From Eledone cirrhosa (Eukaryota), in NCBI GenBank assembly GCA_964016885.1, contig OZ024743.1:124930001-124994000 (forward strand): a stretch of 64,000 bases of DNA. Reading direction: 5' to 3'. Below, in pieces: positions 1-64,000 of the stretch. The notes beneath the pieces are model-generated. The model saw nothing but the letters and a program-made list of their open reading frames with translations. It was not told the origin of the DNA and did not search any database. Each line of letters starts with the position of its first letter. Position 1 is the first letter of the stretch. A program made the translations under genes and the position numbers.

Positions 1-125
1 TGTAAACGGGCAATATTATTATTATTATTATTCTCTACATTCCTTACATCAAACTAAATATGTTGACAATCTTTTAATAATGTCTTCCTTGTGAAATTTG
101 TGGTCTTGTTTTGCTTAACTAATGA

Positions 126-413
126 ATATATATATACATATATATATACATATATATATACACATATATACACACACACATATATATATATACACATATA
201 TATAGACATATATATACACATATACATACACATGTATATACACATATATATATATACTCATATACATATATATACATATATATATACACATACACATATA
301 TATACATATATATATACACATACATATATACATACACATATACATATATACATACACATATACATATATACATACACATATACATATATATATATACACA
401 TATACATATACAC

Positions 414-450
<37 letters not shown>

Positions 451-488
451 TATATACACATATACATATACATATACATAGATGTATA
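126..488. repeat. (TA)n/(CA)n compound microsatellite
   Basis: Visible dinucleotide repeat; explains the YIYI/HIYI ORFs. Confidence 0.97.
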
Positions 489-489
489 T

Positions 490-1500
490 CATCATCATCA
501 TCATCATCATCGTTTAACGTCTATCTTCCATGCTAGCATGGGTTTAGACGGGAATTGTCCCACTTGAGGCAAGATTGGTCTTGTAACCATGTCTCGCTCA
601 TATAGGACTGTCTGGCAAGTTTTCTATGGCTGGATGCTCTTCCTAACACCAACCACGTTTACAGTGTGGACTGGGAGTTTTTTACCGTTGTGACACCTAC
701 ACGACCTCATTTATTTTGAATTGGATGTTGTGGTACCAACATAACTTTACAGAGAAAGGGTGGTCTTGGTGGGACTTGGGGGTGGAGTAGGGGTAGTGGG
801 ATGGGGATGTATATTTGGTTAAGAGGTGCCTACTGACTGTAGGTTTTGCTTTGCACTTAGGCAAGGCGGGTCTTCTGCGTGGTGCCAAAGATCTCGATCC
901 AGTGACATTGTCTTAGAGAGGTGTAAGTGTGTAAGGTTGGAATTTATCAAATCGTTCCAGGTGATTCTGGGTCTACCTACTCCGTAACTTCCATCAATTT
1001 TGATCGCCCTGCACTTTTTTATACAGCTGTTGTCTTTCATGCGCATCACATGACCATACCAATGTAGTCTTCTCTCGAGTAAACAGCATCTGATCCCTCT
1101 TATTCCTAATTTCTCACTTAGTTCATTTATGCTTTGCCGTTCACGTATACTACTATTACACATCCAACGGAGCATGGATGCTTCGTTCCTTTCCAGTCTG
1201 CACAGGTCCTCTGCACGCAATGCCCATGTCTCACTGCCATGTAGCATTGCTGTTCGTATACAGGCATCATACAATCTGCCTTTCATTTTTAGAGAGAAAC
1301 CTTTTGTGGCCAATAGTAGTATAAGCTCTCTGAACTTCTTCCATCCCGTTCTGACTCTGGCTACTGTACTTTCAGAGCACCCTCCACCACTGCTGATTTT
1401 GTCACCCAGGTAATGGAAAGTGTTCACTATTTCTATAGAACCTTCTGGTCAATAGAAGGAGCTAGTATCCTGTAGGCACTTGCAACTTATTGCACCTGTA
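490..1500 (-). mobile_element. 5'-truncated RTE-clade LINE (post-RT C-terminus, 3'UTR, (GAT)n tail)
   Basis: ORF 819-1427 (FHYLGDKIS...LHGSETW...[10 protein letters not shown]...GRPR) is homologous to the 33.6-36.9 kb element; (CAT)n at 490-510. Confidence 0.93.
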
Positions 1501-1522
1501 TATATATACATATATATGTACA

Positions 1523-1868
1523 TCATCATCATTCATCATCATTTCATTTTACGTCCACTTTTCCCTGCTTGCAAGGGTGGGACGGGAACTGATTCTGGCT
1601 TGATTTCTACAGCTGGATGCCCTTCCTAACACCAACCTCATTTACAGTGAGTACTGGGTGCTTCTTTGCCGTGGCACCTCCACGACCACTTTGCAGTGGA
1701 ATGATAGGGACCCCAGTCCCTATCATCTCATTTCTACAACTGAGTAAACTGGAGCAATGTGAAATAAAGTGTCTTGCTCAAGGAAACAACACATCACCCG
1801 GTCTGAGAATTGAACTCACTACCTTTCGATTGCAAGGCCAATACTCTAACCACTAAGCTATGTGCCTA
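1523..1868 (-). mobile_element. tRNA-headed CORE-SINE with RTE-derived tail
   Basis: A box (TAGCTTAGTGG), B box (GAGTTCAATTC), MIR-core-like CCTTGAGCAAGACACTT...TGTAGAAATGAG; tail shares AGGAAGGGCATCCAGCTGTAGAAA with the RTE 3'UTR; ends in (GAT)n. Confidence 0.9.
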
Positions 1869-2192
1869 CATATATATATATATATATACATATATAAATA
1901 TATATACACATATATATATATACACATATATATATATATACACATATATAAATATACACATATATATATATATATATACACATATATAAATATACACATA
2001 TATATATATATACATATGTAGGAGGTGAGTTTTATTGTAGTACAATAAAGCAATGCAGATATCGGATAAGAAGCACTCTACAGTTTGTAGGACTGGAGTA
2101 TGCATAATATAAGATCAAAAGATGGTTAAATATGTTGATTTAAAACTGCACTATCCACAAGTGTTTTTTAGCCTTCATATCATGTTCTCCTG

Positions 2193-2259
2193 TTTTATCT
2201 GATGAAAACACAAATATTATTGCATGATGATGTTTGTTTTTGAAATGCGCATAATAAAA
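2193..2259 (+). ncRNA. Type I hammerhead ribozyme (degenerate stem II)
   Basis: TTTTAT-CTGATGA-AAACA...TGTTTTT-GAAA-TGCGCA-TA-ATAAAA; stem I 6 bp, palindromic stem III; flanked by a 27-bp inverted repeat. Confidence 0.65.
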
Positions 2260-2299
2260 TACATGGAACTCCTTTAACCATCTTTTGATCTTATATTAT

Positions 2300-2541
2300 A
2301 TATACATATACATATATATATATACATATATATATACACATATATATATACATATTTATATACACATATATATATATATACACATATATAAATATACACA
2401 TATATAAATATACACATATATATATATATACATATATAAATATACACATATATATATATATACATATATATATATACATATATATATATACATATATATA
2501 CATATATATATATACATATATATATACACATATATATATAC

Positions 2542-2572
<31 letters not shown>

Positions 2573-2576
2573 CATA
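2300..2576. repeat. (TA)n microsatellite with CA interruptions
   Basis: Visible. Confidence 0.95.
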
Positions 2577-3197
2577 TAAGAGGGATCAGATGTTGTTTAC
2601 TCGAGAGAAGGCTACGTTGGTATGGACACGTGATGCGCATGAAAGTCGATAGGTGTATAACAAAGTGCAGGGCAATAAAGATAGACGGTAGCCACGGAAT
2701 AGGCAGACCTAGAAAAACCTGGGACGAGCTGATAAACTCCGACCTCACACACTTACACCTCTCCAAGACAATGTCACTGGACCGAGACCTTTGGCGGTAC
2801 TCAGTAACAGAGAAGACCCGCCTTGCCAGTAGGCATCTCTAACAAAATACACCCCGTCCCACCACCCCCACCCCATCCACACCACCCCGTCCTATGTAAA
2901 GTTATGTTGGTGCCGCGCCATCCGGGCCGAAACAAATGAGATCGTGTAGGTGTCACGACAAAAAAACACACAGTCCACGCTGTAATGTGGCCGTGTAGGC
3001 AACACGGTAAAAACCTCCCAGACCCACACTGTAAATGTGGTTGGTGTTAGGAAGGGCATCCAACTGTAGAAAACCTGCCAGACAGTCCTATGCGAGCAAG
3101 ACAATCACTCTTGCCTCAAGTGGGACTACCCCCGTCCAAACCCATGCAAGCGTGGAACACGGACGTTAAACGTTGATGATGATGATGATGATGATGA
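2576..3197 (+). mobile_element. 5'-truncated RTE LINE 3' end
   Basis: [21 protein letters not shown]...GRPRKTW, 3'UTR, (GAT)n; nearly identical to the 30780 and 44962 copies. Confidence 0.92.
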
Positions 3198-3208
3198 TAT
3201 ATATATAC

Positions 3209-3239
<31 letters not shown>

Positions 3240-3252
3240 CATATATATATAC

Positions 3253-3285
<33 letters not shown>

Positions 3286-3532
3286 CATATATATACATAT
3301 ATATACATATATATATATATACATATATATATATACATATATATATACATATATATATATACATATATATATATACATATATATATATACATATATATAT
3401 ATACATATATATATATACATATATATATATATACATATATATATATACATATATATATATATACATATATATATATACATATATATATACACATATATAT
3501 ATACATATATATATATACATATATATATATAC

Positions 3533-3563
<31 letters not shown>

Positions 3564-3609
3564 CATATATATATATACATATATATATATATACATATAT
3601 ACATATACA

Positions 3610-3643
<34 letters not shown>

Positions 3644-3796
3644 CATATATACATATATATATATATACATATATATATATACATATATATATATACATAT
3701 ATATATATACATATATATATATACATATATATATATACATATATATATATACATATATATATATACATATATATATATACATATATATATATATAC

Positions 3797-3827
<31 letters not shown>

Positions 3828-3838
3828 CATTTATATAT

Positions 3839-3879
<41 letters not shown>

Positions 3880-3936
3880 TATAAACATATATACATTTAT
3901 ATATACACATATATACATATAAATATATACATATAT
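3198..3936. repeat. (TA)n microsatellite with CA roughly every 12 bp
   Basis: Visible. Confidence 0.97.
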
Positions 3937-3939
3937 TGT

Positions 3940-4279
3940 GAAGGCGCATGGCTTAGTGGTTAGAGCATTGGCCTTGCAATCGAAAGGTTGTGAGTTCAAT
4001 TCTCGGATGGACCGGGTGATTTGTTGTTTCCTTGAGCAAGACACTTTATTTCACATTGCTCCAGTTCACTCAGCTGTAGAAATGAGATATATAGGGACCC
4101 CAGTCCCTATCATTCCACTGCAAAGTGGTCGTGGAGGTGCCACAGCAAAAAAGCACCCAGCACTCACTGTAAATGAGGTTGGTGTTAGGAAGGGCATCCA
4201 GCTGTAGAAATCAAGACAAGGACAACCCGTCTAACCCATGCTAGCATGGAAGAACGGACGTAAAACGGTGATGATGATG
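3940..4279 (+). mobile_element. CORE-SINE with alternative tail matching the LINE terminus
   Basis: Same tRNA head and CORE; terminal CTAACCCATGCTAGCATGGAAGAACGGACGTAAAACGGTGATG matches the 3' end of the 33.6 kb LINE. Confidence 0.88.
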
Positions 4280-4491
4280 ATATATATATACGCATATACT
4301 TATATATATATATATATCATCATTTTATGTCTGCTTTTCCCTGCTTGCACACACACATATATATATATATATATATACACATATATGTATGTATTTGTAT
4401 ATATGTATACATATATATGTATGTGTATATATATATTTATACATATATATACATATGTATTCTTTTAGCGTTGTCTGAAATGTATAGCCTT

Positions 4492-4574
4492 ACACACGCT
4501 GATGAACCATGGGCTAATCATTTCTGTCAACAACTTATTTGACGAAACAGATCTCTTTGGATGTGTACGTGTGT
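4492..4574 (+). ncRNA. Type I hammerhead ribozyme with 20-nt insertion before stem II
   Basis: ACACACG-CTGATGA-[20 nt]-GTCAA..TTGAC-GAAA-CAGATCT CTTT GGATGTG-TA-CGTGTGT; stems I, II and III all pair. Confidence 0.65.
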
Positions 4575-4936
4575 GTTAGATAGTTATCGAGGTATGTATT
4601 TATACTTTAATTTATACTTTTAATTATCGTGTGTCTACTGTGCCTTCCATGGGTTATAGATTCCATACACTGGTGGTTTTTCCCTGTTTGATGGTGCACT
4701 ATCTCTCTCTCTAGTGTGTTACCTTTTCAACATATTGTATTATAAAGAGCTCAGGATTCCTTCTCCTTTGAGTATATTACGGACAGGGAATAGCGAGAGT
4801 CTATGGCTCCGTTAATTTATCGTGATATGTATACATATATATGTATACATATATATGTATGTATACATATATATGTATACATATATATATATACATACAT
4901 ATACATATATAGAAATACATACATGTGTATATATAT

Positions 4937-5282
4937 CATCATCATCATCATCATTTCATTTTACGTCCGCTTTTCCCTGCTTGCAAGGGTGGGACAGGAA
5001 CTGATTTTGGCTTGATTTCTACAGCTGGATGCCCTTCCTAACACCAACCTCATTTACAGTGAGTGCTGGGTGCTTTTTTGCCGTGGCACCTCCACGACCA
5101 CTTTGCAGTGGAATGATAGGGACCCCAGACCCTATCATCTCATTTCTACAGCTGAGTAAACTGGAGCAATGTGAAATAAAGTGTCTTGCTCAAGGAAACA
5201 ACACATCACCCAGTCTGAGAATTGAACTCACAACCTTTCGATTGCAAGGCCAATGCTCTAACCACTAAGCCATGTGCCTCCA
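4937..5282 (-). mobile_element. CORE-SINE
   Basis: Near-identical to 1523-1868. Confidence 0.92.
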
Positions 5283-5446
5283 TATATATATGTATATAAA
5301 TATACATATGTATATAAATATATACATATATACAAATGTACATATATACATATGTATATAAATATACATATATATATATATAGACATACATGTACATATA
5401 TTTATACATATATACAAATACATACATATACATAAATATATACATA

Positions 5447-5791
5447 TCATCATCATTCATCATTTCATTTTACGTCCACTTTTCCCTGCTTGCAAGGGTG
5501 GGACAGGAACTGATTCTGGCTTGATTTCTACAGCTGGATGCCCTTCCTAACACCAACCTCATTTACAGTGAGTGCTGGGTGCTTTTTTGCCGTGGCACCT
5601 CCACGACCACTTTGCAATGGAATGATAGGGACCCCAGACCCTATCATCTCATTTCTACAGCTGAGTAAACTGGAGCAATGTGAAATAAAGTGTCTTGCTC
5701 AAGGAAACAACACATCACCCAGTCTGAGAATTGAACTCACAACCTTTCGATTGCAAGGCCAATGCTCTAACCACTAAGCCATGTGCCTCCA
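5447..5791 (-). mobile_element. CORE-SINE
   Basis: Near-identical to 4937-5282. Confidence 0.92.
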
Positions 5792-6115
5792 TATATATAT
5801 ATGCATTTGTACAGCATGCTGGATCGGCAACAGCATGTGGAATTTCATAAATATCGTTTCTTTGAATTGAAGAATTACTCCTCTGACGAATTTGTGGATT
5901 CTTCAAATATCGGTCTTTTCCAATAATTAATTCCTCTCCAAATGAATCCACGGTAAGTGAGATTGACTAAAATTTTTTTGGTCTGTCTGGCTTATGCTGC
6001 CATAAATAGAGTTTTTCCCCTTAAATTTACTATGCTATATATATATATATACATATATATATTCTCAAGAACCAGCAAGCAGGTGTTTTAACAAGAAAAT
6101 ACAATTTAACCTAAT

Positions 6116-6171
6116 AACAAATGTTTTGATAATCCCACATGGAGAAAGCGAGCTTTGCTAAACATCTTGTT
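6116..6171 (+). ncRNA. Type I hammerhead ribozyme, U3:A8 core variant
   Basis: AACAAATGTT-TTGATAA-TCC CACAT GGA-GAAA-GC GAGCTTT GC-TA-AACAT(C)TTGTT. Confidence 0.7.
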
Positions 6172-6256
6172 TTAATTATGATTTTCCTTATATATATATA
6201 TATATATTATACACACACATATATATACAATATCTACATATATATATATATATATA

Positions 6257-6410
6257 TTCTCAGACCGGGTGATGTGTTGTTTCCTTAAGCAAGACACTTT
6301 ATTTCACATTGCTCCAGTTTACTCAGCTGTAGAAATCAAGCCAGAATCAGTTCCCATCCCACCCTTGCAAGCAGGGAAAGCGGACGTAAAATGATGATGA
6401 TGATGATGAT
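6257..6410 (+). mobile_element. Partial CORE-SINE with internal deletion
   Basis: CORE joined directly to the tail; the deletion lies between the two CAGCTGTAGAAAT repeats. Confidence 0.85.
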
Positions 6411-7174
6411 ACATACACACACACACATATATATATATACATATACATATATATATATATATATATATACATAAATATATATATACATAAATATATATCT
6501 ATATATATATATTTGCATATACATATTGGGATGATGTGATAAAACCTGACCTTCCTCATTTGCAATTCAGGACCGGGATCTCTGGTGTTATGCAGTAATA
6601 GATGACCTGCTTACCCATCGGCACAGGCTGAAGCACATACATATATATAGTTTGCACCATCGCATACAACTTTCATGAGGACAGTATACATCAAAAGAAG
6701 CCTCCAGCCCATACTCTAAATTGGTCCTTATGGTGACACAACAAAGAGCACTCAGTACTCAAATGTGGTTCCCATCAGGAAGGGCATCCCGCCATAGAAA
6801 CCATGAACAAGACACAAACAGGACAACTCGTCTATCATGGTAGCCTGTGAAATTGGGCATTAAGCGGTGATGGTGATATATATATATATACTATCATCAT
6901 CGTTTAACATCCATTTTCCACGCTAGCATGGGTTAGACAGACCGTCCCATTCGAGGTAAGTTGGGTCAGCCAACCATGTTTTACTCATGCAATCTACATA
7001 TAGTGCCAACCACATTTACAGTGTGTGTATGTGTATGTATATATATATATATATCCTGTGTTTGTTTATTTGTCCTATTAAACTATATATGGTTAGTGTT
7101 ATTGCTGTTGACACATTGACACAGTTGTTGCAATCCTCATTTGTTGTGCTCATAGCTTTTGGCAGCAGTATATA

Positions 7175-7490
7175 TAGTGGTTAGAGCATTGGCCTTGCAA
7201 TCGAAAGGTTGTGAGTTCAATTCTCAGACCAGGTGACGTGTTGTTTCCTTGAGCAAGACATTTTATTTCAAATTGCTCCAGTTTACTCAGCTGCAGAAAT
7301 GAGATGATAGGGACTGGGGTCCCTATCATTCCACTGCAAAGTGGTCGTGGAGGTGCCATGGCAAAAAAGCACCCAGCACTCACTGTAAATGAGGTTGGTG
7401 TTAGGAAGGGCATCCAGCTGTAGAAATCAAGCAAGAATCAGTTCCCGTCCCACCCTTGCAAGCAGGGAAAAGTCGACGTAAAATGATGAT
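7175..7490 (+). mobile_element. CORE-SINE (few bases of head missing)
   Basis: Matches the family. Confidence 0.9.
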
Positions 7491-7499
7491 ATATGATAG

Positions 7500-7978
7500 T
7501 CGCAAACTCTGCTAAGAGTACTGCAATTGCTTGGAGGATTATAGAGTTTGGTGCACTTTTAGGCTACGGCCAGTCACACAAATCTGTAACATATCCTGAA
7601 CAAGCAATGCCTGTGCTTTGAATGTTTCTTAAGTGGGGGAAAGGCCTTGCACTTGACCAATCCCACTCTCTGAGCATTGAAAACACTACCCAAAAAGGAG
7701 AACTGGTCAACATTCAACAGATGCTTCCGAAGCCGCAGGTTTTATTTCAGAGTTCCTCTCTCGTAGAAAGGTGTTGTGACAACAGGGGCCCTTTCACTCC
7801 CAGGTGTAAAAAAAAAAAAGTACTATTTGAATGACCGTTTACTGAGTTCCTCCGCCCTTTGCCGGGTCTTGTATTTCAACAAGCTTGGTGGGGTTGCCAG
7901 CTTAGTCGCCGATGACCTGACCATGAGACAGGTTGTACTGGGTTACATATTACCAGTAGCTCTCAAGAGCGACCTGAC
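7500..7978 (-). mobile_element. Probable 5'UTR remnant of an RTE-type LINE with a structured 5' end
   Basis: 7840-7978 is homologous to 32275-32457; GC-richer non-coding leader. Family assignment is inference. Confidence 0.4.
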
Positions 7979-8007
7979 AATATACATACATATATATAAA
8001 CATATAT

Positions 8008-8770
8008 TATCATCACTGTTTAACATCTATTTTTCATGCCAGCATGGTTTGGATAGGTTGTCCCATTTGAGGCAAGTCAGGTCGGATGACCATGTCTTGT
8101 TCATACAGAACTGTTTCTGGCTTGGTTTCTATTGCTGGATGCCCTTCTAGCCCCAACCACATTTACAGTGACTACTGGGTGCTTTTTGTCGTGACACTTA
8201 CGCGACCACTTTACAGTGTGGGCTGGGCACTTTTAGTCATGGCACTAAAACGACCACATTACTGTACCAACTGGGGCGGGTTGGTGTAAAGGTGTGGGTG
8301 AAGCATGGGATGATTAGGCTGTAGGTGGAGTGTTACGGCGTGGGAGGTTTATGGAAGATAGATCTTCTGTATTATGGTATAACACCAAAGATCTCGACCC
8401 TGTGTCATCATCTTTGAGAAGTCCTATTGTGCAAGGTCATCTCATCCCAGGTCTTCCTACTCCATAGCTTCCATCAACTTTGATTGTCCTGCACCTTTTT
8501 ATACAGGTGTCATCCTTCATACACATCACATGGCCACACCAACGCAATTCCTTCTCTTGCACACTGATCCTTCTTATGCCTGGTTTCTCTCTCAGTTCAT
8601 TTACATTTTTCCGTTTATGTATATTACTACTACACATCCATCGAAGCAAGCAGGCTTCGTTTCTTTCCAATCTTCACATGTCCTCTACACACCGCTCCCA
8701 GGTCTCACCGCCATGCAATTTTCTTGTTCGTATACATGCATCATACAATCTGACCTTCATTTACAGGGAA
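8008..8770 (-). mobile_element. Degenerate RTE LINE 3' fragment
   Basis: ERNEACLLRWMC...WCGHVM...GRP plus homologous 3'UTR. Confidence 0.85.
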
Positions 8771-8959
8771 AAAGTATATATATACATATATGTTGGTGTA
8801 AGGTGGATGTATTGGAGACAACAAAAAGCATCCTGTCCACACTGAAATCAACCGAATATAGTATAATGAGTCGTAAGCACCCCTACATGTGTACCATAAA
8901 GTATTACCTATATGATATTGGACACCCTAGCCCACTCAAGTAAAGAGGTATTCTTAACA

Positions 8960-10215
8960 GGGACATAGCCAAATGTTGGGGTTTATCAGGAATTTTTCAG
9001 AGGAATTTGTCAGGGGAGTTTTTGAATTTTATGGGATCTACTTTTTAGTATGATATTAAAGAGAGCACAGCCAGTTGAGGTGAAATAGTTGTATTGTTTT
9101 GATGTTATGTGATGTGATTTTTGTAAAGGGCAGGCATATAGCACTAGGTGGATTTTAAGGTTGATACCAACATCATTTTGGTAATGTTGAAGGAATATTT
9201 TCCACATCATACAAATGATGTAGCACTCACAGCAGCGTTCATGAGGATAGAGCTTGAGTTTTTCTTGTCAACCCCAATAGTCAACGCTTGTCATCCTATC
9301 TACCTTTGTAATTGAGCTGAGTGCTTCCATTTCCATAATAAATTGTTTAGTGTGAGGAACCACTGTTGGGGCAATACTATTCAATGTGGAGCTGAGCAAA
9401 GGTAGAGAAGAAAAGTATAATAATGTAAATATCTCTAGACATGAAAATTCTAAGAATCCAGGAGCACATCTCACAAGTCATGTCAATGTTGTTGTTTATG
9501 TGGGTACTCCAGCTTAAATTATCGACAGTTAATCCAAGGTTTCTAGCATTGTTGGATGCCACAAGGGTTTCGCCCAAGAGAAAAGATTATGGTAATCTAA
9601 CTGTAACTGTTTTTCAAAAGTGGACTAACTAAAATTTATCTTCATTTAGTAGCATATTATTTTATTTCTTCCCAAAGAATAACAGCAAGCAGATCCAATT
9701 GAAAACATGTCCGTTGATTACCTTCTGGACGTTGGAATCATCTGCACAGATTCTTATTTTGCTGTGGTTGATTATGTCTATGATGTCATTGATGTAAAGA
9801 GGAAGAAGCCCAACATAGTGCCTTGTGGAATAACACTAATGACTTTTGCTGAGCATGATCATACTCCTTCAATCATAACATGCTGGGTTCTGTTCAGCAG
9901 GAAACACTCAATCTAATGTAATAGATCACCAGATTCCAATGCTGGATAATTTCAAGAGAATGCTGTGATCAACCCTGTCAAAGGACTTGCTAAAGTCAAG
10001 GTATATATTGTGTTGGAGCCCACTCCCAAAGCCTTTAGAATGTCAACAAAATGATACAGAAGCTGCGTTAAGCAGTTTCTGCTACCGAGGAAACCATGCT
10101 GATTGAAATTCAGGTGGTTGTTGCTTTTGAGGAAGTGAGTTATTCATTATCTCACCACCCTCTCAAATAACTCGATGATATGAGAGAAGAAATCGGACGG
10201 TAATTCATTGCAATG
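8960..10215 (-). pseudogene. CR1-clade LINE reverse transcriptase remnant
   Basis: Minus strand reads QHGF, IYLDFSKSFDRVDHS, IPQGTMLG, ARNLGLTVDNLSWSTHI; many stops and frameshifts. Confidence 0.85.
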
Positions 10216-10264
10216 AGGTTGTTTATGTGTGTGTGTGTGTATATATAGAGAGAGAAATAGCCGT

Positions 10265-10293
10265 CGAAACGGCTTGAGCTCTGCCGTCGGGGT
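10265..10293 (+). ncRNA. 3' half of a hammerhead ribozyme
   Basis: C-GAAA-CGGC TTGAGCTCT GCCG-TC-GGGGT (stem III plus GUC); CTGANGA is lost. Confidence 0.45.
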
Positions 10294-10439
10294 CATACTT
10301 TTTCATATATATATATGTGTACAATATATATATATATATAATATATACATATATATATATTTATGCATACATATATATATATATATATATATGTAAATAT
10401 GTTTATATGTATGTGTGTTTGTTATATATATAGCGAAAG

Positions 10440-10524
<85 letters not shown>

Positions 10525-11346
10525 TATACATATATATACAAACACACAAACTCGCGCGCGCGCATTAGATGTTCGGCATATGTATTTGTGTGTATCAGAT
10601 AGGTAATATGTTTATTTTGAAATTGTTTAGAGAATGTAACGTAGACATTAATATATCAACATATATCTTCTACATAGGTTAGCTAAAATAGATCGTCTGC
10701 CATATTTATCGAAATCTGTTTTAATTCCTTCTCCATCGTTTCAATACACCATAGCAGCAACAACACAACATAGTTGTTCACCGTTTTCTATTCTGTAGTG
10801 GAGTGCTTTCGACAAATTCCAACCGATTCAAACGGAAAGAAAAAGACACACTGTCATCTTTAATTGCCTGAAATATCAAAATTTCCAAATGTTATTAAGC
10901 TGTTGTTGGCCTTAGAAATCGTTGAAAATCGTATCATTGGAATAGCAAGCTAATATGCAGAGGAAACTATTTTCCAATAATTGTGAGGAGGGAAAAGCAA
11001 GAAAAAAAAACTGAGAACCTTGCTGCATTGAATCTTCACTATTAGTGCGGATGTCAACTGCAAGTATTTGGAGTAGATAGATCCCTCATAGATTTGATAG
11101 AGTAGTTTAACAGCTAATAGTTTCAAATGGACTGTGATATTTATCAGCATTGTCGTTTAGGTTATTTTCTTCGTTATTGTCATTGCAAACGTTGTTATTT
11201 TTATGAGTAATCATCCATTAAAAAAAAAAAATTAGAAATAAAATCATGGTTTGCAAGCGCTCTCTTTCCCCACTCCGTAAGCTAACACACAATTTCTTCT
11301 TCCTCCTCCTTTTTCTCGTCATCGTAGTCCTCCTCCATATCCTTAC

Positions 11347-11574
11347 CTTCCCCCACCTTAGTTCCCGCCACCGCCAACCTTTTCAATGAATTCCAAGCAA
11401 CACAGTAGTAAGACAGTTTGTTTACAGTCAGTCGTGGTCAGCCGTAGAAGGAATGAAAATGGGGGAGGGTTTGAATGGAAAGAGGTTGATGATGATGTCG
11501 ATGATAATGATAATGACGATGTAGAAGAACAGTTAAACGAGAGCACATCATTAAATTGCAATATTTTTCCTATT
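11347..11574 (-). other. Putative non-coding internal exon (228 nt)
   Basis: Pyrimidine tract plus TTTCAG acceptor at 11575; GAAG|GTAAGG donor at 11346; no clean through frame. Confidence 0.35.
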
Positions 11575-11954
11575 CTGAAACAAGCAACACAGAAACAGAG
11601 GTACAATCTTTACCCCCATAACTCTCCTAAAAAAAGTATCCGTTGAACAGGTGTCTGAATATTAACGGAATGAATAACGAGTAAGTGTGGCGATCAGAAA
11701 TGTATGAAGAGGTTCGTCGTCGCCCGTCCTTCGTCAGCAATCCTCCGACAGAAAAACACTGGCTTCATCATGACAACATACTACAAACCAAATATTCATT
11801 AATATGACTCACACCAACTAGCATCAGAATCCAAAATAAACAGAAAATATCTTAAATATCAGAAGCCTTCATCTTACCTATTACAAATAGAAAAATAAAT
11901 AACAATAACGATCAAAATATATAATTCATTTACAATCACAACCTAAAATAAGTA

Positions 11955-14505
<2,551 letters not shown>

Positions 14506-14720
14506 TCTATCTATCTATGCGTGTATGTATTGCATGTAGATATATGTACATGTATATTGGTACCAGTTTCTGAGGAGGAGGAATTTCAATAGCATGATCT
14601 GAATATATTGTGCAATACCAGAAACATGGCATTGTGTGTGTCAAAATATTCAACAATGATCACTTTGTAAAGCTTCAACATTAACTCTATTTAGCGTATA
14701 TAAGCGTGAGTGGGATCGTG

Positions 14721-14758
<38 letters not shown>

Positions 14759-15430
14759 TATGTGTGTGTGTGTATGTAAATACATTTATACAAACTATTC
14801 AGTTCCCTCCTATGATTAAACATTTGTTGTTTTTTCACACACACATATACATACATAGATATATGAGTGTATGAGTAAAGAAATGTATAAATGTTTAATC
14901 ATAAGGTGGAGCTGAATCGCAAGAATAAGGAGCAGTAATAACGGAAACTATGTGGTTTGTGATAGAAGCAAACTCTATTGGATGCCCGTTTTACATGTTT
15001 CATAGCAGTCTCTTGTCTTCGATAGATTGGCTCTTCGCTTTCACAATGCTGTTTTCTCTAAAGCAGCACAGCAAAGAATTGGATTTATCCTAGAAGAAAA
15101 CAGTAATAATAATAACAACAACCTCTGAACGTGCGTTATCTTACCTAATAATTTCGATACTTCATTGTAGACGTAAAAATAAATCTAAGATAACAATTAA
15201 CTATCACGGATTTGTTGTTTTATTTAAATAGAGCTTGTAGTGGTGTCAGAAATGGGGAATAAAATGAGGAACGAGGCAATGTGGAGGAAGAAGGGAGTAG
15301 AAGAGAAGAGAAAAAACAACTTTCACAAACAGAGCTCCCTGTGTATAAAAATGTAGCGTTATAATGCAAGCCACTAGTGTCAGTTCTAGGAATCCATCAG
15401 GGAAGGAACATTTAATGCAATTACTTCACA

Positions 15431-15489
<59 letters not shown>

Positions 15490-15832
15490 ATGTAGAATTT
15501 AATCGAAAATAAGCTTTTCTTTCTGCTGCAACATGACCCACAAATAGGCAATGATATATACAAAAATATACTAGAAATATAATCAACACGTATCTATCAA
15601 TTTGGCACTCCCAAACGACCAAATTCTAATGATAATTATCAAAATCAGTTTCCGAATTAAGAGCACTAATTTTCCGAAGACAGTGTTTTGTATGCCAGGA
15701 ATAAATACTTGTTTTGTTAAAATTACCCGCACACACAACACATATATACACACAAGCACACTATATATATATATATTTAATAATTTGTATGTGTATGTAG
15801 ATAGATATATATAATTAATAATAATTTGTACG

Positions 15833-15863
<31 letters not shown>

Positions 15864-17326
15864 AGATGCATTAATTTGTGAGTGTATCTCTTTATATATA
15901 TAGTAAGAAGGAAGTGAGTTGGAAGAGAAATGAGTAAGGATAGAAGAAAAAGGGTAAATGAACAACACTGGACAACATATGTAGGAATGTTTTGAAAATA
16001 AGGAGAATGAAGACAGTATAAAAAGTAATGATATATAAGATATATTGGATGAACAGGGACGTTGTTTTCGGCAGAGACTCTCGGCAGGGATGGTGGGGAT
16101 CTAAATTGGCGCAGATCCAATTCCAAACATGGCCACAGGGTTAATTTCACTAATTAAATGTTCTGTCAAGATGACAAAATGTAGTAGTACCTACGACAAC
16201 CAGCCATATTTAAAAAGTCTTCACTATATTTTAGCCGACGATGACATCTGTGTCAAAACAAACGGGAAAACGTTGTCTTATCTACACCAACCAACATAAC
16301 AATACAAATACAACGGTGATGGTCATTAGTACAACTGGTACATCGCGACAGAGTCCGTGACCCACATATACTACTTTCTTTTTATTAAAAAAAAATACAC
16401 ATGTATGTCCGGATTTTTGACTGCTCTCAGATATACTAATAAGATAAAGACAGGGGAAAATGCTAAACTGATCAACTACGTGGATAGGTATGAAATTGTA
16501 AGGCGCGATATTTCCTGAGAGGAAGCTGTTAATCAGCGAAAGAAGGAGTTCGAGTGTTGTAACCAACCCTACATGCAAAACACTGCACTACCCTAGAGGG
16601 GAGCCATTCAGTTTCTTACCAGAAAAATAGTAAATAATGATACGCAGAGTACTGGTGGAAAAGTCAATTAGAAAAATAAATCAGTGATTTTTAAAAAATC
16701 ATTCATAGTAAGGTCTAATTAACAGTTTTTAATGGGAAACAAACACGAATGGATTAGATGAGAACGAAAAAAAAAACATCTTTCTCTACACGATATGACA
16801 GTGCTTCTACACATCTGGATTAGCTATGTAAATAAACACAATCTTGCTCCAGGCTTGCTTTGGGCAGAACAACACAATGTTGTAAACTGACCGTTGATCT
16901 ACAAAATTAAAGGTAAGGAAGATACAAATGCTGTGAAATAAACAAACGAAAAAAGAAAAAACAACAGATTTCTAAAATGGTAGAAAAAAATGATAAATAA
17001 CAATGTGGAAGATAAACAGTTGAGATATCAGATCGACTACAAAATGGGGGAGAATCGATCTAAATAATCCGCCTGTTGTGATTCAATCACCAATTTCGTT
17101 GTCTTTTTTTAATTTTATTTTGCTTTTCTGAACCATCAAGAAATCTGTCATAAATACGAGATTGTGAACTTGTCAATAAGATACACAAAAGATTGTATCT
17201 ATTGAAAAACAACCTTTCTTTCCTGAAAGGGGAGGGGGAAATGATGTTGGAGATGGGAGACACAAAATTATTGATAGCAACAGTATAAATTTAGTAGAAG
17301 TAATTGGCATTTTGTTAAATACTTAC

Positions 17327-17640
17327 CATGCATTGTGGCGTGCTAATAAGGTAGAGAGAGATATCTATGTCTAGAATATAGATGATCGTGTATGTATATA
17401 TATGTGGTATGCGTACACGCGCGGGTGGATGCGCGTGTGTCGTCCAGGTCTGGTGTATATAATACAACAGTGTTCAGTAAATATGAGAAGCAGCAACTGT
17501 GCCCCAGTCTGGCATCCTACAATGTGCGTGTGTTGTCTTCTAAAAGCTAAAGATGACTCGCTCAGCTCCTCGCTTACTGCTAAGTCTTTTAGAAGTTACC
17601 CAAATTGACGTAAGGATGAAGACAGTGATAGATAGAGGTG
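17327..17640 (-). other. Putative first exon / 5'UTR of a minus-strand transcript
   Basis: GCCACA-ATG-CAT-G|GTAAGTAT: Kozak-like ATG and consensus donor; unique sequence with a CT-rich upstream region; the 5' boundary is a guess. Confidence 0.4.
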
Positions 17641-19519
17641 GAGGTAGGGAGAGAGGAGGAAGAGGAAAAGGAGAGAGAGAGGCTAACAAGTAGCTGGTGA
17701 AATATTAGAGCTACTATAACATAAAGAGGACTGCTGTAGCTACTGCTATTGCTGTACTAGCACCATCATCACCATCATCGCCACTGCATCCGCAACAGTA
17801 AGCGGAACAGACAATGAGATAGAGACTAGAACCTGGCCAACAGTGATAGGTAACTAGGTAGATATGCTGAAGTACAGTGCAACTGTATACTTATGATGGA
17901 GTGGAGCTGCTGTCAGTAGAGATATAGACGAAGTAACAGTAGTTGAAGGGGCAGGAGGAGGAAAAAGAAGGAAGCAAATGAATGGGAAAAAAGGGGCAAA
18001 GCGAAGTTTCCGTTAGTCTAGTTTAATGAAAGAATGAAATATGAAATAAAATAAATATTTCTAGAAAAAAAAAGGAATGAATGATAAAAATAAATACTAC
18101 TACTACTAATAAAACTATGTAGCTTCTTATGTATGAGCGTGTACGCAGGGGGTGAGTGGTGGGTTTAGTAATAAAGAAAATTAAAATAAAAACCATTAAA
18201 GGGTATAAAAAAGAGTGGTAAATGGGAAGAGGAGGAGAAGGTAAAAGAAATTAAAGGGGAATAAGGGAGACCTCTGGCGAATATATTAACGAAGGGCATT
18301 AACTCTAAATTTGTAAAAGCTTTACATTGATAGTTCTTATAACACGTTAAGTAGATTTAACGGTAAAACATTTTAATACATTGTATTGTATACTTCTCTT
18401 TTTCTTTTTTATTTAAAGTTATTGATTTCTTTTAAAATTTTGCGAGAGAGACGTGTAGTTGATTGAACTTGCGTTTCTATAACGACCCAGGACAGGCAAT
18501 TATTAGTATAAGTCACCTCAACTGATTTTGAATTCCGGCAGAGAAAGTTTAAAAAAACAAATACTAAAAGAAAACTACCAAATTATCACTGCCAACCCCA
18601 CTATTGAAATTGTACTTTCTACTGTAAAAGTCTATAATACTTGGATGATATATCGTCTGAATTAATATTTACTTTGGGAGTTTGAGGGGTTTATTTCTTA
18701 AGCGTAACACCAGAAGAAAACAACTTATTCATTTGATTTCTTATTCGTGAGAAGAAAGTCAATTGATTTAATTCCTAGTATATTGTTGGTATTTATTTTA
18801 CTCAACCTGTTTCGACAATTGATTACAGCGGACTTCACCAAGATTTGAACACAAGAACGTAAGACAAAAACTTGCATTTCTTTCTGTACTATCTGTGTTA
18901 TTTTTCTCTAGTTATATACGTGCGTGATCATGTGTGTGTGTGTGTATATATATATATATACACACACATATATATATATATATATATATTTGAGTATGTA
19001 TATATATATTTATATACACACACATATATATGTGTGTATACACACACAAATTTAAAGTATCATAACATATATACATATATCTATAAATTTGGATTATATA
19101 TATTCCGAGGTTAGTCACACATATATATATATATATATAAGGCATCTATGCCACAACCTCACATTTCCTCTCCAAAATTATAGAACCCAGCCAAATAGAA
19201 CCAATTTTATACATGCGCATGTATGTTTATGTATGTATATATATAAATATGTGTGTATATATTTATATATATATAAATTTGTGTGTGTATGTACGATCGT
19301 ATAGATGTGGAGGAGAGGAAATGCGAGTTTGTAGCATATATGCTTTTCCTAATAGTATTAGCACTTAATGTCTAACTAAAATGGCTTCAACTTGTCATGA
19401 TCTTGCCTTTTACTATTCTGAACTCTCCTCTACTCTGAGTAAATACCAACCCTCTTCCTTTCAGATTTAGAAGACAGATACCAAACAACCAAAAATCTAC
19501 TAAACGCTGCCCTCAGTCT

Positions 19520-21645
19520 GTCGTGTACAAAAAAAACTTCAGGGCTTCCACCATCAACATTGGCAAAATAAAAGGTAGGTCTTGAATGATTGTAGAGACA
19601 CTATCACTGAGGTGAGTAGATGTGTGCTGTGTTAGAAGTAAACCGGAGGGGAGCCTCAGCCTGATTACTTGAAGGCAAAGTACATAGGTACAAGTACTTC
19701 TTGGTAGCTCTGGGCGTGGTGGAATAAGCATATTAGATAAATGGATAAATTAATTGAGGTAGTTGGAATATGTGACAGAATAATTAAGTTTAAGCCAGTC
19801 GGAAGCAATGTTACAGCTACTGTGATGTCACTGTATGGACCACACCTAGGACTGATTTCTATGAGGACCTCTTGCAGATCACCTGAATGATAGGTAACAA
19901 TAACCTCATCACAGCTGGGAGACTTTAACCTTTTTAACCCTTTAGCATTTACATTACTCTATATTTACTATTGGATTTTTGTGGTGAAGGCTTTATCTGA
20001 GATAATTATCTCACATAATATTGAATTTATGAGATTTTGATAACAATACCTTAATATCAGTATGAGCAGCCAGTTTGAACAGAAAGAGGTGAGAGAATTC
20101 TGGCCGGATATGGCCAGTTTAAATGCTAAAGGGTTAATTTGAAACTGCCCCTGCTTCTATGATACAAAACTGTCTGTTTAAAAAGGTTTATATTTACTTA
20201 AAAACCTTCCATCGTTTGTTATGTTCCAAATACCAGCAGAATAATTGAGAAAATCAGTCATATTACTAACTTAAGCCAAATTCTTGATTATTTTCAAAAT
20301 GGTCTCACACATATTGGTATTGTATTGTATTAGAAATATAGTAACAAAGAATTAGTGGACATATTTGGTAACGCTATGATGGTGATCCCTATGTACATCT
20401 TGACTGGTTATCATACACAATGAAGAGGGATCAAAGCTCTTATTCTGTGGTGAAATTAGCTTAGATGTGATACAGTTTGGGTTTGTAACAAGACAGAGTA
20501 CTACTGATATCCTCTTCCTAGTGACAAAACTACAGGAAAAATTCTTAGCTAAAGCAAGTCACAATGACTAGATTCCACTAACCTAGATAAGGCCTTTGAC
20601 AATGTACTAGACTTTGTACGCTGGGGACCACTAAGGAAACTTTGTGTAGATGAATGGTTTGTGAAAGCCATGTACGAAGATGCTGTTAACAAGGAGTTCA
20701 AGGAATTTAGTATGGAGGTTGGTGTCCATCGGGGCTTAGTTCTCGAACTCCCCACTCATACACACACACATTTCTGTTTATTGTAGTTCCTCAGAGCATA
20801 TCAGATTAGTTTAAGACTGGCTGTATGTTGATTATCTACCTCTAATAGTTGAATCTATTAAAGAATTAATGAAGAGATTCCAAATATAGAAGCAAAACCT
20901 AGAATCGAGAAATCTTAGAAAATCTAGTAAAAAGAAAAGTTTTAGTTCGCAGGAATAAAGGCAAGTCTTTACTGCTATCTGGAAAGTGGCCATGTTTGCT
21001 ACACAGAAAAGAACTAGTTAGGAATACTATACAGTGTACACAAGTGAGATTACAAGTAGGTTGACTAGAAAGAACAACATATGCAGCAGATACACAGGAA
21101 TAAATAGCAGTAAGAATGCCCATGAAATGTATTCTTTCAAATGCTTGAAGGGCTCTCTAGAAATAATTGATAGCTTCTATTACTTAGGTGATCTAATAAA
21201 CAGTAGAGATGGGAGTTCTGAAAACATAGTTGCCAGAGTAATAAGCTAAAAAAAACGCTCAGAGCTGTTACCTATACTAACAACAATCTCTCTCTGATTG
21301 TATGTTAGTAAAACATAGGCATTAAATGTAGAGGGTGTGCGAAAACTAGAATGAAATTAGGTGGACATCCACTGCTGGATGTGTGATGTAGGTGTGCATG
21401 AAAGACATATAAATGAACTGAGAAAAAAATGAGTGTAAAAAAACAGCAGATGTAGTTTAAGAAAGAGAAGACTTGAGTTGGTGCAGACATGATACATGTG
21501 GAAGATGACAGTTGAGTAAAAAATATGTTGAGATCCAAATGGAAGGAACCTGCAGAAGAGGAAGAAGTGGTGAAGGCTAACCTTAGTGATGAAACACAAA
21601 GCTAGAAAAGACTTGTCCAACCCATGTAAGCATGGAGAAATAGAC
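19520..21645 (+). pseudogene. Old, highly degenerate RTE LINE interrupted by MITEs
   Basis: Remnants of EN, QFGFV, DKAFD, GVHRG, GKWPC, FYYLGD and the terminal CCAACCCATG..GCATGGA. Confidence 0.75.
19938..20133. mobile_element. piggyBac-type MITE
   Basis: TIR CCCTTTAGCATTTA / TAAATGCTAAAGGG with TTAA on both sides. Confidence 0.85.
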
Positions 21646-21693
21646 AATGGTTATAGATTAGCAGAACCATTAGAACATCAGATAATCTAATGC

Positions 21694-21900
21694 AGTGAAT
21701 TATAAATGTATATTAGTTTAAAGTAAGCTGCTTTCAATGCAGGTTCTTTTGACCATGAAAAATAGTCGAACAAGTAGGGCATATAAGTCCATAGAGACAG
21801 AAAAAAGTGTCCAATTTTTATGTCTCTAGGGACTTTCATATTCAAAAAAGCATGCATTGAAAGCAGCTTACTTTAAGCTAACATACATTTATAATTCACT
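21694..21900. mobile_element. Fold-back MITE with 48-bp TIRs
   Basis: AGTGAATTATAAATGTAT...TTCAATGCA inverted at 21853-21900; internal hairpin; flanks TAATGC/CAATGC; appears to interrupt a MetaSINE-like copy. Confidence 0.75.
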
Positions 21901-22129
21901 CAATGCATCATGAAAACATAATTGATTGCAATTTAGTTACGGCCTTTTTTTACAATCTGTGTTCAAATTCTATTGAGGTTAACGTTGCTTTTTCTCCTTC
22001 CAGAGTTGATGAAATAGAACACCAATCCAGTACTAGAGTGGATTAAATCAACTTTCCCATCCCCCAAATTGTCAACCTTGTGTCTAAATTAGAAGTCATT
22101 ATTAACAACAACAACAATAGCAACACTAT

Positions 22130-25100
22130 CAATGACAAAAACTCTTTCGCTGCTGCAGCAGCAAAAAGAGGCCATGCTTTAACATGGACCTTAGCAAAAA
22201 AGATAAAAAGTAAGCCCAAGCATGGAAGCTAATTAGACATGACCAAACCTGTGCCAACTTAACTGCCCCGGCAGAGGCAATAGAAGTGGTGGAAAGGAGG
22301 AAAATAATATTCAGATGCATTTCAACGCAGACTCGCAAAACAGAGATAACCCCGCAAGCAGAGGTAGAGGCTGAACTGAAAGGCATCAGACAGGACACTG
22401 AGTACATAGCAAGAAGCAGACAATATGGCACCATTTCAGTGCTACTTAAGTTGGGACCATGGATGTGTTCTTTGGAACCCCACAGGAAGCCAGAGAGCAC
22501 TCCATGGCTCCAATACAGAGCGACAAGCTCACACTTGTCCCAAATTACTGCGGATTAAATCTCATGAGAGTGAGGGTAAGCCAGGTACCACCAGCCGTAG
22601 AAATTCCCTGGCTGATGGTTGCCGTCTTCGAAGATGACACAAAAATCATTGAGGTCAGGGAGCTCCTGATCCAAGTGGACCAGAAAACATCGAAGAGATT
22701 CCGGACGTGATAGACCTTGATGACGGCAGCCACCTCACTGTAATCGTTGAAGGTAGAAGGCCATTAGAACCCACTTAAAGGCCTTCTGCCCTCAGGGAAT
22801 GGCCAGAAAATTAAGGCCAGCTCTCCTGCCTACCCTACTGACTTAATCAGCAATAGCAGCAGCAGCAATAGTAGCACGACCACCACCACCCACCGCACCA
22901 GAAGTAACACTAGCACCACCATCATCCACCACACCACAAGCAACACCAATGCCTATGGAGGACATCCCACTCTCCGACCTCTCACAACTGGAGACGGATT
23001 GTGACAAGGAGGAGGAGTGGAAAACTGTAAAAAATAAGAAACCAGAAAAGAAAGAACCCACTTTCTTTGTGCTCAGAAAAAAAAAAGGACGAAATAAATA
23101 AACAAAAAACAAAAAAGGTTAAGACATCGACACCTCCACCACCCACACCAGCCCTATCACCATCATCAACCCCAACACCACCATTACCAACAAGCGAATC
23201 AGAAACAAACCCACACGTGCAACCACAACAAACGCAAACGCAACAAAACAGCCAAACTGAAACAAACTAGATGGCTTTAAACGTGAACAATAAACAACTA
23301 CTGCAACAAATAACACATCTCACAGAAAACATACACAACCTTAAAAGAAAAATTCTCCAAGGACATCGGAGATTTCTGGCAAACACTTTCCAGGAGGATA
23401 TACAAAAACATCCTTCCGAAGAGTGCCACACCAGTCAGAAGGACATAAACCGTCCTTCCTCCACAAGAACTGAGGTAAGTGGTCTTTCCCACCTTTTCCT
23501 ACTCTTTTTCAACATGGCCTTACTCAGAATAGGCAGCATAAATGCATGTGGCCTGGGGTTGTCATGCAAGCAGGGTCACCTGCTCAACAACCCAACCCCA
23601 GATCAATGAACATATGTGGTGGCCAGCAGAGAGACCAGAATTTCCAAGGCACAAGCCTTCACACCCATCTTCGGCGGTTACGGGGTGTGTGCATCTCCAA
23701 GCCGGCTGGGATCGGGAGGTGGAGTTGCTGTGTTATTTCAGAAAGGCCTGGATCTCATGATATGGGCCTGCAACACCAAAGGCTATTCTTTCTGGCTAGT
23801 AGCTGTTTATGCTCCGATAGGGGCAGGACGGCCAGATTTCTTCAGGGGATTGGAGACCTTCCTAGGAACATCATGCTCTTTAATGTTAGTGGGCAATTGG
23901 AATGGAATCTTGGATGCACGCTGGGACTATGTGGGACTAGCAAATAGGGGAGGAGGGTGTAAAAGCCTTGCAAACCTCAGACGTTTCCAACTGTCTGACA
24001 GGTACTGACTGGATTTCCCGAATGTGCCAATGGGGACATGGACAATTCAGATCCTACCTAGATAGAGTATTTTGTAAGGAAGTAGATAGTTCTTGAATAA
24101 GTTGTCCACAATTCAAGATAGTCGACTATACAGACTACAAATTCTTGATTTGTGTGGTCGATTTAGATAGTCTTCATAGACAGGGACCCAGCTACTGGAA
24201 GTTAAATGTGTTGCTCACAGCGTGCAGAGACCGGATTAGCGGACTTGTTAAGTGGGTGTTGATGGAGGCAGACATCAGCTGCAAATGGTGGTTCGCCCTG
24301 AAAAGGGCGATTAGAATAGAGACTATTAGGTTTAGTAAGGCGTTAGCTATAAAGAAAAATAGAGCAGAAGAATTAGTTAAAAAATTAGACGAGGCGCTTA
24401 GTAAAGGTATCGCGACCGACGTGCTTGCAGCAAGATTGGCCCTCGACCAATTCTTCAACCCAAAGCACAAAGGCTGCATTGTCAGAGCTAGGGCGCGTGC
24501 TCTCAGGCACAAGGGGACAAAAGTCGTACGATGGGTGCATGTTACTTGCTCCGGGCAAATGTGTTTGGCTTTTCAGCAGAACTTCGCTCGGCTGTTCGGG
24601 GCCAACAGCGAGCCTACACAACGGTTCTCTGCGGCTCTCGACCACGGAGGTGGAGTGTTGTGAAAAGCTGATGACAGCCGCTGACGTACAAGAGGCAATG
24701 ATTGACTGCACAACAGGTAAATCGCCCAGTGTACAAGCTTTACGTACACATGCCAGACTTGTTCGGTAACCTCTTTGTGGACGTCTACTGCAACTGGCAA
24801 CAGAACGGGAGAATTCCCAGCTCTGTGAGCTGAGGAGCAGTGGCGCTGCTGAGAAAGACCCAAACAAGGGGGACAACATAGATAATTTCAGACCCCCTTA
24901 ACTATGCTAAACACAGATTTCAAGATTTCAATGAGCGATGCCGTCCTTGGGGAGACTGGGTATCGATGAAAATTATCTAGCCAATCTCTTCAGAACTTTC
25001 AGGCTGGGATCCATGGACAGCTTCCATAAATCCCTGGCCCCAGATCTGTTTGAGATGCGTGCAGGGCGACAAAACCGTCCTGCACGCACTTATCCAGTGT

Positions 25101-25680
25101 CTGAGCATTGCTGACATGTGGGTTTATGTTGGACTCCTGCTATCGTGTGTAGGACGGATCTGGCTATCTGGTGAGTCATTCGTGAAGATTGCCCTGTCGC
25201 CTTCCTTTTATCTGCCTGGTAGCCATGGCAAAAGAGGTCGTGTGGTGGACGTGTTTGAAAGGGCTGAAGACAAGCATGCACCTCTCCTGAAATGCCCTAA
25301 TTAACTTTTTGAAATTTCATTTGAAAATGAGAATCAGGGTGGAGAAGGAAGTACTCCCTTCCAAGCAATTTATTGAAAGATAGGTGAGAGAGGCGAGTAT
25401 AGCCTGAGTAAATGGGCCTACTCTGAGTATGCGCCTGTAGATTGGAAGTGGAAAACTGGGAGAGGGCACTTGCCCTGATGGTCAGGGCTACTGTGGCTTT
25501 TTTAATGGGCTTTCTCCACGAGTGACCCTCAGAGGTCTCCTCTCTATTGGAGAATTTTCCTTTGTTTCATTTTTTTTGTTTTGTTGTATTTGTTTTTACA
25601 TGCAGCAATGTCCATTTGTACCATCCTGTGGTGTCCTTAATTTTATACTTTGTGATTAATAGCGAAAACATTATTATCAT
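22130..25680 (+). pseudogene. Tx1/L1-clade LINE: ORF1 remnant, ORF2 endonuclease, RT core deleted, C-terminal Zn knuckle
   Basis: MALLRIGSINACGL, AVYAP, GPSYWKLN, NFRP/MLNTDFKI, then CLRCVQGDKTVLHALIQC. Confidence 0.8.
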
Positions 25681-27918
25681 TATTATATCAGCTGTAATTA
25701 GCATTTCATTTTAAAAAAAGCACTGCATATTCTATATAACTGATGAGGGTCACACAAAGCTTTGATTTCCACAATTTCAATTCTTGGTCATTGCTTGATT
25801 TACAACTAGCCCAATGCAAGTCATTAACATGATCGGTAAGTTTATAGTTTTGTCAGAGTGTCAAAAGTTCTTTTGTGAGGGTCCTTGAATGCTCTGAATT
25901 ATATCAAATTGGTAACAGCAATTGAGAACTTGAGTTGGGGGGGAATATGAATTTAAGATTAATGTAATGCATTAGCACTTCAAATTAAAAAAAAACAATT
26001 CCCTGTACATTGGACATTATATATTTATTATAGATCGCACAGGTGTATTTATACTTGACAACAGAGAATCATTCTGCATGTTAAATACATATAGTGATAT
26101 AGTGAGGCATCCAGCCAAAGAAAACTTGCTAAAATAAAAGGGTCAAGAGAAATCTTCAGTTCAAAGACATGACAACCTCCCTAGTGTTGGTGACCTACAG
26201 AATAAACACACTCAGTGCACTCTGGACATTAGTTGAAGATAGGAAAGACATCTAGTTGAATAAAACCTGTCAAACAAAGGGCCAGGAGGACCCTTCAAGT
26301 GTGTCAAATGCATGACAATCTCCCTACTGCTCGTTCCACGATAAAATATCCTTGGTAAGCAAGATGTGGGCCTCTGGCCTGCCCAAACACTAAGTAGAAT
26401 ACTTGAATGTAAGATGCAGGCCATCTGAGAGACCAGTAACTCTACTTGAGTACTGACTCAGTCTGTGACGATCCATCCAATGCTTGCTAGCAGGGAAAAT
26501 GGACGTTAAATGATGATGGGTTGAAAAACTTTAATTAACTAAGAATATCCCTGAAATTAGAAGACAAAAACTCCATCTAAGACACAAAAAAGCTATAGGT
26601 TATGGCCTGACAATTCACAGGGATCTCAACAGATAATGAAATGGTATATATGTTTTCAATTTTTGTGACACATTCTCCTATAATTTTCTAAAAGTGGCCC
26701 TCATAGCTTTGTATAGCTCAGGGTCTCAATGAGTCTAAATCTGGCACTCTAGGATATCTGTATTTATTCTTACTTCTAGTAAGAGCCTTTATATTCCTGC
26801 AACCTTTGAATAATAGGCATCCTTTTAAGATCAGATGCCCATTTGTTTTTTTTATTTATATAAAACTTCATCTATAAGTGTTATTTTGGGAATGGTCATT
26901 TTGCCAATAAAAGCATGCACTATTTGACTTTCATTTCAGCTTTATTATTTTTGGTTATTGGTCATTTCATCAAAGCTATTTCATCACACATTCTGTGACC
27001 ACCTCAATGACTATTATTCTTCTCTGTCTCTTCTCTTCTTTCTTGCTTTATTCTGTTTACACCTTAGGTTTTTCTTTTTTTGTCCTGTTTTATATGTACC
27101 TTTCCATGATGGGATAATTTAGATGTAGTCTAAAAAATCTTAAATCTTAATACATATTTGCTGTAAAAACTTTTTCTTTTCATTATTCAATATGTAAAAG
27201 AATATTAGTTGGTTGTTACTTTATTTCTGTATAATGAATTAACTTGAAGTATTTGACCATTTTTACTTTCACCAAATTCTCTGTTTGCATATTGGATTTT
27301 TGTGTCAAATTCTGATGTTTTAATCATTGCCAGATTGATTAATTCCCTTCAACAACTCCTACTCAAATGGTATCTCTCTTGGTTTTGTCACACCCTTCGT
27401 CATACACAAGGTGAACTCATCCAGAACGCTGTCACGTCAAAGCCAGCCTCTCCCAAGATTGCATAAATAGCAAGGTGGACTGCTGAAATTCTTAATTAAT
27501 ATGGTTAAGTCAGATCTCTAATTGATTTCTGATCCTCACATATATGGGGACTGCTGAATATGGCATTGATCACCGAATATGATCAGCTTCTGTTTATGAT
27601 GCTGTTGATTCCTTGAAGTCAGTCAGTTCACCCAATCCCAAGGTGAATGGCAACACAAGTACAAATAAATAACAAATTACTTGTGTTCAGGGTTGCTACA
27701 ATCCACTAGTCTCTGCTATCCTGGCCATGCCAGATATAAAGATTTCATCTGTAATTTTCATTAAATTGTGTTGAAGTAATTACATAATATGCCTTTTCAA
27801 GGTTTGAAACCATCAGCTAAGTCTTGTTCTTTAACTCTTAAATTAACCAGGGCCTTGTGTGGGAAATTTCATAGTCAGAATGTGTAGAAGCTCCTCAATG
27901 TGTTCCATCTTGTTTTAA

Positions 27919-28503
27919 CCCTTTAGCATTTACATTATATGGAGGCACATGGCTTAGTGGTTAAAGTATTGGCCTTGCAATTGAAAGGTTGTGAGTTCAA
28001 TTCTCAGACCGGGTGATGTGTTGTTTCCTTGAGCAAGACACTTTATTTCACATTGCTCCAGTTTACTCAGCTGTAGAAATGAGATGATAGGACTGGGTCC
28101 CTATCATTCCACTGCAAAGTGGTCGTGGAGGTGCCACGGCAAAAAAAACACCCAGCCCATACTGTAAAGTGGACGTGTAGGCGCCACGGAAAAAAACACC
28201 CAGCACTCACTGTAAATGAGGTTGGTGTTAGGAAGGGCATCCGGCTGTAGAAATCAAGCCAGAATCAATTCCCGTCCCACCCTTACAAGCAGGGAAAAGC
28301 GGACGTAAAATGATGATGATTACTTTATATATCCTATTATATTTTCACAGTAAAGGCTTTACCTCATAATCATCTCACATAATACTGAATCTTTGAGATT
28401 TTGATATTATTTATTTTGAGAACAATACCTTAACATCAGTATGAGTGGCCAGTTACAGCTGGTTTGAACAGAAAGAGATGAGAGAATTCTGACTGCTAAA
28501 GGG
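27919..28503. mobile_element. piggyBac-type MITE (same family as 19938) interrupted by a CORE-SINE
   Basis: TTAA|CCCTTTAGCA...TGCTAAAGGG|TTAA; internal sequence matches the 19938 copy. Confidence 0.85.
27939..28320 (+). mobile_element. CORE-SINE (long-tail variant)
   Basis: Full head, CORE, and an extra ~50-bp RTE 3'UTR repeat unit. Confidence 0.92.
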
Positions 28504-28871
28504 TTAAGGCATTAAACTAATATGCTGGGTGTCTGTGGCAAGCATTCAAATAAGTTTCCAGTCTGAGGATTACTTCCCCCTACCATTGTGAGAGGCCCTG
28601 AAAAAAGCCATGGGAGTTGCTCTTCCTCGATGAATGAAATCAGCACAGCTCCAGTATTCAACAATAAAAATGACCCAATTAGGGACCCTCTATGTAACAA
28701 ACCTCCCACAAACCATACCCAGCCATCTAGTAATATATCAGACAATGTTGTCCCTGTTATACAAAAGCATATGGTCACAACTGATCATAGGTCTGCTTGA
28801 TCAGGCTTAAACAACAACAATGATTAGAATAGTTGCTATGTTTTTGTTTTACATGCATGTGTGTGTGTATG

Positions 28872-28902
<31 letters not shown>

Positions 28903-29869
28903 TCCCACACACATGGATTCATATGTTTATGTCTACATTGAGCCATTTGTGTGTTTATAAGAATGTGTGTATATGTTTTTACATATTCTACACATTTTGT
29001 TTTTAAGTATATGAATAAGCATATTTAGCTGTAGAAAACCTCCCAGATACAGTCCTATACGAACGAGACACGGTCACCCGATCAACCTTGCCTCAAGTGG
29101 AAGAATTCCCATCTAACCCATGCTGGCGTGGAAGATAGACATTAAACGATGATGATGATGAATTCATGTGTTTGTTGTATGTGTGTACATAAAAGAAAGA
29201 TTTTACTTAAAATATATATTGTGCATAAATGAGTAATATATACTTGTAACTATTTACTCGGATTAAATTTGATTCTGTCTTTAAAATCTGGTTGGCTACT
29301 TTACATTCATTTTGTGCATGTTAGTATTATATGGTTGGCTTGTTGTCTGGATGTATGAAATGCGAACATATTCATGGCTGGGTAACCAGGGTTCTATCAT
29401 TAATTTCAGATGATAAATATCTCCATCTTGAAAAGTTGATTTGGTAAAGTAGAATAAAAGACCATTTCATAAGTATATATATATAATATATATATACTTA
29501 TGAACTAGACATGCGTGTGCACACACACATACATATATATGTTGTGTGTGTGTATATATATATATTACGTCTCTCTCACCTCGACACCTCCCAACTCCAC
29601 TCTCCATCAATCATCTTGATTTTTATCTTTGTTTTTATTTATTTATTTTTTATTTTCATCAAAAGATGACATGTATTTTACACCTCATTAACACTCCCCC
29701 AGACACACACCCAAATTCTTTATATATATATATATATATATACACCAACACATTGCAACTTTAGATCAGTTTGACAATCGCCACTGACGAATGTTAGAAA
29801 GTTAACCAGGATTTTTTTTTTTTTATTTCCACCAAAGTTAGCAAAGGACTTAGATCTACATAGCAAAAT

Positions 29870-29995
29870 TGTAAACTTGTAAAATTATAAAATTAAATTG
29901 TTATAGAACACCAACTACAAGTGAAGTCATTCTTTTCCTTTTTTTCAAATATACCTAACTGTACCAAGGATCTCGTGCTTTTTCCAATATATATA
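29870..29995 (+). repeat. Short dispersed repeat ending in (TA)n; other copies at 56730-56850 and 63710-63790
   Basis: Shared ACAAGTGAAG.CATT...AATATACCTAACTGTACCAAGGAT...TTTTCCAATAT. Confidence 0.75.
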
Positions 29996-30779
29996 GAACA
30001 CAGGATGGATTGAGATAAATATAGAGAAAATGGATATTCTGCTAGAATAACAAAAGCAGGTGAGATATTGTAACAAAAGAAATCTGTCATATTAAAGAGG
30101 ATGAACATGCAGCTAATCCAATAGTGTTAGGAAGTCAATGTTTATGAGTAACATGAAAAAAAAAAGCTGAGCAAAGGAAGCTATCATGGAGCATTTGGAA
30201 AATTGAGCCATCCATGTTGTGATCACTCATGGTTGTGCTATATGACTTACCCCTGGAGATGGAAAAAAATTGACAAAGGTTCTTGAAAGGAGTTGAACCA
30301 TGTATCTTTTGGATACTAGGTGAGTGCATTAATCATCATGCTAGGAGGTCTTTGGCCACCAATTCCCATCTTTTTGAAGACTTTAAGCCTGGAGCTAGAA
30401 GTGTGAACATCTGGTTGACTTAAGAAACATTAGGAAAATTTGAAATATAATCCCAATATAAATAACTATCTATCCACTTTTTTCCTCTCAAGAGGTATTC
30501 TACCTGATTTTTTCAACTATTTTTTTTATAGAGATTGACAATTGTTATAGTTACTTGCATCAGGACAACTACATTTCAAATTTTCCCAGTCTTCATTACC
30601 ATAATACTTTTAGGTACAAGCTTTAAATCTAAAAGATAGCATTTAGTGGCCAAGTATCCCTTAGTGTAATGGTTAATGCACTTTATCTGAAAGATGCAGG
30701 GTTTGAGTCCTCGCAGGTACTTCAGTCCACCTTCTTCTGGCTCCAGGGGTACTGATTTTTTTTTTTTAACTATTATTAT

Positions 30780-31524
30780 TGTGTGCAGAGGATATACGCA
30801 GACTAGAGAGGAACGAAGCTTGCATGCTCCGCTGGATGTGTAACAGTAATATACGTGAATGGCAAAGCATTAACGAACTAAGGAAAAAATTAGAAATAAG
30901 AGGGATCAGATGTTGTTTACTCGAGAGAAGGCTACGTTCGTATGGTCACGTGATGCGCATGAAAGTGCAGGGCAATAAAGATAGACGGTAGCTACGGAGT
31001 AGGCAGACCCAGAAAAACCTGGGACGAGCTGATAAATTCCGACCTCACACACTTACACCTCTCCAAGACAATGTCACTGGACCAAGACCTTTGGCGGTAC
31101 TCAGTAATAGAGAAGACCCGCCTTACCTAAATACAAAGTAAAACCTACTACAGTCAGTAGGCATCTCTAACGAAATACACCCCCCGTCCCACCCACCCCA
31201 CCCCATCCACACCGCCCCTTTCAATGTAAAGTTATGTTGGTGCCACAACATCCAAGCCGAAACAAATGAGATCGTGTAGGTGTCACAACAAAGAAAACAC
31301 ACAGTCCACACTGTAAATGTGGCCGTGTAGGCAACACGGTAAAAACCTCCCAGCCCCACACTGTAAATGTGGTTGGTGTTAGGAAGGGCATCCAGCTGTA
31401 GAAAACCCGCCAGACAGTCCTATGCGAGCAAGACAATCACTCTTGCCTCAAGTGGGAAAACTCCCGTCCAAACCCATGCAAGCGTGGAACACGGACGTTA
31501 AACGATGATGATGATGATGATGAT
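30780..31524 (+). mobile_element. 5'-truncated RTE LINE 3' end
   Basis: RLERNEACMLRWMC...GRPRKTW, 3'UTR, (GAT)n. Confidence 0.92.
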
Positions 31525-31739
31525 TTATAGTTCTAGTTATTTACATTGGAATGTTTACATTTCAAATTTCATATCTATATTTATTTTGATATACTAAGCT
31601 GTGCTAAATATATTTAAATGTAAGTATTTTCAAATATCAATACTAGATAATATTTATTGTTTCTTTAAAAATCCATTTATACATAAAATATTGTTCTTGT
31701 TCTCAGCAGAACTGTTCTGCTAGAGAATGAGTGGCAGGT

Positions 31740-32090
31740 GGCAGATAGTGATAGAGCCACCAGATATCTTAGTATTTGTGTTCGGATAAATGATGCTAAA
31801 TTGCATGGCTGGAATAAAAATCAGTGCTGTGAAAACTGAGACACTCGGCCGCTCATAGAAGCCTGCACAGTGCACTCTACATGTGAATGGAGTTCCACTG
31901 AAACAGGTGGAGAATTTCAAGTATCTCATGATTTCAAGTGTACATGAGTGTTGGAAGGTAGGAGGCTGACTTAAGTGCAAGAATTGCAGGAGCTGGTGCA
32001 CCAGTTTCAGCATTCAGTAATCAGAAGAAAGGAGGCAGGTATAAAAGCCAAACTTGCTATCTTCAATTCGGTATTTGTGCCAACCCTTAG
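31740..32090 (+). pseudogene. Fragment of another RTE-clade RT
   Basis: LHVNGVPLKQVENFKYL...KAKLAIFNSVFVPTL. Confidence 0.6.
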
Positions 32091-32462
32091 CCCTAATAAT
32101 TCATCATGTGTGTTTGTATATATATTTATCCAATCTAATCCAGAGCCTTCTCACACCTCTTGGAAGATCTTTCCCCTTCTTGACCACCACTTTCTGTTTG
32201 GATTTGGGCATGTCAGAGGTGTAGCTGTACTCACCACAACTATTTAACCCATAGTTGGGATGGATGGCCATTGACTCTGAGGACTTCATCTGCCCTTTTA
32301 GTAGCGCTTGTTTTTTGTGCTACTGGGGTTCCAGTTACCTTCCTCACCAGATCATAATGGGGGGGGGGGGGCTGGTTTAGTTGCCAACCACTCGACCATG
32401 AAGCAAGTTCTACTGGGTTATATGGTACCAATAGTGGGCAGAAGCCCAACTTGACCTATATA

Positions 32463-32930
32463 TCATCATCATTATCATCATCGTTTAACGTCCATCTTCC
32501 ACGCTTGCATGGGTTTGGACGGGAATTTTCCCACTTGAAGCAAGATTGGTTGTCTTGCTCGTATAGGACTGTCTGGCGGCTTTTCTACGGCTGGATGCCC
32601 TTCCTAACACCAACCACGTTTACAGTGTGGACTGGGAGATTTTTACCGTGTTACCTACATGGCCACATTACAGCGTGGACTGTGTGCTTTTTTGTCGTGA
32701 CACCTACACCTCATTTATTTCGGACTGGATGTTGTGGTACCAACATAACTTTACATCGAAAGGCGTGGGGGTAGTGGGACTGGGGTGTATTTTTGTTAAG
32801 AGGTGCCTACTGACTGTAGGTTTCGCTTTGTACTTAGGCAAGGCGGGTCTTCTGTATTACTGTGTAGCGCCAAAGATCTCGGTCCAGTGACATTGTCTTG
32901 GAGAGGTGTAAGTGTGTGAGGTCGGAATAT
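32463..32930 (-). mobile_element. RTE LINE 3' fragment (subfamily of 490-1500)
   Basis: 3'UTR identity, (CAT)n. Confidence 0.9.
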
Positions 32931-32932
32931 AT

Positions 32933-33317
32933 ATCATCATCACCGTTTTAGTCTGTTCTTCCACGCTAGCATGGGTTAGACAGGTTGTCCTGTTGTGGGC
33001 AGTGTCTGGTCGGCTGACCATACCTTGCTCATACAGGAACTGATTTGGCTTGATTTCTACAGCTGGATGCCCTTCCTAACACCAACCTCATTTACAGTGA
33101 GTGCTGGGTGCTTTTTCGTGGCGCCTACACGTCCACTTTACAGTGTGGGCTGGGTGCTTTTTTGCCGTGGCACCTCCACGACCACCTTGCTGTGGGGGCA
33201 TATTGTCTATATGCTTCAGCTTGTACCCATGGGAGGTTGGGTACTCTGTATTACTGCGTGACGCCAGAGGTCACGGTTGTGTGTCATTGCCTTTGAGAGG
33301 TGTAATTGGGTAAGGGT
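32933..33317 (-). mobile_element. RTE LINE 3' fragment (subfamily of the 33.6 kb element)
   Basis: Near-identical to 33630-34025. Confidence 0.9.
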
Positions 33318-33380
33318 ATATATATATATATATATTAATTTAAAATATTAACAAAAATAGACATTCTTGTGATCAAGTAT

Positions 33381-33445
33381 ATTTTATTATACATATTTCA
33401 GAGGTACTGAGCTAACTTCAACAGTACGTCCTCATCAGATAAAAT
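33381..33445 (-). ncRNA. Type I hammerhead ribozyme
   Basis: ATTTTAT-CTGATGA-GGACGTACTG...CAGTACCTCT-GAAA-TATGTA-TA-ATAAAAT; stem I 7 bp, stem II 9 of 10 pairs. Confidence 0.8.
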
Positions 33446-33615
33446 TAGATGATGCATGACATACCCTGACATAGTAGATGGTTAAGATTCAGTCATGGTA
33501 GTGAGTAAGATGTGACAAAACTCAATATTTATATACCTTAAGATTGAGATATGAAAAAAACTTACATATATGTCATTCTTTGATTTATTCATTGAACCTT
33601 GTTTAACCTTTAAAT

Positions 33616-36600
33616 CATCATCATCATCATCATCATCACCGTTTTACGTCCGTTCTTCCATGCTAGCATGGGTTAGACAGGTTGTTCTGTTGTGGGCAGT
33701 GTCTGGTCGGCTGACCATGCCTTGCTCATACAGGAACTGATTTTGGCTTGGTTTCTACAGCTGGATGCCCTTCCTAACACCAACCTCATTTACAGTGAGT
33801 GCTGGGTGCTTTTTTCCGTGGTGCCTACACGTCCACTTTACAGTGTGGGCTGGGTACTTTTTTGCCGTGGCACCTCCACGACCACTTTACAGTGGGAGGG
33901 TGTGGGGGCATATTGCCTATATACTTCAACTTGTACCCATGGGAGGTCAGGTACTCTGTATTACTGCGTGACGCCAGAGGTCACAGTCGTGTGTCATCGC
34001 CTTTGAGAGGTGCAACTGGGTAAGGTCGGCCCCTATCACCTCATCCCAGGTCTTCTTGGGTCTCCCTACTCTGCGGTTTCCATCGACTTCTAGTGCTCTG
34101 CACCTTTTTATGCAGCTGTCATCCTTCACACGCATCACATGTCCATACCAACGCGACCGCCTCTCCTGCACACAGCATTTGATTCCTCTTATGCTCAGTC
34201 TCTCTCTCAATTCATTTATGCTTTGCCGTTCACGTATATTACTGTTACACATCCATCGGAGCATGCAGGCTTCGTTTCTTTCTAATCTACGTAAGTTTTC
34301 CACCTTCAGCGCCCAGGTCTCACTACCGTGTAACATTGCTGTTCAGATACACGCATCATACAGTCTGCCTTTCATTTTGAGGGAGAAGCCTTTTGCAGCT
34401 AGCAGTGGCAGTAGTTCCCTGAACTTCTTCCATCCTGTTCTTACCCTAGTTATTGTACTTTCTGAACACCCACCTCCGCTGCTAATTCGATCACCTAGGT
34501 AGCAGAAGCTGTCTACTGTTTCTACAGAGCCCTGCCAGAGATTGGTGGTACTTGTTTCCTGTGGCTGTTTGCTGCTTGCTGTCCCAGCACAGCTGCTACA
34601 TGTGAAGCCTTCATTCTTAATTAAGCTTCCTGAGATCCAGCTACATCTTTTGTGTACCCATTGTTTGCATTTGGGGCAGAGAATGGAGTTCCTACCTACA
34701 CCTTTCCTACATACTGAGCAAGGCCATTTCCCTGAGGGAATCTGGGTTCTGTTTTCTCGTCTACTTACAAGGACCTTAGTCTTTGTCATGACTTTGAGAC
34801 CCTTTCTTTCTAGTCCCTGCTTCCAAGTTTGGAATTTCTTCTCTAGTTCTACCATAGATTCAGCTATAAGTGCGAGGTCATCTGCATACAGGAGTTCCCA
34901 TGGGCATCCGGTCTTAAACTCCTCCGTTATTGCCTGCAGGACTATGATGAACAGGAGAGGGCTAAGAACAGAGCCCTGGTGGACACCAACCTGTACACTA
35001 AATTCCCCGCTATACTCATTGTTAACCCTAACTTTGCTGACTGCTCCCCTATACATGGCTTGTACAGCTTTCACAAGCCATTCATCTACTCCTAGTTTTC
35101 TAAGAGCCCACCAGATTATAGCACGTGGAACTCTGTCAAAGGCTTTTTCCAGATCGACGAATGCCAGGTAAAACGGCTTACTTTTAGCTAGGTACTTTTC
35201 CTGTAACTGCCTCACAAGGAAGAGGGCATCAGTGGTGCCTGTTCCTGGTACAAACCCAAATTGCATCTCATCTAGTTTCACCTGGTCCCTAATCAACTGT
35301 GATATAACTCTTTCTGTTACTTTCATCACCTGGTCCATCAGCTTTATACCTCTATAGTTTCCTCTATCTAGTGCATCACCTTTACCTTTGTAGCAGTTGA
35401 CAATGATGCTACTACACCAATCTTTTGGTATGACACCTAGTATTACCTGGTTAACAATACGTGTGGTTATAGTGTGACCTACAGACCCAGATGCCTTCAG
35501 CATCTTGGCAGCTATACCCGATGGATGGGTTGCCTTCCCCATCTTCATATCTTTGATTGCCTTACTTACTACGCTGCTGCCGACTTGTACTGCTGGCCCC
35601 TCTATAGGGTCTACTTGGGGTAGGGTCTCTTCTTCCCATGCATTCTCCTCATTTAGTAATCTATCATAATGGCTCTTCCATGCATCTTTCTTCTCAGTAC
35701 TTGTGAGGGCAAGCTCACCTTTATCATTCCGGATACACTTCTCTCCAATGACATCACAATTCTCTCTGACACACTGCCTCGCAATCTTGAACACCTCCTG
35801 TTTCTGGTCCTCACGTTGCAAAACATGCTTGAATTTTCTATCCTCTGCTTCCCTCCTAGCTAAGTATACTTGTCGCCTAGCTTCCCTCTTGGTCTCTATG
35901 TAATGTACGCTGCTTCCCCCATTCTTCCATTCTTTCCATGCCTGTCTCTTGGCCTTAACTGCCTCCTCTACCTTATTGTTCCACCACCAAGTCACTCTCC
36001 TCCTGCTTGTGGTCTTACTCCAGCCACAGATCTCATCCGTCACCTCTAGTAAGTTATTGTTTAGGAACTCCCAGTGCTCTTCTACATTGAATGTCTCTAT
36101 CTGTTCTTCTTTACTGTCGTAGGTATTGAGAAAAATATCTTTAAATCTGTTACTGGCTGAGGGGTCTTTCAGCTTCCAGATCTTTCTTCTCCAGGTTGGC
36201 CTCTGTTTCCAGGTTCGTCTAGTTCTGTCTGTGAGGTCGCTGACAACTAAGCTATGTTGGGAGGTACATTCCTCACTAGGGAAGGCTTTTGTGTTTACGA
36301 CCGTCCATCTCTCACGTCCTCTGATGAGGATAAAATCTAACTGACTAGAGTGCTCCCCTGATCTATAGGTGATCAAGTGGTTGTCGGGTTTTTTGAAGTT
36401 TGTGTTACATGTCATTGGCGTCGCAGAATTCTAGAAGCCTGAATCCTTCTTCATTTCTTGTGCCAACCCCATGGTCTCCATGGACTCTATTGAAGCCGTC
36501 ACAGTGTTTACCTACGTGTCCGTTAAAATCTCCTGCGATGATTAAGAAGTCATTGTCATTTGTTAGAGCAGTAGTGTGCATTAGGGACTCGTAAAACCTA

Positions 36601-36927
36601 TCCTTAAGTTCGTCTGGCAACCCCGATTGGGGTGCGTAAGCTGATATTATTATGGTAATTGTTTTATTCAGGACTAGTCTTGATTCTTGCATTTACTCTG
36701 TACACTGAGATTACTTTATCTACCCACTTGTCACCTAGTAGTATACCTACATCACCCATCCCATCATCATTTCCCACCCAGAAAAATTTGTAGCACTGAC
36801 TTTTTCCTACAAGGACTCTAGCAGACTCTCCTCTCCATCTAGTCTCTTGCACACAACATACATCAATTTCCTTTCGCTCTAGCATCTCTGCGATTTCTCC
36901 TGCTCTTCCTTTCATTGTGCTTACATC
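33616..36927 (-). mobile_element. Near-full-length RTE-clade LINE (APE endonuclease, RT, Cys/His finger); frameshifted
   Basis: CCVQETRW, SAYAPQ, GDFNGHVG, LDFIL, QFGFVPG, FVDLEKAFD, GVHQGSVLSPLLF, LLYADD, CSVC..C..C...VHKRC, WYGHVMR; ORF split by about 3 frameshifts; (CAT)n tail. Confidence 0.96.
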
Positions 36928-37402
36928 CCACCCTTGCAAGCAGGGAAAAGCGGACGTAAAATGATGAAAATGAGGATGATCCCATACTAGCATAGAAAAT
37001 AGACTTTAAATGATGATGATGATGATACATATGATGATAAATATATCTCTCTGTAACTTTAAAATCTACCCTCACAAACACACACAATGCATTTCCTATA
37101 TCTAACTGCAATAAGTAAGCCTTCCAATCTCAAGGTCCTGGGTTCTAACCTGACATTTGGCTGTAGTTATTTCTCCAAAATTACTCATAGATTTAATCCT
37201 TTATGTTATTTGTACGTACATGCAAATGTTCATTGTGTAATAAGAAAAGTATTTTTGGCATGAGGGATATTAAGTAAATAAATCAATCTTACTGACTTTA
37301 GGTGAGAGATAAAAGATTATTATGACATTCTAAATTGATTTTAGTGCATAATTGAAAGAGAAATTAGGTCTCATATTTAGTTTGTTTCTTATTCAATGAG
37401 TG

Positions 37403-37686
37403 AAGGCATGTGGCCTAGTGGTAAGGGTTTTGGACTTATCATAATGTCATGGGTTCGATTCCTGGGCTGGGTTGCGTGTTGTGTTCTTGAGCAAAACACT
37501 TCGTTTCACGTTGTTCCAGTATACTCAGCTGAAAATGAGTATCAGTAATAGCTGGAGGTTTAAACCTGCGATGGACTAGCATCCTGTCCAGTGGGGAGTC
37601 TTGTGCTCTCAGTTGTTTCATGCCATGAAACCGGGATAAGCACCGACCTAACGAGCCTTCTGGCTTAAGACAGACTTTAGACTTTA
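37403..37686 (+). mobile_element. Second tRNA/CORE-SINE family with a different tail
   Basis: TGGCCTAGTGG, GGTTCGATTCC, CTTGAGCAAAACACTT, CCTGCGATGGACTAGCATCC, AGACTTT repeats at the end. Confidence 0.75.
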
Positions 37687-38950
37687 GAGACTTATTTAAT
37701 GATGTTCATCTGACATAAAACAGTGATGATGATGTATAAATAATTCAGGTTGTCATTGTTTCTGCTCTCTGTACTCTAAGTTCAAATACTACTAAAGTTA
37801 ACTTTGCCTTTCATCTTTTCGGGGTCAGTAAACAAAATACCAGTCCAGGATTGATGGAATTGTTAGACATTATCTGTTCTGGGTGAAAATCTTGCCTCCT
37901 ATCAATGAAAAATAGTAGCATGATAAGACTGGGAGCCTTATTAAAGCATCCAATGAACCTATGTGATGTAACATCATGGTAGACTGTCTCAACAGGTGTG
38001 GTTATTTGATCTGTTAGAAATAGCAGCCAAACTTCCCTCAAACCCCAGCATTAAAAAAAGCACAATGGATAATGGCAGTTCTGGATAGATTGTGCCTGAA
38101 AAAAAAATAGTTGTGAAAGGAATGCATTTCACTTAAGGTCTCTTCAATTATGGCTAACCTGAAGTTAAACAATTACAACAAACAAATCAGATAGCTTGAG
38201 TAACTTTATAGAGTTGATAGAGCAATGAACTAACTTCCATTTAATTTCATTCTTTTATGTTCCTTAATTCAAATCCTACTAAGAGTCAATTAACTTTGCA
38301 TATTATTTCCCTGGGACTGTAAAATAAAGTACCAGTAATATAATATATTGAATCACACAACTGTGCCCTTTGCCTACAAAAGTCCGTCTTTAAGCATACT
38401 CAAAAAGAAATCAATAATAGAAGTAAACCTTAATATTTGCCATTAAAACAAAAACAAGCACAGCTGATCTAAGTACATATCTAAATGATTAAAAATTATA
38501 TTTTTCATATCAAAATTACTAAAGAATGTTGAAAATTTGAGTTTAGTTTTCCCAAAATTTGAGTTTAGTTTTCCCACTGAATTAACTTTGCTTTTTACCC
38601 ACCTGCATTCTTTCTTTTCTTCTTTTTCCTTCTACACACATATATGAATCATATGCATACAATACACACCTTTGTACAAAAAGTACAGAAAAATCAAGAA
38701 GGGGTGGAGAAGCAAAATTAACATAAAATGTTTTAAATTTCAATATTTAAAAAAATATTTTTCCAATCATTTAAATTATATTTTGATCCCTAACCTTATT
38801 TCAGGCTTCTGTGATTTACCTTAGAGAAATCAGTTGTAGTCAAAATTGAAATTGAATGAACATGAAATAGAAAACAATAATGATTTTAGAGAGGAAATTA
38901 TCTTAGTGGGTGAACAGTGCTATTTGTCAATAAGAATTCAAAATGGAAAA

Positions 38951-39340
38951 TATAATTGTTTCTAATTTTGGCACAAGGACAGCAATTACGCCAGTGCATT
39001 ACTTTATTTTATCGACCCTTGTAAGGATGAAAGGTAAAGTTAACCTTGGCAGGATTTGAACCCAGATCGTAAAGGGCTGTAACTCTACGCTGCAAAACAT
39101 GGCGTCCGACCCTCTACCGATACTGCCAATCCACCGCCCTTGGAAAATATAATTGTTTCTACTTTTGGCACAAGGCCAGCAATTATCCCAGTGTATTACT
39201 GGTACTTTATTTTATCGACTCCATAAGGATGAAAGGCAAAGTTAACCTCGGCGGGATTTGAACTCAGTCCGTAAAGGGACGTAACTGTGCTGCAAAGCAT
39301 GGATCCGACCCTCTACCGATACTGCCAATCCACCGCCCTT
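38951..39340 (-). mobile_element. Two tandem MetaSINE-like tRNA SINEs
   Basis: GGGCGGTGGATTGGCAGTATCGGTAGAG head, GTTCAAATCC B box, GCCTTTCATCCTT...GTCGATAAAATAAAGTACCAG domain; TGGAAAATAT occurs three times at the borders. Confidence 0.85.
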
Positions 39341-39784
39341 GGAAAATATGTGAAACAAACATGTATGTTTTGAATAAAATAATGCATGTTGTAAGAGCCA
39401 ACAGAAAGAACATCTGATCATAAAACACTGATTCAGAAATAGAGACAAGATGAAAAACTGTCACAGGGCCCACAAAGCCTTTAAAATTGATTTTATTAAT
39501 AGATTAATAAATGCATATCATAAGAAGCAGTTTAAAGAGTTTGTGGCAAGTACCATGGAGCCCACCAACTAACCCTGGTTTTAGCATGGAAATGGCTTTA
39601 AAATATTTGTTGTTTACATGCATACACACACTCCCTCCCTCGCTCTCTTCTAGTACTATCTTTTCTATCACCCTCTTACTCCTTTCTATCATCTAATTCT
39701 GTCTTCCCAGCCAGTAATGTTGGAAAGAAAGTAGTTTTAAAAGACAAACTTATATATGGCAAACAATATAATATAGTACTGATA

Positions 39785-40162
39785 TGGAGGCACATGGCTT
39801 AGTGGTTAGAGCATTGGGCTTGCAATCGAAAGGTTGTGAGTTCAATTCTCAGACCGGGTGATGTGTTGTTTCCTTGAGCAAGACACTTTATTTCACATTG
39901 CTCCAGTTTACTCAGCTGTATAAATGAGATGATAGGACTGGGGTCCCTATCATTCCACTGCAAAGTGGTCGTGGAGGTGCCACGGCAAAAAAGCACCCAG
40001 CCCACACTTCAAAGTGAACGTGTAGGTGCCACGGAAAAAAAGCACACAGCACTCACTGTAAATGAGGTTGGTGTTAGGAAGGGCATCCAGCTGTAGAAAT
40101 CAAGTTCCCGTCCCACCCTTGCAAGCAGGGAAAAGCGGACGTAAAATGATGATGATGATGAT
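39785..40162 (+). mobile_element. CORE-SINE (long-tail variant)
   Basis: Matches 27939-28320. Confidence 0.92.
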
Positions 40163-40189
40163 GTACCATGTGCATCCTATTTTGAGAAT

Positions 40190-42520
40190 TATCATCATCA
40201 TCATCATGTTCCCTTAACTCTTTTGGGGGTTGTGGGGACACTGCAGTGTTGAAGGTTGCACCAACTGCTTCCATGTCTGGCGGTCATGGTGCAAGTGCTT
40301 GAGTTGTGGCAAAGTTCTTTCGCGTCAACTCAGCTATATAGTCTGTCCACCAATTCTTCTGTCTGCCCCACCTTCTCTTTCGCCCACACTGTTGCTTGGA
40401 GAATTGTCTTAGAGAGTCCATCAGATTTTGTTACATGCCCATACCATCTCAGCTTCCTCCTCTTCACCGAGGTTAGCAGATCTTCAGTGTGGCTCACATT
40501 CTGAGTGATTCTTTTGCGGTCTCCTCATTTGTGATGTGTTCTGTGTAGGAAATTCCCTGGAATCTTCTATAGCATCTCATCTCCACTGTTTGGATCTCTC
40601 TTTGCAGTTCAGTGGTCAGAGTCTATGACTTACATGTGTATAGAAAGATGGATAGGACCAATGCACTCAGGAGTTTTATTTTGCATCTGAGAGTAGTGTT
40701 CTTGTCTTTCCAGAGAGGTTTCAACTTAGCAAGTGCTATGGTTGTTAGAGCACTCCTTGCAAGGACCTCTGGCTTTGATGCCTCTAGACTGATGAACTGC
40801 ATCACAATCTCCAGCTCTTGACCACTGACTGTCATCCTTTTCTCTATTTGTTTTGTCGTGTTTGTCATCAGCTTGGTTTTCCCTGTGCTGAATTCCATGC
40901 TGTATCTAGCAGAAGTTATGTTCAAGTGGTTCACCAGCTCTGCAAGTTCTTCACTTCCAGCTAAGCCATCAATGTCATCAGTGAACCTGAGGTATGTTAC
41001 AGTTCGTCCTTCTATACTGATTGTGCTAGGATTGTCTTCTAGGGTGTCGGTTATGATTCACTCAAGGAAGATGTTGAACAGTGTCGGGCAGAGGAGACGC
41101 CTATTGACGTGTGGAACCTGTCCCCCATTGTGCTGCCTTGGACAAGTACCACACTCGAGGCTTTCGCGTACAGCTGTTATATGGTGTGGATGATCTTTTG
41201 TCCTATGTTATATTTCTTCATGTTCGCCACAGCGTATCGTGTCACACCCTATAGAAGGCTTTCTTGAAGTCAGCGAATACATAGTAAAGATCCTGTTGGT
41301 GTTGGCTGTATTTCTTGCATAGAACTCTCAAATTGAATATCTGCTCTGCAGTGCTCCTTCCGCAATGATTTCCTCAGCCTGTTCGGGATGACTTTTAGAA
41401 TCATTTTGCTTGCGTGGCTGATAAGGCTGATGGTTCTATAATTTTAGCACTGTTGTAGATTGCCTTTCTTGGGGAGTGTGATAATGAGTGACTGAGTCCA
41501 TGGTGTTGGCCACTCTCTAGTTTGCCAGATTTTGTTGCAGATTCTGGTGAGAATGTCAATCACTGCTTCTCCTCCATGCTTTATCAGTTCTGCTGGAATG
41601 TCTGTACCAGCTGCTTTTCCAGTTTTCAGCAATTTTATTGTTGTCTGCACTTCTTCACTCAGGGCTAGGGAGCCATCCTCGTTTAACACTTCTTGACTGA
41701 TAAGCACATTGAGGTCTGTACAACTCTGAGCAGTATTCTGTCCATCTCTCAGTGATGTCTTTTTCTTCCGTGAGGCACTTTCTTTGCTTGCCTTGGATGG
41801 TGCTGATGCTTGAGTGTCTCTGTTTTGTGAGATATTTCACAATTTGTAAGGCCCTCTTACTGATGTTCCCGTTCAGACACTCTTCCATCTCTGTGACTGC
41901 TTCTCTATCCATTCTTCCTCATCCCTTTCCTGATCTCTCTGTAAGCTGGTGCCCTAGTTGTTGTTTTCTTGGATTTTTTTAGTTCTCTTTTTGTATCACA
42001 CAAATTAAGAACTTCTGTGACCCATGATTGAATTTTCCTGCTTTGTTTCCTTAAGATGTTGTTTGCTGACTCTGTCATCACCACATTGAACATTGCTGTC
42101 ATTGTTTCAACATCCTCTTTGAGTGTGAGCAGAGCTGCAAATTTTCCACCAACAGTTGCTTGGAAGGACTCAGCAATGGTGGGCTCCTTCAGCCTGTCCA
42201 TGTTGAACTTCAGTCTGATGTTCTTGCGCTTCTTGATCTTCTTCAGCATGACTTTGAAGTTCAGCAACACCAAATCATGGTCACTCCCTATATCTGCACC
42301 TGAGAAAGTTCTTGTTCTGCCCTTGCTGATTCCAGACTGAAACTGATTCTTCACCATAATGTAGTCCATTTGGGGCAGTGCTAGGTCCAGCACTGTGATA
42401 CCTTGTGTTCACCAAGGGTGTTAGCAAGCACATCATTGAAACTGGTAAATTCAAGCAGGTGTAGTCCTTGTTTGTTGGTTACAACAGAATTCCCACCGAT
42501 CTTTCACTGCATCCTCACCC
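40190..42520 (-). pseudogene. BovB-like RTE LINE remnant
   Basis: DYIMV...ADIGSDHDLV, RWTEYCSELY, WPTPWTQSLIITLPKKGNLQQC, DFKKAF, KTKLM; (CAT)n end. Confidence 0.88.
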
Positions 42521-42726
42521 ACCTATTCTCTTTTAGGTAACACAGGCTGAGCCAATGAATTAATTTTATGTATCAAATATATTTAGCGATAAGTTATTCA
42601 AATGATATTTCTCATCATAAACATTGAATCAAAGTGGGATGCCTTGCAATATCATCATCATCATAATCATCATCTAAAATTATATATTTAGTTTAACATG
42701 TTTATTATTGTTTTGCAGGCTATAAC

Positions 42727-43575
42727 AGGAGTTTAAGACTGGCTGCCCATGGGAAGTCTCATAGCTGAATCTATGGCAGAATTAGAGAAGAAATTCCAAA
42801 CCTGGAAGCACGGCCTAGAATCAAAAGGGCTTAAACTCAATCTGACAAAGACTAAGGTCCTAGTAAGTAGAAGCGAAAATAGATCTGTTCTCCCCTTGGG
42901 GAAATGGCCTTGCTCAGTGTGTAGGAAAGGTGTAAGTAGAAATTCCATCCACTGTCCCAAAGGCAAACTATGGGCAAACAAGAGATGTAGTGGGATCTCA
43001 GGTAGTTTAGCTAAGAACGTAGGTTTTGCATGTAGCAGTTGCACTGGAGCAGTGAGTAGCAAAACGACCACAGGAAACAAGTGCCCCTTCCCATGAGTAT
43101 GGGCTGAAGCATACATATAGTATTCACTTCCATATCCCTCCCATACACCTCCCATGAGCACAGGCTGAAGCATACATCTGGTATGCACCACTTTCACCTC
43201 ACCCCTTCCACATACATCCCACATCCTAATACTGCACACACACCCATATACCCACCTCCCTAATCCCCACACACCCTTCCCACCAAAACTCCCAGCCCAC
43301 ACTGTAAAGTGGTCATGATGGCGACACGACAAAAAGTGCCCAGCCCAAACTTTAAGGTGATTGTGTAGGTGTCACAACAATAAGCACCCAGTACTCACTG
43401 TAAATGTGGTTGGCATTAGGACGGGCATCCAGCCATAGAAACCAAGCCCAAATCGGTTCTGTATGAGAAAGACATGGTCATCCGACCTCGTCTTGCCTCA
43501 AATAGGACAACCCATCTACCTAATGCTAGTGTGGAAAATGGACGTTAAATGGTGAGGATGATCATGATCATGATG
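42727..43575 (+). mobile_element. RTE LINE fragment with internal deletions
   Basis: FKTGCPW, GKWPCSVCRKGV joined directly to the 3'UTR. Confidence 0.85.
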
Positions 43576-43849
43576 TCCTTTTATGATAAACAACTGGTTA
43601 ATTATATTGTTGCAACCAAAATTATACAATTAAAGTAAAATTGCACAAAGTTAATTTTGATTAATCTTGCCTTAGGTTGATTTTGGAGAGATAATATACA
43701 TTTTATAATTCCACTCACAAGTCTATCAGGGATATTGTAAAAGATGCCATGCTGCAGGATCAAACTCAGAACCTCATGAATGTGAAGTTAACTTCTTAAT
43801 TATTTGACTATTCTTCATCCACAATCCTGTTCTTATTCTGTTAACTTTT

Positions 43850-44160
43850 ACTGGGGTAAATCAGCTTTCAGCATCAGCTGGATGCAGAAAATGACCAGTG
43901 TAAAACTCTTTGATGACCTCTTCTAATTTGACCAGCAAGGTTACAGAAAGACTGCTATATCTTGTCAGTTACTGTCTCTCAGACATCTAGAGTTGACTGC
44001 CAATAAAATCATCATTTGGGAACCAACCCATGGGGTAAAAAAAACCCTCAGTATCCTTCCAAAGGCCATAGTTTAAACTATGATGGCGGATAGTGGTGAT
44101 ACAACTGCTGATGAACTCAAGAAACTGATAACAGAACAAGACACAGAATGCACCCACCAT
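43850..44160 (+). pseudogene. Degenerate RTE-like LINE C-terminus
   Basis: IIIWEPTHG motif and a preceding NISW-like segment. Confidence 0.45.
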
Positions 44161-44747
44161 TTTGCACAACTCAAATGCAAGTTATAGCTGATAGAAAAAG
44201 TAAAATAAAAAGTCTGTTCAAATTTTTAGAAAGACAATTCAGATTTGAATACTGAAAAGTTACTATTTTTTTTTTTCTTTGAATACCTTTCTATGAGAGT
44301 ATCAAAAACAAAAAAACCCATTTGAGTTTTACTATTTTATTATGAAAAGTTTAAGAAAGATTTAACATAAAAGGAAGTATTTTCTTGCCATAGAGTAATT
44401 TGAGAAGAAAATATATAATACTTACCTTCCAAAAATGTTCAAATATCTAGATTCCTTAATGTTTTCTTGTAGGTGGTTTTTATATTTTTCCAGAAAGTGC
44501 TTTTATATTCTTAATCTGTTTTCCATTAAAGAGTATAATTTAATGCCAATTTCTTATACAATCAAATACCTTTGTCGACCCATCACTCAACCGCTACTTT
44601 ATTTTATCAATATCATGTGGAATAAAAGCAACACTGACAACATTGGCATTTGACCTGAGATCAAAAATGGGTCATTATAAGATAACATCAGGTATTTTGT
44701 TTGACATGCTAACACGATAAAACCCAGATATCAGTAAATATTACAAA

Positions 44748-44873
44748 GCTGTAGAAAACCCGCCAGACAGTCCTATGCGAGCAAGACAACCACTCTTGCC
44801 TCAAGTGGGAAAACTCCCGTCCAAACCCATGCAAGCGTGGAACATGGACGTTAAACGATGATGATGATGATGA
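44748..44873 (+). mobile_element. RTE terminal 3' fragment
   Basis: Near-identical to the end of 30780-31524. Confidence 0.88.
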
Positions 44874-44961
44874 TATATGAGAACCCTAGAGCAAATATTT
44901 ATTAAAATAACAGATTTAAGTTTAACTTTAATCTGTTATTTTAATATATATATATATATAA

Positions 44962-45594
44962 AAATTAGAAATAAGAGGGATCAGATGTTGTTTACTCGAG
45001 AGAAGGCTACGTTGGTATGGACACGTGATGCGCATGAAAGTCGATAGCTGTATAACAAAGTGCAGGGCAATAAAGATAGACGGTAGCCACGGAATAGGCA
45101 GACCTAGAAAAACCTGGGACGAGCTGATAAACTCCGACCTCACACACTTACACCTCTCCAAGACAATGTCACTGGACCAAGACCTTTGGCGGTACTCAGT
45201 AATAGAGAAGACCCGCCTTACCTAAATACATAGTAAAACCTACTACAGTCAGTAGGTATCTCTAACAAAATACACCCCCACCTCATCCACACCGCCCCCT
45301 TCTATGTAAAGTTATGTTGGTGCCACACCATCCAGGCCGAAACAAATGAGATCGTGTAGGTGTCACGACAAAAAACACACAGTCCACGCTGTAATGTGGC
45401 CGTGTAGGCAACACGGTAAAAACCTCCCAGACCCACACTGTAAATGTGGTTGGTGTTAGGAAGGGCATCCAACTGTAGAAAACCTGCCAGACAGTCCTAT
45501 GCGAGCAAGACAATCACTCTTGCCTCAAGTGGGAAAACCCCTGTCCAAACCCATGTAAGTGTGGAACACGGACGTTAAACGTTGATGATGATGA
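44962..45594 (+). mobile_element. 5'-truncated RTE LINE 3' end inserted in (TA)n
   Basis: Near-identical to 2576-3197. Confidence 0.92.
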
Positions 45595-45649
45595 TATATA
45601 TATATGTATGTATGTATGTATGTATATATATATACATACATACATATAT

Positions 45650-45787
45650 ATATTTATTAAAATAACCGATTAAAGTTTAAGCAAAGAATCGGTGCTTTCA
45701 CCCTTAACGGGATCTTCTGAAAGATTCCGTTAAGGGTGAAAGCAGCGATTCTTTGCTTAAACTTTAATCTGTTATTTTAATAAATAT
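45650..45787. repeat. Fold-back palindrome (~67-bp arms, CTGA loop) containing a 5'-truncated hammerhead
   Basis: Arms pair with few mismatches; the right arm reads CTGA(A)AGA-T-TCC GTTAA GGG-T-GAAA-GCA..TGC-TT-AAAC. Confidence 0.85.
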
Positions 45788-46662
45788 TTGCTCTACGGTT
45801 CTTATATATTTGATATATATTTTCCTTATCGAGCCCTCTTTGGATTTTAGTCTTCACATTTATTATTATTACTAATATATATATATATATACTTGTGTAT
45901 AATGGTAGCTATGGTGCTTCCATAGGCGGTATGCCAAAATTAGCACTCAATATTCAGCAGAGTAGAGTGTAGATAGTATAAAGAAAACGAAAAATCAGTG
46001 ATGCATCTGGACTCAATTTATTGCGTTAAAATTGTTTCGCCGGCAGGTAGCTCGAGACATGGTCCCTGTATGGATCTGGCTGATTCTACGGCTGCAGGTT
46101 CCTTCAGACACGGGTAGTTTGTTCGGAGCAAATTTTATCACTGGGGTGTTATCATCAAAAAACACCCTCAAAAAAACCTCTTCCACTCTTGTCATGCCAT
46201 TGGCTATTGTTACTCCACATCATCTTAAGTTCTGGTCAGTATTTACTGCTACACGGGTCATTAGCCATTTTCTGTCTGACACACTTCAATGGAGTCATGC
46301 TGGGTTCAGTATCTGACACGTCTGTTCACACTCCAGAGCACGCACCCACACACAGGCAGACACAGACACATGCGTGCATACATGCGTAGACACCCCCCCC
46401 CCACACACATACATATATGTATATATACACACACACGCTCTCCCTCACTTCCACGGGGCCAGGCACACCCACTTCTAGATACATACCGCTACAAGCCTTT
46501 TAACGGCTGCTTAAGTCGCGCCATATATCCGGTCCGACAAGCACTGCCTACACAAACATACACATATACACACACATACGCGCACACACATACCTAAGCA
46601 CAACCTTATATACATTTATATATATACACTCATACACACATATATACATACACACATATATA

Positions 46663-46703
<41 letters not shown>

Positions 46704-47186
46704 GCACACACATACATACAAAAAAACACTACATACATACGCACACCCACACATATACATACATATACACATGCAGACATATATACATCTACATATACAT
46801 GCGCACACGGACTGCCAAATGCAGACACCTGCACATATGCATATTTGCTTACACACACGTTTCCACATATACATATATAAACAAAACCGTAAATTAAAAA
46901 TAGATTATATAATGAAAAACACAATATACCATAAAATAACGGTAAAATAACATAACATAAAATATAAAATATCAATATAGTATACAATATAATATATATA
47001 TATCTCTATATGTACACATGTACACACATACATATACGGATATATACAATGGATATATGATAAAGTAATAAAAAAATATATATATATTATATATACTCCA
47101 TATATAATCATCCGTACACATGCCTGTGAAATGTACATAAACATATACATGTATACACAAATACACATATGCATACACCCGCACCT

Positions 47187-47226
<40 letters not shown>

Positions 47227-47968
47227 GCACCCACAAACACACTCATACGTAGCTATACATACATACATACACATATATATATATATTCACACACTCTGCC
47301 ACATACTTACATACATGTACATGCCTGCACACACGCGCTCATAAGCTCATGCATATACGTACACATGCCCATATACACACCCACGTATATATATATATAT
47401 CTACACACACACATACATATACCTACACACAAGTGCACACATAAAAACACCCAAATATAAACATAATAGGATAATAAAATAAAATAAATAAATTTACAAT
47501 ATTTTAGGCTACATTAAAATCTGTATGTAACTTCATAAATAGGTACATGAAAAAAGGGGTAAATAAAAAATGGGGGGGGGGGGGGGTTTAGGAGAAGGTG
47601 CGTGTATCCATGTGATATACCACACACGGGTAGTATGAGGTGCAGACTTGTGTTCGTATATAGAACAATAATGACAGTAATAATCATTGTTCCAAAGTGG
47701 AACAGGTGGAGAGTATATAGTCACGATTGACGGGGTACACATTCAAGGAGACGCCCTGCCCGGTCGCCATGGGGCATGGCACCTTGGCTGGGGTGTGCTG
47801 TTCTGTATGTTTGGGGTATCGGATCGGGTGGCCGTGGGCCCCGTGTGAGCCGATTCCGGCCCAGGCAATGTATCTTCCAATGTTGTATGCTCGGTCAGGT
47901 GCGCCCCTGGTTTACATATGTTTGCCTCACGGGTCGCACACTGTCATCGGGGCATGGCGTCAGGTCCC

Positions 47969-48260
47969 CTAATCCCATTGGGCCGTTCGGGTCTGTGCGT
48001 ACCCGTTCCCATGCTCCCGGCATGCGCCACCCGGAGGATTCCATGCTGCAAATGTGCATCTTCTCTGGTGTCTGCAGGTCATGATAATTTCAGACTTCAG
48101 GTTGACGGAGTCATCTTTCAGTCTGACTATCTCCATGGCCTCGTGTAGGCACAATCAGCACTTTCTACTTCCGGCCGAATATGCCCTCACTTGGCGAACG
48201 ATACTCCATTCCAGGGCCTATGGAGTGCCTTGGCCTTTCAGGTCCGCTAACCTAGTAGAG
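47969..48260 (-). pseudogene. Penelope-like element GIY-YIG-associated C-terminus remnant
   Basis: STRLADLK...LEWSIVRQVRAYSAGSRKC*LCLHEAMEI...VNLKSEIIMTCRH resembles the PLE WSI..Y..CxLCLxE..LNKRSE..CRH pattern. Confidence 0.8.
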
Positions 48261-48312
48261 TGCCTTTTGCTACGGATATATTAGGTTAACGCTTGATATA
48301 GCAGGAAGGGGG

Positions 48313-48348
48313 TCTTATCGTTTCGGATGCTAGTCCTTCATCAGAAGA
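48313..48348 (-). ncRNA. Minimal type I hammerhead (PLE pLTR type)
   Basis: TCTT-CTGATGA-A-GGA CTAGCA TCC-GAAA-CG-AT-AAGA; U16.1 is altered. Confidence 0.7.
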
Positions 48349-48430
48349 AAGAATGAGAAATAAGATAGATTGAGGGGACGGAATTGGAAAAAATGTTTTT
48401 AGATAAAAATAACAGGTCCATTCATGTTGA

Positions 48431-48491
<61 letters not shown>

Positions 48492-48641
48492 CCGTGTTCA
48501 GACCTGGGGAGGAGATGATCTCCGCCAGGTTTTAAAAATGCCCAAGAAACGCTGTATGTTACTACGGGGCACCTACGACTCTACCAGGAGTTACGGGTTA
48601 AAGGAAGGAAAGTAACAATGATTTCTTTAAGTAACATAAAT

Positions 48642-48812
48642 AATTGTTTCTACTTTTGGCACAAGGCCAGCAATTATGCCAGTACGTTACTGGTACTTTA
48701 TTTTATCGACCCCTTAAGGATGAAAGGCCAAGTTAACTTCGGCGGGATTTGAACTCAGGTCGTAAAAGGATTTAACTCTATGCTGCAAAGCATAGCGCCC
48801 GATACTGCCAAT
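48642..48812 (-). mobile_element. MetaSINE-like SINE
   Basis: Matches the 39151-39340 copy. Confidence 0.85.
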
Positions 48813-49783
48813 AGGGTTACAGCCGTTCGAGAGTCGTGCAGTAACGTAAACAGAAGAGTTACGTCCCTTCCGTTATCGACATAGTTTCTTGCCTCCAGTT
48901 TCGACAAAATAAGTACCTGCAATGGGGGAAATTCTATCAACTACATTCTTCTATGAAAAGAGGTTTCATGTTGATGTGAATAATCTATCTATCTCTTTCT
49001 ATATATATTTTTTTAAATAGTCACAAATATTCCATGTTGTTGTTTAACCCTACGTCAGTTGTGATTGAGCGGACCTATGGTCAAGACCTTTTCAACTATG
49101 AAGAAGAGTGTGGGAGCTATCGATCCACGAGCATTTCGAACCGAAATTGTCGTGGTTTTATGATACAAAACTTCTATCATAACTACATGCAATAACTTTT
49201 CTTAAAGTATACTCAACATAGCAGCTTAACGAAAGAGTTTCACCAATGTGAAACTTGTTAGGTTGTTCATCAGATTTAACTATCACAGGATTACTTCGTT
49301 ATTTTTTAATTAACAAAATAGAACAGTGTAATTCAGAATATGGGTGTATATGAACCCTGTATACAATGTCTTCGTATAATAAGCATACATTTAGTTTCAC
49401 TGCGTATTTGAAGTCTCAGCTATTATACATTTATTCGTTTTGCATCATGCAATGGGAATTAACTCAAATCTTATCAAAGTTGTCTCCCTTGCTTAATATA
49501 AATATTTATATAGAATGTTTGCGCTGCGAATACCGAGAAAACCTCATATAGTAGTACTCGATGCGCAATGAGATACAGAGTGGGTATATTGATGAAGTAA
49601 AGGTCTGACCACGTGTCCAATGGTTTCAGTTTGTTATTTTGCGAGATAAGTTGATACCGCAGAGTTCTTGGTCACATCAATACACACACACATATATGTA
49701 TAGAAATTTCGTATTTCTAAAGAAATACGGTTTTAGGAAGCCGTGGCTATGCAAACACCGGAGAGCTAACGCCCTCTGGTGGT

Positions 49784-49877
49784 GTCCAGCAGAAGCAAGG
49801 GGGACAACCGTCTATGCATTTCAGGCATGACTGGCCTTCGTCAGGACGGTCCCTCCCACCGCTTGCTACTGCTGGAC
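49784..49877 (-). ncRNA. Intact type I hammerhead ribozyme with extended stem I
   Basis: ACCGTC-CTGACGA-AGGC CAGTCAT GCCT-GAAA-TGCA-TA-GACGGT (49850 to 49807); further helices AGCAAG/CTTGCT and GTCCAGCAG/CTGCTGGAC. Confidence 0.88.
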
Positions 49878-50149
49878 TTGAAAACAGTCGAGAATATATA
49901 GTTTTCTCGTCTGTGTAAATGGGGTGATTATATATATAGAGAGAGAGAGAGAATGAAAAAAAAATGTTGTCTCCAATCGAGACGAAGTGAAAGTGTATTT
50001 GAATATATATAAAAATGAGAAAACTCGTCGTTAAAATAGCTAAAGGCTGTCAAAGACAGCAATGGGCAAAATGCCTCAGAAGACAAAGACCAGCGGCCAG
50101 TGGTCAACAGAGAGACGTTGAATAAGGTGGGTAGCAGGCAGATGAAATA

Positions 50150-50420
50150 TAGAAAATATTGAAAGAAGAGGATGACAAGGAGAAGTGTGTTGGCGTACAG
50201 AAGTGACTGGAAGAATGAAACAAAGAAAGGCGATGTACAAATCAAGTTTACACACACACATCGTCATCCTCATCAGCTCTCAAACCAACAAAATGCTTTC
50301 GGACGATTTAATTGAGAGTACCATTTTGAAATGCTGTATCGTGCAACAGAAAAATAAATCTTACTGCTGGTGTGATAAAATAAACAGCGCAGATAGTAGG
50401 ACGAAAGAAAACAAATAAAA
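50150..50420 (+). pseudogene. Very degenerate PLE GIY-YIG remnant
   Basis: KCVG..., KQRKAMYKSSL and LKCCIVQQ..SY align loosely with the 48.0-48.26 kb remnant; an HHR follows. Confidence 0.4.
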
Positions 50421-50542
50421 TTAAATAATGGGATAGAGGACCCCCATGAAAGGACCTGTTATTTTTATCTAAAGACATTTTTTTCCAATTCAAACCCGCC
50501 CGTCCATCTATTTCATCCCAGTCTATCTTATTTCTCATTCTT

Positions 50543-50578
50543 TCTTCTGATGAAGGACTAGCGTGCGAAACGTTAAGA
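50543..50578 (+). ncRNA. Minimal type I hammerhead (same family as 48313)
   Basis: TCTT-CTGATGA-A-GGA CTAGCG TGC-GAAA-CG-TT-AAGA; palindromic AACGTT. Confidence 0.72.
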
Positions 50579-51805
50579 CCCTCTTCCTGCTATTTCAAGC
50601 GTTAACCTAATATATCCCTTCCATATACTGTACCGATTGTGTTGTTATTTCTGTTTACCTTTTACACACACATATGTGTGTGTGTGTGAGTATGACAAGG
50701 GAAAAGCAGTACCCATGATCCTTTCAGACGAGTATGAGAGAGGAAGGCATGCCTAATCCTGAGGCCTGGCCCAAATGCTTGCAACAGAGTCGACTCCACC
50801 AAAGGCACCCAAAGATTAAGTTAGAGTGTTAAACCGGGCGATAGATTAAGTCTACTATACAAATAGGCCATTGCTGGATTTAAACTTATAAATAATGCAA
50901 AGAGTGTGAACAAATATTGCAAAGCATACGGTCTTACACCGAAATGATTATTCCAGCCCACCACCTTAACTAGTCTATTTATCGACTCCGGAGGGATGAA
51001 GGGTGAATTTGATCGCAGAGCGTATAAAGCTGACACTAAGTTAGCTATGAATTCTTTCCAACAACTCTGAGATGGTATTTTATTTTATTTCAGATAGGAT
51101 TTTAAAAGCAACAGCAGCCGCAGAAAATATTCGACTCTTTATTAATTCTATCTAAATTTTCATTTATTTCTGGAATGGAAGTTTCTTTATCACATTTATC
51201 AAGTCTAACATCGGTAGCCTTCCAGGAAGAAACTACATACAATTAAGAAAAATGTCTATATTGACCATTGACTGGCTGCAAATGTGAATTGAATGTACCT
51301 ACATCGGTTTCAACGATGAATGTTCCAGCTGTTAGATTACATGAACAGCCTGAGTATTCCACAGTTACTTGTACCCTTAACTGAAAGATTCAACGTGATA
51401 GTATGTGAAAGATCTAGCCCTTTGAATTACAGGTACAGTCCATCTGACGGGCTTCCAAACAGTTTCCGTCTAGCCAATTTCACTCACAAGGTGTGGGTCT
51501 ATCGTAAGTGACACTCGCCCAGGATGACACGCAATGGAATAGAACCTAAGACCTAGTGGTTGTGAAGCGAAATTCTTAACAATTCAGACATGCTGTATCT
51601 TTTGTGGAGGTGTAGAAAATTAGACACCCAATTTCTATTACAACATTGAAATATGTGTATTTAGGAGATTAGTATCGGTGTACATATATGCATTATCAGA
51701 AATGATAATAAATGCCGGTGTGTGTTGTGACTTCACAGAAGTCAAATGGATTAATATAAATAAATGGTTACCCGTTGGTCACAACTCCTAGGCTGAAGTG
51801 TGTGG

Positions 51806-53743
51806 AGAAGAACAGAGATCTTCTCTTGGAGGTGTTAACATCTTCTTAGGCTGCCGGTGGCATTCTTCTTGAGTGGCGAAGGAAATGAGGGAGGAATTCT
51901 TCTTCTTGATGACGAAGGAAACGAGAGAGGAGTCATCTCATGACAAGGTCGCAGGTGTTAACACTTTGGGATTCAGGAGGCGAGAGAGTGAGATCGCCCT
52001 GACCTGTCCCTTTTATAAGGTCCGGACAAAAAGGGTTCTGCCACCCCAACGGGAAGTAACTCCAGCTACTTCCTGTCTAGAGATCGGTGATGTGATTGTC
52101 ATAACAAGGGAGGCAACTCTTGCTACATTATCCCCCGCCAGATTTTTAAAACATAAAAATCGAATGAAACATGTATGGAGTAAGATGGCGAGCATGTAAC
52201 AGGCATGAAAATTACGAAAAATATAATGTTTGCAATAAAAGGAAAACAGCAAAATATATGCATGCAAAAATAAATGATAGATATGAAGGTAGCCACCGCT
52301 CTTGGCCAGAGAACTATCTATCCATCACTCAAAGATACAATGTAATCAAAGTAAAAGAAGAGGTCAAAGTTCAAATGTTCAAAATACAGTTCACATGTGT
52401 GCAATCACATGACAGCAGGAAAGAAAGTGTGTTTCAGAGAATGATGCAGGTGGTTTCTGGTCTGTGGTATAACGTGAAATTTCCAACCTCCGAAGAAGAG
52501 TACTGCAAAAATAAATTCTCTGGCTTGTTCTGCTGGTTTTGGTTGTTGATGAAGCTGTGTTGTGGTTGATGTTGTTGTCTCGCGGAGTGAGCGTATTCGA
52601 TGTTTAAATTCACAGTAAAAATTTTCCAAGAAAATATGAGTTGCGCAAAGTGCTAGAAGTAACAGCCAAAGTTGATGGTCGATGTTGAGAATGCGTTGAC
52701 CTGGAAGGGTCAAGAGGCCAGCGACCAAAGAACTAAGCATTCTGAATAAATGCGCAGTTTTCAACGGCAAATTTACGTGGTAAATTTTTAAACCGGCAAA
52801 TAGGAGAATATAGCTTAAGTCTGGAGAATCCTTGGCGAGAAACATTATCCATGGCGTGTGGTATCTCAGTGAGTCGAGATGTGTGCTGCCTACACGCGCC
52901 GAAACAAGGTTAAGTTAAAAAAAAATATATTTCTATTGCGCGAGAAAATGGCGCGAAAATGATAGTGCAACAGGTCGTTGGCAGCCATTTTGAAAAATGT
53001 GTGTGTGAGCGTGATAATATGATGAAAAAGAAAGAAAGGCTTCACTTAGTATAACAAATACGGCGAGTTCAACTTTTTTGTGAACGATGAAAAATGCTTG
53101 GCGGAAAGAATAAGCAATAGTTGAGATTCAGCGAAAATAAGTGTTCATGTTGAAATGTATAAAAAAAAAAATCAAATTTCTTTTTTTTTTTTTAAATGTT
53201 CGTTATAAGAAGAAACGAAAAACATATATACACATCCAGTGAAATGGTAATGAGAGGTACATAGTAATACAATAAATAAATAAATAAAAATAACAACAAC
53301 AAAAAAATAATAAGGCTCCAGTGGCCAGTTCACATGAAAACAGTTTGGCAGAACTTTTTGGGCCAGTGGACTCTCCGACCGGAACGGGTCGTGGTCTTGT
53401 ATGTAGGTGAAGGTGGGGCAGAAGAACAGAGATCTTCTCTTGGAGGTGTTAACATCTTATTAAGCTGCCGGTGGCATTCTTCTTGAGTGGCGAAGGAAAT
53501 GAGAGAGGAATTCTTCTTCTTGATGGCGAAGGAAATGAGAGAGGAGTCATCTCATGACAAGGTCGCAGGTGTTGTTAACACTTTGGGATTCAGGAGGCGG
53601 AGAGTGAGATCGCCCTGACCTGTCCCTTTTATAGGGTCCGGACAAAAAGGGTTCTGTCACCCCAACGGGAAGTAACTCCAGCTACTTCCTGTCTAGAGAT
53701 CGGTGATGCGATTGTCATAACAAGGGAGGCAACTCTTGCTACA
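51806..53743 (-). mobile_element. Non-autonomous LTR retrotransposon (two ~322-bp LTR blocks, PPT, degenerate gag, no pol)
   Basis: Direct repeats 51806-52127 and 53420-53743, both starting TGTAGCA on minus, with TATAAAA; PPT GGCGGGGGATAA at 52128-52139; the left boundaries of the LTRs are unresolved. Confidence 0.85.
52405..52990 (-). pseudogene. Degenerate Gypsy-like gag
   Basis: LRYH..., TAHLFRMLSSL and QLWLLLL resemble the gag motifs PSxLLRxMxxL and LWLQRLP. Confidence 0.4.
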
Positions 53744-53859
53744 TGTATTAAAAAATAAACGACGTTTTTTCCTTTTTTTTTTTTTTTTCGTATTTTAACT
53801 TTATTTTATTATCATTTCAATACGTCGAAATAGGTTATGAATATTTCGAGAGCAAGAAG

Positions 53860-54045
53860 GACTGTGAGTTGGCAGAATCGTTAGAGCGCCGTTCAAAATG
53901 CTTCGAAGTATTTAGTTACGGTTCTTTACGTTCTAAGTTCAAATTCCAGGGTCGATAAAAAAAAAAGTAACAGTCAAGTACTGGGATCGATTTAATCGAC
54001 TTTCCCCCTCTGCCAAATTACTGCGCTTAAGCCTAAAGTAGAAAT
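53860..54045 (+). mobile_element. MetaSINE-like SINE (diverged)
   Basis: GTTGGCAGAATCGTTAGAG head, GTTCAAATTCC, GGGGTCGATAAAA. Confidence 0.7.
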
Positions 54046-54264
54046 TATTTATTGCAAGGATATGATAGTAAAACAAATAATAGTTCGAAGACTCTTCTCT
54101 GAACGAAACTTCGGTTGAATAATAGTTCCCCTATTTTAATTGTATTGATGGAATTCCGTCGGTTCCAACGATGTGTGCTCCAGTTGTTGGATGAATGGAT
54201 CAGCCTGCTCATAAAATTAATGAAATTATTAGGGAGATACAGCATGGCACTGTGTGTAACAAGA

Positions 54265-54418
54265 CTGGTCCTTTGAGTTACAGATACTACTAATTTTTCC
54301 CATCTGTATGGACTAGAGAAACCTAAAATAAAGTGTTTTGCTCAAGGACACGATGCTCCGCAGGGAATCGAACTTGCGATCGTCAGCCAGACACCTTAAC
54401 CACTAAGCCACGCCCCTT
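54265..54418 (-). mobile_element. Diverged CORE-SINE
   Basis: TGGCTTAGTGG, GTTCGATTCC, CCTTGAGCAAAACACTTT on minus. Confidence 0.7.
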
Positions 54419-54460
54419 CACAAATTCTTTAGTTCCCCTAATCATATTAAATTATTTCAC

Positions 54461-54650
54461 AGGCGGTGGATTAGCAGTATCGGTAGAGCGTCAGACACCA
54501 TGCTTTGCAGCATAGAATTTTGGTCCTTTACATTCTAAGTTCAAATCCCGCCAAGGTTAGCTTTGCTTTTCATTCATATGGGGTCGATAAAATAAAGCAC
54601 CAGTAATGCACTGGAGTAATTGCTGGCCTTGTACCTAAAGTAGAAATAAA
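54461..54650 (+). mobile_element. MetaSINE-like SINE
   Basis: Full head and domain. Confidence 0.85.
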
Positions 54651-56973
54651 TTATTTTACTGAATCCACTTTAAAAAAAGACAGTAAATAGGTAGAACTAT
54701 CAGTGTGCCAGACAATTACTTTTCGAAATTTATTTATGGTTCTCTGTTTCCAGAGTTCAAATCTCTCCGCAGTTAACTTTGTTTTTCATCTTTCGGTCCG
54801 GGATAGATAAAATATGTACCAGTCAAATATTTAGGTGCTCGCTTTACTTCAGCATAGGCCCAAGTCTTTTCAAGTTTCTTAATACTGTTAACAATAAGAT
54901 TTCGCCACTGGACTCTGTCTGTTGCAAGATTTTCTTGTGTTTCGGTGTTGATTTTAATCTCCTTCGGGGTATCTTTCCGGTAGTCTTTAAATTGCTTGTG
55001 TGGCTTGCAAAATTTCTCTATACAATACTTGTTTTGGGAGTCTAGGCTTACCAGGCGACCTGACTATGCTGTTTCATGATCATGGTCTCCATGCTTGGCA
55101 GATATGACGGAATTCCCCACACTTTCTGTCTATTATATTTTAGTCACAAGGCATTGGTCAACCCGAGGTTATAGTAAAATACATTTGCCCTATGTTCCAC
55201 GCATTAGACCTGAAACCCGAGACGTGGTTGCGAAGCAAACTCCTTTACTACAAAGCCATACCTGTCAAGTTTCTAATACTAGGATTTTTTTCAACACGAT
55301 GACGCGTATGTGTATGTGTGTGTATGTGCATATGCATACATTTATATGTATGAGTATATAAATATAAGCGTGCAAACACAGACACACAATAATACACACA
55401 CACAGACATACATTCACACAAATACACATACATTCGCACAAACACACGCACATACAGTTACACAAACACACACACACATACACTCTCACACAGCGTATCA
55501 AATGGAACGCCAACCGTTGTTTTGCTGTAGTTTTTTCGCCACCATCTCCCTTCCTTTTACACATACATTCACACAAACACACACACAAATATTGTGTGAC
55601 GGACGAAAGTCGCTCAAATTTATATATAAATAGATACATGAACTTTCATTTCGAATAATAACTCGCTGTATGATATTTTAATTCCATCTATGTGCAGGCA
55701 TAACTGTGTGGTAAAGGAGTTTTGCACAAACACACTCTTGTCTACCAAATTTCACTCACAAGACATTACTTAATTCGAGGTTATAGTAGAATTTGAAAGA
55801 ATGTACGTGTGTGTATGTTTACGTTTGTGTCTGTTCGACAAAAAGATATCTTTAAAATAAATACCAGGCTTGAAAGAGATAAGTACTGGGGCCGATATAA
55901 TAGACTTAATCAAGACAGTTCCCCACCATACCCCGGCTTAATGACTGAAATCAGTAAAACAATAAATAAATAAAAGAATATCTGTGATAAAGAATGAACT
56001 ACAAGTCAAATCAGATCACCGATAGAAACGATTTTTGTTGTTGTTGTCATCGCCCCGTCGCCGTCGCCGTCACCACCACCGCCGCCGCTGTCGTTGTTTT
56101 GTTGTTGTTGTTGTTCTTAAAAACTTTAAAAAATGTTATTATTTCTTCTTCTTCTTCTTCTGTTTCCTATTTATATTTTCCAGCGGTGTCGTCTGCCACG
56201 CTATCGTCTGCCATCTGCCACGCATCGTCATCTGTGTCATATGTGACATTTATTTATATACCTGTTCGCCTTGTTATGAGGTTTTTGCCACATCATAACA
56301 TAAGCCACATCATATTACTTTGGGTAGTATGATGTGGCAGATGATGAAATCAAGTGGTTAAATAAAAAATGAAAGAAAGACGGAAACAAAATACACACGA
56401 AGGGAAATGTTACCTCATACAGCGAACCATCTATCTATCTATCTATAACATTTTACACGTTTTTATTGTATGTAAACTTCCCCCTTTGTATTTGTCCCCT
56501 TCTTTTGTGCCCCTGTGGCTAATAAAGAAATATATCTATCTGTATCTATTTGAAAGAATGACACACACACAAATATATGTGTGTGTGTTTTATATTATTA
56601 TTATTTGGATTAGCAGTATCGGTAGGGCGCCGGACAACACGCTTTGTAACAGAGTTACTTGTAACATCTTATCTCATATCTCTCTCTCTCTCTCTCTCCC
56701 TCTTTATATATATATTTGAAACATAACATAATAAAATTGTAATATTATAAAATTAAATTGTTTAGAACACCAACTACAAGTGAAGTCATTCTTTCCCTTT
56801 TTTCAAATATACCTAACTGTACCAAGGATTTCACACATTTTCCAATATATATATATATATATAAACGTTTGTATTTGTAAAGCCAAAGCAATGCAGGTAT
56901 GGATATAGAATATAAATGCAAATGCAAAAGATATTGTTGACAATTAGTCTTTTACCTTAAATTTATTTAAATA

Positions 56974-57010
56974 TCCTTAATTTTCGAGATAATATCTCTT
57001 CTTCGGAGGG
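56974..57010 (-). ncRNA. Degenerate minimal hammerhead
   Basis: CCT-CCGAAGA-A-GAGAT ATT ATCTC-GAAA-AT-TA-AGG; U4 changed to C. Confidence 0.5.
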
Positions 57011-57289
57011 AAGTAAAGTGGTTATATATATAACGAAGGAAGTGTGGTAAGGAACCAGATGGACCATAACGCACCAGAGTACTCAATACTTAGGGTAGTA
57101 GAGTGGGTAATAGGAAAATGTTTAATCCCGTCGGGGTTAAACATTTTCCTATATATATATATATATATAAACGGAAAAAATGAAACGAAATTCCATTTCT
57201 CACTCTTGGTACGGCTGTTACTTAAATATAAGTATGTATACGTACATACATATATGTATACAGGCGTACAGTAGTATGTATATATACTA

Positions 57290-57363
<74 letters not shown>

Positions 57364-57505
57364 CATGCACACATATATATATGTACGTATGGATTCACCG
57401 AACATTTATTATAATGCTCGGTGTGTTTTTAAACAAACATCCCGAATTAAGCCGTACAGTGTCTAGCAACCATCGTTGCTCATTTGTTCAACACTGACAA
57501 AGGAA

Positions 57506-57546
57506 AGCTGTACTAGTTTCAAACTCATTAGCTATCGTCAGCAACG
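57506..57546 (-). ncRNA. Type I hammerhead (array copy 1)
   Basis: CGTTG-CTGACGA-T-AGCT AATG AGTT-T-GAAA-CTAG-TA-CAGCT. Confidence 0.75.
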
Positions 57547-57792
57547 TATACCTTCCTGCCATGGTTGAACGTCTGAAAGTATATACTTTCCTTATGCATA
57601 TTAACGGCTGAGCAGCCTAATTTGCATATCGAGTGAGTTAATCGGCCGGGGTACCGAAAACGATAAACGGAAAAAATGAAGCGAAATTTCATTTCTCACT
57701 CTTAGTACGGCTGTTACTTAAATACTACTGTACGTCTGTATACATATATGTATGTACGTATACATACTTATATTTAAGTAACAGAAGGTATA

Positions 57793-57833
57793 CGTTGCTG
57801 ACGATAGCTAATAAGCTTGAAACTAGTACAGCG
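57793..57833 (+). ncRNA. Type I hammerhead (array copy 2, best preserved)
   Basis: CGTTG-CTGACGA-T-AGCT AATA AGCT-T-GAAA-CTAG-TA-CAGCG. Confidence 0.82.
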
Positions 57834-57977
57834 TTCCTTTGTCAGTGTTGAACAAATGAGCAACGATGGTTGCTAGACACTGTACGGCTTAATTCGGGAT
57901 GTTTGTTTACAAACACACCGAGCATTATAATAAATGTTCGGTGAATCCATACGTACATATATATATATGTGTGCATG

Positions 57978-58014
<37 letters not shown>

Positions 58015-58239
58015 TACTGTACGTCTGTATACATATATGTATGTACGTATACATACTTATATTTAAGTAACAGCCGTACTAAGAGTGAGAAATGAAATTT
58101 CGTTTCATTTTTTCCGTTTATCGTTTTCGGTACCCCGGCCGATTAACTCACTCGATATGCAAATTAGGCTGCTCAGCCGTTAATATGCATAAGGAAAGTA
58201 TATACTTTCAGACGTTCAACCATCTGGCAGGAAGGTATA

Positions 58240-58280
58240 CGTTGCTGACGATAGCTAATAAGCTTGAAACTAATACAGCG
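58240..58280 (+). ncRNA. Type I hammerhead (array copy 3; stem III G to A)
   Basis: Same as copy 2 except CTAA in place of CTAG. Confidence 0.72.
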
Positions 58281-58428
58281 TTCCTTTGTCAGTGTTGAAC
58301 AAATGAGCAACGATGGTTGCTAGACACTGTACGGCTTAATTCGGGATGTTTGTTTACAAACACACCGAGCATTATAATAAATGTTCGGTGAAACAAACAA
58401 AACACAGGAGGCAATTTTTACATAGGTT

Positions 58429-58860
58429 TTCCACCCTGACTATACCTTCAGATGTATGCCTGTAATTATTGGGGGGCTGGGATATGTTAGTAACTGTCTC
58501 AATACAAATCTTGAGAATCTGGGCTTCACAGAAACAGAAGGAACACGACCAGCTAGGAAATTACAAGTACAATCCATTGATGGAACAGTAAAAATGTCTA
58601 AAACATTCCCAACATTCTGCATCTAACAACTGCATATACAAATACAAAGCATATGCACATGCACACATACAATTCAAAACATCCACATCTACACATACAA
58701 TAAGATCCATACATGTACACACATGCATGCATGCAGACATGCATACATATCTACCTAGTTGATGTTGTGTAAATTCCAATGTGAGAGTCTTGTAACTATG
58801 TTAGAAACCGACTCTCTCTATTGGTAAAAATTTATGAAATTATAAAACCAGAAGAACATA
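58429..58860 (+). pseudogene. R4/Dong-like (RLE-type) non-LTR retrotransposon 3' end
   Basis: FHPDYTFRCMPVIIGGLGYVSNCLNTNLENLGF...KLQVQSIDGTVKMSKTF (stop at 58626), followed by a UTR and (CATA)n. Confidence 0.7.
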
Positions 58861-59224
58861 CATACATACATACATACATACATACATACATACATACATA
58901 CATACATACATACATACATACACGCACAGTCACACACGTAAAGTCACACACGCACACACACAAACACACTATTAGCGAAATATCCAGGGTAAGATTATAT
59001 GTATTCTTACTAATTTCTTACTTTTATAAGTATAAATGAACATCACTCATACAAAGGGAGATAACTGCTGTCGCATGGTGGATCACACGTACACCCACTC
59101 ATGCACACACATTCACACATGTCTATACGTAAACATGTTAGATAATAGACTTCAGTCAAGTCCGACGTCGAATTTCGACTTGCTTGAACAACGCAACAGC
59201 TTGCTTATAAAATTAACAGACACG

Positions 59225-59380
59225 TGTAGTCTTTGAATTACAGGTACAACTCATTTTGCCATTTGCGTGGACTGGAGAAACGGGAAAAAAAGTGTCTTGC
59301 TCAGTAACATAACGCACTGCTGGGGATTGAACTCGTGACATTACGATCGTGAGCCGCATACACTAACCACAAAGCCACGT
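59225..59380 (-). mobile_element. Diverged CORE-SINE
   Basis: GTGGCTTTGTGG, GAGTTCAATCCC, TGAGCAAGACACTT on minus. Confidence 0.65.
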
Positions 59381-59407
59381 AGTTATATGTATACACGTAC
59401 GCGTGCG

Positions 59408-59459
<52 letters not shown>

Positions 59460-59806
59460 CTTTTTTCACTTTCTACCTGACACGCAAGCATAAACAATAA
59501 ATGATCTAAAAATGGAAAAAAACAAACGAGCTAAGAATTCATTTAACTTGAAAACCGCTATAAATAATTACAGCAGTTTAAGAAACAACAAACAGAGAAT
59601 AATGACAAAACACGGTTATAATTTCAATTGATTAAATATATACATAAATAACATTACAAATGCCTCGGTAACACTACAAAGGATGATACAATGAAATATA
59701 TATTCCTTCAATGCTACAATATTAAAGAAAATGTAAAGGAAGGGGTGAATAATGGAGCCAACACCAGAGCAAAAGACAGCAACGTCGCGAGTATTGGGCA
59801 ACCTCT

Positions 59807-60095
59807 CTAATGATTTTTGAGGCAAGCCAGCACACTCGCAGCGTTGCCTCGGGTGATGGCGAGGCTGATGCGCTGAAACAGCCAAGCACCCTCGCGAGAT
59901 TCGCCAGTCACCTCTATTAGGCGAGCCGCCAGTGAGGAAAGGAACCTCGCAGTCAGCGGCCCGATTCCCCCAAACGTCTCGAAAGCCACATGTTGAACAA
60001 TGTAGGTGGCCGACAGATCAGAGTATTTGAGGGTCTTACTCCGCTCGGCTGCAGAAGCTGTGGCTCTCGTCCTAACCGCAGCATCCAGGATAACA
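59807..60095 (-). pseudogene. CRE-like non-LTR retrotransposon C-terminal RLE domain fragment
   Basis: AAERSKTLKYSDL...AFETFGGIGP...FL..L..RL...TGESRE..WLFQRISLAITRGNAASVL. Confidence 0.8.
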
Positions 60096-60524
60096 TTTGT
60101 GTATTATTCTATGTACTATATTGACGAGTTGTAGTGCACCTGAGCACTTTACACAATAATTTCATTATTATTTATGTGGGAAAGAGCAAAAGAGTCACTA
60201 ACAGAGATTAATATTTTTAAAATTAATACATTACGTATGTTAGCACTGACTTTACTATTTGTTTTTCATGCAGCTGGTTTACCTAGGTATTTCCCACTCG
60301 AAAATTATTTTACGATAAGTAGAGATAAGAAAATAAATGCAAACACTAGAAACGGAGAGCAGGAGCTAATAAAAGAAAATATCCTATTTAATCAGAAGAG
60401 AAAAAAATTATTTTAAAAAAACTAAAAAAGCAGCGAGCCGAAGAAGAAATCTCTACGCTGTAGCTCGATCTACTAGAAATAGCTGTTAAATATCACTCAA
60501 ACCACAGCATACTGTTTTACTTAT

Positions 60525-61202
60525 GGCTTCTAATTTAGGCACAAGGCCAGTGGAAGCGAAAGTCGATTATATTGACCTAAGTATTAAACTCGTACTTTAT
60601 TTTACCGACCCCCAAAGGATAAAAGGCTAAGTTGATCTCTGAGGGATTTGAACTCAGAAAGTATAGAGCTGGGACAAATACTGGAAACATCTGTCCAATG
60701 CTCTAAAGATTCTGCCAATCCACTGCCACATTCTGTCTTAATGGTTTCTGATATAGGCACAAGGCCAAATATATTGTCTTAATAATTGTTTCTACTTTAG
60801 GCACAAGGCCAGCAATTACCCAGTGCATTACCGGTACTTTATTTTATCGACCCCGTAAGGATGAAAGGCAAAGTTAACCTCGGCAGGATTTGAACTCAGA
60901 CCGTAAAGGGACGTAACTATGCTGGAAAGCATGGCGTCCGACCCTCTACCGATACTGCCAATCCACCGCCCTTTGTCTTAATAATGGTTTCTTATATAGG
61001 CACAAGGCCAGTAATTTTTGGGGAGGGGAAAGTCGACTAAATCGACCCCAGTACGTTACTGGTGTTTTATTTTATCGACCCCGTAAGGATGAATAGCAAG
61101 GTTAACCTCGGCGGGATTTGAACTCAGACCGTAAAGGACCGTAGCTCTATGCTGCAAAGCATGGTGTCCAACTCTCTACCGATACTGCCAATCCACTGCC
61201 CT
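60525..61202 (-). mobile_element. Cluster of three MetaSINE-like SINEs
   Basis: Copies at about 60525-60728, 60782-60972 and 60980-61202, separated by repeated TGTCTTAAT(AAT)GG. Confidence 0.85.
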
Positions 61203-61399
61203 ATACTGTCTTAATAATGGAAGGACATATTGAATGATGCAGTCCTAGATATACATAAAGACTGGGTGGTCATGGCTGGAAAGCCTTTGATCTTAGGTCT
61301 ATTCAACCAGTGCTGACTTGGAGTTAAATAACACCAAGTTCAAGAACTAAGAACTGGTCTGTATACAATTTGCCTTAAATGCATAGATATATAGTGAAT

Positions 61400-61700
61400 G
61401 TACATGGCTGAATACTTAAGATGTTGGGTTTATGATCCTCAGGTCGTGAGTTCCATTTTTGGTTTGGCTAGCGCATTATGTCTCCAATTCTTTGAGCAAT
61501 GAAAAAGAAAATGAGTTGTGACTGATGCCAAGCTAAATTGGCATTTGCCTTTCCCTTGGATAACATCGTTCATGTAGAGAAGAAAGATTGGCATACTCGA
61601 TCGGCTGCTAGTCTTCCACAAATACAATTTGCCCAGGCTTGCGCCACGGAGAGAAATTTCTAGGTGCAAACCCACGGTCAGTCATGACCGAGAAAGGTGA
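61400..61700 (+). mobile_element. Diverged tRNA-derived SINE
   Basis: Degenerate A/B boxes, CTTTGAGCAA, and a distinct 3' domain. Confidence 0.5.
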
Positions 61701-62688
61701 GGATGGATTCATATGGATAGAGTGTAATGTGCCTGTGTCAAACCTGTCAACTCTCCCCGTCAGACGAAGAGATCTCCCATCCACTTTGGGGTGGGTGAGA
61801 GATGTCTTCTCTTGTGAAAAATTGGTATAGCTTTCATTATGAAAAATCTCCCCATTTTACCTCATTTCTCTCCGTTTTGGAGCACCTTTTTTCATGGTAC
61901 ATTAATGATTAGTAATTTGTTTAAGTGTTAATGTGCATCCAACCGGTTCTTATGGGTATGCAAATCATTCTTTGTACTAAATAGGTTTCTCACTCCTGTA
62001 ATAAAGAACACCCTTTGTCTCTGGCTAGACATTAGTCGTATAACTCACCGCTGTAAGTGTAACAGAAGCATTTTACTGAATTTCTTTTTATAAATATCTC
62101 GTGAGACTATTTAACTATTTCAACACCTTAGTCTCTCTATCACCTGTGGCAATGCTGTGAATGTTTTGGGTTTGCCCCCAAAAAGATAGAGGGAAACACC
62201 TGCATTTCTTGTTGTAACGTATAATTGAGTGTGCATGTCTTCTCCCTATCCCCAACTTTATTTTTTTCCTGATTAATTGATTTCTAATTTAAGCTCAAGG
62301 CTGGTAAATTTTTGGGAAAGGTAAAGTTCACTAAATCAACCCTGTCTATCGATTTTATTCGTGTTAACGTAGATTGCTGACGTAGATGATAGAGTATAAG
62401 ACACATCACTTTAATACGAAAAAAAATAACGTCTGTTCCCTTACACGTTGTATCATTGGGTGTGGTGTAGTTGTAGTGGGGGATATTGAAGAGTAGAACA
62501 TATTGTACAGTGATACGTCGAATCACATCAATAATTTCTGTCTCTCTCTCTCTCTCCACACGTGTGTCTGTGTGTGTGGATGTATATATATATTATTAAC
62601 ACAGGTTACTGTATATATATATATATAATATAATATTATAATAAAATGACAGGAGGCTGGACTTGTGTAAATCCTTGAAAGGTTTATT

Positions 62689-62746
62689 ATACTATGATCA
62701 TTTCAATGACCGGGTTCCATATGAATCCGGTGATATCATCAGGTAT
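62689..62746 (-). ncRNA. Type I hammerhead ribozyme (U10.1-U11.1 variant, long stem II)
   Basis: ATAC-CTGATGA-T-ATCACCGGATTC ATATG GAACCCGGTCAT-T-GAAA-TGATCA-TA-GTAT. Confidence 0.82.
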
Positions 62747-63438
62747 TCGAAATACAATAAATGAATGTAATAGGTAAAATCCATGGGGCTGAAAATCAAA
62801 GACAGGAGGACGACCGACCATCTAGCACCTTCCACTTTAGCCGGTCGCCCTCAAGTGTTGGCTATTTGGTCTACTTGAGGCCATCTGGTGTGTGTGTGTG
62901 GGGGGGGGGGGGGTAAAGCTTTTAGTGTGCTACTACCCTCCCTGGTCAAATAGAAAGGAGGGGGAAGATAAGTCAGCGTTAATATCATGCTACACGAAAA
63001 AGGACAGAAAGAAGGGGGAAGAAAAGGAAGAAGAAGAAAAGGCAGCGTTAGTGTCGAGCTACAAGAAGAAAGACAGAAAGAAAGAGGAAGAGAAGTCCGT
63101 ACTAATGTCAAGCTAGTCAGGCCAGGAGTGGCGCGAAAAAATGTTATTCTAAAGGACCCGTATCTTAACAGAGGTATATATTATAACAGAGGTAAATATA
63201 GTGGGGGTCTGCATGTTATAATGTGTGAGCAGAAGATTGAAACGTTAAATTTTGTTTAGATCTATAGGGTGAAGTTACAAAAATTCAATATTTAATATTA
63301 ACATTATAAAATTAAAGAAATTAGAAAATTGAAAATTAAACAGTTTAAAATTTTTAAGGTTTTAGTTACGAGGTTTAAGTAAAGAAAGTCTTTTATGAAG
63401 AAACTTTTATGAAGAAACTTAAATATATATATATATAT

Positions 63439-63751
63439 ATATATTAAGACAGGGGGGAAGAAAAAATGGCTTCACTTGTGCTTTCAATAAATTTATTTTC
63501 TTCACAAAATCCCAAAAGAATTTTTTTTCCGGATTAGAAAAAAAATTTTTTTTTTTTTTTTTTTTTTCTTAAAAAAAATTATTTTATAAATTAAGTTAAT
63601 TTATAAAATAATTTTTTTTAAGAAAAAAAAAAAAAAAAAAAAAAAAATTTTTTCTAATCCGGAAAAAAAATTCTTTTGGGATTTTGTGAAGAAAATAAAT
63701 TTGTTGAAAGCACAAGTGAAGCCATTTTTTCTTCCCCCCTGTCTTAATATA
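63439..63751. repeat. ~155-bp-arm near-perfect palindrome centred near 63595
   Basis: TTAAGACAGGGGG...TAAATTAA G TTAATTTA...CCCCCTGTCTTAA. Confidence 0.85.
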
Positions 63752-64000
63752 CCTAACTGTACCAAGGATTACACACATTTTCCAATATATATATATATAT
63801 ACACACACACATATATATATGTGTGTTATGTTATTACGCTTGTATGTATGTATGTATGTATGTATGTATGTATGTATGTATGTCTGGAGATCTCTCTGCA
63901 CTTGTCATCACATGGTACAATGGGCCCAGCACTATGTGTCAATAATTGTCACAGGTGTAGTGTTTGTACCAGAGTTTTCAAGTCGCTGCCTGGACTAAAA

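Follow-up and report, generated by a model that had tools for sequence, protein, structure and literature searches.

A probable non-LTR retrozyme of Eledone cirrhosa in head-to-head inverted form, likely mobilised in trans by a Penelope-like element

At positions 57,167-58,392 of a 64,000-nucleotide stretch of the Eledone cirrhosa genome (the window, to which all bare coordinates below refer), non-coding units with hammerhead ribozymes (HHRs) lie both in tandem and inverted. A preliminary description read them as a retrozyme-like array that had been copied from a circular RNA. The question that the locus raises is what kind of element this is, and how a sequence that encodes no protein comes to be inserted as two opposed arms. 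The answer that we favour, with a probability of roughly 0.7, is a non-LTR retrozyme in a head-to-head inverted insertion, likely mobilised in trans by a Penelope-like element (PLE) of the Neptune type.

The locus and its hammerhead ribozymes

The features of the locus are collected in Table 1, in which units are numbered from u1 = 57784 and the 447-nt reference unit is 57784..58230 (+); E1 and E2 are two end sites that are described below. The left arm is an inverted copy, as had been proposed, 93.7% identical over 379 nt by self-BLAST, and its sense 3' terminus is an E2 end that runs into (TA)n at 57150-57169. The right arm (57724-58392) consists in all of u230-290, u1-447 and u1-162, with u291-447 (157 nt) skipped after the first piece by a template jump or a deletion. 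Its segment 57784-57945 recurs at 58231-58392 with 99.4% identity, a single base distinguishing the two repeats, and the locus as a whole ends at one E2 site and one arbitrary site. HHR cores (CTGACGA...GAAA..TA) are found at 57798 (+), 58245 (+) and 57541 (-); the two on the plus strand, with stem I starting at 57793 and 58240, are indeed the 447 bp apart that the preliminary description gave. It was also right that the unit is non-coding (longest ATG ORF 70 aa in a dimer of the young unit, and 127 aa in an older unit with a long TA tract) and that its internal (TA)n tract is variable, the length differing from copy to copy. No PLE protein match falls on the window locus and no LTR-like structure is seen in the mapped copies. 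Read-through of both arms would yield a predicted RNA of ~560 bp, 93% paired.

Table 1. Features at and next to the retrozyme locus (window coordinates)
Feature	Position	Strand	Remarks
Unrelated short head-to-head insertion	57031..57152	.	Different repeat, also targeting (TA)n, with a pair of fixed ends of its own
Left arm: a complete unit and the tail	57167..57723	-	u277-447, u1-338; self-BLAST, unit mapping
Tail, terminal copy (E1-E2 stretch)	57167..57228	-	Hairpin just before E2
HHR 1	57499..57555	-	Intact core (at 57541); stems I and II weakened by private changes; predicted cut after 57511
ATGCAAAT in left arm	57620..57627	-	
Tail, second copy	57663..57723	-	At inversion junction; source of terminal redundancy; 3 differences in 62 nt
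Start of right arm	57724..57784	+	u230-290 piece (also given as u229-290), joined to left arm over shared TA
Whole 447-nt unit	57784..58230	+	E1 (about 58062) and E2 (58121) read through
HHR 2	57784..57840	+	Commonest family haplotype; predicted cut after 57828
Predicted 447-nt monomer	57829..58275	+	Inferred, from one plus-strand cut site to the other
TA-rich tract and long self-complementary hairpin	57949..58065	+	Ends just before E1
ATGCAAAT in right arm	58157..58164	+	Within 12-nt invariant block; 88 nt upstream of HHR core
HHR 3	58231..58287	+	Rare G-to-A at 58273 (ACTAATA, not ACTAGTA) breaks palindrome; predicted cut after 58275
Partial second unit	58231..58392	+	Ends at u162, without E1/E2 end or (TA)n flank

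The surroundings hold other repeats. The short insertion on the left (first row of Table 1) belongs to a high-copy repeat whose fixed ends, in (TA)n, are separated by ~80 nt; its two arms likewise stop at one site each, and the insertion uses the same (TA)n as the left arm of the retrozyme. Another abundant repeat (2,522 candidates) starts at 58430-58560, 37 nt beyond the truncated right end. Elsewhere in the window are a LINE-type remnant at 34343-36430 (-), with a 694-aa open frame containing a reverse transcriptase (RVT_1, E 1e-28) and a PHD finger, a degenerate (TA)n array of 2.5 kb at 11959-14518, and weak tRNA matches just above the Rfam cut-off (5211-5274, 5720-5783 and 39795-39852) that are probably the heads of tRNA-derived SINEs.

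Rfam returns no hammerhead at the window locus, either at the gathering threshold or at E<=10, yielding only miRNA noise from the TA hairpin, so that the HHR call rests on motif and covariation. Of 207 distinct copies, 176 have an intact core (CUGANGA / GAAA / UH), as do the three copies of the window. Around it the family folds so that stem I has 6 bp and is accompanied by a bulge and an outer stem, stem II has 4 bp, stands on a U.U pair and carries the loop AAYA, and stem III is the palindrome ACUAGU; HHR 2 has these stems and the bulge (with ACTAGT in the DNA). These dimensions (helix I of 6 bp, helix II of 4 bp and helix III of 1-2 bp with a palindromic loop, the palindrome being broken in the copy at 58245) are those of the canonical metazoan type I HHR, for which a dimer is needed (PMC4209133). 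The usual G10.1-C11.1 at the base of helix II is absent, U.U taking its place in 280 of 281 motif instances (overlapping loci unmerged), for which the axolotl retrozyme HHR_Amex2 provides a precedent (PMC7229834).

Differences between subfamilies spare the core, and the third pair of stem I occurs as T.G (128), G.T (47), A-T (13) and C-G (5). Seven of 17 pairs change on both sides and stem I is 100% paired, while controls with slid partners give 0-2 such pairs. The comparison used 12 of 16 haplotypes, each present at two or more loci (the four omitted have single damaging changes and include two window copies); none of 500 shuffles reached the same covariation, a figure that is not a probability because the rows are related and two rows from a sister family supply most of the double changes. 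That the stems have been kept by compensatory change across families only 60% identical argues that the fold was selected as they spread. In folding predictions the circular monomer has a z of -11.6 and its non-TA part a z of -8.8 (25 shuffles each), with stems I and II present in the MFE structure. Against the predicted cleavage, 8 of 9 Xenopus retrozyme dimers failed to cleave in vitro (bioRxiv 10.64898/2026.07.22.740005).

The G-to-A change in the second plus-strand HHR is rare, at ~0.1% by depth in sequencing run X1; a much higher apparent frequency of ACTAATA, 16%, was set aside as query bias, 23 of its 24 cases lying in best-hit loci. It lowers the predicted stability of the dimer helix III from -5.6 to -1.9 kcal/mol, and with stem III thus damaged the window copy is probably a weak source. 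It also alters the joint expected of a circle from this locus: a released monomer would join at AUA|CAGCG and not, as had been suggested, at GUA|CAGCG.

The octamer ATGCAAAT, rightly placed upstream of the HHR in the preliminary description, lies in a 12-nt block that is invariant across young, older and sister units; the intact octamer occurs in 87 regions and any one variant in at most five. Newt satellite 2 has been cited as having an snRNA-type promoter (PMC2220036). Since the block is also the 5' arm of a predicted RNA hairpin, a promoter role for it is a possibility only.

A young family of tandem units

The locus is one of many. Three non-overlapping exact motifs were searched in the genome (3.0 Gb in 1,796 contigs) and gave at least 27,983 HHR-bearing units (13,167 + 11,990 + 2,826), with reversed-pattern controls at 0. 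The 13,167 matches come from a single 18-mer of the HHR; against a control of 0 they mean that the repeat is not a chance occurrence, and they dispose of the alternative that the unit exists at a single locus. Units measure 420-510 nt, most of the variation residing in the internal TA tract, and arrays extend to ~35 units. Two or more adjoining units with one type I HHR each are seen in the window (57798/58245) and in arrays, two HHRs within one arm being found in only about 3 of the first 24 insertions. The family is still young, some insertions having no private changes. CpG decay is present in its copies; an ADAR footprint is not (A>G 4.97 and T>C 4.79 per 1,000).

Arrays bear on the nature of the template. 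In one of seven units there is a single variable column over both arms. Three others (L143, L227 and L118, with 15, 8 and 11 shared columns) alternate two unit variants in the order ABAB, which would follow if the template was a dimer circle or if a dimer was duplicated afterwards; these and other mixed arrays can also be explained by linear read-through or by local duplication at a later time.

A weak, tail-like match in the search for a driver element led to no coding PLE, and instead to a non-coding sister family with a collinear unit of 467 nt, ~60% identical, and 7,297 exact matches (regions L202 and L255-L268; for example, G000:C1:30830000-30843500). Its HHR shares the AACA loop and the ACTAGT palindrome with the main family and has a G-C base of stem II and a GUU triplet. 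One of its arrays is inverted, with 18 identical units over both arms; another has at least 30 units over 14 kb.

In these features the family resembles the metazoan non-LTR retrozymes of coral, mussel and axolotl (PMC7229834), and newt satellite 2, as non-coding tandem units of a few hundred nucleotides. It has in common with them one type I HHR per unit with a short palindromic helix III that needs a dimer, a strongly self-paired predicted monomer and thousands of dispersed copies. Its unit is at or above the 150-450 range of those retrozymes, and the internal (TA)n hairpin sets it apart, as do fixed ends, targeting of (TA)n and frequent inversions: the available text of PMC7229834 is without these, the word 'inverted' occurring in it 0 times. 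No cephalopod or octopus retrozyme was found in the literature, where the supplements of PMC7229834 and PMC4209133 and subscription papers may list one; the words ribozyme and retrozyme are absent from the available text of the 2026 Octopus repeat annotation (PMC13282606). The family is likely to be a further member of the known class of non-LTR retrozymes and a non-autonomous PLE passenger.

Fixed ends, inverted pairs and the likely link with Penelope-like elements

Sense 3' ends of the family occur at two fixed sites 59 nt apart, E1 at ~u279 and E2 at ~u338. The 5' ends vary. At most E1 and E2 ends the unit gives way to (TA)n, 3-5 letters being common to both, while at a few it does not; E2 ends counted with one spacing only, which is not a total, come to 1,288. 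In run X1, whose contigs were placed on 58075-58392 only (part of the right arm), 59 loose contig ends pass from 58121 (E2) into (TA)n; low-depth matches in runs of two further organisms (B and C, with 9 and 10 contigs) were set aside. Target-site duplications are unreadable where ends sit in (TA)n, and many 5' junctions are outside TA. One insertion (L054), read by eye, has no (TA)n at either end; it lies apparently within a LINE ORF, with a short target deletion, and its flanks suggest that the TA runs are targets rather than added tails.

The strictest regularity appears in the inverted insertions. Among 120 merged regions there are 83 head-to-head pairs, and 54 of these join one E1 end to one E2 end, with no E1+E1 and no E2+E2 pair; one typed end and one 'other' end make up 25 more, and the remaining four have edge or two untyped ends. 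The 54 include a local duplicate (L179) and a pair that possibly consists of fragments of a broken chain (L230), and several of the 'other' ends reflect a chain that was broken at the TA tract. Single arms also end mostly at these sites (48 of 58: 32 at E2 and 16 at E1, with seven 'other' and three edge). In the sister family, all 11 fully typed inverted pairs from 17 regions are E1+E2. Since the 120 regions were chosen as best hits, as the first on contig C1 or by hand for having hits nearby, they give no estimate of how frequent inversion is. Among the first 24 distinct insertions found by BLAST, 11 are inverted, and the combination of tandem and inverted copies to which the preliminary description drew attention, though real, is as regards the inversion an ordinary form of insertion and not peculiar to the window locus. 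E1 and E2 arms do not differ overall in private changes (193/9,422 and 212/12,765).

This regularity changes the meaning of the terminal redundancy of the left arm. The redundancy itself is real (57167-57228 is repeated at 57663-57723), but it is not by itself a sign of a circular template, since the stretch is the PLE tail between E1 and E2. Of the rolling copying that had been proposed, what stands is that a template of more than one unit was copied; the redundancy alone does not show that it was circular.

Both arms of a pair appear to come from the same source. At subfamily-diagnostic sites the difference between opposite arms is 5.7% (64 loci) and that between units of one arm 8.6% (78 loci), against 35.5% for random pairs; this sharing of subfamily alleles makes one template per event likely. 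Inner ends lie within 2 nt of each other in 9 of 50 typed pairs (3 in the TA tract), which points to joining at self-complementary sites. When the extents of the arms are compared, one fits inside the other in 30 of 41 testable pairs and neither fits in 11 (12 were skipped). Retrozyme arms are also found head-to-head with truncated 3' parts of other PLE-type families (L005, L028, L045, L057, L135, L138 and L175). We considered twin priming on two RNAs as an origin of such chimeras and dropped it: among five typed joins, two are mixed and three are same-type, which sequential insertion explains. These joins, mostly without TA between the partners, are probably sequential insertions with target deletion.

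Several of these traits have counterparts in PLEs. The anole element, in vitro, has two internal reverse transcription start sites that define the genomic tail, and cuts AT-rich DNA on both strands, a dimer being predicted (PMC11167929). Inverted insertions, a tail at one end and a bias towards microsatellites are known PLE traits (PMC8557442, PMC3846280). Taken with Penelope, Poseidon PAc, Neptune and Naiad (PMC11167929, PMC8557442, PMC3846280), the retrozyme shares two internal starts, a tail on one end of the inverted insertion, head-to-head inversions with palindromic junctions and AT-rich or microsatellite targets. It differs from those PLEs in having no ORF, a tail of 59 nt where 30-40 is quoted, and an HHR that is canonical and not minimal. 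The rule of one end of each kind is counted here (54/54 and 11/11), whereas the available texts of these papers put it as 'often' or 'optionally'.

Potential sources of the required protein are plentiful. A scan for GIY-YIG domains gave 10,596 candidates in the genome. Coding PLEs here, with ORFs of 844-1,096 aa among them, combine reverse transcriptase, GIY-YIG and an upstream CxxxxCxxC motif that has been given for Neptune and Nematis (PMC8557442/PMC3846280), and in two coding families whose termini were inspected these likewise fall at a pair of fixed sites in (TA)n. The first end of one coding family resembles the E2 of the retrozyme over ~13 nt, a likeness that was not counted, since all of these families end in a pyrimidine-rich stretch and then TA.

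HHR-like sequences of other kinds also occur. In the window, 48026-48430 (-) and 50440-50620 (+) are 83%-identical, opposite copies of a different, minimal-type HHR region, the former adjoining a decayed match to a GIY-YIG C-terminus (34%, E 4e-11), and a lone HHR-like motif lies at 49844 (-). A young coding PLE family (L091, L092 and L100; ORFs up to 938 aa) has an HHR-like motif ~1.3 kb past the end of the ORF, with a core that by eye apparently has U3-A8 in place of C3-G8; the motif of a related family is more degenerate.

Priming, joining and what the inversions may mean

Twin priming is familiar from L1, where two cDNAs started from opposite target strands are joined at microhomology and leave a 5' inversion; there the second cDNA is primed at an arbitrary site and shares no overlap with the first. 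The retrozyme differs in having two fixed sites and overlapping arms. The strict E1+E2 rule is most simply read as the outcome of priming twice on one RNA, once at each site.

Within the favoured explanation, events would run as follows. Tandem copies would be transcribed; the ACUAGU palindrome would bring neighbouring HHRs together as a cleaving dimer, and a host ligase would circularise the monomers thus set free. A PLE protein would nick both strands of a (TA)n site, and reverse transcription would be primed internally on one RNA, at E1 from one strand and at E2 from the other. Each cDNA might extend over anything from a fraction of a unit to many units, and the two cDNA ends would join at short self-complementary sites, producing an inversion with the tail on one arm only. 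A tentative proposal, held at less than even odds, is that one PLE complex starts two cDNAs on the same retrozyme RNA circle, at two fixed sites and from opposite strands of the (TA)n target; the seven near-identical and 18 identical units that run across both arms of their arrays favour a circular monomer as template. Among the points against the main explanation as a whole are the lack of homology to the unit in 55 PLE loci, a stem II that stands on U.U, the failure to match Rfam and the small number of arms with two HHRs.

The inversion could instead arise from one primed strand that folds back and primes itself, the endonuclease cutting the second arm at the other fixed site, so that no second priming takes place. 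Junction palindromes have been read in that way in rotifer PLEs (PMC3846280) and the tail has been interpreted as endonuclease resolution (PMC8557442). The coinciding inner ends, the many pairs in which one arm fits inside the other and the alleles common to both arms would all fit. Pairs in which neither arm fits inside the other speak against fold-back, though later deletion at the centre of the palindrome could cause them, and the complete absence of same-kind ends among the 54 is left unexplained, although multi-unit arms offer such sites. We regard this route as rather unlikely.

The template of a non-autonomous PLE passenger could instead be a linear, multimeric read-through transcript, in which case neither circles nor HHR cleavage would be needed for mobility. 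A free 3' end is not required for internal priming, and insertion of the anole PLE in vitro was not reduced by HHR mutations (PMC11167929); the ABAB and mixed arrays noted above can be accommodated, and the terminal redundancy, being the tail, asks only for a template longer than one unit. The compensatory changes that preserve the HHR stems are harder to reconcile with such a template, and the young insertions with seven and 18 near-identical or identical units come most simply from a monomer circle, although identical units could also stem from a source array that was uniform or from smoothing in the assembly. On balance a linear template seems unlikely.

The window locus itself has irregularities. 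Its left arm has private changes at 7 of 315 sites and its right arm at 0 of 410 (p 0.003, as one of 27 such tests), a disparity that a single insertion event does not predict and that may reflect replacement of the right arm or later rearrangement. This disparity, together with the internal skip and the missing normal 3' end, would suit a family that is real and a plus-strand tandem that is a later local duplication, a conversion or an assembly artefact. Yet both arms carry the same subfamily alleles, the two repeats of the right arm differ at one base, and other loci, L032, L033, L035 and L058 among them, also have pairs in which one of the arms stops at an arbitrary site, all of which makes a secondary origin of the tandem doubtful.

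The preliminary description already named the alternative that the repeat is the pseudo-LTR (pLTR) belonging to a coding PLE. In that case the copies would be fragments truncated at the 5' side. This is very improbable: every pLTR hallmark is present (HHR, tail, inversions and (TA)n) and coding PLEs are abundant, but copies pass through E2 into the next unit and not into an ORF. Among 120 regions (118 with an HHR), 25 have a PLE protein match, and in none of them does an arm follow it in the sense direction. Homology to the unit was not found in 55 PLE loci (50 GIY-YIG and five extended, a sample of part of the PLE families), and a pattern that excludes the unit's own upstream sequence brought up no recurring alternative in the first 100 of its 5,103 hits. 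With neither PLE homology nor an ORF continuing into the arms in these samples, the unit is better seen as a passenger.

The reading of the family as a PLE passenger agrees with work on vertebrates (bioRxiv 10.64898/2026.07.22.740005), which came to the same conclusion, that retrozymes are non-autonomous PLE derivatives, from co-occurrence with PLEs and from pLTR homology (24 of 57 Xenopus families). Here it is the insertion junctions themselves that bear the PLE signature. A large young retrozyme family with a sister in a 3-Gb animal genome is, as an element, modest news. The PLE literature, in its available texts, calls the origin of inverted repeats and tails unresolved; the strict rule of one E1 and one E2 and the alleles shared between arms limit the models that can be entertained for both, and sharpen a trait that was known qualitatively. 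If double priming on one circle is true, it would account in a single step for three traits of PLE insertions in general, namely inverted repeats, a tail on one side only and arrays of several units. The retrozyme offers a short RNA with two defined start sites, and this 28,000-copy family and its sister would then constitute a minimal natural substrate for testing PLE integration.
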